Of a DNA stretch of 64,000 nt, positions 1-64,000 are shown in pieces; the stretch's first letter is position 1; every line of letters starts with the position of its first letter. The DNA is taken from NCBI GenBank assembly GCA_022813865.1, contig JALDZX010000012.1, positions 372,001 through 436,000 of the forward strand, read 5' to 3'. Below the pieces are notes generated by a model. The model had not been told where the DNA came from and did no database searches. It saw nothing but the letters and a program-made list of their open reading frames with translations. Made by a program: the position numbers and the translations under genes. The DNA is from Xylographa opegraphella (Eukaryota).

Positions 1-669
1 CTTTCCTTACCTTATCGTCCATGGCCGAGGAGGGGATGATGCCCTTCTCACCGTGTCCGGTCCCAGCATGGGTCGGCGCGCCTTCGTTCTTAGAGCCTGC
101 ATGTGCATATGGGGTACTTTCATCCCCGGGCTTCATCCATAGAATGTATCGTCTTCCGTTGACCAAATTCCAGTCTGCACCAGACACACACACTTGGCAT
201 CGTGATGTTGCACGTTTCGTAGATCGTTATAATTGACAGTCTATATGTATATGCGCAGCACAAACCTGGTCGTCGATTACCCCTACGCCCGCCGTGCGGA
301 CAAATAAAGTAAAAATCGGGGGTCCCCCTTTTTCGCTGCGAGGAGCGACGGAAAAATTTCCCCACACATTTCCCCCCTTGGTCCCGTTCTATGATCCCAC
401 ACATCCCCACAAATAATGCCAATCGAGTGTTCGAAACGCAAACAGGCGGAAGGGAAAGAGATCTATCGAAGCGAGCCACGGCAGGGAAGGGGCACGAGTT
501 CGTTGAGAAATCAACCTTCAGCAGCCAAAAAAGACAGAAGCATAGGAAAAAGAGAAAAAGGAAAATATGCATGGCGGCCGCCTTCCCCCTCCCATCTACG
601 AAGCCCGGAGCGCCAGCTCTCGCTCCCTACCTCCCCCACCAAATTACATCCACCTCACCCAGTTCGACT

Positions 670-3600
670 CTACTCCGGCCCCTCATCATCCGAGTCCGGC
701 GGGTGCGGCGTGCCCTTGGGGCTGTTCAGCCACTCGATATGCCTCAGCCGGCGACGGACCTCCTGCTCCTTGAGCTGCTTCTTCGTCAAGCCCTTGCGCT
801 TCTTGCGCGCCTTGAACTTCATGTCGCCGCCGTCCTCGGCCTCCGAGTTGACGGCGCTGCTGGCCACGCTGGCGGCCGCGCTGCTGACCGCGCTGCTGCC
901 GGGCCGGCTGTCCTCGAAGCGGTCCATCGCCACGGCCAAGTGGCCCTTGTGCGTCACGCGCCCGTCGGCGACGTGCCACTGCTCCGGGCAGAGAGCGCCG
1001 ACGAACTCCTCGTTGTGCGAGATCATCACGACGCCGCCCTTGTAGTCGCGGATCGCGACCGCGAGCCCGCCGAGTGAGTCGCGGTCCAGGTAGTTGGTCG
1101 GCTCGTCGAGGACGAGGAGGTGCGGGTTGTTCCACATCGCGCCCGCGAGGACGACTTTGACTTTCTGCCCGCCGGACAGGCCGGAGATCTCGTTGTGGTT
1201 GGCGATCTCGGGGTCGAGGCCGATGTCTTCGAAGTGCTTCGAGATTACTTTAGGGGCGAGCTCGCGGAAGCCGAGACCTTCGCGGGATGCTTCGTGGTCA
1301 TCGAACTCTTGGATGAGCTTGGAGAAGCCAAGATCGAGGAGTGTCTCGCGAGATACCTGGGAATTGTGTTTGGGGAGGAAGTTGACCCATTTTCTGGAAC
1401 GAGATTAGTATTGTGACTACATTGGAGATGGACTGGACGTACACTTCGTATTGGAAAGACTTCTTCCACTTTTGTCGACCCATGAGGTTCTCGACCTTTC
1501 GTGGGCCTTTCCCGTCACCGATGTCGACCATTCTTTCCATCTGCGCCTTGTCTTCTGGAGTAAGAACCCTGGTCTGCTTCATGAGCACTTCTCGGTCATC
1601 ACCGTTAGCGTAACGCCATTGTAGATATTGGTTGGGCGTTTTCTCCATGTGCATTTCCACATGCTCCAGAGCATGTTGCTTGATGTATCCGATACGAAGA
1701 TTGGGATGCTTCTCGACTTTTCCAGTTTGGGGAATCGTCTCTCCCGTCAAAAGCTTTATGAGTGTCGACTTTCCAGCACCGTTAGCACCAATGATAGCAG
1801 TCCGTGAGGAGAGGGACAAGGCACAGGTGACGTCTTGCAAGGAAGGCTTTGAGCCCCCAGGATAGGTATAGGAACAATTGGTCATTCGGATGATGGCTCT
1901 TGTGTTCGATTTGACACCAGCCAAAAGACCTGGGTTTGGGAACTTGAATTGGACTTGCGAAGCTGATAGCGTGTAGTAACTCTTTCCCTCTGGCTTGACT
2001 CGTACAAAACTAGCGGATGTTAGCAGAATGCTATCGAATTAAGGTACGACAACTTACGCTGCAAGATTGCCAGGATAGCACACAAGTTTTTTCGACTCAT
2101 AGTGATAGATATCTGTACAAACTTCATCCAAAAATCCAGAATCGTGGCTGACGATGAGACTCGTGATTTCCGTATGGCTCTTCAAATATTCTTGTAGCCA
2201 CTTGACGTTGCTGACATCCAAATGGTTTGTAGGTTCGTCCAAGAGCAAAACATCCGCCTTCATTAACATAGCTCGTGCCAGCGCAAGCTTCATCTTCCAC
2301 CCACCAGACAGCGATCCTACTTTTTGCTGCTGTCGGCCTTCCGGACCAGCGGTGAAGCCGACTTCGCTCAAGACCTCTGAAATTCTTTCCCGTCCTGCAG
2401 CTGCAAGCTCTGGATCTTTCGCCACAAATTCTAAAATACTTAGATCCGCATCCTCTCCTTGATTATGCTCCACGAAACACGTCCTAAGCTCATCTTTGCT
2501 TGGGAAGCCCTCCAATTTCCCCTCGGCGATACTTCGCATCAGCGTAGATTTGCCAGCGCCGTTGCGTCCACAAAGTCCATAACGATGACCTTTAAGCAGC
2601 CGAAGGTTCGTGTGGGACAGCAGCAGCATGCCACCATAAGCCAAGGAAAAGTCGGTGTTGACAATTTCGATCTCGCCAGTGTCTTCTTTAATTGGCTGAC
2701 CGAATTTTCGACGGTCTTCCTCAAGGAAGTACTTATACACAGCATCGGCCACCATATGTGCTTGGTCGTCCTTGACTATTTGTTCGAGATACGGTCCGAT
2801 GCAGAGTTTGATGCGTGTCATTTCTCGGAGGCTAACGTCTTCTCGCACCATTTCGGAGATGTATATTTTGAGGAGCGACCATATATCACTGTCTCCGGGC
2901 TGACCGGTCACTCCCCCGCGCAGTTTGACTTCTTTCTCTAGAACTCTCAAAACATCTTCTGTCGTAGTAGGCGCGATCTGCCCATTGGTGACATTCCCGT
3001 CATCATCACCCATAGCCTTCTTTATAACGTTCACTGCCCGGGTAGCTAGCTCGCGGACTTCCGGCAGTGATGCTCGGTCTTTGACTCCTTGTACACCAGG
3101 CTTCAATTTCGGCAAGAAGGTTCGTGCCTCGATAGGATCATGTACTAGCTTTGTGAGATTCTCTACTACCACAACAGTCTGCCGAAGTACTTCCTGCGAC
3201 GTAGTAGGCGTATTGAGGGAACGTTCGAGTAGAGGCGTCAGAAGCGCAAGAACCGGCGAGGTGACAATTGCGACAAATGTTGTCTGTGACAGCGCGTGGA
3301 TAGCTTTTTGCAGTGTTTCGGTAGACGGGTTCTGCATCGTCTTAATAAGGAGAGGTATCCGAGGAGCAACATCGTCGTTTGACAAGAGAGCAGTCAATGA
3401 AGTCATGGATTTGGTGGCTTGCTTTGCAACCTATAATGCAGTCAATTAGTATGAGAAATTCGGGGTGCCATGATATGAATACTTACTTCGGCCTTCAAAT
3501 CATGCATGCCTGATTCCACAATGGGAATTAAGGCAGCAAGCCGTTTGCCCATGGATTCCCTAAGCACGCCTTTCAGCATCTCCTCGTCCTTGCTGCCCAT

Positions 3601-4182
3601 CCCCATCTTGGCCTTGTCAGCCATCCTCCCAATCAATTCATATGCACCAACAGTGCCCTGCCATTTGCCGGTTCGTTTACCCAGGTATTGCGACAATGCT
3701 GGTAATAAGCCCACAACCATGCTCTCGGGTTTCAGGTTGGTGAATAGTGCATCCAACGCATACTGTGCAGATTCCCGGACAACGGCACCTTTGTCGGCCA
3801 ACGCATCTAGAGCAGGTGCAATTATCCCACCATCTTGCAGAAGGAATACGACTTCACTAATCGGTTGCACTGCAGGGAATTTCTCGAACAGCGCTCCTAG
3901 AATAATCATGGCGCTCTCACGTTTGGCTCCATCCTTCTTGTCTGCAGCAGCCTTCCTGATCTCTCGAAGGACTCCATATCCCTGGAGTCCGCGGAAGCCT
4001 ACCGAGTTGATCAAGGTGCTGGTAAGTGCATACGACGAATCAAGAGAGGCCTGAGATGTCTTGGCTGTGAATATCGTGTCGAGGAAAGACGATATCTCAT
4101 CTTGTGTAGGGGCGACAGTAGAGGGAACGGAGGACTTGGATATCATAACGGGCGCGAGCGGAGGGGAGAGTTGATGGGGCAT
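670..4182 (-). CDS. NEW1: eEF3-family ABC-F ATPase New1/Elf1 (4 exons; introns ~3431-3486, 2010-2057, 1394-1442)
   Basis: HEAT-like N-terminus and two ABC cassettes (GRNGAGKST/LSGGWKMK/LLLDEPTNHL; GANGAGKST/LSGGQKVK/LVLDEPTNYL). QYLQWRY..GDDREV and the C-terminal RRRLRHIEWLNSPKGTP..DSDDE match New1 rather than Yef3. GT-AG introns join the ORF pieces in frame. Confidence 0.9.
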
Positions 4183-4717
4183 CCTCTGCTTGGACGCCTC
4201 AGTGGGATTTTCGCCTAGCGTAGCAAGCCAGGTGATTGAGGTGGTCGTAAGAGTGAAGCGCTGAGAGCAGCGCAGATAATGGCTGTGAGAAGAAAAAGAA
4301 GGATCGTTTTTGCATTGAACTTTTTTCAGCCCAGACCCTGGAGGAGAGACTGCGGTAATAGGGTTCGTCATGGTGGCTTATTCTGCAATTCTCGCTTATC
4401 GATAAGCTAATTTTAGGGCCTAGAAAGTCCTAGCCAGATGGGGACTTCTATTGAGCTTCGCTTGCATTCATGAGGTAGTTCTCCAATAGCAAGTCAAATT
4501 TGCATATTCTTCGGCATTTCAACTACTGATTCATGCATATCGGGAAATTACGGTATCATGTTAGTATGTCGTGGTGCTTGACTGACTTTACTACATCTAC
4601 GGCGTGGGGGTAATCAGTGCTCCGCATGGAACAACTGTCATGTCCAACTCCAGCTACGGCAGCAGGAACGTATTGCTTAATCTCCCGAACAGATCGATTG
4701 CAGCCTTTGAGACTTGT

Positions 4718-5793
4718 TCATGGGTCGCCCGAATTGGAGACATCACTCTCCTCAGCAAGGTATCCATCTGATACATGCTCATAGAGCTCGACCGGGTCTG
4801 TAGACGCACTATAGTCGTTGCTATATTTTGACATGGAGACACATCCTGCAGTATACATGCTGTCATCCGTGGTTCTCATTCTCAAACCCGTGTGCTGTTT
4901 AGTGTTACTCGACTCGCGTCTCACAGTCCGTGTGCGGTCTGTTCTGGGTTGTCCCAGACGCACACCAGTCCTCTGTCCTTGAATTATTGTCGAGTCTTTC
5001 TCCAAAGTCTCTGTCTCTTCAGACCGAGTGTTATTGTCAGGACTATCAGTTGCATCACCGATTACTAGATCTTCACCATCTGGTAGGCCCTCAGGAGCAG
5101 GATAGGGATTTCCACGAATACCGCGTATCGGAAGATCGACAGTCATTGGGACACTTTTCTGAGAGGTTATCGGTGGTGCAGTCAATCCGGATAGATAAGC
5201 GAAAGCGTTGTTTGAAATTGTATTGGACAGAACAGCTGAAGTATCGCTGGTCTGTTCAAGTGTGGTGTCTTGGAGTTGCCCTCCCAAGCTAGAACAAAGC
5301 CTATCGAACCATTCGCTAGCTCTTCCTATTTGGTGCTGTATACAGCGAGTACAGTACCAGTCGTCTATAGGCAGTGTAAGTAAAAATTTTCAATATATCG
5401 CTGTCATGACCTACCATCTTCCCCTGGAGGCACTGTCATCCCTATACACGATAGATGAAACCAGCGAGCAAGACATTTGGAAGCTTTGGTGGTCAGCTTG
5501 GGTAAAGTCGATAATATAATGCGCGGATTACCATTCGTACATTCCACCATTCCCCCAGCATATCTACTCTCAACACTCACACAAACACAGAACAGTTCTT
5601 CTTTATCAACGGGGAGTATTGAGACTGGATCGCCGTATTTTTCTCTAATCAAGCGGACCATCCGCTCAGCATCCGGATGAAGTATCAATTCGCTGATGGG
5701 TGTTTGTGGGACTTGGCTGATCTTCCCTGATGTATTTCTAGATGGACGTGAGACTTTAGAGGCACGGGTACTCTTCCTGACCCGCAGCGGCAT
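4718..5793 (-). CDS. PHD-finger protein (ING-type C4HC3) with long low-complexity C-terminus; introns 5484-5531 and 5365-5414
   Basis: Splicing yields FCVC...GGMVECTNASKCLARWFHLSCIGMTVPPGEDDDWYCTRC, which continues in frame into ORF 4718..5287. Confidence 0.75.
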
Positions 5794-6044
5794 TCTGACC
5801 CTGGTCGAGGTTTTCTTGTGAAGCTACAGCATTAGTCTTCCAATTCGATCAGGACGCGGTTGAGTATATCTGGCCATGATTCTTGCTTGTACTAGGTGCA
5901 GAAGTAAAACACTAGTATGGTAAACACGCAAATGCCGTCAACACTAAGCAAATATAACTAACAATTATTCACTTTCAGAGCCATCCACAAGCCTCACGTG
6001 GCAGATAGCTAGACTGATCAATCGCTCTTCAGAGCATCACTTAT

Positions 6045-8113
6045 CTAAAAACCTGTTTATTAGGAAGACGTTAGTAAATATACCAGCAGAGCGACATGGG
6101 TTTGAGAAATATACCTATCTCTGTGTTGCCCTCACCCATACTTTTACTTCCACTGCTTCCACTCTGAATGGCTCCGATTATCCCATCGATATAAGCTGCA
6201 CCACTCCACTTTTGATGTGTAAGTACGTCCACGCCAAGTTCCTTCTCTCGTCGTTGAACTAGCTTCACATATGCTAGCATCCCGTCTTTTTGGAAGGCTC
6301 GTGAAAGCTCAGCAGTGATAGTGGCTGTTGAGTGTAGCCCGGCCAAAGATATGAGCTGGAGAACAAAGCTAAGCCAGTCAGCGTGCTCTCATTCTGTTTA
6401 GGAAGAGAAATATCATCCTACCCGTGCTTGGCTAGGTCCCAGATGAAGGATTTCAAGGACACTTCGTCAAATCCATGTCCCATCCAATTGAATGAAGGAC
6501 TCAGATTGTACACAAGCTGCTTGCCGGGGAACGAGCTACGTATTTCACCCGCAAAACTTGCCGCTTTCTCGACACTAGGATCATTTGTCTCTATCCACAA
6601 AAGATCAGAATATGGAGCAAACGCCTTTCCTCGCTTAATGGCAGCAGGGAGCCCAGCGCGGTAGTGGTAGAAGCCTTCCCGTGTCCTAGGAATATCCCAA
6701 GAGAAGAAAACTGGTTTCTTGCTATATTGAGCGGCAAGAGTTCGCCTGCGAGATAAAGGCAGGTCGCGGTCTTGTGCAATTTGTTTGCTGTAGTCGTCCA
6801 TGGTACTCTGATCTGCCCCTTCAGAGCGCAAATGATTGATTACAGCTGATTTCATTGTGAGCAAGTCGATACATACTTCAGCTGTCATGCATGCATGCCT
6901 GTCAACACACCTTCGTCAAAGGTTACGAGCTTATGGTCTCTAACCCAAGCCGCTTCGTATTTATCAATTTCTTCACCAGTGGCACCCTTGGAGTCCATGA
7001 CTTGGATGGTCTCCGCCAGAGGCTCAACATCTTCGGTCACTCCGAGGATATATTCATGATCTCGCGTGTCAATTGCACTGCTTAACAGCTTACCACTTTC
7101 AGAATCAGTTCGAGCGATGATCAGATTTTCGCAGCCCATAAGATCCCATTGAAACCGGGTCGCTACCAGACGGTTGATGTGCTCCCCAACGGGTACAAGC
7201 ACTTTGCCTGCCAAATGCCCACATTTTTTGCCGCCGTGAAGCTGATCCTCGAAATGGACCGCGGCAGCACCGTTCTCGGCAAAGAGTTTTGCTAGTTTTA
7301 TAACGGCCGAAAGACCGCCGTGCCTGAGAAATCTTTAGTAAAGTTCTACGAAAACCTAGCTGACCTCACTACCCTGTATCGCCATCGGCTATTATTGGTC
7401 TCATATAGTCGATGTATGGTGTTTCCTGCCGTTCCTTTGTATTCAGCTTCCTCCGGGCGTCCCAGTGTTTCCGATCATGGAGCTGCTGTGCTTTGAAAAG
7501 CCGTTGCACTTGGTTTGGGACTGTATTATAGGGATAGTCTCCGAAATCCGGGGAGACCTCGTTGGTACTAGTAAGGACTGAGGAGCAGGCCCATCCAGAA
7601 ATATACAGCACCTCTTGATTTGCAGCCTGCTGGGTCATTTGTACAGGATCAATGGCACCCACTTCACAGTATCAGCGTCCAATTAACAACGTCAAAGGAC
7701 AAGTGAAACAGACTCGTGTGTACAGGTTCCGCGTTGGCAGCTCTTTCTCGGAAGAGATCAAAGAGTTTCTTTGCCATAAGAGAGCTGGGGTAAGTTTGCT
7801 GCAAAGACCCCCTCTTACTGACAACATCTTCCGCTGAGTACGGTCTTTTGATGCCTCTGTATCTCGGAGTGGCCCACCACTGCTTGACATCGTGGACCTG
7901 TTGGTCGAATAGAGCATCCTCTGCTGCTCCAGCTTTTACTGTCGTAGAAAGCAGCTGATAGGCGTCTGCTGGAAGGGAAGCAGGGACGGGAATATCTATG
8001 GTGGGTAGGCCGCCTTCCATATTCAGACATGTCGTGGAGAAAGATCGGAGGACAGATGTACGCAGTGGCCATGCAGCACGACGCGGTAAGCGTCGAGTAA
8101 CTGTGCGCAGCAT
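6045..8113 (-). CDS. mclA: Mitochondrial 2-methylisocitrate lyase (isocitrate lyase family); about 6 exons, last coding exon only 8 nt
   Basis: Arg-rich presequence [40 protein letters not shown] and [19 protein letters not shown] is the MCL-type residue set rather than ICL WQFIT. Terminal intron 6053-6114 (GTATAT..TACTAAC..CAG) gives ...NTEIGF*. Confidence 0.88.
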
Positions 8114-8397
8114 GGTTCACTACTCACTACTGACAAGTATATTGAGGCTCTATTATTAAACACCGCGGAATAATTGAAGTGACAGACTTTACGCAGAACC
8201 TTTTGTTTTCAAAATTGCATTCACAGTTAAACTGGAGACTGCTCAATGCTGACTTCAACTTTTGTTATCAGCGGTAGTGTGAGGTAACAATTGCTCAACG
8301 TCGTGCAAAGTTCATCAGTGTCTGTATCTGACAAGTGGAGAACTACGGAGTACTCCATCCTCGTTTATTCATGCCAATGAAAATGCCAGGAGGGATA

Positions 8398-8442
8398 CCT
8401 CGGCTGCCGGTTACGGCCGGGGTTCTCGGCCGGCCGGCCGGT
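8398..8442. promoter_or_regulatory. Candidate Zn2Cys6 sites in the divergent mclA/mcsA promoter, including CCTCGG (FarA/FarB-type) and clustered CGG/CCG triplets
   Basis: cctcggctgccggttacggccggggttctcggccggccggccgg lies in the middle of the ~540-bp intergenic region. Confidence 0.45.
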
Positions 8443-8653
8443 CTTGGCATTTGTGCGGAGTTGGAAGAAATTCCGTCATGCTGCAGGGATAATTTAGAGT
8501 ATGCTGCAACAACCCTAAGTGCGATGCTGCAAAGCAACGTTATAACTAGTAGACGGACAGATCTTAGAGTGGGCAATACTGAGGTACAGATCTAGATAAA
8601 CCGATTGAGTTATCGGTATAGCCTCAATTATCATATCTGTTTCTCAATTGACA

Positions 8654-10302
8654 ATGTCTCTTCGAACTCGGCTCCCAGTGAGGAGTGTGGGATCCCTCAG
8701 GGTAACTATGCATCTTTGTGGAATTGCTGTACGGGTTCTGACAGTAGAAACCTGTAGATATCTCCTTGCAAGCCAGCCAACGCAAGTCTCATTCGATCCT
8801 ATGCATCAGTCTCGGAACCGGACCTCAAAAGCACTCTCAGAGAGGCCATTCCTGCGAAAAGAGAGCTGTTAAAGAAAGTCAAGAGTCACGGCAGTAAGGT
8901 AATTGGGGAAGTTAAAGTTGAGAACACGATCGGCGGTATGAGGTTCGCCAGATATCTGTCCTTCCATGGATTCTTGGATTGACACTGGGTAGAGGTTTGA
9001 AAGCGATGGTATGGGAGGGCTCTGTTCTCGACGCCAACGAGGGAATCAGATTTCACGGCAAATCTATCAGTGATTGCCAAAATGAACTTCCCAAGGGAAC
9101 AAGCGGCACCGTGATGCTTCCAGAGGCTATGTTTTGGCTATTGTTGACGGGCCAAGTCCCGTCAACTTCTCAAATCCGTGCCTTCTCTCGAGAACTGGCA
9201 GAGAAGTCGCCTCTGCCAGCGTTTGTAGAGCACATGCTGGATAACTTCCCCAAAGACCTACACCCGATGACACAGCTCGCCTGTGCTGTCTCCGCGCTCA
9301 ATCATACCTCCGTGTTCGCCAAGGCTTATGAGCAAGGCATTAACAAGGCCGATTATTGGGAGCCAACCTTCGACGACAGTATATCACTTATAGCAAAACT
9401 ACCAGTAATCGCAGCGAAGATATACCAGAACTCGTATCGAGGTGGAGGTACGCTTCCGGGGAAGGTTGATCCAGAACAAGACTGGTCATACAATTATGCC
9501 ACAATGCTCGGCAGATCAGGCAAGGAAAACGAAAACTTTCAAGACCTCCTCCGGCTTTATCTTGCGTTACATGGTGATCATGAAGGGGGTAATGTTTCCG
9601 CTCACGCAACGCATTTAGTGGGAAGCGCCTTGAGCGACCCGTTCCTTAGCTACAGCGCCGGTCTTCAGGGACTTGCAGGGCCACTTCACGGGTTCGTCGA
9701 TCTTCTCGTTCTCAATCTTACAACTGCTATCTATACTTACATTCATGCAGTCTGGCAGCACAAGAAGTTCTCCGTTGGATTCAGAAGATGCAATCCACCA
9801 TTGGCTTATCCTACAAGGATTCCGACGTCAGGGATTACCTGTGGAGCACCCTCAAGTCGGGACAAGTCGTCCCCGGCTACGGCCACGGCGTTCTGCGGAA
9901 ACCAGATCCTCGATTCGAAACGCTGATGGCTTTTGCTTCCGCCAGGCCCGAAATCGCTGAAGATCCCCTCTTCCAGCTCGTGAAGAAGAACTCCGAAGTC
10001 GCCCCTGATGTCCTAAAGGAGCATGGGAAGGTGCGTGATCCTTGCGCTTAAAATTCTTGCCGTCATAGAGAGTGCTAATCCTTGTGAAGACCAAGAACCC
10101 TTACCCGAACGTCGACTCCTCCTCCGGCGTCCTCTTCCACCATTACGGCTTTCACGAGACGCTCTACTACACGGCCATCTTCGGAGTGAGCCGGGGCCTG
10201 GGCCCTCTGGCGCAACTCATCTGGGACCGAGCTTTGGGTTTGCCGATCGAAAGGCCGAAGAGTATCGATCTGGCTGGGTTGTTGACACTGGCTGAAAGCT
10301 GA
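8654..10302 (+). CDS. mcsA: Mitochondrial 2-methylcitrate synthase (citrate synthase family); introns near 8702-8746, 8943-8993, 9691-9749, 10031-10089
   Basis: [66 protein letters not shown] and LPIERPKS. It is divergent from methylisocitrate lyase. Confidence 0.85.
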
Positions 10303-12878
10303 GGGGTTGCGGCGTTCAAAAGCATTTTATGTAAATACAAGGTGGCCAATACGGTCCAAAAAAGTGTCTCCTGATGGTTCGTGAAAGATGTCTAAGTCTT
10401 CCCTATTACCAGCATGTCCTCCCCTTGACTGCCAGCACAACCTGCCTCGTCCTCCAGAAGTCATCCGTGCAATCGTCCGTCCGCCACCATACTCGCCAAT
10501 GCCATGACCTCCGACTCCTGGGGAGGCTTGCTGATCATGTCACCTGCACTCGTTACTACGATGGGTCTCTCGCGCCATGATACAGCAACAACAACCGAAA
10601 AGGAGCAGGACAAAACAAAAGACCCCACAGACCCCGGCTCCGTGGCAGCGAGCATGGCGACCGAGGAACTGCTGGAGGTGAGCAAGAGCGAGACGCTGAC
10701 CAGGACGGCAGGCTGTGCCGCGAAAAGACGAAGGAGATCACTCGCGAAGCTGTCTTTCAATCGAAAGCAGAAGGTAGCTGATCCAGAGCCGGACGTGGCG
10801 CGATCCCAGCACCCGTCCTACACACGTTCAGCAGTCCCACTCCGCAGAACACTGCTCGCTGTGATGGTAGCCCCGTACCTGTGACCGGGGCGGAGGAGCC
10901 TTCAGGCAACGAACGCGGTCAGTCGCAGCTGTCACCAACGTGGGTCATATGATGTGAGCGACTCGGCCATGCTCGCGACATTCGCTGGAGCGTGGGGGAG
11001 AAAGTGCAGGTCACGGCCGAGTGCGTAGGCAGGGCGGTTATGGGAGCAGAAGATGGAGGAAAAGGGAAAGCCGGGCTTGGCTAGCTCGGAGAAACAGAAG
11101 CGGGAGAAAAAGAAGCTTCTAGGCAAGGACCGGTGGCACCGCAGGTATGCACGTCAAGGGCTCAAAATGAAACATTCCTCAGCGGCTCCACCAGCCTCGT
11201 TCCGGGGGTTGACGGAGACGATAATTTGCCGGGGGAGGGGCCAGCCACTGCTTGCGCTCCGATCGTCAGGGAGGTCTGTCAACCGCGCCGGAACGCGGCC
11301 GACGATGTCCCTGGCCCTGCCACTGTGGGGCAGATCTGGAGACTCGGCAGTAGTTGATGAGACTACAAGAGAAGCCGTTGGACTAACACAGTGTGGATGG
11401 AGCGTTGAAGCATACCTGCACGATGTTAATGGTTACAGGATGGTCTCGATGTGCAATATGGTCCCACCACATTCTTGGACGGCCAGAACGGCGACATGAG
11501 GGCAGCATAAGGTAGCCCGGTACATAAAAGATGCTTATTGCGCAGCAGACGCAGGTAGCCTAGGTACCCTACGGTGGCCGTGCGCGGGCATGACATCCGG
11601 TCCGGATCAAGCTTCGCACAGTATTAGTAAAGTACCTGCCTTACCTACTCAATTAAACTTTGATGACCGGAAAGATTCAGCGCGGTGGTTGTTGTCCTGC
11701 AGGTGGCTTGCATGGTCTCCTGCAGATCGGACGTCGATCCTCGTCCAATCCCATCGAAACCTGGTTATCAGACAAAAGTTCGATTGACGGCCAGTAGTCA
11801 CTTTCGCATCAGCCAAAACATGGGAATTCTGCTGCTCACTTTACCATTCCTCCTCTCGGAGAAGCGAGCTCACCCAGCTGTCTAGAGCAAGTACTTGCGT
11901 CGCCTTTCATACCGTAGTCCTTATGTACCTAAGGTAGTGCTGGGGTGACGATGATCTTTCGTCGTCTGCGTCCGGTGCGTCCGGTGCATTTGCTTTGCGA
12001 CATGTGCAGTCTCCTGTCCGATGACTGTAAATTTAGCCGCTCCGCATCCGCAAAGCAGTCTTTGCTGGCAAACGCGATGTACGCCATTGAAACCTGGTGG
12101 AGACTTCGATCCTGCTGCTGAAATTGCGGCCGTCGCGCGAGGCATCCTCTTTGTGTATTTGGAGCCAATCGATGGAAAGGGAAAACGTCCGGCTATAAAA
12201 GATAGGAATGTCTTAGAGCAGTGAAATCTCCTCCTATTGTCACAAGCTCAGGGTCTGACAGCCATCTGCAGGTGATCCAGCCTTCCCCACAAACGTTCTT
12301 CATACCAGTGCAAGCTCAGGCCAAGGGGCTTGTGCACGAACTTGTCTATTCCGTTTCCGTTCAAAAGCGTTGGTGTACCACATTCACACCTGTGTCTTTC
12401 TTGAGTCCCATCAGATTGTTGTCTCTTCTGAACGAGCCCTTGCCTAGCCATGCAATTGAAGATTTATCGATCTTAAGAAGGACCGAATTTGTCGCCTTCT
12501 TTGATGCTTGGTTCCCCGTCTGATGAACCTCGATCACACTTTTATACATACCATTTGACAATTGACCCACATTCCTAAAGTTTTGCTTTGTTATCCCGTG
12601 GAGCCTATTGACTGCGTCACTTAAGTGCATCCATATATATCGTTACCGGCCTTGACGTCTCCTGGTGTCAGAATTCCTTGGTTTTCCTTGTTGTCGAATA
12701 AGAGATCCCGGCTACAATTGATTGAAGTTGTGATACATTCGTGTAAAGAGGTACGTGATTCTCCTATTACGTTCTGGAATTAGCAAGCCTTATTTCTAGA
12801 TCAGATTGGCTACTGACGTATTTACAGTCAGCTGTAGAACCTTTCCGCCTCAGACTTCAGCCATTATTCTTTGCCAGG

Positions 12879-14222
12879 ATGTCGACCTGGCATAATTTGA
12901 GCATCAATGTTAACCTATCCAACGACTTTGAAGATCAGTCCGACGCCCTTACATCAAGTAAGAGCTCAAGTTTCGCCTCCTCCGCTTCTTTTGCGTCTTC
13001 AAACACATCTCCGGCATCCTCACGAAGACCTTCAAGATGTTCGGAATCTTGGCTTCCACAATGTCACTCTGGGCCTTCTCCAATGGCAAGCACCGGTCCA
13101 GAGACACCGAATAGTACGACGTCCTTTACTGTGGCTACCTTTGCGAACGACGCGAATGCTCCCATGGTAGGTTCTGCAATGGAATGGACTCTCCATGATG
13201 GATCTCATTTGCCTCGGGGAGTAGATGACGATGCATGGTCGACCAAAGCCCAGTCAGACAGTGTTCAAAAGACTCAGTACATAGACTGGAACACAGTATA
13301 CTCTCCGATGGACCATACCGCCCTCGGTTCCGATGTATTTAGGCAATTTCCGCAATGGTCGGGACTACCAGATTTGCCCACGTTTCCTGATGAAAGCCAC
13401 TCCCTCACAGATCCTGACTACGATCCATTGAGAGGCACGATATCCCAGAATGACAGTTTTTGGACACAGAATATTCCGTATCAGCAGCCACTGACGATTG
13501 TACCGTCTCAAACACTTGTCCATCGACCAAAAACACCACTGCCCATACTCGCTGAAGCGTTTCAGACTCCTGTCAAAGTCGAACGGCATGAATGGCAAGG
13601 CCAGAATCACGATTTCTCGAGTCCTTTGCCAAGCCCAATCAAAACGGCCTCTGTCTCAGGTTCTCTTTCGCGTTCGTGTCCAGCATTGGCCACTGTTACG
13701 AAACGACGAGTGAAGTCGGGATCAAGGATCATCACGTATGATTTCATTAAGAACAAGTCGGGCAAGAAGTTCTACCAACGCCTCGGGGCAGCAGGTACCA
13801 ACGGTCAGCCAGGTGAAATTTTGCCCATCGACCAAATCGCAGAAGAAAAGCCCAAGAAAAATACCTGCGGATTCAGAGACAGCAATGGGCTCGTTTGTAC
13901 AAGAAGTTTCAAGAGAGGGGAACATCTCACTCGCCATCGGGAGATCCATAAACGTAAACCCCCAATGCCATGCCCAGTGTGCGTAACATGGGAAAAATTC
14001 ACACGGATATTGCCGACACGAATAGCGGCGGGTAGGGGTGACAATCTGGTAGCCCATATCCGAAACACACATATGAAACTATCGTCTTCGGGCAGGAACC
14101 CACGTGGTCGGGCGGACCCATTTACTGGGGAAAAAATTGAGATAACCAACGAGTGGCTCAAGTCGCATGGAATTGACATGGACCATCCTGGGAAGAAGCA
14201 GATAAAACCAGAGAGAAGATGA
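12879..14222 (+). CDS. C2H2 zinc-finger transcription factor, BrlA-like; 5'-UTR intron 12751-12827, TATA-like element ~12633
   Basis: Two C-terminal fingers, C..C..FKRGEHLTRHREIH and CPVC...RGDNLVAHIRNTH..SGRN, with a Ser/Pro-rich N-terminus. Confidence 0.8.
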   Translation: MSTWHNLSINVNLSNDFEDQSDALTSSKSSSFASSASFASSNTSPASSRRPSRCSESWLPQCHSGPSPMASTGPETPNSTTSFTVATFANDANAPMVGSAMEWTLHDGSHLPRGVDDDAWSTKAQSDSVQKTQYIDWNTVYSPMDHTALGSDVFRQFPQWSGLPDLPTFPDESHSLTDPDYDPLRGTISQNDSFWTQNIPYQQPLTIVPSQTLVHRPKTPLPILAEAFQTPVKVERHEWQGQNHDFSSPLPSPIKTASVSGSLSRSCPALATVTKRRVKSGSRIITYDFIKNKSGKKFYQRLGAAGTNGQPGEILPIDQIAEEKPKKNTCGFRDSNGLVCTRSFKRGEHLTRHREIHKRKPPMPCPVCVTWEKFTRILPTRIAAGRGDNLVAHIRNTHMKLSSSGRNPRGRADPFTGEKIEITNEWLKSHGIDMDHPGKKQIKPERR

Positions 14223-15125
14223 GAAACAGAGAACGCCTAAGTTGCTCTATGAAAGTGCGGAGGGAGGGAGGAAAAGTCATCCAACACGTCGTCCTTCGAA
14301 CTCATGAGAAAGTGTCTTCGAGACTTGACGAAAAAGCGATACCCACCATTGACTGTTTGCATGAATTAGATAATGACTACATTTTTCGGATGCTGCGATG
14401 ATAGAAACGACCATTAGACGATACGTTTGTGGAGGAGACTGGAATTCGGCTTGAGATGAGATGATTTTTGGGAAGCGATGCACTAGGATATCTGCTAACC
14501 TCGGAGTGGACTAGCGCGGGATCATGGCTGTAATTTTCGTGTGCGTACTTCTGCAACCTCGAATATAACTGCTACAATAGTAATTGAGTGACGTACGCCT
14601 GCTTACCTCATGAAAACTCATATCTGTATCTCTCTATGTACCTGGTTTCGTCTAGCCGATAGCAATTGAAGTCTGTATCGAAGTGCCTTCTATGGACATG
14701 CCCTAATGTTCCGAGCCTACTTGTCGTATTCTTGACCAGTCTACATGGCTACCTCAGACACTTGCGCCAGAATATCTATAGAAATAGTGGGCTCAGAATT
14801 GGTCCTTCTGTACTTGATGAATAGAGAATCGCTGAACGATAGCCTATTACATGTGATGCTCCTGACGGCATATTGTTGTGCGCTGGAGGCCTTCGATCTT
14901 TCATTAATCACCCATCACTACTACTACCACATACTACCTACCTACAAATGTTCTTCACGAAAAGTTCCCACACTTGAGGGCCTCCACCAGACCTCTAGCG
15001 AGAATGTTATTGCACTGTCCCGTGTTCATTCACATTAAATTACCCTGTCAGCTCTGCATAGGTATGGGGGACCTTGCCTTTTAGGTATATAATGTCGATA
15101 AGAACACTTTGCGTTCACCAATCCG

Positions 15126-15207
15126 GAGAGCTTAGCTCAACGGATTAAGCGTGGATGCTATAGAGCACCATGACACAAGGTCCCGGGTTCGAATCCCGGT
15201 GAGCGTG
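15126..15207 (+). pseudogene. tRNA-like element (pseudo-tRNA or tRNA-derived SINE head)
   Basis: A box TAGCTCAACGG (15133-15143) and a perfect T arm CCGGG-TTCGAAT-CCCGG (15183-15199). The acceptor stem does not pair and the anticodon arm is irregular. Confidence 0.6.
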
Positions 15208-15688
15208 ACTGAACCGTCGCGTTCTGTGGACTTTGTAGCAAAATCGTTCATAGTACAGTGATTTTCCTAAGATACCCTCGGGTATCTGAACTTTTTGCAT
15301 TTTTGGAGGTTGGTAGGTTGGGTGTGTGTTTGAGGTTTTGAATCGCGCAGACTGGCCGGGTGACATATTGAATTTGTTGTTTGGCTGTTTACTTGTTTAG
15401 TCGTATATATTTGCGATTGATCTCTCTAATGAAATTGGTCATGAGCACACTGAAGCGACAAGTAAGACAGTATACACTTCGAGACCTATTGTTCAATGAA
15501 AATGGTATTTTCTGTATCCGCGGCACTGATTTATGGATCAACGCTGAAAGACAATTGTACACATCGAAACCACAGGCAATGGAAACTGATGAGTCTGTAG
15601 ACAGCAAAGCCCCGGGACCCCCAAACTCCTCGTACTAGAATTTCACGACTTCCAGCCTCATTCATCACTCCATCCCGTGGATGAATGT

Positions 15689-16546
15689 CTAATAAACGAA
15701 GCTGTAGAGTTCGTCGTCAAAGTCTCGCTCCTCCAAGTCAAGCTCAGGTTCTGCGTCACGTTCCTCCAGGTCAAGCCCAGGCTCCGCATCACGTTCCTCC
15801 AAGTCGAGCTCAGGCTCTGCGTCACGTTCCTCAATCTCAAGCTCAGGTTCCGCATCACGTTCCCAGATCTCGTCATGATCCTTGGGCTCCGGCTCCGCAT
15901 CACGTGCCATGAGCTTGCTGTAGGCATCCAGTATAGCCCAGCGCTTCGTGGGTGCCGCTCCCGCAGCAGCGGGATCTGCAGCCGGTGCAGCAGCCGGGTC
16001 TGTAGCCGGTGCAGCAGCCGGGTCTGTAGCCGGTGCAGCAGCCGGATCAGCTGCTGGTGGAGTCAACGGTGGAGCTGCGGAAGTGCCTTGCATCCCTTGA
16101 CCTGCTCCATTCATGGCATGGTGGCCGGGTTTCCGGTGGTGTTTGTGAGGATGTTTCTTTCCGCCTCGGTGGGTACGGTGTGCTTCAGGCTCAGGATATG
16201 CCCAGCGCCTTCCGAGAGCTCCAGAGTCCGCAGAGGGATCAGAAGCGAACCCGCTCTGCATTCCTTGAGCCGCTCCGTTAGCCGCAGCTTGACCAGCGTG
16301 TTTGTGGTGGCCAAAATGTTTCTTTGCGGCATGATAGGCCTGCTTTGCATGGTTGAAGCCGAGTATCGGTTCAGGTTCGGGATAGGCCGAGCGTCTTACA
16401 GGGAATGATGCTCTTAGTCCATAATCATCCACAGCGGGATCTGCGTAGCGTCTAGCAATGCCGGCATAACCCCGATCGCTGTAACCGTATTGGGCGCTCG
16501 CTGTGGCAGCGATGAAAGCAAGAACGACTGCGTGGGAGAAATGCAT
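15689..16546 (-). CDS. Secreted repeat protein / Kex2-Ste13-processed multi-peptide precursor (285 aa)
   Basis: Signal peptide MHFSHAVVLAFIAATASA, RR/KR sites followed by X-A/X-P dipeptide runs, His/Lys-rich units, (A/T)DPAAAP repeats and ERDAEPELDLE repeats. Confidence 0.85.
   Translation of the reverse strand: MHFSHAVVLAFIAATASAQYGYSDRGYAGIARRYADPAVDDYGLRASFPVRRSAYPEPEPILGFNHAKQAYHAAKKHFGHHKHAGQAAANGAAQGMQSGFASDPSADSGALGRRWAYPEPEAHRTHRGGKKHPHKHHRKPGHHAMNGAGQGMQGTSAAPPLTPPAADPAAAPATDPAAAPATDPAAAPAADPAAAGAAPTKRWAILDAYSKLMARDAEPEPKDHDEIWERDAEPELEIEERDAEPELDLEERDAEPGLDLEERDAEPELDLEERDFDDELYSFVY
15722..15905 (-). repeat. 33-bp coding tandem repeat (ERDAEPELDLE, about 5 copies)
   Basis: Repeated gcgtcacgttcctccaagtcaagctcaggttc-like units. 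Confidence 0.9.
15963..16055 (-). repeat. 24-bp coding tandem repeat (A[T/A]DPAAAP, about 4 copies)
   Basis: gccggtgcagcagccgggtctgta repeated. Confidence 0.9.
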
Positions 16547-18885
16547 ATTGACTGATGGGTATACTGGGGACAAAAATAGATTAGAGGGATCCAAATGCAA
16601 TGATAAACGGGAATAACTGCCGGAGCTTTTCTCGAGTTTGGAGTATCTGGGATAGGAGTAGCTTGGGGATGATAACGATGATCAGAAGTGGAGAATGTCT
16701 CCATCGTTATATATCCAGAATTTATCATGCCTCGAAAGTCCGAGTGTTGGTTGTGCTTTGCGGTGTGTTCTTAGTTGGGCGCACACCAACTGGCCGATGA
16801 TTTCAAGTTTGGTTGCGTAATCAAGATCCAGCGCTGGTAGCGAAGAACCCAACCATCCGGGAAATTGAGGTACTGTACCGCACGTCTTGATCCCAGCGCA
16901 GTCAGCATCGTTATGCCGCATGACTGTTGGCATCGTTAAAAGTCGGCAATGTGTAAGGTGGCTGAGCAAGACGATATGTGGACGTTCTTGACCCATGTCT
17001 GCCGGGTAAGCGTTCCTACTGTTGGTCGGTTCCAAAAGCCAGGTCTGTTGGCACTGGAGAGGAAAGCCGGCCGACAGACCTGTACTGTGACGAAAGACTG
17101 TTTATTCGTGGTTGATCGACTGTGGCTGATGGGATTGCTTGTTGTGTGTCTAGATACCTACCGGTCCTTAGCCAAAGGAAGACGCCGCCTTCGGCTTCTT
17201 TGTCAGGAGGCCGGGCGCAAAACACACATAGATTGCAATACTCCGTACCAACTGTTGTGAAACCACAAGAGAGCTGCAGAAGTGATCCCGTAATGCTCAC
17301 TAGTTACCATGTATACTCAGTCTTTGTGGCTCTTCGGTTGTACTCGAACCTTGTACCAAGCTCATATGAGGATCGGCGTTGCATTGGTATCAGCCAACGT
17401 TCACGTGGCATGAGAACGGAGTAAGGTAAGTGTATTTCTCACGCCACGTCTTCGGACCACGTACGCAGGACACCGTTACAAAGACCGGCCGAGACTATGG
17501 CCGAGATACAAGACCTTCCCACGAAATTCCACGATTATCCAAGTAGAAGCAACAAATACTGTAGTAGAGTACCGTTGGTTCACTCACGTGCTGCTAGCAA
17601 CCTCCAAAGTTTCCGAGCCGCCGAATAAGGCAAGGTACCTTCGTCTAATAATGTGGCCTACTCCTCTTGGCGATACGCTATCCCGTCTTGGGCTCGTATC
17701 GACCGGGTCCAGAGCGTCTTGGCACCAAGCCAATATAAGGGAAGGTATACAGCCTCCATCACGCCCAATAACGACGGACTATCGCTCGAGATCGTGCATT
17801 AATCTGCTCTTCTTGAGACCAGCCACATTGTTTTGGCTTGAAAATCTCCTGCTTTGCGCTAAATTATGGACTGGGAGCTTTTTCTCAGCCTCATGCCCGC
17901 GGTTCTTCCATATATGTTTGGTAAAATAATCAATCCGCATTACTTCTAAGAAAGTTTTCCTTTCTCAGACCTAACTGATCAATGACATCTGTGCCAATCG
18001 ATACTATTGCCCAATCTTTCCCATTTCCCATAAAGGCCTTCGCTTTCGCCGCGGGCCCGGCCTGGATGATACATTTGCACCTCAATCATGGTAACGTCTT
18101 CAACCCCTGCGAATGGCGACAGCAGCGCAGCAATCCAGCTCTCTCGTTGTCACTCGTTACGTAGCGATACCTTTCCCGAAGACATTCTTGCAATGATTTA
18201 CGGCTTCATGGAGTCACCTCAGTCGACTCCTAACACCGTCCTATGTCAATTTGAGATGATCAGGGAAGAAAGTAGGATATTATTTCATCCTGATTTCTGC
18301 TATATTTGGTGCCCCTCTTCACAAAACAATCGGATGGGATCTTGTTTCAAGCAAGCGAACAGCTTCGATCTAAATATGAATCATATGCACCGTTTGGGCG
18401 AGCAAATACCAATCCACTGTATCTCGTGACCTTTTCGTATTTGATATTTCCACCTCCGTTCGATCCCTTCTGTGAAACGGTGCTGAATCGACCATGTGTT
18501 CCTCTGTCTCTCTATACTAAAAGTACTAGGCAATCCTCATTTCGAGCGCAGAGTCAGCTCTCATGACAGCCAAAGCACCATAAGTCCTGGACCCCACATG
18601 CTTGTTGGGTATGCCTGACGTTTCCTGTCTTGCTGTTTGTTATGCTAAGCCCAGGCAGACAATTGGAAGCCGTTTCTCTGCTGGGCAAAGCACGGGGACT
18701 CCAGTTTGTATGAGGCGTTACGTTGATATTTATTGATATACTGAACGATTTCCGTCTAGGTCAGTAGTCAGATGAGGTCTTGCTATTATAGCAGTATCAG
18801 AGTAGAACGAGGTAATCCAATACTTGGTACGCTACAACATTGTATGATGGTTTGCGCGCGGTTCTGACTGTGTTGGTTATTCAGA

Positions 18886-19891
18886 AATTTGGTACAATCT
18901 TAGAGAGAATCATACAGTGAATCCTCTTGACCTACACGTCAACATACGGGAGTCATTAGAGCGGGAGCACGAACCGGTTTATTTTGCCTACAACTTTAAG
19001 ACGGGCTATTCAACCTATCTTCTTTCAAAAGCTGATCCGCCCGACCTTAGTATCCTCAATCGGGAGAGCTTGCCCCGCTTACATCCTTTTACCGTGCATT
19101 TAGCACTTCTCTCTCATGAAATCACAGTCAGGATGCAGCCAATGGCGGGAACGCTGGACCGAATGCTCCGTATCGAGAAGCGTCTCCTCGAATTACCCCT
19201 GCCAGCAAATATCAGTGCAAGTGATCTCAAATCAGACTTGCGGACGCTTCACGGCATGGCTCGATTACTTGTCGTTTGCGGTCATCGGACTGGCCGCGAC
19301 TTATCAAACGTCGAAAGTCTCTTACGGGATCTAGGTCGCGTAGAAACACAGTTGGAGCTTCATTCAGAATATTTCCAGATCGACCAAAACCTCCAAGAAA
19401 GGGTCAAAGATGGACTGCTTTCAATTCGAGACTCATGCATCAATATTGATAGAAGACTAGAGAATAGAAGACGTCGAATTGAGAACATGATCGCCTTGGT
19501 AAGTTGATTATTGGCTACTCTGGAGGTGGACAAGTTCTAAATTGTCTAGCTTTACAATCTCATGCAGAACCAAGATAGCACTACCATGCGCCAGGACTCC
19601 GCCGCAATGAAGACTATTGCCACCCTTACCATGCTGTTCCTCCCAGCAACCTTCGTCTCTGGCTTATTCGGAACCAATTTTTTCGCGCTTTTCCAGGATC
19701 CTGTGAACGGGTCTACCTTCATCGTATCGGATAAGTGGTGGATTCTCATTATTTGCTCAATACCACTCACCTTGCTCGTTTTGTGTATTTGGCGATTCTT
19801 TCCATTCATCCGACAGAAATTGAAACTACGAAGATCAACGCCAGGATCTACTGACTATGAAAAAGGACAGGTCGATGGAGAATACTATTAG
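18886..19891 (+). CDS. Fungal CorA-like C-terminal-domain membrane protein (3' exons; 5' exons probably lie within 17980-18880 but are unresolved)
   Basis: Coiled region, then intron 19499-19549, then DSAAMKTIATLTMLFLPATFVSGLFGTNFF and a second TM helix (WWILIICSIPLTLLVL). Confidence 0.7.
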
Positions 19892-20195
19892 GCAGCACAT
19901 GATTGTGGTTTCACTCACGTGCAAGGAAATCGAGCCAGTCAAACATGAAGACCATTGCTCTCGCTCCCCTACTCCTTACGTCAGACGTTGTGTTACTCTT
20001 TATATATATCACGTGATAATGCGATGTGTCAGACACTGAAATTTGACGTATGATGTTACCGACGATGTATTGTTGACACAGTTAGCATTTCTTCTGACAT
20101 TTATCACGAACGTTTCTTTCCTTCAGTTTAGAAAGTCCCAACAAATCCACTTTAATCTTATCCATCAATCCACAAATTCAGTAACCATTTCAAAA

Positions 20196-20897
20196 ATGGC
20201 ATCACAAATTCTTCCACCAACGCTCACACGCTCCTCCTCTCAGGCAACCCTCAGCCTACAGCCTAATATACCTCAGACCCACCATGAAACAACAACCATC
20301 CACTCTCTACCCACCGAGCTACTCCTTCGCATCACCTCCTGGCTCACCTATCCCGACCTCGCCATCCTCCGGTTCACCCATCCATTCTTCTACCACTCTC
20401 TTCCCGCTACTGCCCCAACCGACGCCGAGCTCCAGGCCGCCGAACTTACCTCCCTCGCCATCAGGCTCGGCCTTCTCGGCTGTACAGGCTGCCTACGCAT
20501 GCTCCATGCGCGCAACTTTCGCAACTCACAACGCTCCCTTGCGCGCGGCTGTAGACCTCACGGCCGCCAATGTAATCAGTGCGAGTGTCAACGCCTGCAA
20601 CAATGGCGGCTGTGGCATACGACGCTACTACCGAAGGACTAGCCGCAAGAGGCGCGTCTCTTCGAGCATCAAGGGACACGACCCCAGGACCGGGAGAGAC
20701 GAAGCGCCAGGCGCGTCAGTTGCAAGCTCTGTTGGGCGCCGCTGGAGGAGAGCGACGCTTTAAAGCGCAAGCGGTGTGACTGTTGTGACGGCTGTACAAA
20801 CGTCGGGAGCGGGCTGACTGTTGCCGGGATGGAGGAGCCGATGAGTGTGGAGGAGTGGGGGAAACGGTGGGGAATGAACGTGAAGAAGAATGGGTAG
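20196..20897 (+). CDS. F-box protein with Cys-rich C-terminus, interrupted by an in-frame TAG at 20640-20642
   Basis: F-box IHSLPTELLLRITSWLTYPDLAILRFTHPFFY, then CTGC and CNQC. The frame stays open for 84 codons past the TAG and contains CKLC and CDCCDGC. Confidence 0.65.
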
Positions 20898-21315
20898 GTT
20901 GGTGGCGTTAGATGAGGTGATGCTTGTGAACAAGACAATGGGTAGCAGTTGGAAGACCAGGGCGTGTTGCTTGTGCTTCTTGGTATGAGGATTTCAGTTG
21001 AGGAGAGTGGATTGTTGAGATACTGGCTGCCGTTGTGAGTTGGGCTATTGGATGAGTGGTGGTTTTCTGCTGTTGGAGGAGCTGCAGAGCAGTGGACGGA
21101 GTGGGTTTGACTTTGGATAGGACATCTGTCATGTTTGAAGCGGGAGCACGCGTGCCTGTCATACCTAACTTTGTAGGGTAGCTGAGTTCCTATCATCAGG
21201 GTATCATATTTCGTTATCTTCTTGAATGTTTACTCTGTGTGATATAAAACCGCGCCCCCCTACTGTGCTGGGTCGAGACAATAATATTATGTGACACTTT
21301 CGCTATAAATTATGT

Positions 21316-22304
21316 CTATAATTTGTCAAGGTATAAACCTAGTAAGGAGATGTCTCCACTGTCATGGTTAAGATGATCCTCGTCTACGGAGTGCAAAGCC
21401 TTTTTGCTTCGCTCCTCCAATCCTTCAGCTTTCAGTCGTTCTCTTCTTACCTTACCATCTTCCCAGTGCCGCTCCCGCTTGTGTGCACTTTGCAGCAGCT
21501 GATTTCGGAACCGCTCGACTCTTTTCGAGTTTTCTAAGAACCGATCGTTGGCTATGTTGAGTAGTAGCTCTAGATAGCTTTCCTCCACCATACACTGGAC
21601 GTCATCTTCCCCATCGATATCTGAAGCATACCCTACTAGGGAGCTGAGACCGATTCCGGATGATCGGATTGCAACCATGGGAAATGCTTTTGGGTCGTCG
21701 AGATTCTTCAGACTTTGGACTCCACTTTCGCGAAAGCCTGCATTGATAGCTGCCGCGAGAACAGGCTGGGCATGATGCAAAGAAGCAGCCATGACATGAA
21801 GAATCTATCGGCTTCTCAGTCCAAGCGGGAACAGTATTATTGAGACTCGACAATCACCATAGGCTCGAACTGAAATTTTACGAATCTTGTTGTTTCCGGT
21901 TTCGAACTCATAGGTGGTCTCCCGTGCTTGGACATCCCGAGGATTTTCATGAAGGGACGAGTCTCTGAGGATGAAGAGTCCAGTTTATTGACCGGGTCAT
22001 GGGACACAAAGAGCCACCTGCCACCTTTTCCTTTCCCTCCTGGCACGGCGACTTGAATACTACTGTTTTGCTGACCATTGTAAGAGGATTCTGTCTTTGC
22101 ACCTTCCAAGAAGACACTTATACGACCGGCACAACTTGATGTGGTCACAAGACCATCGAGCTTGTTGATGTTACTTATTAGCTCTCGAATTCCTGTATCG
22201 ACAGAGCCTTTAGGTGACAGGTCCGAGTATTTGTCATCCGGGGTGGATAGATTCTCGAGAATATTGTTCTTCTTGATAGTAAAAGAAGATGGGATAGTAT
22301 CCAT
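21316..22304 (-). CDS. TYW3: tRNA wybutosine-synthesizing methyltransferase Tyw3 (intron ~21805-21858)
   Basis: DLSPKGSVD, VTTSSCAGRISVF, GGRWLFVSH, FEPMILHV, AGFRESG and MVAIRS. Confidence 0.9.
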
Positions 22305-22613
22305 ATCATACACAGAAATTCAATGTGGTAATGTCATGTAGACATCGTCATCATAGATAATAGAATGTAGTCTAAAGACTTCGCAAAATGGCTCCGAGCT
22401 TTTGTGGGTCGTGAGTATCAATTGAAATATTTGCTATTTTTACGCGCGAGAAACACTATATCGCGTCTGAAGCACTCTAGCCCGATACGGAATAGAACAA
22501 AGTGATGAACGCGTTGAGATCGACGGAAAAGGGACATCAAAAACGGCGATAACAATCGTGGATTGTCTATTTGAGCAGTCTCAGGTTCTTTTGGAAAATT
22601 GGTATCATCAGCA

Positions 22614-23935
22614 ATGGCACGTCCCAAATCGAAGCAACCAATCTTCACCTCAAACGGTGGTTCCGAAAAAGGAAGTGTACCATTAGCCACTGCAACACCC
22701 CCACGACAATCCAAAAGAGTAAAAACGTCCTTGAGCTCAACCTCTACGCCAAAGAAAAGCCCTTATTTCGAAGCAGAGTCGAGTTCATCCGAACCTAATT
22801 CTGAGATTGAGAACGAAGCATCAGGTTACGAGGATGAGGATGAGTCCGCCGTCAGTGCGGTGTCTTCACCACCAGAGTCAGAAGAGGAAATTGAGGAGGC
22901 CAACCAGACTTCGGAAGACGAGAAACCACGAAAGCGAAAGCGAGGTAGACCGTCTGCTGCAAGCGTTGCCACCGTCAAAGCGACTAAGGGGAAGGAGCTG
23001 TGGAGACCGGGAGTGAAAGTCGATCTGGCCCCAGGCGAACAGGTCTTTATCAAGCTTCCAAAAGCGCGTCAACCGGGAAAGACACCCTATGCGGATGACA
23101 CAATTCACCCAAATACTATGCTGTTTCTGGCAGATCTGAAGGAAAACAATGATCGAGAATGGCTCAAAGTCCATGACGCCGACTACAGACAGTCAAAGCT
23201 GGATTTTGATAGCTTTGTGGAGTGTTTGACCGAGAAGATTATTGAGAAGGACGAGACGATCCCAGAGCTGCCGCCGAAGGACTTGACCTTTCGTATCTAC
23301 CGTGACATTCGGTTCAGTCCAGATCCGACGCCTTACAAGCCGTACTTTTCTGCCGCCTGGTCCAGAACGGGTCGGAAGGGGCCGTATGCTCATTACTACG
23401 TTCAAATTCAGCCAGGAGGGAGCTTTGTTGGTGCTGGTATATGGCATCCGGAAGCCGAACCACTGCGTCTCCTCCGGAGAGCAGTCGATCGCAAGGCTCA
23501 TAAGCTAAAGACAGTCCTCATGGAACCCCGAATAAGGAAGGAATGTCTAGGAGGCGTGGGGAGCAATGAGAAGAAGGTCGTCAAAGCCTTTTGCGCCAGC
23601 AATGCTGAGAACTCTTTGAAAAACAAGCCTAAAGGTTATGAAGCCGATAATCCCAATATTGAGCTCCTACGTCTACGGAATTATACCATGGGTCGCAAGT
23701 TAAAGGATGATGAGGTAGTAGGTACCAAAGGCATTACTCGTATTGCTGAGATTGTCGGCATTATGTCACCATTTGTAAGGCCATCGCGGTCATAAGCTTC
23801 CGTTAATTTTGACTAACAACCTTCCAGGTTGCGTTTCTCAACAGTGTCGTGATGCCAGATGGAGAGCAAGATTCCAGTGACGAAGAGGAAGAGGAAGCCG
23901 AAGAAGAGGACGAAGCCGAGCAGTCGGGTGAATGA
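22614..23935 (+). CDS. DUF2461 (TIGR02453-like) protein with acidic N-terminus and AT-hook-like KRGRP; intron 23775-23827
   Basis: FLADLKENNDREWLK, FRIYRDIRFSPDPTPYKPYF and YYVQIQPGGSFVGAGIWHPE. Confidence 0.85.
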
Positions 23936-24570
23936 TTAAGAGAAATGCTTACATATAAATGACTTGAAGATGCCATGGTAGCATAGGGGTACCTCCTATC
24001 ACACTAATGATATCGGACGGTAGGGTTTACATTATGATCCGCCTAGATTTTTGTGGCAGTCATAATAATATTCAGAATTAGGATGACTATCCATCACTAC
24101 ATGAAATTATACTTACACGAAAAGTATGGTATGTACGGATACGGCATCTACGGCCATCGTCCAAGGTGCTCATGGAGGTGGACCTAGAATGATGTCAAGC
24201 CTTCTGCTCAGACAGATGACAGCTGTACGATTGAGCCAGCTGCGTAAAGTCATGTGGGCGGATTTCGCAGATGCGGGCGAGTATCGAGTTTTCGGTCACA
24301 TTGGATGTGATAAGCATATAATTCTTGGTTGCAATTACAGTTCTCCTGATATGTGACACTGCTGGAGCGTCATGATAAGTTCTGGTCGTAAAATCAATAT
24401 TTTAACCGAACCAAGACCCTTAGACTGGTGTTTCTGTAATGTAGTTAGCGGCTTCGGAAGACCTAAATCTCTGCCTCGACATTTTCTCGCTTAGTAGCGT
24501 TGTAAATATTCATCGCTGGCTATTCACGGTGATGTCCTGCTGCTCTAGATAAAGCCTAGCTTTTGTAATC

Positions 24571-27500
24571 ATGGAAAATCAAGATATGATCTCTTCACCT
24601 CGGAAGAGGCTCAAGATGGATACGGACACTATGGATCGGGACCAGAACCCTCAGAGATCGACGGAATTCACCCCGTCTGATAAAGAAAATTTGTCGTCCT
24701 TAGCAAAGGCATCAATGGATTTTCATAGCTTGCAAACTCACAAGGAGGAAGATGTCGGAATTACAGAATTTATCAGTCCAGACTTGCCCGGCTTTACGGG
24801 TATCCTTAAGAAGAGGTCTGCGTTCCAATAATTTGAATCTGATTGAAGGCTTACGTAAACTAGGTATACGGATTTCTTGGTGAATGAAATACTTTCCTCT
24901 GGGGCGGTCGTTCATCTCGACAACCTGAAAGCTACAAATCCTCCGGGTAGCGAAGAACCAGTCTCAGAGGTCAAGACGGAGCTGCCAGAGAGTGCCAACT
25001 TGGATGCCAGCACCAATGGAGCTGTGTCCGAATCAGCAGAGACTTCTGCAGATCAAACAATTACTAATTACGTAAAGAATGGTCGTGCCACTGAAAAGGT
25101 CGAAAACGTGAATCCAAATGAAGGGGTCATGGAAGAAGTCTCAAAGCATGAAGTCCCTAAGCAAGAAGTCCCTAAGCAAGAAGTCCCTATGCAAGAAGTC
25201 TCTAAGCAAGAAGTACCTAAGCAAGAAGTACCTAAGCAAGAAGTACCTAAGCAAGAGATGGCTGAAATGAAGGGCAGCAAGACTGTACCGCTATCATCAG
25301 AGTCTACTAGTTTAGAACTACCCACCGGAGTGGTCAGCGACAATAAAACTGTGGCTCCAGCAATTACTTCGGTGGCGCAATGGCAATCGTATGCCGGCGA
25401 GCCGAAAGGATTCCAGGTGGGTGACTTTCTCTTGCCCCAGATATCAGTCTAATACTATCAGCTTACACCAGCGGACGAAGCTATAATGAAATCCTTTTTT
25501 GAGCATGATGTGGTTCAGGAGATTCTCGCTCTCTTCAATCGAGTTTTAAACAGTCCTCACCGAAAACCGAAAGATTATGGTATCGTCAAATCTTCTCCGA
25601 TAACTGATCGTGAGCTGCGTAAGACAATACACCAAGAACTGCGTCGTATATTTTCCTCACGTCTGGAGTCTTTTACTGATGATGGAGCCTTGCTTATTTC
25701 CGTTGCACCAGAAAAGAGTGTCTGGGGAAGTGGAGGAAGAGGAGGAAGAGGCGTAAGTAGTACTGGCAGGCAAAATAATTGGGGACGTCAATCACAAGGT
25801 AACGTTAGGCTAGGATGGAGGGAACTCGGGGGAGACTATCTTCATTTTACACTGTACAAGGAAAACAAAGACACTATGGAGGTCATAGCCTTTCTTGCTC
25901 GACAACTACAAACCAAGCCTCAATCATTCCAGTTCGCAGGTACCAAGGACCGCCGAGCAGTCACAGCGCAACGCATCAGTGCATATCACGTTCGTGCTGA
26001 TCGAATGGTACAGGTCGGCAGGACCTTGCGTCAGGCAAAGATTGGGAACTACGAGTATCAGCCTTGTGGCCTCGAGCTGGGTGAGTCGAATGGTAACGAA
26101 TTTGTCATTACTCTCCGAGATTGCCAGTTTCCAAGCATTGCAAGTGGCAATGACAAGGATAGAATTACTGCTGCTTCGGCCATCGTCGATGCGGCTGCAA
26201 AGCATTTCAGTGATAAAGGCTATCTTAATTACTTTGGTCTTCAACGATTTGGAACATTTTCTACCCGGACGGACACTATCGGGAAGCTTATGCTACAAGG
26301 TAATTTCCAAGGTGCAGTGTCAGCAATTCTTTCCTTTAGCCCGGAAAGCCTAGCTGCAGCTCAGGGACCCTCATTGTCCACTGACACAATATCGAGCGAG
26401 GACAAAGCCCGCGCCTGGGCTATCAATAGCTTTAATCTGAGCGGCAAAAGCCATTCTGCACTCGATAGCCTGCCTCGAAAATTCTCGGCCGAATTCAATC
26501 TTATCCGCTACCTTGGTGTCAAGGACCGATCTCATGACTACCTCGGTGCCATGCAAAGCATTCCTCGAAATCTCCGTCTCATGTATGTTCACGCCTATCA
26601 ATCACTGATCTGGAACCTGGCAGCCAGCCATCATTGGAAGCATAGCGGCTTCGAAGTCATGGTCGGTGACCTTGTATTGATTGACGAGCATAAGGAAAAG
26701 AACATGGTCATCAAGCCCGAAGAGCCGGAACACATTGACGCTGACGGCGAAGTCATCATCAAACCCGCAGCCGAAGATAGTGCCCGGTCCGCCGATGAAC
26801 GCTTTGTGCGTGCACGTGCCCTGAGTCAGGAGGATGTCGCAAGCGGGACGTACTCTATCTATGATGTCGTGCTGCCCACACCAGGATTCGATGTTCTCTA
26901 TCCCGACAACGAGGTCATGAAGAGCTTCTACAAGGACACAATGGCAAGCGAAGTTGGCGGAGGACTCGATCCGTACGACATGCGTCGCTCCTGGAAGGAC
27001 GTCAGTCTCAGCGGTAGCTACCGGAAGCTGTTGGCGAAGCCAAGCAAGGAAATCACTTTTGAGGTCCGAGCGTACACCCGGGATGACGAGCAGTTTGTGG
27101 AGACCGATATGGACCGCATAAACAAGCAGAGGGGCGAGCAAAGTGATAGTGGTGGGAATGCACAGGAATACACACTCGGTGAAAGGCACATGAACGGACA
27201 TGGCACTAGAGGCATGAAGGATGGGGAGGCGGTTGATCGCGGAGGAGCAAAGCCGGATCCAACATCTGCGGCTGTGAAGACGAAATCTGCGTCTACCACC
27301 GATGATATCAAAGTAGAAGACGGCAAAGAAGTGCAGTCAGATCCACTATCTGCAGCTATAAAGACGGAGCCTACATCGGACACCAACCACACAAATGTGG
27401 AGGAGGGCGAAGCAGTCATGTCGGATGTGGCACCTGCACCCATAAAGGTAGAACCCGTGTCCGACGACACGCACATGAAAATGGAGGAAGGCGACGAAGT

Positions 27501-27645
27501 GGCTGCGGACGAAGCGCCCGCGAAGCTAGCGGTGATCTTGAAGCTGCAGCTCGGGTCCAGCCAGTATGCGACGATGGCGCTGCGGGAGCTGATGAAGCTC
27601 GGGGGCGTGCGCACTTACAAGCCTGACTTTGGAGGCGGGAGATGA
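24571..27645 (+). CDS. PUS7: Multisubstrate pseudouridine synthase 7 (TruD family); introns ~24816-24863 and 25417-25461
   Basis: GILKKRYTDFLVNEI, HFTLYKENKDT, catalytic AGTKDRRAVTAQR, GNEFVITLR, YLNYFGLQRFG, YVHAYQS and YATMALRE. Confidence 0.93.
25135..25257 (+). repeat. 15-bp coding tandem repeat (EVPKQ, about 8 copies) within PUS7
   Basis: gaagtccctaagcaa / gaagtacctaagcaa units. Confidence 0.9.
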
Positions 27646-28247
27646 ACTGGATCGAGGGAAGGTTGGGTGTGTGCACTGAAGTCGGGGCGGTTATGCTGGA
27701 CTGGTTGGTGGAGCTGTAACTAGAATACAGGAAGCCGTGAACCAGCTGTCCGTAGCGTAAGGATAGAAATGGAGAGCCGTCACGTACATCTGTCCCTGGT
27801 GATCTTGACGCCGTTGTAATTGTCGACGAGAGAGGTACAGAGAAGGGCTTGAGAACAAGGAACGTCTCGTAACGAGTCACCCCATCACGCTTGGAGCAGT
27901 CCCGTTACATCGAGTGCCATTATTGGAAGGTCGAGCAGAGAACAGCAACCGCGGGATCAAACCGAGTCTGAACGATTCCAAATGTATTGACACTCGTATT
28001 GGGTGTTAATAATCACCGCAATAATACCTTCCGCAACCAATGTAGCGTAATCTATAGCCCTGCCCGCTTCCCGAGGATATCGATATCCAGAGCCCATATT
28101 CCGTAAACATGTGTTCCCTTCCTGATGATAACAGCTCCCCCAAAGCCTCATACCAATTCGTCAATGCCATGCGACCCAATACCCATATGCCACCGATATC
28201 CAAACGGGTCTATATGCAAGTCTCCACAACGCAATCCAAAAGACCCC

Positions 28248-31200
28248 TTAACGCGGCGACGACGGTGCCAAATCCGTACTCCCTCCGTTAGCCTCCCAGT
28301 TGTCCAGCAACCGGCCTACTTCCTTGAAGGAGACTGGTTTGGTCATGAAGAGATCGACTCCACTCGTGAACGCCTCGCTCTGGTCTCTGGAGGAGGCGAG
28401 GCCGGTGAGCGCGATGATCAAAGCAGGGGCGTGATCGTCGGGGCTGCCCGTGCGGCGCGACTCTTCGATCTGGCGGATGGCTCGAGTGGCTTCGAAGCCA
28501 TTCATGACCGGCATGGAAATATCTAAGACGACACGTTAAATCGCCGCCGTTGGGGGGTAAGAGGATTGGAAATTACCCATGAAGATAACGTCATAGCCAT
28601 CCAGCTGCATCTTCGCAGCCTCCACCGCAAGCTGGCCGTTGTCTGCAGAATCTACCAGCTGGTACTCCCGCTTCATCATAAATGTCTTCAACAGTCGTAA
28701 ATTGATCTTGTTATCATCCACAAGCAGAATTCGTGGCGGACGCTTCATAGGAACGTTTTTGGTAGGAGGAATTGGTGGGGCAGTCACTGTTTCTCCTTTA
28801 CGACTGGCTGCAGACGGTTTGATCTCAGTCCAAGTCGTATATTGTATTAAGGGCTCTGTCTTCCTCTCTCTTAGTGCCGGCCGTCGAGAGTACTCTCTTG
28901 CCATATTAGCACGAGGTCTACTTGCATCGACGGGACTGTCCTGCTGCGGGAAAGGGAAATCTGCGCCACTCTGCTTTCCTGATCCTAGGCTTGCGCTCAT
29001 GGGAGAGCTCTCTACAGCCATCAAAGCATTTTCTGACTCGCCCGCTGTGATATTGCCCGCAGTCTGTGCGTTTATAGGCGTACACTCATCTTCGCCTTCG
29101 AGTGTCAAGGCTTCAAATTCGATGCCTGGACCAGGAGATCTAGCGGTTAAAGTGGAGTTCGACCTTGATGGCTCGGTCAGAGGAGTTCGAGCACTGCCAC
29201 CAGGCTTGATTTTCTCCAAGCACAGCCTCAAAGCCTTTGCCAATTTGAAAGGCCCAAAAGGTTTAGAAAGATATTCAACTCCTTTACCATTGCCTTGAAC
29301 ACCATTTTGGCTGTATCTGGACGAATTCGTGCAAAGAGCAATAACCGACGACCTGCGAGGTTTCTTCGAAAGTAATTCGGATAGATTTGCTTCATCCACG
29401 ATAATAAAATCAGGATTTTGTGAGCCAGGTGACATAACAATAACTTCGAGCCCAAACCAGAGAGAAATATATTGGTGTAGGGCCCTCTCCATCTCTTTCG
29501 CTGCGGCCGCTCCTATGCTTTTACCAGAAGACTGCAGGCCGTAGAAGGCGACTGACATACCCGAAGCCTCTGACTGTAGGATAGCTATCGAATCGTCCTG
29601 TGGTCTCTCCATTGAGGATATTGTGTTTGGCGTTGATACAGGCGTGTCAATTCCCGTCACCCTTAAGAGAGGTAACTCGACCTTGACCTCAGTGCCTTTT
29701 CCTACTTCACTTTTGATTTCGATTGAACCACCAAGCATGTTCGTTATGCTCCGCACAATAGATAATCCAAGCCTAAGAACAAGGTCAACAACGAAGAAAT
29801 AATCTACATTTAGTGTGTCATGAGAACGTACCCGGTTCCAGGTTGTAAAGAGTTCTCTTGAGCAAAGGGAGTGAAAAGCCGCGTGCGAAGATATTGACTG
29901 GATATTCCTTTACCGGTGTCTCTCACAATGAGTTCTAAGAGTTGTCCGTTATCTTTGTCGGCGGGATGACTGTCTCCAAGGTCGTGCAACGATAGTTTTA
30001 CCAGAACCATGCCTTGTTCAGTATATTTAAGAGAATTAGTAACGAGGTTCCTGGCATGTCGTTAGATGGGTCAAAGACGTTATCAAGAAACAGTCTTACA
30101 TCACAACTCTTCTTAATGCGCCAGGTTGCGTTGTAAAAGTGTAGTCACCGGGTTCGATATCTAGCACAACGTCCAAAGTTTTTCTCGCAAATTGAGCTCC
30201 AGCACCACCAAGCAGAGATCGGTTGGCAGTGGCAAGGCCTCGATCAAGGGTCTTACCTCGGTTGCCAGGCGTGATGTCTGAGATGTCGGAAGAGCTGATG
30301 TCTTGATATACTTGACCGGCATACACCCCTTCAACAACTTCCTCGCATACTGCAGCTACGTCAGTAATTGCATAGATGTTCATGATCTGCGGCATTTGTG
30401 GCACTTTCGATGACGAGACCGAGGTATTCCGCACGGGCCTTCTCTTCTTAAAGTTTCTTTCGAATGAATTAATCTTACTAAAGTCGAGGACATGATTAAT
30501 TGTGTCCAGGAGAGTTCTTCCGCAACTGTCTATGGTGTGCACAAGACTCATCTGAAATGAGTCGCAGTCTGTTTCGCCGAGAAATTCTGCACTTGCGAGT
30601 ATACCGTGGAGCGGAGAACGTAATTCATGGGAGATAGATCCAATGAAATCGCCCTTTTGCTGATCAGCAGCAATTGTTGTAAGACGGGATACTTCAGCCA
30701 TGACGCTGTTTCCAAAAGCTACAACGAAACTGAGCTCTGTCTCCGTTGAGAAGATTTGGGTGGGCGATGTCGTCCAAGCAAAACATCCACTAAAGAAACG
30801 AGCAGCGCCGGCGTCCCATAATGGCACGAAAAGTAATTGACGAACTAGTACAATATCAGTTTTCGGCACCAAGGAGCAGAATTGCCTCTGTACCTTGTCG
30901 GAAGCAACTTTGCAGCATCTTTGCTTCCATTTTCCGTCGATGTCTTCTCTGTGAAGCAATCTCCGAAGCTTTTCTTGACAGTTGCGGCCGAATCTCTTCC
31001 TCCGAAGACGAAAGGGAACCCTCTTCATCGAACGCCCAGAGCTTTCCGCGAGGATACCTCTTGATGAGCTGCTGGAGCCCCGTCTCGCTAAGAGGGGTAA
31101 AAGCGGAAATGTCGTCGACATTAGCCGGGTCAAGTGAGATTTCTGCACACTTCCCAAGCACGCCTGCTTTTTTAGGATCGTTTTCAGACTTCACTGAACT

Positions 31201-32453
31201 TTGAAACGTAGTTCTGCTATATCCCGACGATTTCCGACTCTTCGTAAAGGGTTTTTCCGCATCATCTTGCGTGCTGTCTTCTGTTGAGCTGGAAGATCCG
31301 GCAGAAGCTTCGTCGTCGCCTGTGCTAAATCCTACCACCGTATCTAAGAATACAACACCACCACGCCGAAGATCCAAAGACTCTCGTAATAGGTTGGCGG
31401 CACGAGAAAACGTGACCCGCTGCTGAATGTCAATATCCGTGTGCACTTGGCCAGCTTGTATATCCCCTTGGGCTGGCGACATAGTGCCAGATTGTGTAAT
31501 GACGCCTGATAAGTTTACCGGTGACTGCAGGTTTGATAGATAATCTGATGCCTCGTTGTTGCTACTTGATGAGTGATCTAGGCTGGGCTTCGATGTCTTT
31601 CTATCCAATTCAATCTTGACTGGAGATAGTACCCCACCACCGATATCTTCAGGGGCAAGCCAAGTCTTTCCCTCTACAAATGCATTCAATCCTCTGGACA
31701 TTCTCGTTCCTTTCTTACGTTCTTCTGTCTCTCGACTCATCTCTAAATACCTCATGATGGTCTGGGCTATAGTATTCGCGAATGACTCCTCTTCTATGGT
31801 CAGGCCGAACCGAGGCGTGTCGTCGAGAATGCATAGAGCGCCGATATTGACTCCATTTTTCGTGGTCAATGGGCAACCTGAATAGAAGCGCCAGTGGGGT
31901 TTGCCCTTGACATAAAATAGATTCTCAAACCTGTCATCTTTGCTCAGATCCGGGACCGTGAAAAAAGGATTCGTGCCACCTGGAACGCCTGTGAGCGCAA
32001 CGGTATTCTACTTTTATCATTATTGTGTTCGTGAAAGACTTGCTGCTAATCATACCTCGCACAGTGCCTCATTTTTCGTCAAGGACCCGCAACCAATCCA
32101 CAAAGCGTCTTCCTCGGAATCAGCTTTTCGAGTATCTGTGAGGTTGAGGGTCTTTGTGCCCTCCGAAATCGTGTATTGTGTATCCTTCGTGATAACACTG
32201 CACGGCCTTAGTGACAGGAGGCAAGAAGTCGGCTCAATACCTACTTTATCAGCACCGACTTCACGTTGAGACGAATGGCCACGAGTTGAGCAAGTGCCGT
32301 CAATGTCGTGTCTGGCGAAGATGCTTGAGATGTTGCATGCGTGTTTGAAGCTTCAGCATCGTACTGGTCCGGCCGATAGTAGCGGAAAAGCTCTCGCTCC
32401 CGAAGACGATCTGCTTTGGTGATGCGATCTCGACGGGCCGTGGAGTATTTCAT
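28248..32453 (-). CDS. Hybrid sensor histidine kinase (GAF-HisKA-HATPase-receiver), multi-exon
   Basis: GAF (DTTLTALAQLVAIRL, RFYSGCPLTTKNGVNIGALCILD), H box FIGSISHELRSPLHGIL, N box NLVTNSLKYT, DTGKGI and GTGLGLSIV. Receiver ILLVDDNKINL...FMDISMPVMNG...KP. Confidence 0.9.
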
Positions 32454-32825
32454 AGTTGCAAGATAGCAACTGCACAACTATATTGCTTGCATTGGATGGT
32501 TATAGTGACTGCATTCTATATTGTTAAACCGGACGAGTCGGAGCTCCGCAAAGCTGGTCAAGTCACAACGCAGATGACCGGCACGACTGTTTGGAGAGGA
32601 GACTCTCGATCGTCGGGCCACAGTCAGGTTCCAGCCCACTTTGATCAACAGGGTCCAATACCTTAAAGTTACCTTACTGTGTATTAATGTGGGGAGGGGT
32701 CCCCCCTGCACTAATTAGCCTGACTTTCCGCCTAGCTCTTCCTCGGCAGCCGGCGCCCGTGCAAGTTCCTCCGGTTCGCGTATCCCTGCTCGCCGCGTGA
32801 AGCAACTACTACGAAGTATGTCAAA

Positions 32826-35586
32826 ATGAGCAGCCGTAGGAAGTATACCAAAGAAAGTCAAGCACTACCTACTGTCTCGTGCATTTCCGGATCGTATTAT
32901 TGGATTCTGACAGAAGCAACCATCCCGATGCTACGTGATGGCACGGGGACGTCTTTCACAACACCAGTGCCACTATGCGTCCTCTCCCTCCCCCAAGAGT
33001 TTCTCCGAAGGCCGAGGTTCTGCTGAAGTATGATTTCGAAAAGGCAGGAGGCTTCCCGACACATTCGGCTTTCTTCACATGTTAAGAGCCTGTAGCTTGC
33101 CTGTCATACGTCCAAGCTACCCAAAGGTTACGTCTTCGTTCCGAAAGGTGAGCTTGTTGGGAACAGTCCCATGGATGCTCAGCACTGATGCGGTGTAAGG
33201 GGATGTCTACATCACTCGGCACTGGTCAGTCGTCCGGCTTCCTGACCTCACCCTATTACTGAAAATCAGGTAGTCGCACGTTGACTGGAAAACTTGGGCA
33301 GACTCTCTACATAGTCTACGTACGTATGACCCGTGTGCCCTGTTCTGTATCCGAGGATTTATGTGCAGTTAGGATGAAGCGACATGCGAAAGACTCGGAC
33401 TTCGATGTCCTGCAAATGTCTTCGAAGAGGTCAATGCTGATGCAATAGCATCTGCTCCAGGCAGGCGTGACGCCGTGGAAGCAAAGGATCTTCGAGACGA
33501 TAAGAAAAATCGTGCTGCTATTCGTCGTCTCTTTCCATGCATGCCAATCAACTCTGCGGAAAGCATACTTGAGCATGGCTTTCAAAAGGGAAGCGGTCGA
33601 GTCGGGAGGACGACAACTTTGGACGAAGACAGAAAAGTCAAGCTGGCAGTGGAGGCTCACATTCGACATGAGTTTACCCCATACGAGGAACTCCTTCGCG
33701 AAAAGAAGACTCCCAACATCGCAGACGACCATCGTCGCGAAAGGGCACGTGCTATCATTCGACCAAGAGTTCTGGAAATTTTGGCGCAATGGAGTGCCAT
33801 GCCATTACCGGATGTTGCGCCCTCATCGACCTCCGTAAGTATCACCCCTACACCTATGACTCCCTCCGCAGTGACCAGATCAACATCGTCTATCGTTGGC
33901 GATGCAGTTACTCGAAGCTATCACGCGAAGCAAGCAGCTAGAGGCACTACCGGGAAATCCGTGGAAATGGCCACGCTTGAGAATTCTATCCATGCAAGAG
34001 GTGCAGGATGCAAAAACCATGAATGGAATGACAAGATGCCACTGATTGCCTCGACCACTACAGGTGCTTCGAGTTGCACTTCGAGTCGTACTTCAGTAAG
34101 GACAATCAAAGACATCAAAAGTCCGCACAAAAGAATGAAGATTACTATGACTACCGCAGTGGCGACTGAACATACACCATCGGTGCCTAGTATTACTTCG
34201 TTGGAAGCGTGCATCCACGCAAGTGTATCGACAAAAAACCTTTTCCATCATGGATGCACATCTACATATCATTCATTCCGAGGTGAAACAAGTAAGACTC
34301 GACTATTCGAACCCTCCATGCCCACCAATGCAGTGACTCCGGAGTATTCGCAAGAGAGTTCCATTCAACTATCAATCCCTATCGAGGAAGGTGGCCAGAT
34401 TTCCTCGGGGCTTTCTGGCAATCCTGGCGCATCCAAGCGGAAGCGAACTTCTGAGAGAGATGAAGATGACTCTTTGGCAAAGCGACCGAAGCAGGCCATG
34501 GCCATTTCTTCACGCTATGCCGTTGAAGAACCACTTCCGCAAATCGATGTAAAGATCCCTTCTGCTATAGACTCTTTGCCTATCCATGGAGCTGCAAGAC
34601 TCGACGTTGATTTCGATGCTATGCATCTTGACGATGTAGTTGAACCACGTTACCCAACAACGGCCATTGTACCGGAACCCGATATTCTTTCAGGATACAA
34701 GGTAGGTGAAACCTCTCCAGAATCTCATAGTGGTATCCCGGCAGATACGCTGGATGCAACAAATTCCAAGCGCATTGATGATCTGCGGAGTGCAATCCGG
34801 AAGCAACTCGCAACCACCATACCTCAAAAGCACGAGCGAAAAGCCAAATCCTTACCCGCAACATTAGAATTCGTGATAATCGGAAGGATCAAGCGCCTCC
34901 TCAACGAGCAGCAGGACCAAAGCAAGCTCGACCTCAAAATATGGCAGAGCGGCTTGCACGCTTTCACGGAATACTCTAAATCGCGGCAGCACAATATTAT
35001 CTTGGCTGAGTTCCGTGAGCATTTACTGCAGGGACGGATGGACCATAACCTGTATCTGCTCAAGCGCAACGATTCAAACCCCCCTCAAACCGTGGAGCGA
35101 TATGTCCCTGATAAACTCGAAGCGGCCCTTTCCACCATGGTTGGTGTAGCGCGAAAGGATTACCACATGCTCAAAAGGAAGCCTGACTACCAAAGCCAGC
35201 TGTCGCCAGAGCGGAGCTGGGCCGCCGGGCAGGTATGCGAATTCCGCAGAAGGGGTACTCCTCGAGAGCAGGACGGCTTGCGCGACGTTTTCCGAAAGCG
35301 TCTGCTTGAGATGACGGGCGACAAGGGTTCCTCGGCAGACAGACCCTTCGAGATAGCGGTCGACGAGGAAGAGGACGGGAGCCAGGCGCCTGACGACGGG
35401 GTCGTTTCACATGCCCTTTCCTTTCTGTCAGAGCGGCCTCTCCATCGCCCGTGCAATGATCGCCTGGTGAGCCCGTCCTGGGCGCAGCCATGCCGAGGCA
35501 CTGGGCTCGGTAGTGCCAGCGATATGCTTCGAGCTGAAACGGCTCACCTGAGCGGTAAGGAGAATAGCTTAGCCATCATGGCTTGA
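32826..35586 (+). CDS. DUF2293-domain protein with long disordered C-terminus (several small 5' exons; start uncertain)
   Basis: Spliced PKGYVFVPKG/DVYITRHC/RTLT...LYIVY, then LFPCMP..ILEHGFQKGSGRVGRT...LAVEAHIRHEFTPYEELL. Confidence 0.75.
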
Positions 35587-36121
35587 TGCACGACGGAAGT
35601 TGGCGTCCAGCTTCCGATCACATATTCTAAACACCAGCTGCGAAAGCGTCCCCTCATGCCCATCAGGACGGGCATCACTGTATATATATAAAATTTGTTA
35701 TCAGTGAGAGATGTATATATGGAGCGGCTCCCTTTGTGGCGCTCTCAGCCCACAACACAGTCTTAGCCTGAAGCAGACGGATTGGAAACCAGTAGAGAGA
35801 AATCCAAGCGCGTATCGAAGCGCCGTTATATTTGCTCGCTTCTTGGAGCTTTGTCCAACCGGGGACGTATAACGATGACGGTACAATCCAAGATCCAGAT
35901 GCAGCTGAATTGAATACACGGCATTCACAGCCAGCCGCTCCTCGAGTACGAGTAAACCGCTTCCGATGTCCTCCAACAAGCTATCGAACCACGTATCCGA
36001 AACCTCACACCACACGTACACAAACCCGCATCACCATCCCAGCCACTCCGAACTCCCTTGAAAAAGACAAAAAGCGCAAAGATGACAAACAAAATCCGCT
36101 CCACCACTCACTCCACCAACC

Positions 36122-38407
36122 CTACAGCCTCGCCGCACCTCTCATTGCCTTCCCCACCCCCCTACTGATCCAATCACTAAGCGCCATATTCGTCACCATG
36201 GGATTCACCCCGCTCGCGCTCGGAAGGACGCTCGCATCCGCGACAAAGAGGCCCTCGGTGCCCCAGACCCGGCCCTGCGGATCCACCACGCTCGTCTTCG
36301 CACTGGTACCCATCCGACACGTGCCCATCTGGTGCGCGGACGCGAAAGTCGCATCCGGGAGAGGCAGACCCTTGCGCCGCACCTCCGCCAGCCACGCCAC
36401 GAAGCGAGGGTCGTTGATGCCGTGGTCTTCTTCTCCAGGCACGGACTCGCCGCGGACAAAACTCGGCACGCCAACGGTAGTGGTGAGGATCTCGGTCGCG
36501 CCGGCGACGTAGCAGATCTTCGCGAGGGCCTCGAGGCCCGCCAGAGCGTGCTTGCGGTCGAGCGCGGAGGGGGTGTAGGCGATGCGGCAGCGGCCATCAA
36601 GCGGGTCTGGGTACACACGACCGGTGTCGCGGTCGCGGACAAGCGAGATGAAGCCGGTCATGTTGCGCAGGGCGGCGGTGCGGAGCTTGAAGTCGAGACC
36701 GGATTTCCAGGGCAGGATGGGGAGGAACCATGAGGGCAGCATGGAGGTGGCTTCGAGCTTGGCGCCGTGGCCGTGGCCGTCGAGGTCTTGGAAGGAGTCG
36801 ACAACCGCGGTGAGGATGGCGCCTTCCCAGGGGAGGACAGGGGTGGGGAAGATTGCGCCCATGACATTGGCTGGATGGAGATGCAGGTTGCGTCCGATCT
36901 GCGGGTTGGTAAGCCCGCTTCGCAGGAGGAGGAGCGGGCTCTGCAGCGTGCCGCAGGAGACGATGATGCGCTTCGCTTGGATGATTACGGCGCGGGTGGT
37001 CTTATCGGAGCCGCTGACAGTACCGTTCCTGTCGCGGGACTGCCAGGTGCCTTGCAGACCTCTAGCAACTTTCGTGCCGTTGTGGTCGTCGAACAGGATC
37101 TTGTGAGCTGTGAATCCTTCGATGAAGAGTGCGCCTGCCTTCTCGGCGTCTGGCAGCCATGAAACCACAGGGCCCTGCTTTTCGGCTGCACCACATCCTA
37201 GCGTGCAGTAGCCACAGTAATGGCTGTTCCCACCGGTGTTTTGGGGTACGGGCTTGACATTGTAGCCGAGCTTGCGGGCGCCGTAGAGGAGGACTTGGTT
37301 GGTTTTGTTGTGGCGAATGTGGTCCGCCGAGACACCCATTCGGTTGCAGACACGATCAAGGGAAGTTTGGAATTCTGAGGATGTGAAGAATGGGAGCCCC
37401 ATGTCTGCCCACTCCTGGCGGACGAATCCTTGAGTTTGGAGAGATGCCGACCAATTTATAGTTCCACCGCCGCCGAATGCTGAGCCAGCGATAACGTTGA
37501 TACTGTTATCGTCGCTGGCCTCGACCCCTCCGTTCTGGAAGAGATGGATGCCGGCGTCCGCTTCCGACATGGGCAGATGTGCGGGATCAAAATGGTAGGC
37601 TTTGTCAACAACCAAGACTCGATGACCGGCCTCTGCCAGATTCTTGGCGCTTACTCCGGCTCCGCAGCCACTGCCCACAATCAATACATCCGTTTCGATA
37701 GTTTCGGGCTCCGGACCGGGCGGAAACTGAATGAAGCTGTACTCGAATCCCTTTCCGGGCTTCCCGTGCACAGGGGCTCGGGGGAACCCTAGAACCTGTG
37801 GAAGTGTGGGACTTGTCTTTGTCCATGTCGATTTGAATATCGATGCCAGACCCTTGGCGGCCCCTCGAAGTAGAGGTAGGTATGACTGTGACCAGCCCTG
37901 CAGAATCTGGTGGCGTATGGCAACGGGCTGCAGATGAAACGAAGTTGTGGAACCTGTCAGAAGTAGGCACCCGGCTCGAGTGCTGCAATTCAGTCAGTCT
38001 CATTTTCCTGGAGATAAATCTACGGGATTGCAGCCTTACTCCAGTGCTGATAGTATGGTGCAAATGCCTTTCCTAGCCTCGGGCCTCACATAATCGCTGA
38101 AAGTTCTTTGTAGCAACTCCTTCAAACCCGGGGTTGTGCTGGCAGATTCGGCAAGGAACTTAAGTGCAAGCTCTTCCACATTATTCTTGGCTGGTATGAT
38201 GGACTGTACTTTCGCAAACGCCTCATGGTATTCATCTTCAGCTACGAGTCTTTTTTCCGAAGAAAATGACAGGTTAATGGCTGGTATGATGGTGTCCCCA
38301 ATAGCCATGAGAGTGACCCATTGCGAGGGACTGAGAACTTCACCTTCCCGTAAAGGAGGTAAAGGGCTTGCTAAGGGCGCAAAGAAGTCCATCTGCTGTG
38401 TCGACAT
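36122..38407 (-). CDS. FAO1: Long-chain fatty alcohol oxidase (GMC oxidoreductase) with PTS1-like C-terminal ARL; intron ~37980-38038
   Basis: DVLIVGSGCGAGV, GGGGTINWS, HYCGYCTLGC, IGRNLHLHP, SAHQMGTCRMG and DASVLPSASGVNPM; the protein ends GAARL*. Confidence 0.88.
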
Positions 38408-39169
38408 CGTGGCGGGGAAGTACCGAACCTTTCTCCGATGTTTTGATTCTCCCTGTTCTTTGGTAACGAGACTCGGATGGACCCAGCATAGAAACACTGA
38501 AGAAGAGAACTTATAGAGACCGTCGTCCACTGTACGATATACTCCTCCCAAAAGGATCGTTGCAAAAGGTGCCTCCGCATGGTCGGCCCCATCATTGGTC
38601 GATCTTGGTGGAACAGCCTCGGCCTTCCCCGCAATCTGGGACGGGATCTCATGGTGGATCTGGCACTAAGTTCAGTGCTATCGAGACTGGACTGCACCCA
38701 CTTTCAAGCGCAGGAGCGAAACTGTGCTCAATAGCTCGAACTGCGCAAGGGATGATCAGCATCCATCAAAAGTCAAGGAGAAATTCTACAGCTCAATGAG
38801 CTGCAACGCCAAGCATTCTACAAAGTGCTAAATCAGGTGACTGAGCCCTTGTCGTGACTTTCGGCCAACCAGAGCGCCGGCCTTCGACATCCAAGAGTCT
38901 GACCAAGAAGCTTGTGAAATCTGCGAATCTTCCATTTCCTTATTGGTCGTGAAACTGCTTACTGTAGTCTGCGCTATCCAATTGATTGGCTCCGACAACG
39001 CTGATCAGTCCCATTGCGTGCAGAGTAATGCGATGTCTCATGATGACAACGTCCCCTAGGGAGCTCATACGTCGAACACGAGTAGCGTTTTTGAGAGAAG
39101 TATCACCAACATCAACAATCTCGTGGCCACATTGCAATGCAGGCTACGAACTTGATTGCAAATCCCGGA

Positions 39170-40801
39170 TCATCCAATTGCATGTTCCTCCTCGCCCAGT
39201 CGCCTCTCCCTCTCCCTACCACCGTAGATACCCCCATCAAGAATCATCGCTTCATTGTCGTCAAAGTCATCCTGTACTCGTCTCCATTTCGAGCTGAATT
39301 GCTGTTCCCTATTTTCTTTATCGGCGGACTCGAAATCGTCCGACCTATCTTTCCCTTTCCCTTCCTTCCATACAGGCTTGATCAGACTTCCGAGTAACGG
39401 GTTGCGCCCAAAAGCTCCGGTTCCTTGTCCCCCAGAATTAGAGCCAGCACCACCAGACTCCCCATTCTCGTCTACTTCTTTACCACCATCCTCCTCTTCC
39501 TCTGGCTCCTTCTCCCTTTCGACCTTGCCCATCCTCCTCACGACTTTTCCGCCCACGAGATCCACACTTACTACAACCCGTCTCTTCTCATACTCTGGCT
39601 GAGCATTCCACTCCTGTTCTCGTAGAACCTTCTGCTGCCGTTTCAATTGCGCTGCTCGCTCGACGGGACTACTCCACATGCTCTGCCCGCTGGCTGGTGT
39701 TTCGAAGTCTGCAGCTTCGTCGATGACGTGTGTTCGGCGGGCATTTTGGGCTTGGTATGTGAGAAGTTTGTCCCTGTGCTGCCGAGCTGCGGCGAGAGTG
39801 ACATCGACATTATCGGATTTTGAGGACGAAGCGCTGGGAAGAGGCGAAGCGTTTATTGGCGCTTGGAAGGGTCGTGAGGCTTTCGAGATCTCTGCTCGGC
39901 GTTGTGGAGCATTGTTTGCGTCCATCTTCTCCTTACCTCGTTCCTCACGTAGGACTCTCACCATTGCCTGAATATCTGCCGGGGCGAGCAAAGCCGCTCC
40001 ACAGAAGGTACAAGGACCGAGACCTTCTTTCACGCAGATAATCTTGCCGCAGGCGAGGCAATTGGGCGCGGCGGCCAGGAGTGGATGCCGGCCAGCCTGG
40101 CAATCGCATCGACGAGCTGCAACGTCTTCAGAGGATGATAGTGATGGATTCGTCTGAATTTCAAGGGAGCGAATAGCATGATCGAGATCTGTGAGAGTGG
40201 TCGAAGCTCCGTGCATTGGCATGCCACCCGAGAGCGCAATTTTGGTTGTTTTCGGGACCGGCGACGAAGTACGTGAGGTGGGATGAGAAGAAGGCCGGGA
40301 ACCGGTGCGGACATTGGGAAGGTCAGATAATAGCGAGCCAGCGGCTGATGGGGGTAATTTAGGTATTGGATGCTGAAGGGCAGCAGGCGTAGCCGAGAGA
40401 GAAAGATTGCTAGCAAGAGCGGTATCCTTGCGCCGATGGCTGCTGGGCATATAATCTTCTTCTTCTTTCTTCTGATAGGCGCCGGCGGTATTCCCATAGT
40501 CCTCGGGCCGTCGAGGGAGAGGTAGTTGGTTTAGTGGGGCTTTCTTCTTGTGGGCTTTGTGACGAGGCGGGACTTCTGACTGTTGACGGGGGTTCACCAC
40601 TGTAGCTGGAGCATTGCGGCGAGAGTTGAAGGAGGTAATGAATTCCAGTGCCTGCGGAGAATCACCAAGAAGGTTCTTCAGATGTTCGGCTGCTGCATCT
40701 TTGGATAAGCCTGAGCTGTAGTCGATAATCTGCTTGAGCGACTCGTCGTCAAGTGGTAGGAGACGAGAGATCTGCGTCACAGCCCAACTTGAAGCAGCCA
40801 T
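39170..40801 (-). CDS. RQT4: ASC-1/TRIP4/Rqt4-like C2HC5 zinc-finger protein
   Basis: PWI-like N-terminus (HLKNLLGDSPQALEFITSF), CDCQAGRHPLLAAAPNCLACGKIICVKEGLGPCTFCG, and RDKLLTY..RTHVIDEAADF. Confidence 0.85.
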   Translation of the reverse strand: MAASSWAVTQISRLLPLDDESLKQIIDYSSGLSKDAAAEHLKNLLGDSPQALEFITSFNSRRNAPATVVNPRQQSEVPPRHKAHKKKAPLNQLPLPRRPEDYGNTAGAYQKKEEEDYMPSSHRRKDTALASNLSLSATPAALQHPIPKLPPSAAGSLLSDLPNVRTGSRPSSHPTSRTSSPVPKTTKIALSGGMPMHGASTTLTDLDHAIRSLEIQTNPSLSSSEDVAARRCDCQAGRHPLLAAAPNCLACGKIICVKEGLGPCTFCGAALLAPADIQAMVRVLREERGKEKMDANNAPQRRAEISKASRPFQAPINASPLPSASSSKSDNVDVTLAAARQHRDKLLTYQAQNARRTHVIDEAADFETPASGQSMWSSPVERAAQLKRQQKVLREQEWNAQPEYEKRRVVVSVDLVGGKVVRRMGKVEREKEPEEEEDGGKEVDENGESGGAGSNSGGQGTGAFGRNPLLGSLIKPVWKEGKGKDRSDDFESADKENREQQFSSKWRRVQDDFDDNEAMILDGGIYGGRERERRLGEEEHAIG

Positions 40802-41060
40802 ACTGTCTTTCATTCACTACAGGCGAGTTCCTAATTTTCGAGCACCAGTCTGAGGTGATGAGATCAATCATGATCTTCAAGCCACTTTGTGGCTGCGGGT
40901 GAGAAATCCTGTGATTGTGGCGTCACGCTAGTTGAAGAGCCTCAGAGCTTCGCTTGACGACGTCTCATCAACTACACAGGAGCAAGAATGACCCGCAGAA
41001 CGAAAGTCATCTAAGTGAGCACTGCGACTTTCTAACCAGTTGTTTCGTTTTGCATTCGTT

Positions 41061-41124
41061 GCATTCTTGCATTCTTGCATTCTTGCATTCTTGCATTCTT
41101 GCATTCTTGCATTCTTGCATTCTT
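41061..41124. repeat. Perfect 8-bp tandem repeat (GCATTCTT)x8
   Basis: Read directly; one degenerate copy precedes it. Confidence 0.97.
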
Positions 41125-41565
41125 GCAGATACAAAGTAGTTGCCCTAATGCTGTGCGTAATAACTCAGCAGCTCCGTTGTTGTCGCTCCCTCAGGTTATT
41201 TGTTCTGCCCGAGGAAAAGATCCAGTCAGAGGCTCCAAAATGATAGTCACGTCACTGTATTCTAAAGATCCCAAATACCGGCACCAGGTGATCTGCGTGC
41301 TGATTTCCGTTTTTGTATCCTCAGACTATGTGCAAGCGACTTGAGATTTATATAATGTGGCATCTTGTCATGATATCTGTTCCGCACACCTAGGACGTCA
41401 GCTTTACACTGTACTCAAGTTTGATGAGATAAAGCATGATTGGTGGTCCTCCGACCATGAGGGAAAGCAGACCCTAGTTTGATGGTGCGTGATGTTAAGC
41501 AGTTTGGGAAATTAGCCTTTCCTTTGAAATATATATTCACTTGAAGCATATACCTAACAACAAAT

Positions 41566-41650
41566 GGGATCTTGGTCTAGTTGGTTAGACTCTGCTGACT
41601 TCGCGCAGACTATCTGGATTACTGGTCCTTGGTTCGAATCCGCACACTGG
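41566..41650 (+). pseudogene. Second degenerate tRNA-like element
   Basis: A box TGGTCTAGTTGG (41573-41584) with a GTCT/AGAC D-stem and B box GGTTCGAATCC (41631-41641). The T-stem and acceptor stem are broken, and short GGACC(C)AG repeats follow. Confidence 0.5.
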
Positions 41651-42770
41651 CTCTTGACCGGCCGCATATTGGGACCCAGGATCTGGACCTAGGACCCAGA
41701 CCCTTGTACATGGTGTACAACCGCCTCTATTCAACACACTCCATCCAGGCAGGCCATCCGTTGGGACCTTGGGCACTCTTCCATCAGTAAGCTTCCTCCC
41801 TCCCCTCTTCCCCCGACCAAGATATCATTTGTTTTTTTGTCTATTCTCGTTGCCCTCCACTACCTTGATACTCCGTGAACGTGATGAACCGCACCGCATG
41901 ATTATACATATCCACACTTGGTTGCGAAGCTGGTGTTAATAGATTACTATGCCTTATGTGTTTCCAAGACAATCACTGATATATATATTTGAATTCAATG
42001 TTCCAGGGGGTCCTGAGCACGCATAGATACAGCCGGCTGGCAGAGCTTACTCGATCATTGTATTAAATCTCGTGACTGTGTTTAAAGTGTAGTACATGAT
42101 TTAAAGCATCAATTGAATTCTACCTCCTCCCCATAGTCGAGGCCTCCGACTTGATCTATATAGTCGTCTGCACAGTCGAGCTTCTCGAAATTGCCATCGA
42201 GACAGCGCTTAAGCTAACCACCTGCACCAACCATGGCGCTCTAGAGCGCGGCCCGGAACCAAGAGGTATCTCAATGATCTTTCTCCTCGGGCGGTTTGAA
42301 GTTCGTTAGTTCATTGCAACTTTCTAGTTGGGGAGGTCGTATAACACAAAAGTTGTGGAGATTTGGCGTCGTTAAAGGGGACACTGGTGACGTCCGCTGT
42401 GGCACACGGCGATCGATAAGCCTAAAGTCGTGATGAATTCGAGTGCTTGTACAGTGCTGGAGTAGCTGTCGCTTGTAGCAATATTGTTTGGGTTCCGAGT
42501 ACCCAGTAATGCTCGCTGGTCGAGCTCTGTTGCATTGGAGATGATTCGAACCCATGTCTTCAAGGCGTAGTCGAGCATCGTATCAGGCGTTTCGTACTCG
42601 ACCAGTGTCCACTTCGATTACATCTGTACCCCAGAAACCGGGGATGTATCGCGGGCCAATATTGTCCCAGCGCAGCTCCAGACTCCTTCATCCCTACTCA
42701 TGTTGGCTTCTCACCAATGGACAAATCGGCGGAACGATATGCAATTGATGCGCAGTATCACAGATGTCTC

Positions 42771-43127
42771 TCAGCGCCTCCTCTCGCTGCCCCTCCCTGC
42801 CTCTTCCCGGCTCATGCCGGCCTGTCTCCTCTCCAGCTCCTGGATCTTCCTCTCCAACCCGATTTTCTTCGCCATCAGCCTTCCACGCGCAGACTCCAGC
42901 ATCGCGATCCGCTCCGCCGTCGTAGACTCTTGGATGGCAACGACTTCCTGCGAAGCATTAGCGCTCGTCGTTGCGATTGAGTCGTACAAAATGTGTAGGT
43001 TTACCTTCTTCCGCTCCCGGTGGGTCTTCAGTCCAGCTCCGTACCAGGCCCCGGTGGCGGTGATGGCGGCAATGGATACTGTCAGGATGACCCGTCGAGC
43101 TTTGGGGTAGTGAAAGCCAGCGGACAT
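42771..43127 (-). CDS. Small single-TM coiled-coil protein (possibly mitochondrial); 57-nt in-frame intron 42948-43004
   Basis: MSAGFHYPKARRVILTVSIAAITATGAWYGAGLK followed by coiled coil ERIAMLESARGRLMAKKIGLERKIQEL. The intron has GTAAAC..GCTAAT..CAG. Confidence 0.7.
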   Translation of the reverse strand: MSAGFHYPKARRVILTVSIAAITATGAWYGAGLKTHRERKKVNLHILYDSIATTSANASQEVVAIQESTTAERIAMLESARGRLMAKKIGLERKIQELERRQAGMSREEAGRGSERRR

Positions 43128-43493
43128 GGTGGTGTCGGCGAAGCGTGGACGACTCTGCGTTACGAATGCTAAGCTACCTAGTCGTGAGTAAGGTAGTCTA
43201 CGAAAGTACCTCAGCGAAAGCGCGTCCCTGCGCTTGCTTCTCCCCCCTGTCCGCGAGCTGCTGCCGAGAGGATCTAGACAGGGGCTCCGCGGACTCCGAC
43301 GGAAGAGCTTATTCAGGGCCCAAGGTGGCATGAATAACCCCGCCGTCATGGCGACGTCTGGATTATCTCAACGAGCTACAGGCGCACTGGCGTAGTGTCT
43401 GGACGACATGCTCCCCCTACCCGCAATCGCATACCTTTCTGCCTCCCAAAGAGCTTGCCATCCCTTCTTGACCTGACCTCCCTCGCCTCCACC

Positions 43494-44541
43494 ATGAGCA
43501 CCCCCCGCGTCTTCATCATCCGCCACGGCGAGACCGAATGGTCGCTCAACGGCCGCCACACCGGCACCACGGAGCTGCCCCTCACGGCCAATGGCGAGAA
43601 GCGGATACGCGCGACGGGCAAGGCGCTGGTGGGCGACGACCGCTTGATCGTGCCGTCCAAGATCGCGCACATGTGGGGCATTTCCGCCCTCTGGTCGATT
43701 CGCCTAATGTTTGCTAATATATCACGCGGCGAAATAGCTACGTCTCGCCCCGCCGCCGCGCGCAGCGGACGCTGGAGCTGCTCGATCTCGGGTGCCACGA
43801 GCGCGTGGGCGAGAGCGATGGCCACGTCGAGCACGGGGAGGGGGATCTGATCAGCAAGGTGAAGGTGCAGACCACGGAGGACATCCGGGAGTGGGACTAC
43901 GGCGACTATGAGGGGAAGACGAGCGCGCAGATCAGGGAGGAGAGGAAGGCCAAGGGGTTGAATGGGGATTGGGATATTTGGCGAGATGGCTGCCCGGGTG
44001 GGGAGTGGGTTGCACCCCGGTCCATCGGAAGGGTGGAACGACGGAGTAGCTGACTGGGAGACGCTGCAGGTCGCCGACAGATGTATCGAAGCGGCTCGAC
44101 AAGTTGATCGCCGATATCCGAACGCGCTTCCACGACAAGGTTCTGGGCAAGACGTCGGAGAAAGAGAAGATGAAAGGGGATGTGCTGGTGGTGGCCCACG
44201 GGCATATATTGAGAGCTTTCGCCATGCGCTGGATAGGAAGAGGATTGACAGATGGGGTGTCATTACTTCTGGAAGGTAAGCCAATCCTCTAGAGTCATTG
44301 AAACAGTATCTGTGCTGAGTCGAAGATAGCCGGCGGTGTGGGAACACTTAGGTATGATATCCAAGGTCATCAAGTAGCCATGGGACTGACAATTTATGTT
44401 AGCTACGAGCATCACAGGATCGAAGAACCTGCTATATTGTAAGGATTCATTTTCAGCATTGATGCTAGAATGACACTGACGGACTGTAGACTGGGTGGCG
44501 CTTTCGTCGTCGACCTCGTAGATAACATAGAGAAGTCGTGA
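43494..44541 (+). CDS. Histidine phosphatase / phosphoglycerate-mutase family, Shb17-like (multi-exon)
   Basis: VFIIRHGETEWSLNGRHTG, YVSPRRRAQRT, REWDYGDYEG, WDIWRDGCPGGE, VVAHGHILR and YEHHRIEEPAIL. Confidence 0.85.
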
Positions 44542-44764
44542 GGCTAAGGTATGGCAGAACACTAGGTGTCAATTTTATGTCTTTGTCACGTTGCGTACAG
44601 TTCGGCAAAGATCGCTAAGCAAGAAACAATCAAAGCCTGGCATTGAATCCGATCTGAAGTATCCATTCGGAACATAACCTTAATCGCCAGCCTTGTATTG
44701 CTTAGACGTTAACACTCCTCTTTATACTAGTATCTTTGCATTACCGAGAGCAAATGCGTGCATA

Positions 44765-46326
44765 CTAGAATGTATCCTTAAGGGCCTCGTCTTTCTTAAG
44801 CTGTGTACCAAGCTGCTTAACACGAGCACGACATAGTACACAATCTTTCCATCCTTCAGTCTGAAGATGCTCATTGCTGACTGGACACGATTCAAGAGGT
44901 TGTACAGGCGGTGAACTCTTCTTGCTCTTTTTCTTGTCCGTCTTTTTAGCTACGAAAATATCTTCCTCTACTACTGGAACCGGAAGCGTATCCTTCGTAG
45001 ACTTCTTCTTATTCGTTTTTTTGGGTATGGGCAAATCTTCTGTTAGTGGTTCTGGTGTGTAGAGCGTCTCATGGTCGAAGTAGGATGGCAGTGGGGCTGG
45101 AGTCGGGGATGAAATCGGAAGCTTATCATACTTCTTGACCTCATTGGATATGGCCTTTGCTGGTTGCGTATGAGCGCTCTCACCGTGGGCAATGCCTTCA
45201 CTTTGATACGAAGATGTGCGAGGTCCAGGGGATCGGCCACGCAATTCAAGGGCAGACGACCTCCAATTAGTGAAGAGAGAATCCTCTTCGGCAACGACTG
45301 GCTCCTCTTTACCGAAGATAGCCTCATAAGCAGCAGAACGCGCTTTTTTACGAGATGAAAGCTTCGCCTTCGCAGTGGTAAGATCGATTTCGGCGGCGAT
45401 AGGTACCACCAGCTCTACTGTCGTTCTGTTAGAATCGGAAGCCTTGATACTCCCTCGCGAGTTTTGCCGAGACCCGGATCCTGAGTGCTTGGAGGCTGTC
45501 TCGTTGCTCTCGGCAAGGTTTCGGACAATGCTATTGACCAGGACTAGGTTGAAGCTCCTGTTTTCCCCAATGCGGTTTAGAAAAGCGTCTTTCTTGAACA
45601 AGTCTCTGTCACTCTTGTATGCAGCGTCAATCGTGCTCTTCAAGAAGGTTACAAACCATTGCTCCCCAGCAGGCAGTTCATTGTAAATTGCCGCGGTGAT
45701 GTCAAGCAGATCGAAGAACGGAAGTACTGTTCCAGATGATGTGACATGGAGCTTGGCCAGTGTCTCCAGACCGGGCAGTCCATGAATTCTTGCAACGCAA
45801 TACGCGAGAACGTTGGTTTTGTAATCGGCTAGTTTCTGGCCAATGCCTGATATCCCCGGCAACTTGAGCGTCTGGTAGGTTCCGGTATTGAGATAATGCA
45901 CGAGCGTATGGCTAGCATCCTCGTGCACGTCGGCAGTAAGGTCGATGACTGGCAGTGGCTTGGAGTGGAAGTTGCATTTCTCCGCCCACTTCGGAACAAA
46001 ACGGAGATAATCTTCCAATATGGTGTATTGTACTCGAGAAGCCCCAATCAACAAGGTGTAAGGACGTGTCGTATATGGCCTGGGTTAAGAGTTAGTGGAT
46101 TAGCTTATGATAGAAGAACTACATGAAGAAGGGCTTACGATGAAGTGGGACGGTCATGTACCGCTACATTGCGAGTCTCAGCGAAACGGCATTTATCTTT
46201 GCCAGATGCTATTTGCGTCTGTTCTGTTTCCATGCTTGGGACATCTACTTCAGACGGAGCTTCAACAGGTTGAGGCTCGCTTGGGATCTCGGTCATGGCT
46301 TCCGCTACTTTGCCCTTCTTCACCAT
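44765..46326 (-). CDS. Hypothetical protein with degenerate BTB/POZ-like region and Lys-rich C-terminus (intron ~46090-46164)
   Basis: VHEDASHTLVHYLNTGTYQTL and AYCVARIHGLPGLETLAK are typical of fungal BTB-like proteins; long ORF. Confidence 0.6.
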
Positions 46327-47176
46327 TCTCAGACTCCGAAGCGATTGTTGCAAGATGAAGAACGATAGGTCCGTGACAGTAGTTCAACGCCGAAGACTAG
46401 CTGCAAGTGAGGTTTGAAGCTGTAGAAGTGTTGTTGTGATTGTGATATACGACTGTGACTTATGGATGCCTAGAGCGGGGTATCGTAGCTGCGAGTGTTG
46501 CCGGTGCAACATGATCGATTCGCCCACAGACCCAGATGGCTACCAGCATGGATGCAGCCGGCGACGGCAGCAGGGGTCTCAGCTGACTGCAGAGGGGCTC
46601 CATCACGTAATTGGAGGACTCAAGACGTGAGTTGCTTAACCACATGATTCCTTGGACTTGTAATACAATAGTATTTTCAGACTGAGTCCTGGAGGAGATG
46701 ATTAAGTCTGTACCCATTGAGAGTAGAGCCTAGCTGGTAGTCGTCCTCTTATAGTCTGGATAAAAGTGGCTCCGGCAAGTTTTATGCACATGACAAAGCG
46801 ATTCGTATCGGGCTGCTGCAGACGGCCAAGGGCTTGGCTGTCTCAGCAACGCTTGGCGGATGATAACAATGCTTGGCGGTCGCAGCAAGCTAGCCAATCA
46901 GATACCTGGCTGTGAGGGTGTTGATGCCCGTTTTGCGCGTTTCCGGATTAGCGGGCAGCCACGATTGGAGCAAAAGGTCTCGTTTGTGCTTAGTTAAGTT
47001 TTTAGTGGCGCCGAGCTGGGAAACCGATTTCAGATTCCTGCCTCCTCCACCTGGGCCCTCTTCCACTTTCCCATTACTCCCAACAACCACACAAGCATAC
47101 CTCTACTCCATACCTCAACCTTAGACTCTCTCTACGCTTCGATTCGAAAGCCGTACCTCCGTACACATAGTTCAAA

Positions 47177-47415
47177 ATGCCTGCTCCAGCAAAGAACGTC
47201 CAGCAGCCGCAGCCTGCACAACCCATGACCACCACTGCGACCACCGGCGGCCTCCAGGTCCAGCAGCCCGTCTGTTCCTTCTACAACAGCACCTTACAAT
47301 CATGAACTGATGGAAGCTATAGAAACCCCAGCCACAGATGGAGATGAGCCTCCGTGGTGGTGAATACGCTTCGTGCAACTGCTGTGGCATGGGCTGCGCA
47401 GAGGGCTGCTGTTAA
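47177..47415 (+). CDS. 61-aa Gln/Pro-rich microprotein with LRGG and a Cys-rich tail (CYSTM-like); intron 47270-47322; absent from the ORF track
   Basis: Kozak-like caaaATG and intron GTCTGT..CTGAT..TAG. Product: MPAPAKNVQQPQPAQPMTTTATTGGLQVQQP|KPQPQMEMSLRGGEYASCNCCGMGCAEGCC*. Confidence 0.75.
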
Positions 47416-48207
47416 ACAGGTAGGAAGAGACCGAACCAGTTACAATGTTCACAGAACTGATTTTGAGCTTGCGAAAAGCTTCTCGCCATGATGCCATCAA
47501 CTTGGGTCACGTCAATACACGTTTGGTCTGGGCGCTCGGAGAAGATAGCCAGACGAGGAGTTTGTGATGGAGAAGAGTAGTTAGGCAACGACTGCGTTTT
47601 CTGCATGCTGTTTGTTGTAGTGGAGACTGTAAGGTTACTGTTGAGCATGTTGTAATTACGAGAATACGAAGCCGTGTTTATACGTCTACCGTCCAGCGCA
47701 AGTGACCACCCCAAGCCACTCCCTGCTTCAGAGAGAAGATTGAGGCCGAGGGACACGTGTATAAAATACGTGAATAAAAGGGTGCTGAAAGGGCGGCCCC
47801 CGTTGATCATCGACGTGGAAAATATAGCATGGCTCCATGGGTTACTGTTTCACTTGGCTCCACATGCGGTGTGTTTGCTCAAAGCGCAGGAGAGCCAGTC
47901 TTAGGCGGTCCAGCGGCCATCTTCCCCAAGACATAAGGGCAAAAGTTTGTGGTTCCAGCGGCATCCTTCCCATAAAGGTGGGAACTACTTCCCGCTGTTC
48001 TGCCACCGACAGTGCCTGTCGACCCGCCCGGTCTACTCACAGCCCCAAGCAGTCAGCCTTAAGTTACTATCCTCGCTATCCAAGGCCCGAGGCCCTCGCT
48101 TCGCAGCTCACCAATCCGCCACGGAAAGCAACATCCAGATGGAAGCCCATAGAACAGCGCACCGGTCGCCTCACGACCGGCTGTCCTGAAACCCCAATGC
48201 CCTCATC

Positions 48208-49259
48208 ATGGCCACGTCCGCCTTTGCGCTCAAAGAGCAGGGCAACAAGTAAGTCCCCTCCTCTCCTGGAGCGCCACACCCACCGCACCTCTGACCGTCC
48301 GTCCCTCGCAGAGCGTTCAAAGCCGGCGACTACAAAGAGGCCGAAGAGCTCTACTCCAAAGCGTACGCACCCCTCGCTCCCGCCCGCGAACCAGCGCGAC
48401 TGCCCTTCCCGCTGACCCTTGCCTCCGTCCAGCATCCAACGCGACTCCGCCAACCCGGCCCTCTTCACCAACCGCGCCTTCACCCGGATCAAGCTGCAAG
48501 CATGGGAAGCCTGCATCGACGACTGCATCCGCGCCATCGAGCTGCAGCCCCAGAGCATGAAGGGCTACTACTACCTCGCCCAGGCGCAGGTCGCGCTGCA
48601 CCACCCGAACGAGGCCCTGAGCTCCGCCACCACCGCCTACGACATCTGCCTGCGCACGCACGACTCCAGCGCCTCCAACATCTCGGCCCTGATCCTGCAG
48701 GCCAAGAAGGAGAAGTGGGAGGTCAAGGAGCGGGACCGCATCCGTCGCCGGAGTGATCTGCTCCGCGAGTTGGAGGATGCGCTGCTGCGCGCGGCGGACG
48801 TGCAGCGGCTGCAGATCGACCAGCGGCTGAAGTATCTGGACCTCGGTCCGACGGAGGGCAGGGAGGAGAAGGAGGAGATCACGGCGGCGACGAGGCGGAA
48901 GGTCGAGGAGCTGAGGAATATATTTGCGGTGTCCGATCCGGTGAATCTGGCGAGGAGAGTACGTGTTGTATTGGGGGAGGCCCTTTTGTGGTCGTTTGTT
49001 TCTTTCCTTCTGACATCTATGCCAGGAAGTCCCGGATTATCTGATCGACAACATCTCCTTCGCCATCATGCACGATCCGGTCGTCACGAAGACGGGGAAC
49101 TCATACGATCGATCGACGCTGCTGGAACATCTCAAACGCTCGAACACGGACCCTCTCACCCGCGAACCGCTGACACGCGAGGATTTGAGGCCCAACTTGG
49201 CCCTGAAACAGGCATGCGCTGAGTTTCTGGAGGAGAACGGGTGGGCGGTGGATTGGTGA
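48208..49259 (+). CDS. CHIP/STUB1-like TPR + U-box E3 ubiquitin ligase (introns ~48249-48311, 48363-48432, 48959-49026)
   Basis: LKEQGNK.FKAGDYKEAEELYSKA and FTNRAFTRIKL (TPR); VPDYLIDNISFAIMHDPVVTKTGNSYDRSTLLEHL..DPLTREPL..LRPNLALK (U-box). Confidence 0.9.
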
Positions 49260-49761
49260 GACGTATTACAGCACAGAAGGAGTTTTGCAGAGCCATTTAT
49301 GTGAGACAATGGTTCATTTAATCGTCATAACAGTTCATATCTGATGGATCCGTCCCATATACACATCCACAATCATATAGGTACATCCTCTTACATATTC
49401 TGAAACAGTAATTTCAACCGCCGAGTCCCTTACGATGTTTGACCCCATGACGCCGCTTCTATTGGTACCCCCTGCCTGACCTTCAAGTTGTGAAAGTACT
49501 ACAGCCCTGGACTTGAAATTCATTTTCTTGCAGCCTTATCCCTCATAGCGACCTTTGCACGGTTGGGACACTGACACGGGAATCCCGGAAAGTTTCTAGC
49601 GCGCCGGCAAAAGCGCTTGCTCGCTAGTTTGTTTCAACACATCCGTGTTTAACAACAGCTCTGGTACATAGAGATACCTTGAAGGACTTGTTAGACGGTT
49701 CTGCATCGAATCGATCGATATCTGCCCGACTGTTTTCTTTTGACACTTCCATGTTCCGATG

Positions 49762-52156
49762 TCAGCCATTATTGACTGTATGTATGAAAGCGAGGTAAAC
49801 CCCCACGGTCGACAAGACGAAAACGATCAAGGCTCCAAGGCCAAGAGTCATTAGCGGTCTCTGGCTCCGAGGCTTGACTGACTCCACTACGACACTGGGT
49901 CCTCTGAGAGAAATGAACCGCTCGTGCTGCATTCCAAACTCATGCCAGAATTCTCTTTCCTTGCGCTGCCAGTTGGTTGTGTTTCCGTTTTCCAAGCTCT
50001 TCAGTCGTAAATAGGGATAGAGGTCGCTATCGACGAAATCTTCCGACATGTAGTCCGCTCGTCGTAGGACATCGCACCACGAGTCCAGCATATCTTCTTT
50101 GTAAGCGAAAGCGAACATGTGCTGGCCAAACCCATCGGCAAGGACAAAAAGGGGCTTGCATAAGCATAAGATGTTGGCTAAAAATGGCACAAGTTCTTCC
50201 TCGTCGCGAGCTAACACCAAAATAGAAACGATGACTCGTCGAATCCCGGCGAGGATCTCTATCCGTGTTTTACTTGGTGTTTCTGCCCTTTGTTGCTTAG
50301 GCAGGCGTGCAAGGTCAACCATGCTTCTTAGAATAATGCTTTGAACATGGGACCAATTGAACAATTCAGGCTTCTGAGCCCAGAATTCTCGTTCGACTTC
50401 CTCCAGTGCTCTGGTGTCCTCATCGATAATTGCCTCCTCAACAAGATCCACGACAGCGCACTCCAGCTCTTTTGAGTGTTGCGGGTTAAGGATGGCGAAT
50501 AGGAGCAGCCGGTTTGCACGCGGAAGAGAAGGTGCATTAGCGGTGCTTTCAAGCAGGAGTCTTTCCATCCGAAATACATTGGCATGAATATCTCCTCGAC
50601 AGTCCTGAAGACATAGATAAAAACATTCGCGCGGGTCGAGCTCATTGGATATCTGTTCGGTTCTCAGGCCTTGACTGTACAGCCATGTGCAGGTTTCGAG
50701 TATTCCGGCAATGTGATCATGCGATGGTTCTTGCGACATCTCCTTCCACCACCAGTCCAAATGGAGGCCTACAAGACTGATCTCCAAAAGATTGTATGTA
50801 GTTGTGTCGCGGTCCCTCAAGGATAGTGTACCTTGACTTAGCATTGTCTGCAATTTACTCAACTCTCCGCGCGTGATTATTGAAGTGGTTTCTGAAGGGA
50901 TGTAGACGTAGCGTACAGGCTCCACTGCATAACTCGGCTGCGTTGTCCCACACATTGATATCATTTCTTCGAACTTGAGATTGATCCCACCACTCGAGAT
51001 CCAAGGCGCTAATTTCACTTGAACGGACGTACGCTTAAGGTCATGGTGCTTCTCAAAATTATTCCGATCTTTATTCCATATTCGATGAGCTGTTGTTGCA
51101 CGATTCACGATTATTGTTCCAAGCCACGCACTGTGATACACTGTGGTAGTAGCTTCGCCATAAGATACGTCCAGACTTTCATATCGTGTATCTGTACTTG
51201 TTGGGGTGGCCTTCGATGTGCAATACTTCTCTTGCGTTTCCTTTTCCGGAGAGTGCTTTAACCAAGATTTGTGATCCGATGTTTTCATGCAGTCTGGGTT
51301 CGACTTCGGGATAATGTTCGGGGTGTGTGGCGCATCTGAGGTGGCATAAAATTGTTCGTCGCAGATCACATCTTGGACAACCCGGTGAAGAAAAGGCTTC
51401 GTCCACTGATTGCGTTCTGGGTCATTTGTTGCTCTGCTTGCAAGTGATTCGCTTATGGAGGCCACCCGTGCATTATTCTGATGTACATTCTCTGTCCTTC
51501 CATTTCGTCTTTCCACCATTAAATTGCTGGAGCTCGTTTTTGCAGCCCAGACGCAGTCTTGCGTTCTTTTTACATTTTTTCCTTCCACATAGGTAATCTT
51601 GGACATCGACTGCATGATCAGGGTATTCTGAGCAAGAATGTTGGAAATCATCCGGCTTTGTCGAGTGTTTATATTCCTAAGTCTCATGAGTCTTGTTTCA
51701 GATTAATCAATACTTAAAAGCAATAGCATACCTATCCACAATTCTCTGCGCCATCTCAAGGGTTGTTTTCGCCCGTTCGAGATCATCGATCAACTTTGAC
51801 ACCTTCTCCTTCTGCAACACAGACTTGACCTTGTTCCAAAGATGCCTCGGACGGCTTGTTCTTCCATCTGGAAGTGTTTCATTTAGTAATTTTAACAGGG
51901 CCAAAACCTGTCTGTGTGTCCGCGAAGAAGCGGCTTCAACGAGATACCGTACATCATCAGGGATGGAGCTAATGTACTCCGAATCGAGCTCGTTGAAGTT
52001 ATCCACTGTATGCCTGAGCAAGTCTAGTTCGTTCCGTAGATCCTGGACGTATTCCGGAGCATCTTGGACTTCTTCCAGGAAATCTTTCAGCTTCAGAAAA
52101 CTATCCACACACTGCGCTCCGAACCCAATGAAAGCAATAATAGAGGCAGGATCCAT
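49762..52156 (-). CDS. Protein with fungal HeLo-like/SesA-type N-terminal helical domain and C-terminal TM helix (intron ~51691-51731)
   Basis: MDPASIIAFIGFGAQCVDSFLKLKDFLEEVQDAPEYVQDLRNEL...LWNKVKSVLQKEKVSKLIDDLERAKTTL, and C-terminal LMTLGLGALIVFVLSTVGVYLAFI. Confidence 0.65.
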
Positions 52157-53207
52157 CTCAAGTTGCCTAGTACAGTCCAGCGGGTAGCCTTCGAGGGTAT
52201 TGTACGAACATCGCGCAGAGCAAGAGGAGCAGATACGATGCCCATATCTTGAAAGCGCCGATGCCTGCCCAGGTTCCACACGAAACAGCATGTTTGCGTG
52301 GAGGATTCTTGGGCTATGCATGTATCAGGCGCTTGCCAGCCGATCGTCAACTTGACTGGCCGAGAAAGAGAGCCAAAGAGAAGTTACGGCAAATGAGCGA
52401 ATCAGAGTTGTGTGTATGCCTACCCCTGCTTGTGTAACCCCAACATCATACCTGGGCAATGGGTGTTCTATTTTCAATACCGAAAAATGTATCAGTATTG
52501 TTCGATGCTCTATTTGAGTAATGCAACTTGTGTATATACTTGTATATACGGTATACGCAAGCATACTGTTATAAATTTGAAGGTGGTCAATGATCGCGAC
52601 TAGAACCACAACACCGTACTGCTGTTGCCGAATACGGTCAAGTGAAGCTTTGAAAAGGCTGACAAAACGTCGACTGTATCCCATAAGCAAACCTGTTCAA
52701 ATCAGGTACGTAAATTAAGAGCTTCGTAATTTTTGATCCGACAAAGCAAATATTCAATATCAATATTACATTACAAATTCTTCGGTAGGATCGAAGTTTC
52801 TCGGTTTCGCATGAATTCGACGTCGTCGTCGACAACATCCGTTCAATCAAACAATCCTTACCATTGTTACTGAATACAATTGACATTCAACTTCAAATTT
52901 TCTGCCTTTGCTTTAAAGCAATAGACTCGGGGTTTTGTCGCACAGATGCTGGAAAATTGGGGCTACAACAAGATAGGCTTAGGGCTAGACTACATGATGA
53001 GACTTTTTCCGTTCAAAGTTTAATCATCACGAAAGTTTACACCTTCGCATGGAGTTGCTTTTGACAAGCTAAACATTATCATGCCACTTTATTATATAAT
53101 ATGGTTCTTGTTCCTATAGGTTGTGGATTTTACAGGGGTTTGGTGGTGTGGGTAGGGGTAAGGGTACTTTTTATTTTGTATTGGGTTTATGTATGTATAG
53201 ATCAACG

Positions 53208-54160
53208 TCATATCCTCGTCTTCCGTCCACGCGTAACATAAAACACCCAATCTTTCCCCTCCTCCGCCCCCAAGTCCCCCCTAACCCTACCCCTCAGCCG
53301 CTCAACCTCTTCTTCCGAATATCCCAACCCGTCCACCATCTTCGGAATCAGATGATAGTACAGTATCCAATTCTCCCTCGCCGTATGCTCCCCAATATGC
53401 CTCGTCTCCGGCCGCTCTCCAGCCTGCCACGTCCCATACGGAATTCGGAAGTCCCGTACCCGCACATCCACCAGTCCCGCCGCCTGCATATAACTCTTCA
53501 TATTACTCCCGCACTCCACATCCAGCCCCTTTTGCGCGGCGCCTTTATACACAGCCTGCATCCATTCCCAATCGGTGGAGCACACCTTTCCATTTCTGTA
53601 ATGCGCATAATTCAGATCTTGCATCTCCGCCCACCCGCCGGGGCGCAGCAGGGCGGCGACGGTGCGGACGTAGCCAGGCCAATCGGTGATGCCGCACACG
53701 AGCAGCCGGTTGAAGACGAAGTCGAATGACGCGGATGGGAAGCGCGTATCATGGCCGGCGAGTTTGCTGATGTCCCCTTGAATGAAGGTGACGTTCGGTG
53801 GCGTGGGCCGAGCGGGGACGGGGGATAGGTCGACTCCGTAGACGGTGGCGTTGGGGAATAGAGTCCCCAGAGCGCAGGTCACGACCCCGGTGCCGCAGCC
53901 GACGTCGAGGATGCGAGATGGGTTGGTGAGCGGGGTTTGGATAACCCGGCCGTGCATGAGGGTGAGTAACCCGGCGGCTTGATCCTCCAGGTGGGCGTGC
54001 TCGGTGGAACTGTGACGATTGAGTGACGTGTATCATCTGGCGGAATGGAAAGGGGCAGAGCTGAATGGCGACAGCGGACTTACTCATTGGGAAGATTGTA
54101 CGCGGCGTCGATGTTGTGGTAGGTGGGCGTACGAGTTTCTGCTGCGGAGAGCTCGTTCAT
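53208..54160 (-). CDS. SAM-dependent methyltransferase (LaeA-like family); intron ~54011-54085
   Basis: YNLPN..EHAHLEDQ, RILDVGCGTG, VYGVDLSPVP, FDFVFNRLL and LLRPGGWAEMQD. Confidence 0.88.
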
Positions 54161-54818
54161 CTTTGAAGCAATAGCCTTTGATTTGAAGCTTTGACACAAT
54201 GCATGGATGTGAAATACGCTACTTCTGGGGAACTTGCTCCACTATGAACAATGGCTCTGGTGCATAGAATTGAGCCTAGGAAACGGGGTAGCTACTGAGA
54301 GATGTAATAGACTGGCAGAACAAATCATGCAAAGAAAGAAACCATCAACCAGGATCTTATCACAGGTCCGGCTAGGTTGTGGCGTATTGGTCCATAGAAT
54401 GTGGGATTATTTTTCGATGCGAGACCAATCGGGAATTCCAGTTCTGGCGACCCTCCGTAAGCTGCTGCCTCTGGTATAGTAACATGTCCTGGACATGCGT
54501 GATTTTTTCAGAGCACTCCCTCGTGGCGGAGTTCGTAGAACTTCGTCTATTCGACCATGACTGGAGCATAAGGACGCGTACTCTAAGCCCGATGATGACA
54601 ATGCATGCCATCGCTGGATCTATTGGCGGCCCACGCGGCTGTTTTTCTTGTCTACCTTATTCTTACGTCCGCATATAGAAGAACGAGAAAATTACAGCCC
54701 GATTCATTATATAGATTGTGACGAAAAAGAGGAACAAACTCTTATATGATCACGTGCTCATATCTGAGTCGAAAGCTCAATATCAATGAATCTGTATTAC
54801 CGCCTACTATACTCTATG

Positions 54819-56898
54819 TTATTGTGGCAATTCGACGATCGGTCCTGAATAATCACTCCGACCCCATACCAAGTAGTAGACCACACTGAATAGGATAGCC
54901 CCTCCCAGCATCACACTACTGTAGTTCATCTCTTTGGCACTAGGCGCTCTTGTGTCAGGCCAAAACGTGAAGAAAAAGGCAGTAGTCAGATAGGCACATG
55001 CAAATCCATTGATTATGATGCCATATAGTCCAGGCACGCGCCACGGACCCCAGGTCAGCCGAGCACCGGCCGTATTTGTCAACATCCCAGGGGGACCAGA
55101 GGAGAGACCGATACCTCCAGTGCAGCGACAATAGAGTAAAAGGCTAAGCGTGACGAGGTATGACGAGTAGAGACCAGCAACAGCAATGGAAATTATGTCA
55201 TCAAAAGCCGTTGATGATCCGAGGTTGATCAGGGACAGAAGGCATGATATGATGGTAGTGGTAACGACAGACCAAATAGGAATGGTGGTACGCTGATCAA
55301 CCTATGAACTGGGAGTAAGTACCAGGCTCGAAAGGTAATGTAAAGAGCAGTATGTGATAATATGCTTCACTTGCGAATGAACGCACTTACCTTATCTAAC
55401 ATTCTCCACCCGGGTACGCCTCTATCTTGGGCGAACGACCATAATTGCCGAGAAGCAGCTGTCAGAATCGAAACTGTGGCAGCTAGTTGCATGATAGTAA
55501 TAATAGATACCATGATACTCGTACCAGCAGTTGAATAGGTCGTCTGTCGGAAGATCTCAATAAAAGCAAATCCACTCGGGGGCTCCAGCACAGTATCGAG
55601 ATCACTTATACCAAACAAGGTTGCGATCATTATGCTAAGGCCGAGAATACCGTTGAAGAAGTAGGTGGATACGATAGCCCACGGAACAATGACAGGGGCA
55701 TTTTGGAGATCTTCCGACATCTAGGACAAAATAAGGTTGGAATCGCGTCAAGCACAAAAAGGGATAGAGCCTAACATGTATCGCGCCATCAGCACCTATT
55801 CAAAATATATTAGCCTTTTATTCAGCGCGCCCAGTCATGGTGACTGAGCAAGGACGAACAGGCATACCAACAAAAACAAAAAGGCTACCAGTGATTCCCA
55901 CCATGAACGAGAGACCCTGCGTAGGCCAATTACTGTTCAAAAATCGGCCAAATACCTCGGACGGATCTTGATGATCGCCAAGTATGATCAATGGGATAAG
56001 AATGGCGGAGAACCCTAGATTGTGAAGAATCAAGACAAAGCCTTCAAACTTTGGGAGAAGTGAACCGCCTATGGCATTCATGAAAACGGCGAACAAAATG
56101 ACAGCCCAGAAGGACAGCGTTGCCTGATATGACTGAGAGATGTATTCGATATTGTTCAATACCGCAAGCCCTTGGATAAGTGTCGACGATAAGAATGCGG
56201 CAGAAGCAAGAGTGCCTTGCCAGCCACAGACTGTGAGCCATCCTGTACAAAATCAATGGAGTCGGTTATTGAGCGGCAAGTTTTGGAAGTTATTGACCTG
56301 TAATGTAGCTGAAAAACTTCTGGGAGGACGGGGGGGCGAGCATGGATACCCAATGATACTGTCCCCCAGCTGTGGGTGCCCTGTGAACACAATCAGAGTA
56401 GGGAAAATGTCTTAAAGTGAAGAAACCATGCATTGAGACAAGTTCGCTCAGTGAAGAAAAGACAGTAAGACTTCCAATCCAGACGAGAATGAATCCGTAT
56501 ATCAAACCAGCAGGTCCTCCACTACCGAAGAGTGTTAGTTCTATTCTGAATACTGAGGTGGTTGATATTCTCACTTCATGAGCCCAATGTCCAAAAGTCT
56601 TCTCCCAATTAGCATACTCTTGTGTCATTAGCAGGGACACCTTACATGAGGGTAGATTCCCAGCACACCAGAATGGTGCACGCAAAACCTAGGATCGATA
56701 GAAACCCGAAATTGCGCTATTGGTTTAATGTAAGCTAAGTGGCCCGTCCACCACATTGCATCGAAACTACCTTCAAGATAGGCTTCTTGCCTAATCTTCG
56801 GAGGGCAGCATAGTCTTTTTCAGCAACACTCGACAGGCGGGAGTCCAGATGCAGACCATCTACCGATCCTCGATAGGACATCCTATGTACTTGAACCA
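54819..56898 (-). CDS. Amino-acid/GABA/choline permease (APC family), about 7 exons
   Basis: RNFGFLSILGF, GGPAGLIYGF, PTAGGQYHWVS, GADGAIHMSED, SRQLWSFAQDRGVP and multiple TM segments. Confidence 0.85.
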
Positions 56899-57800
56899 TG
56901 ATTATTAGACACAAGAATCTGTACGGAGCCCGCAGAAGCCTTTATACAAAGAAACCAATAATTGACATGTAAGGATGGTTATCCAAATAAGCCGAGGGCA
57001 GAGGTCTCAATAATGAGGACGGAGAAGATCCTGCCTGGGCTTCGAAGGCTTGCAGAGAATCACTCAGTATCAACAATACGACATAGCTCGTGTAAGAACC
57101 TCCAGCCTCGTAAGCGCATGATTGGTCCATGAAATACGACGCAAAAGCGAGTCATGGAGAGTTGCAAGGGTGGCAGAGGTGCGCATGCAGGCATGTAAGA
57201 ACTGCTGAGGTTACTTCCAGACCCCACGCTATGCTTATTCTCAGCTCTATCATTTCACGCCATGGGGTCTCATCTTACTGGCCTCTCGGAGTAGCATGCA
57301 GGACAGAGATAACGAGCTCTGCGGTGGTTGGCAGTTTCCCGTGAAAGGTGCCTGGTGTTTGACCTCCGAAACAGGCTTAGCTCTTCACCTCACGCAACAT
57401 CCTGGCCGTGAACACGGGGGGACTTACTCGGTCAATGAATGGTGGTGTTCAGGTGGAGGAGACCAACCCGCTCGAGCATGCGCGCCGTGCTTGCAGGCTG
57501 AATACGGAGGTACTGTGACCGGTCAAGGACGGCATGGGTGCTCGTGGCTTCAGGTTATGGTGCTGTGCCTCCAGCGGTCATGGTGACCGCTCTTGGAGAG
57601 GAGAACAAAAAAGCCGAAGCATGTACGACTTTTCGCTCCTCGTTGTTGACTGCATGGTTGACCAATAGCATTACCTCTATCTGCTTGATCGTTCCCCTAC
57701 ATATGTCATAGACTTCCTACATTCTTTGCAACGTTGAACTAAGCCAAGACATTTTCATCTCATTCATTGCCGACCATGCTCTTGTGCCACCATTGAAGCA

Positions 57801-59042
57801 ATGCCGCAGACACGCATTACCGACGACAATCTAGCGCCATTGGTTGACATCTTGACGTGGTTTTTGCTCGTCACGTCTGTCACTGGTGTTGCTGTACGGG
57901 GCGCGACTAAGGCTGCTATCATTCACATTGTCGGTCTTGATGATGCTTTGATAACCATAGCTCTGGTGAGCATCCTTCGGGGACCACCTGCTCGCTGGAG
58001 ACAAAGCCTTACCTATATGGTTTGTAAAGCTGTTCAGCGTTGGTCAATCCAGTGCCGTTGCGGTGCAGACTGCGAATGGCTTCGGAAAGCCTATCACATC
58101 GCGTACCTCGTCGGTGGTCTCCACAGATCTGAAGGTGAGTACTATGCGCTTGTGTATTGTGCTCAGGAGACTGAAACAGCATGCAGGCTGAGTATGCTGC
58201 CAGTCTTCTCTACATCCCTGGCCTTTGCTTTTCAAAGCTGTCCGTTTTGGCGGTGATTAGGACAATCACACCAGCACGAAGGGATCGGATGATCGTGTAT
58301 GGGCTTATCATGACAGTCATCGCGTGGGCGTTGACGGCAGAATTTGCGGCTGCTTTCCAATGCACAGCACAAAGGCCTTTCGACTATATCATGAGGACGT
58401 GCTTCAACCGTACCGCTTGGATGAATTACCTGGAAGTCACAAACATCATCACTGATGTGGCCCTAATCATCTTACCATTCTACATCATATGGAATGTCAA
58501 GACTTCCGTGACTCGCAAAGCTTCAGTCCTCCTCGTCTTCGCCCTTCGTGTCTTGTAAGTGTCCACTAAACAAAGCGGCCTTCGCATACTCACTGTCTCT
58601 TAGCGTCATAGCCGTCTTAATCTGCAAACTTGTATACTGGAACCGCCTCTCTACCTCAGCCGACCCAACACTGGATCTCTGGCCCGTATCGATATGCACC
58701 GAACTCATACAGTGCCTGGAAATTCTAGCCGCCTGCTGCCTCTACCTCAAACCTTTCCTTGAGAGTCTCGAGTCAGGTTTCATGAGGGGTGACGACCTTC
58801 GCCGGCGAGGAGAAAACAGCCTTAGCGGATCACGACATCGGACCGTTAGTATTCCGTTGTCGACTCGGCGATCCCCGAGCAGCACAACGGGTAGCAATCT
58901 CGCTCGAAGCCGTAACATCACCATTGCAGAGCGATTTGGTCCAGACGACGATGCTGTGAGTCTCAACAGCCAGTCGCAAATCATTTGGGAGACAAGAACG
59001 TGGGCGGTAGAGACATCAACCGATGTAAGTCGAGAAAGCTAG
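57801..59042 (+). CDS. PTH11-like (fungal rhodopsin-domain) integral membrane protein, 4 exons
   Basis: GLDDALITIAL, GFGK, FSKLSVL, AFQC..P....C, NIITDVALIILP..IW and ILAACCLYLKPFL. Confidence 0.8.
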
Positions 59043-59366
59043 CGTAAGAGTAAATATCTCATACGGAAGTGATGCAAAATTCTCTGAACTTCGGCCGATG
59101 CCGGTCAAGAAGATAGCGAAGGTATGTAGTGGCATATAAGCTACATTCCTTAAGCTAGTTGCGGCAAAAGCAGCCAACTAAAACTACGCCACGAAATTCC
59201 TACTTCAAAAGCCAAAGGATACCAGCTCGGAAATCCAGCTGGCCTAAATATACCTGAAAGATTCCCACGATCGTCATAATTCATCTGGGACTTATCAGAT
59301 TGAATTTCCTAGATTACCACAGTCAGCAACTGCAGACTCAATTTTCGTACAAGCCGTTCGAAAGAC

Positions 59367-60437
59367 TCACCATTCTAACCGCTCTATCATCTCCTTCGAT
59401 CCTTCCAACGCATAGAAGACACCTCTACACACCAAGCACAATTCAACTAGTGGCTTCTCCCTGCCTGACGTGCTCAGATTCCCGGCCCGTACCTCGCTAC
59501 ACATGGGACATGTGAACCACTCTCCTATCCCGAATTTTTCCCTCCAGCGCTCCGTTCTCCGTTCCAGCGACTCGAAAGACGACTTGCCTATAAGCGCAGC
59601 CTGCATTTCGTCGATCGTCGCACCTGGCATCACCCGCCCAAGCAATATCCTCAAGAACCCTTCTAGCGCTGTCCGCGCATAAGAGTCGGCCAGTCGGTGT
59701 ACGCAGGTGTCACAATTCCACTCTTGCGCAAGCAGAGCCTCTTCAGCCGCGATGACTGCTTGGCAGACGCACGAATTGCTGCCCATTGGGCTCTCCGTCA
59801 TGTGGCGCACCGTGCAGCTTTCGCACACCGGCACCCACTCACAGATATTCTTCCAGTTACTCCCGAGCAGCTTGTTTGATCTGGATGAGCTGGTAGCGCT
59901 ATCAGCGCCTCTATGCTCGCTGCAGACCTCATATAGCCGTGCTCGCTGCTCCAAGAGACCGTCGGCGCCACATTGGCCCACGTTCGCTGCATGGGACTCG
60001 CAATACCGCGTGATGTGGCCATTGTGAGGCCCACTTCCACACAGCATGCGCCAGCCTTCCGGGGCGCCTTCCAAGACATAGACGCTGTAATCTGGATTTC
60101 TGCCTTCTGACTCTCCTACTTTCGACCAGCCTTTTGCTATCTCTGCTTGGCAACAGCCACCGAGGCGCTGTCCTCGGAAAGGCTGTTGGAGGATACTGTT
60201 GATGGCGTAGGAATTGGCCAGCTCGCGGTTGACGCGCCGAAGGGAGAGGACGTCGCTGAAGTTGAGAGTGCGAAAGATGGTATCCGTAAGGTCGGGCGGC
60301 ATGTTGATGAGGAGGACTTCGAGGCCCGACAGGCTGGAGTTCAGGGTCCTGGAGCGGTGGCGCTGGAATTCCGTGGGCGGTGGACTGGACAGGTTAATGG
60401 TGAGGGTTGAGAGCGGGTACTCTAGTTGGGAAGTCAT
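59367..60437 (-). CDS. F-box protein with multiple CxxC motifs
   Basis: LINMPPDLTDTIFRTLNFSDVLSLRRVNREL, then CESH, CSEH, CESC, CDTC, CPMC and CLVC. Confidence 0.65.
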   Translation of the reverse strand: MTSQLEYPLSTLTINLSSPPPTEFQRHRSRTLNSSLSGLEVLLINMPPDLTDTIFRTLNFSDVLSLRRVNRELANSYAINSILQQPFRGQRLGGCCQAEIAKGWSKVGESEGRNPDYSVYVLEGAPEGWRMLCGSGPHNGHITRYCESHAANVGQCGADGLLEQRARLYEVCSEHRGADSATSSSRSNKLLGSNWKNICEWVPVCESCTVRHMTESPMGSNSCVCQAVIAAEEALLAQEWNCDTCVHRLADSYARTALEGFLRILLGRVMPGATIDEMQAALIGKSSFESLERRTERWREKFGIGEWFTCPMCSEVRAGNLSTSGREKPLVELCLVCRGVFYALEGSKEMIERLEW

Positions 60438-60987
60438 ACTGTGAGTTTCGAGGGTTGCTTTTGGGTCAATGGGGGAACTCTGAGTAAACATGGGGGAAAC
60501 GTGTCTATATACGAGCTGGAGAGGCGGCCGTCTGTGCAACGTTCTTCTGATTCACGTCCGGGATGGATTTACATCTTTGCTCAATCACTCAGCTTTTCTG
60601 TGACGCTTATCCAAGAGTCACCGGTGCTTTGCAGGTTGACCTTGGAAGAGAGAGAGCAATAATTGCCTTATTGGTGACTAACAAAGGTTACCATGTGAAC
60701 TATGTCAAATGCGACAAATTCGTGTTCTCAAAATCTTCAGCTTAACTTCCTTTGTAAGGAATAATACAGCTTCAAAATCGAAGAATATATCCAATTTGCT
60801 CTCCAAGGCGAGGATCTTTATAATGAGGAGCTAAGGCTAAGCATATCGAACACGTTAAGTATATAGGCTCATTACCAGGCTGTCCGAACTCCAGCGTACC
60901 ACCATGCTTTCTTCCAGAACTCACCGACGATGTGCCCACTTACAAACCCACTACAAATACAGAACCAAAACAAGAATATGTCGCAAA

Positions 60988-63289
60988 TTAGTCGCCGTAA
61001 GCCTTGCGCACCTCTTGCTTATACTTGCTTAGGATCTGCCTACGATTGATCTTCTGCGCTGCGGTCGTCATACCCTGTGGATATATGTAAGCACACATCT
61101 CACTTGTGTCGTTCTGGATGAAAAGCTCACGTTGGCAGGGTTCCACTCATCATCAGCGAGTACAACGCCATCGATTATCTCAAGACCCGAAAGGCCGCCA
61201 GCCTTGCCAGCTTCCTGTAATTGTTTGAGCACAATCGTGTTCAAATCCTTATTGTGTACCAAGTCTTCAATGCCGTGTCCCTTGATGCCGTTATCTGAAG
61301 CAAGCTTTTTCAGAGCAGGTTCTGCGGGTACGATTATTGCGATAGGCTTGGCCTTGTCTTCAGCCGCATACACGCAGATATTAGCCACGACCTTAGCGGT
61401 TCGGTATACAGATTCGAGCTGAATAGAATCTATCAGCGACGTATGAACTGAGATGAATTCAGGTAGACGGTTACCTTCTCCAAAGCTATGTACTCTCCAT
61501 TAAGTGTTTTGACAAGATTCTTCTTACGATCTATTATTCTCAGGTGTCCATACTGGTCCCATTCACCAATATCACCTGTTTTGAACCACCCATCACTAGT
61601 AATGGCCTCTCGAGTTTCTTCCTCGTTCTCATAGTATTCGTCGATGACAGGATCTCCACGGATCCAGATTTCTCCCTGGGGCGGGTCGTTGGTACTATAA
61701 TAGCCTGCATCTGCAAAGTCAACAAGCTTGATTTCGACAGATGATGGAGGTTCTCCTAGTGCGTCGCTCGTCCAGTGTACAGGACTGCAGAGAGCACCCA
61801 TGCCGGTTGTCTCTGTGAGACCATAACCTCCAAGCATGGGTGCGATTGCGACTGAAACAAAGGTCTGCGTGTCTTTCGCAATTGGCCCACCACCATTTAG
61901 GCAAATCTTTAGGCGTCCACCAGTAGCATCCTTTACCTTCTTGAATACAACAGCATCGAGAACTCCGACACCTGGTAATCCGTTGGCAGTGAGGAAACTC
62001 TTCGCTGCGAACCCGCTCCAGAACATATTCTTCACGATTGGGCTCCCCGCTTCCAGTTTAGCAAGAATACCTTTCCGAACGGTCTCCCACACTTGAGGAA
62101 CGCCGACCAATATTGAAGGCTTGAATTCCCTAATATCACCCTTACAATTACGCACAGAGGTGTCGGATATGGTTTTGGCATTTCCATAACCCATCGTGCC
62201 ACCCCAGTATAGGCATGCATTCTCGAATACAAACTCGAGAATATGAGCTAAGGGTAAATAGGTCAGTAGGCCATCTCCAGGTCCGATAAAGGGTCCGACT
62301 ATAGTGGTGACTCCAGCGACTAACATCCATGTCAGTAGGCTCATCCTGATCCCAAAGAACATATTACGAACTTGCTGCAACAACAGCTTTATGCTTCAGT
62401 GGGACACCCTTCGGCGTACCCGTAGAGCCGGATGTATACATTATGCAGCAAAGGTCTTCCCGGTCCGGTAATACAATGTCAACGGGGTTCTCTTCGCCTA
62501 GCTTTCTTAACTCCTCAAAACTCATAATCGTCAAACGATCATGAGTGCTCTTCAACTTGGATATGTCATCCTGCTTGACCTCGCCACGGTTGTTGTATAT
62601 GACGTACATGACCCCCGTTGCGTCTTTGAGTGGATTAAGAATGGTTGGCAGAAGGTTAGGATCACAGTAGATAGCCTTCGCTTTTGTTTGCACGAGAGAA
62701 TGTTTCAACCCTTCTTGGCCCAAAGTGTCGTAGGCGGTAGCGATTGCCATAGACTGGGACATTGACCCGTGTGCCATACTAAGCCACCAAGGACTACACA
62801 CCACAACCTTAGCATCGCGGTAGAGATCTGTAGCTCTGAAATGGGTTACCTTGTTGAAGCAAACAGGTGTACCCTGTCACCAGCGGTCATTCCAATCTTC
62901 CTAAGCCCTGCCCCAATCTGAAGCGCCATTCTTTCATATTCAACAAAGCTCATATACGTATATTTGCTCAATTCGAAATATGTCCATTTCTTCTCCACTT
63001 CTTGGGCCTTTCCATCGATTATCTTCTTGACTTTCTTGGTCTCCTGATGCGTTCTGATAAGATCCCTCCATCCCAGAGCCTTGGCGTTTCCAAACTTGTC
63101 TGCACTTCGCTTGAGAATATCCACAATAGTTCTGACGTCCTCTGATGGATTACTGATGAGCCCATCTTTTGCTGCAGGATTCACCCTCGGAATAGTTTCG
63201 CCGTCGACTTTCTTGTAGCCTTTTGCTTCGATACTAAATGGACCCTTGCCCTGCATATGTGGATATATGACTTGAATAGGATGAGCCAT
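60988..63289 (-). CDS. FAA1: Long-chain fatty acyl-CoA synthetase (Faa1/Faa4-like), 5 exons
   Basis: CIMYTSGSTGTPKGV, YLPLAHILE, GYGLTET, GWFKTGDIGEWD, IIDRKKNLVKTLNGEYIALEK and TAAQKINR. Confidence 0.9.
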
Positions 63290-64000
63290 CTCGTGACGTG
63301 GGGCCTGGAAGTACGCCTTGGCTAGAAAGGTCGCTGGCTATCGGTTGTGGAATGAGACGGTGAATCGAGGAACCAGGGATGAGGTGGCGATGTGACTGAA
63401 GAACAAAGCGCCGGTTTGAATGTTGATGGGAAATCACGCAAAACTGGTAGATGTCAACGATTAGCTTAATTGTAGAGAGTCACAGCTCTTCAAGCTTTAA
63501 TACCTAAGCTCAACCGACGTAATAACCTGAAGAAGAAGCGGGAGCGACACTAAACTGCTTTGGAGATAGAGGGGCTCTTGGGGCGCAAAGTCAACGATAA
63601 TAAGCACTGCAGCCTACCTCAATCAGAGGAATATTCGTATCATTAGTGATCCGGCTGTAAGGTGGTGGTCGCTTTGAGGCTGGCTCCAGAAGGGTAGGAA
63701 GCATGCGAGGCGCATCAGGAAACCAACGTTGTCCTAGCTTGAGACAATTGTTGGGCCTTCTCTCACGCTCAGTGGCTTCGCCCCGTGGCCTCGCCCCGTG
63801 GCCTCGGCAAAAATTGTTGTCCCTCAAATCATCACGAGCTATCCGCGTGTGACATGAGAAACATGCCGTCATACGAGATGTGATGCGCAAAATAGCTCAA
63901 TCTCGACATGGCTCTTCCTGAGCTATTGAAGCTGCTCGGGGAAGAGATCATGGATCCCGAAGAAGGTATATAAGCTGAGGCTAGTCGTACGAGTCACTGA

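What the first reader, a model, noticed from the sequence alone, without database searches (positions are those of the whole stretch)
47177..47415. Hidden spliced microprotein: ubiquitin-type LRGG motif fused to a 17-aa six-cysteine tail
Seen: a two-exon 61-codon gene absent from the ORF track, with a Q/P-rich leader, then MEMSLRGG, then EYASCNCCGMGCAEGCC-stop. Established: LRGG is the C-terminal motif after which deubiquitinases cleave ubiquitin precursors, and CYSTM-type Q/P-rich proteins carry Cys-rich tails. Inference: the protein has no ubiquitin fold or signal peptide, yet it may be a cytosolic precursor cut after LRGG by a DUB-like protease. Cleavage would release a Cys-rich peptide (metal-binding, lipidated or disulfide-knotted) and expose a diglycine end. 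It lies ~800 bp upstream of, and co-oriented with, the CHIP U-box ligase, which may be coincidental.
Basis: partly seen in the sequence, partly recalled or inferred. Interest (0 to 1): 0.8.

Follow-up and report, generated by a model that had tools for sequence, protein, structure and literature searches.

The report
Conserved fungal microprotein with cysteine tail
A real, conserved two-exon gene in a filamentous fungus encodes a roughly 61-residue disordered protein ending in a cysteine cluster; the tail is more likely a lipid anchor or a metal-binding site than part of a ubiquitin-style cleavage precursor.

Summary
Exon 1 (47177-47269), a 53-nt GT..AG intron (47270-47322) and exon 2 (47323-47415) read as 61 codons. 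The gene is real. I found six distinct homologues: this window, two metagenome loci, two Helotiales proteins and one unnamed protein. All share the start Met-Pro, a drifting Q/P/E-rich leader, and a tail RGGEYA-x-C-x-CC-G-x-x-C-x-E-x-CC followed directly by the stop. All three DNA copies carry a phase-0 intron at the same ..QP|K.. point. In exon 2, pN is 0.15-0.19 against pS 0.52-0.76.

LRGG itself is not invariant. The Leu is Met in 2 of 6, while RGG is 6 of 6, and the conserved block runs straight across the proposed cut site. No fold is predicted, and there is no signal peptide or membrane helix. No Pfam family matches, CYSTM and the metallothionein families included. CHIP adjacency is not conserved.

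Best guess (about 0.38): a CYSTM/CYSPD-like protein tethered to membranes by S-acylation of the tail. Close rival (about 0.30): a metallothionein-like metal binder. Ubiquitin-type processing is about 0.07. No RNA evidence could be obtained.

The parts
47030..47176 (+). Pyrimidine-rich stretch ahead of the ATG, taken as the probable 5' leader or core promoter. It ends ...TTCAAA before the ATG.
   Evidence: Read directly. Its role is inferred only: there are no transcript data and no upstream motif shared with L004 or L005.
47177..47269 (+). Exon 1: 31 codons (P0001), starting Met-Pro. It is a Q/P/T-rich leader that ends ..QQP.
   Evidence: Met-Pro at the start and QP at the end are invariant in 6 of 6 homologues. 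The remainder drifts.
47270..47322 (+). Phase-0 intron of 53 nt: GTCTGT...CTGAT...TAG.
   Evidence: 41.5% G+C against 62% in the exons. An intron sits at the same codon boundary in L004 (112 nt) and L005 (55 nt), both with donor GTATGT. P0003 is a gene call that read a 114-nt version through in frame.
47323..47415 (+). Exon 2: 30 codons plus TAA (P0002). It carries the conserved end of the protein.
   Evidence: Purifying selection shown.
47350..47370 (+).
   Evidence: Position. RGGEYA is invariant in 6 of 6. The residue before it is Leu in 4 and Met in 2.
47374..47412 (+). C-terminal thiol cluster C-x-C-C-G-x-G-C-x-E-x-C-C, followed directly by the stop codon.
   Evidence: Position. The spacing and the terminal Cys-Cys-stop are invariant in 6 of 6. 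A seventh, central Cys is present in 4 of 6; it is Met in this window and Tyr in L005.

Best explanation
This is a genuine, conserved, spliced protein-coding gene of filamentous ascomycetes. The two named relatives are both Helotiales. It encodes a cytosolic, intrinsically disordered protein of 61-65 residues.

The leader is a poorly conserved Q/P/E-rich spacer. The functional part is the invariant last ~20 residues: RGGEYA, then C-x-CC-G-x-x-C-x-E-x-CC at the very C-terminus.

Most likely mechanism (inferred by analogy, not shown): the terminal cysteines are S-acylated (palmitoylated) by a DHHC acyltransferase. This would tether the protein to a membrane by lipid rather than by a membrane helix. 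Yeast CYSTM/CYSPD proteins Cpp1-3 work this way. The conserved RGGEYA block would then be a recognition or partner-binding element next to the anchor, not a ubiquitin-type cleavage site.

Confidence. That the gene is real and coding: about 0.95. That the C-terminal thiol cluster is the functional core: about 0.8. The specific S-acylation mechanism: about 0.38, which is the figure given in the confidence field.
For: Shown here.
- Gene structure and coding constraint.
- Six distinct homologues with the tail invariant and the leader drifting.
- Both named homologues are Helotiales.
- No membrane helix or signal peptide: the maximum 19-residue Kyte-Doolittle mean is 0.35 or less in all six.
- No predicted fold: AF2 mean pLDDT 57.8, pTM 0.12, no secondary structure. 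The Atlas's own model of P0005 has pLDDT 0.25.

Pointing to the CYSPD-like reading.
- Same architecture as the CYSTM family as described in PMC10840359 (abstract and introduction): small proteins with a P/G/E-rich N-terminal part and 5-6 conserved Cys at the C-terminus.
- That paper shows yeast Cpp1-3 are bound to the plasma membrane by palmitoylation, not by a helix, and depend on Akr1 and Erf2 (abstract; Discussion).
- Language-model neighbours of P0005 include a 534-member ascomycete cluster auto-named 'CYSTM domain-containing protein' (score 0.91, 181 of 256 features shared). For the exon-2 peptide alone, a similar cluster scored 0.86. These are leads only.
- The stop codon follows Cys-Cys directly in 6 of 6. 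From recollection, not from a call: yeast Yck1/Yck2 are anchored by Akr1-dependent palmitoylation of a terminal Gly-Cys-Cys that follows a Gln-rich spacer.
- One central Cys is replaceable, by Met in the window and Tyr in L005. This matches the finding that no single Cys is crucial in Cpp1.
Against: - Pfam CYSTM (PF12734) does not match the two exon peptides or P0003, P0005, P0006, P0007 even at E up to 10.
- The tail is polar. Its non-Cys residues average -0.75 to -1.59 on the Kyte-Doolittle scale. No helix is predicted, whereas the CYSTM segment was defined as a predicted hydrophobic helix.
- The motif bound by the ankyrin repeats of the Akr1-like human enzymes, (VIAP)(VIT)XXQP (PMC5655499, passages), is matched by 0 of 6 sequences. 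They carry only a near-miss, [IVL][EQ][VTA]xQP.
- Non-Cys residues are strictly conserved (R, G, G, E, Y, A, G, E), which a mere lipid anchor does not require.
- One source (UniRef) names P0005 'Metallothionein'.
- CGCGC / CxC / CC runs are typical of metallothioneins (my recollection).
- No transcript, localisation or acylation data exist.
- The AF2 alignment had only 3 rows, so its low confidence is weak evidence of disorder.
Confidence: 0.38

Rival explanations
1. Metallothionein-like metal binder. The 6-7 clustered thiolates, with help from the conserved Glu and, in this window, a Met, wrap a small Cu(I) or Zn/Cd-thiolate cluster in the cytosol. They would buffer or hand on metal, and the leader is a disordered spacer.
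For: - Tail composition is C/G/S/A/N/E with CxC, CC and CGCGC runs, 6-7 Cys in 13 residues, and fixed spacing without indels in 6 of 6.
- The apo-protein is predicted unfolded, as metallothioneins are.
- UniRef names P0005 'Metallothionein'.
- The polar tail fits a soluble cluster better than a membrane segment.
- The window's Cys-to-Met replacement keeps a soft-metal ligand (inference).
- A 'metallothionein-like' small gene, MAT1-1-4, is on record in the Helotiales species Pyrenopeziza brassicae (PMC3199270 passages; bioRxiv 10.1101/2020.04.14.040725 passages). Its sequence could not be obtained, so kinship is untested.
Against: - No Pfam family of any kind matches at E up to 10, metallothionein families included.
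- No solved-structure sequence matches (0 hits at E up to 10).
- About 45 residues, roughly 70% of the protein, are Cys-free. Whole-protein Cys content is only 10-11%.
- An aromatic Tyr and other non-ligand residues are invariant, which is unusual for classical metallothioneins (recollection).
- No shared metal-responsive promoter element. A single TTTGCGCG lies at -245 in the window only, with none in L004 or L005.
- The UniRef name is probably automatic.
Confidence: 0.3
2. A cytosolic precursor is cut after [L/M]RGG by a deubiquitinase-like or other Gly-Gly-specific cysteine protease. This releases a 17-residue Cys-rich peptide that starts with Glu and leaves a leader with a free diglycine end.
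For: - RGG is invariant in 6 of 6 and sits directly before the conserved tail. The residue at P4 is always Leu or Met.
- The layout of drifting leader and invariant C-terminal 'core' resembles processed peptide precursors.
- From recollection: short LRGG peptides are poor but real substrates of some deubiquitinases, and some Gly-Gly proteases accept Met, Leu or Ile at P4.
Against: - There is no beta-grasp fold. Only about 44 low-complexity residues precede GG, and no structure is predicted.
- Leu is not invariant, being Met in 2 of 6.
- Conservation is continuous across the proposed scissile bond (RGG-EYA), so it need not mark a boundary.
- CHIP adjacency, the only contextual hint of a ubiquitin link, is not conserved.
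- Nothing here tests cleavage.
Confidence: 0.07
3. Not a functional gene in this genome: a chance or decaying ORF whose intron is not removed. In that case only a 42-residue product without the Cys tail, or nothing, would be made.
For: - The window's donor GTCTGT has C at +3, while both homologous loci have GTATGT.
- The window copy has lost the central Cys.
- No RNA evidence could be obtained.
- The window's protein is not among database hits.
Against: - Both exons are intact and in frame, with start, stop, junction residues (QP|K) and all invariant tail residues preserved.
- pN is far below pS against both DNA homologues.
- The exon/intron G+C contrast is clear.
- A branch-like CTGAT and a TAG acceptor are present.
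Confidence: 0.03

Closest known systems
CYSTM / CYSPD proteins (Pfam PF12734; yeast Cpp1-3, S. pombe Uvi15, plant PCC1/CDT1), as described in PMC10840359
   Same: - Small (60-150 aa).
- Low-complexity P/Q/G/E-rich N-terminal part.
- 5-7 conserved Cys packed into the extreme C-terminus, with no signal peptide.
- Language-model neighbours auto-named CYSTM.
- The expected mode of action, membrane tethering by S-acylation, is taken from this family.
   Different: - No match to the Pfam profile at E up to 10.
- The tail is shorter (13-17 residues), polar and Gly-rich, with no predicted helix and no hydrophobic residues after the last Cys.
- It carries an invariant RGGEYA block that is not part of the CYSTM description.
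Fungal copper metallothioneins (for example the Neurospora/Agaricus type with 7 Cys; recalled, not fetched)
   Same: - CxC / CC / CGC runs among Gly, Ser, Asn and Ala.
- 6-7 Cys.
- Unfolded without metal.
- One family member is labelled 'Metallothionein' by UniRef.
   Different: - Cys is confined to the last fifth of the protein.
- There is a conserved Tyr.
- No metallothionein Pfam family matches and no solved-structure sequence matches.
- No metal data.
MAT1-1-4, the 'metallothionein-like' mating-type gene of Pyrenopeziza brassicae (Singh & Ashby 1998; seen only as cited)
   Same: A small Cys-rich 'metallothionein-like' gene described in the same order (Helotiales) as the two named homologues.
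   Different: - The window gene is not in a mating-type locus: none of 128 ORFs of 110 aa or more has an alpha-box or HMG domain.
Ubiquitin and ubiquitin-like precursors ending ..LRGG
   Same: An [L/M]RGG tetrapeptide followed by further residues.
   Different: - No beta-grasp domain.
- Leu is not invariant.
- The residues after GG are as conserved as those before it.
C-terminal Cys-Cys palmitoylation signal of yeast casein kinases Yck1/Yck2 (recalled; GFP-Yck2 is used as the palmitoylated control in PMC10840359)
   Same: A disordered Gln-rich stretch followed by a protein end of ..G/x-Cys-Cys-stop, in a soluble protein without a lipid or helix anchor.
   Different: - Here there is no kinase or other folded domain.
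- There are 6-7 Cys rather than 2.
- The sequences were not compared.

Membership tests
Ubiquitin / ubiquitin-like precursor | Beta-grasp fold of about 70 residues directly before the Gly-Gly | tested here: not met
   Only about 44 low-complexity residues precede GG. AF2 gives no secondary structure, pLDDT 57.8, pTM 0.12. The Atlas model has pLDDT 0.25. No Pfam ubiquitin match.
Ubiquitin / ubiquitin-like precursor | Conserved LRGG (or at least GG) at the processing site | tested here: inconclusive
   RGG is 6 of 6. Leu is 4 of 6 and Met 2 of 6. Conservation continues past GG.
Ubiquitin / ubiquitin-like precursor | Cleavage after GG by a deubiquitinase | not testable with these tools
   Needs tagged expression and GG mutants.
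CYSTM / CYSPD (PF12734) | Match to the family profile | tested here: not met
   0 families at E up to 10 for P0001, P0002 and for P0003, P0005, P0006, P0007.
CYSTM / CYSPD (PF12734) | Small protein with a low-complexity P/G/E(Q)-rich N-terminal part | tested here: met
   61-65 residues, with Q+P+E making up 16-21 of them. Family description from PMC10840359.
CYSTM / CYSPD (PF12734) | C-terminal segment predicted as a hydrophobic helix carrying 5-6 conserved Cys | tested here: not met
   6-7 conserved Cys are present, but the maximum 19-residue hydropathy is 0.35 or less, the non-Cys tail residues are polar, and no helix is predicted.
CYSTM / CYSPD (PF12734) | S-acylation of the Cys cluster and membrane binding | not testable with these tools
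   Needs acyl-biotin exchange and fractionation.
Metallothionein | Match to a curated metallothionein family, or to a solved metallothionein | tested here: not met
   No Pfam family at E up to 10. 0 PDB sequences at E up to 10 with profile A3. The only support is the UniRef name of P0005.
Metallothionein | High Cys content in CxC / CC / CxxC motifs (criterion recalled) | tested here: inconclusive
   Tail: 6-7 Cys in 13 residues. Whole protein: 10-11% Cys. An invariant Tyr is present.
Metallothionein | Formation of a metal-thiolate cluster | not testable with these tools
   Needs metal titration and mass spectrometry.
MAT1-1-4 (Helotiales mating-type 'metallothionein-like' gene) | Location inside the MAT1-1 idiomorph beside alpha-box and HMG genes | tested here: not met
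   Pfam on 128 of 128 window ORFs of 110 aa or more shows no alpha-box or HMG domain.
MAT1-1-4 (Helotiales mating-type 'metallothionein-like' gene) | Sequence similarity to the P. brassicae protein | not tested
Substrates of ankyrin-repeat DHHC enzymes (zDABM) | (VIAP)(VIT)XXQP motif in a disordered region (PMC5655499) | tested here: not met
   The regular expression matches 0 of 6. The sequences have [IVL][EQ][VTA]xQP at the end of exon 1.

The most novel reading that the evidence does not exclude
The invariant [L/M]RGG|E junction is a true processing site in a protein with no ubiquitin fold. A Gly-Gly-specific cysteine protease would split this disordered microprotein into two parts. One is a leader with a free diglycine end. 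The other is a 17-residue thiol-rich peptide beginning with Glu, which is a destabilising N-terminal residue in the Arg/N-degron pathway (recalled). The result would be a new class of cytosolic processed peptide, or a fold-less diglycine tag in fungi. The conservation pattern does not exclude this, but nothing positively supports cleavage.
Probability: 0.06. Interest if true: 0.85.

Novelty: new variant of a known kind. Interest (0 to 1): 0.45.

Why it matters
The gene is a clear case of a conserved fungal microprotein that ORF-based and many pipeline annotations miss. Among 1.84 billion protein representatives, only one relative scored at E up to 0.001, and that one was a mis-called intron read-through. 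Only three correctly sized relatives surfaced among 5.8 billion sequences.

The family couples a disordered leader to one of the most tightly conserved short Cys motifs seen here. It lies between two poorly understood groups: CYSTM/CYSPD proteins, whose mode of action is still called 'mysterious' by the authors of PMC10840359, and fungal metallothioneins. Deciding whether the tail is acylated or metal-loaded would help resolve the open question of whether CYSTM-like cysteine tails chelate metals or carry lipids.

It may also bear on the origin of the 'metallothionein-like' mating-type gene of Helotiales. The two named homologues come from apple pathogens, so annotation of this family matters for those genomes too.

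Tried and rejected
- RNA evidence: no RNA holder was listed for 46900-47800.
- Whole genome: none is held, so paralogues could be sought only within the window. None were found.
- The 42-residue unspliced ORF found nothing. P0003 residues 64-103 found only itself.
- Earlier findings of the scan: nothing by place, sequence or words.
- Solved structures: 0 sequence matches. No fold search was run, because the model has no confident structure.
- Synteny: tblastx of L001, L003, L004 and L005 (4 of 5 loci; L002 left out as near-identical) against the window gave only the gene itself, from L005.
- Flank ORFs of L004/L005: 21 of 24 were sent to Pfam; the 3 overlapping the gene itself were dropped. 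The result was one FHA domain.
- Promoter: no 7- to 10-mer is shared by all three upstream regions. Recalled metal-, stress- and Yap-type motifs are not shared. One TTTGCGCG occurs in the window only.
- Mating-type locus idea: rejected for the window.
- zDABM motif: 0 of 6.
- Literature. Searches 'metallothionein'+'Helotiales' (7 papers), 'MAT1-1-4'+'metallothionein' (2), 'MAT1-1-4'+'Leotiomycetes' (0) and 'cmtA'+'metallothionein'+'Aspergillus' (6) gave no description of this family. Singh & Ashby 1998 is not held. PMC6514546 (passages) and PMC7074063 (passages) gave no sequence-level information.
- I did not find the family described in print, but only these searches were made.

Full report
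**1. The observation**

Reading 46800-48600 shows an ATG at 47177 and 31 open codons to 47269 (P0001). A 53-nt stretch follows at 47270-47322. It starts GTCTGT, contains CTGAT 12 nt before its end, and ends TAG. Then come 30 codons and TAA at 47323-47415 (P0002).

Read without splicing, the frame stops after 42 codons. A plain ORF list therefore shows only a 42-aa and a 25-aa fragment. The exons are 62% G+C (GC3 69%), against 41.5% in the intron and 49-51% in the flanks. LRGG lies at 47350-47361 and the six-Cys cluster at 47374-47412.

**2. Is it a gene?**

No RNA run was listed and no whole genome is held, so the test had to be comparative.

- phmmer of the 30-residue exon-2 peptide against 1.84 billion representatives gave two hits at E up to 0.001. 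One was P0003 (103 aa, E 6.3e-5, 77% identity over all 30 residues). The other was an unrelated repetitive protein, P0004.
- P0003 is the same kind of gene with its intron read through in frame: leader, then a stretch beginning V-C-S (the GT.TG. donor), then the conserved end.
- A metagenome scan with the alignment of the two (A2) matched 74 stretches, of which 5 encode a relative. L001-L004 are near-identical copies of one gene, with 1-5 mismatches per 754-900 nt, all in the 5' flank. L005 is a more distant one.
- A profile of the three exon-2 peptides (A3) then found 3 proteins among 3 candidates:
  - P0005, 65 aa, Phlyctema vagabunda. NCBI calls it 'hypothetical protein' and UniRef 'Metallothionein'. 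E 5.4e-10.
  - P0006, 62 aa, Diplocarpon coronariae. E 2.3e-9.
  - P0007, 61 aa, unnamed source. E 3.9e-8.
- Both named species are Helotiales.
- The window's own protein did not appear in any search. As far as this collection shows, it is unannotated.

**3. Anatomy of the family**

I aligned six distinct sequences: window, L004, L005, P0005, P0006 and P0007. P0003 and L001-L003 were left out as copies of the L004 gene.

- Invariant in 6 of 6: Met-Pro at the start; QP at the end of exon 1; a Met early in exon 2; RGGEYA; and C-x-C-C-G-x-x-C-x-E-x-C-C followed at once by the stop.
- There is no indel anywhere in the last 20 residues.
- The residue before RGG is Leu in 4 (window, L004, P0005, P0007) and Met in 2 (L005, P0006).
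- A seventh, central Cys is present in 4 of 6. It is Met in the window and Tyr in L005.
- The leader keeps its composition (Q+P+E 16-21 residues) but not its sequence. Net charge runs from 0 in the window to -7.
- In all 3 DNA copies the intron sits at the same codon boundary (..QP|K..), phase 0, with lengths of 53, 112 and 55 nt. The donor is GTATGT in L004 and L005.
- Exon 2 is under purifying selection:
  - window vs L004: pN 0.189, pS 0.523;
  - window vs L005, last 22 codons: pN 0.149, pS 0.76;
  - L004 vs L005: pN 0.149, pS 0.75.

I take the gene as real with about 0.95 confidence. The residual doubt is the window's unusual donor (C at +3) and the lack of transcript data.

**4. Properties of the protein**

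- No Pfam family matches either exon peptide or four full-length relatives at E up to 10. No solved-structure sequence matches.
- There is no membrane helix or signal-peptide-like stretch. The maximum 19-residue hydropathy is 0.35 or less, and the non-Cys residues of the tail are polar.
- AF2 on P0005 with a 3-row alignment gives pLDDT 57.8, pTM 0.12 and no secondary structure. The Atlas's own model has pLDDT 0.25.
- The protein is therefore best described as a cytosolic, disordered chain with a thiol cluster at its end. The shallow alignment makes the AF2 result weak on its own.

**5. Context**

The gene lies 793 bp upstream of, and co-oriented with, a CHIP-like gene. That gene has TPR and CHIP_TPR_N matches (the CHIP_TPR_N score of 26.6 bits is just below Pfam's 26.7-bit cut-off) and a U-box at E 7.8e-19.

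The adjacency is not conserved:

- tblastx of four loci against the window found nothing but the gene itself.
- The 3-kb flanks of L004 hold only an FHA domain among 21 of 24 ORFs tested.
- A Pfam sweep of all 128 window ORFs of 110 aa or more shows ordinary housekeeping genes and no mating-type genes.
- No upstream motif is shared among the three loci.

**6. Mechanism**

Three readings fit a cytosolic terminal Cys cluster.

(a) *S-acylated anchor.*
- The architecture is that of CYSTM proteins. In yeast these have been shown to be held on the plasma membrane by palmitoylation of the Cys-rich end rather than by a helix, dependent on Akr1 and Erf2, with no single Cys essential (PMC10840359: abstract and introduction, Discussion).
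- Language-model neighbours of P0005 are ascomycete clusters of 61 aa (50 members, 0.97, possibly its own cluster), 66 aa (81 members, 0.94) and 79 aa auto-named 'CYSTM domain-containing' (534 members, 0.91, 181 features shared). These are leads, not tests.
- The invariant Cys-Cys-stop recalls the Yck1/2 signal (recollection).
- Against: the CYSTM profile does not match, the tail is polar and not helical, and the ankyrin-repeat binding motif (VIAP)(VIT)XXQP (PMC5655499, passages) is matched by 0 of 6.

(b) *Metallothionein-like binder.*
- For: tail composition, fixed spacing and the UniRef label.
- Against: the Cys-free 70% of the protein, the invariant Tyr and other non-ligand residues, and the lack of any family match.

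- For: RGG is invariant.
- Against: Leu is not invariant; the conserved block spans the proposed cut; there is no ubiquitin fold.

I put these at about 0.38, 0.30 and 0.07, with 0.03 for a non-functional copy. The remainder is for functions not thought of. Every step of (a)-(c) beyond the sequence features is inference.

**7. Comparison and novelty**

The family fails the tested membership criteria of CYSTM (profile, hydrophobic helix), metallothioneins (profiles, solved relatives) and ubiquitin-like precursors (fold). It shares the general build of the first and the local Cys chemistry of the second.

A possible link to the 'metallothionein-like' MAT1-1-4 gene of the Helotiales species Pyrenopeziza brassicae could not be tested. 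That gene is known to me only from citing passages, the original paper is not held, and no sequence was available.

Members of the family already sit in public databases as hypothetical proteins. The gene is therefore not unknown, but I found no description of it in the searches made. I rate it a new variant of a known kind: small disordered proteins with a C-terminal cysteine module.

**8. Verdict**

- Observation: confirmed.
- Interpretation: partly supported. The gene, the drifting leader and the fixed Cys spacing and RGG hold. The ubiquitin-type reading is weak and untested, and the CHIP link is coincidental.
- Interest: moderate (0.45). It is a well-supported, overlooked, conserved microprotein with a striking invariant motif and an experimentally tractable either/or question (lipid or metal), but nothing yet departs from known biology.

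Noticed in passing
window 46847-46879: Two copies of CAA[C/T]GCTTGGCGG spaced 20 bp apart, about 300 bp upstream of the ATG, followed by CCAAT at 46894. This could be a paired CGG-type transcription-factor site. No equivalent was seen upstream of L004 or L005.
   Followed up: partly
window 46932-46939: A single TTTGCGCG, which fits the recalled copper-response element TTTGC[T/G]C[A/G], at -245. It occurs in the window only, with about 0.05 expected by chance by my own rough estimate.
   Followed up: partly
all six homologues, residues 1-2 (window 47177-47182): Every family member starts Met-Pro. After Met removal this would expose an N-terminal Pro, the kind of end recognised by the GID/Gid4 Pro/N-degron pathway (recalled). 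Not tested.
   Followed up: no
end of exon 1 (window 47252-47269): [IVL][EQ][VTA]xQP is conserved in 6 of 6. It is a near-miss to the zDHHC17 ankyrin-repeat binding motif (VIAP)(VIT)XXQP and fails only at the second position. It lies 18-23 residues before the first Cys of the cluster (counted).
   Followed up: partly
L004 2878-2939: A GTATGT...GACTAAT...CAG stretch just upstream of the ATG looks like a 5'-UTR intron in the L004 copy. No counterpart was looked for in the window.
   Followed up: no
window 48208-49259: A CHIP-like gene with TPR and CHIP_TPR_N matches and a U-box (E 7.8e-19), with at least two short introns visible near its 5' end. Its adjacency to the microprotein gene is not conserved.
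   Followed up: partly
window 6421-10048: A divergent pair of an isocitrate-lyase-family gene (- strand, 6421-8116) and a citrate-synthase-family gene (+ strand, 8922-10048). This arrangement would fit methylcitrate-cycle genes. It rests on Pfam only.
   Followed up: no
window 44768-46084 (-), 49765-51702 (-), 12759-14219 (+): Long open frames of 439, 646 and 487 aa with no Pfam family at the thresholds used: E up to 0.001 for the first two and E up to 1e-5 for all three.
   Followed up: no
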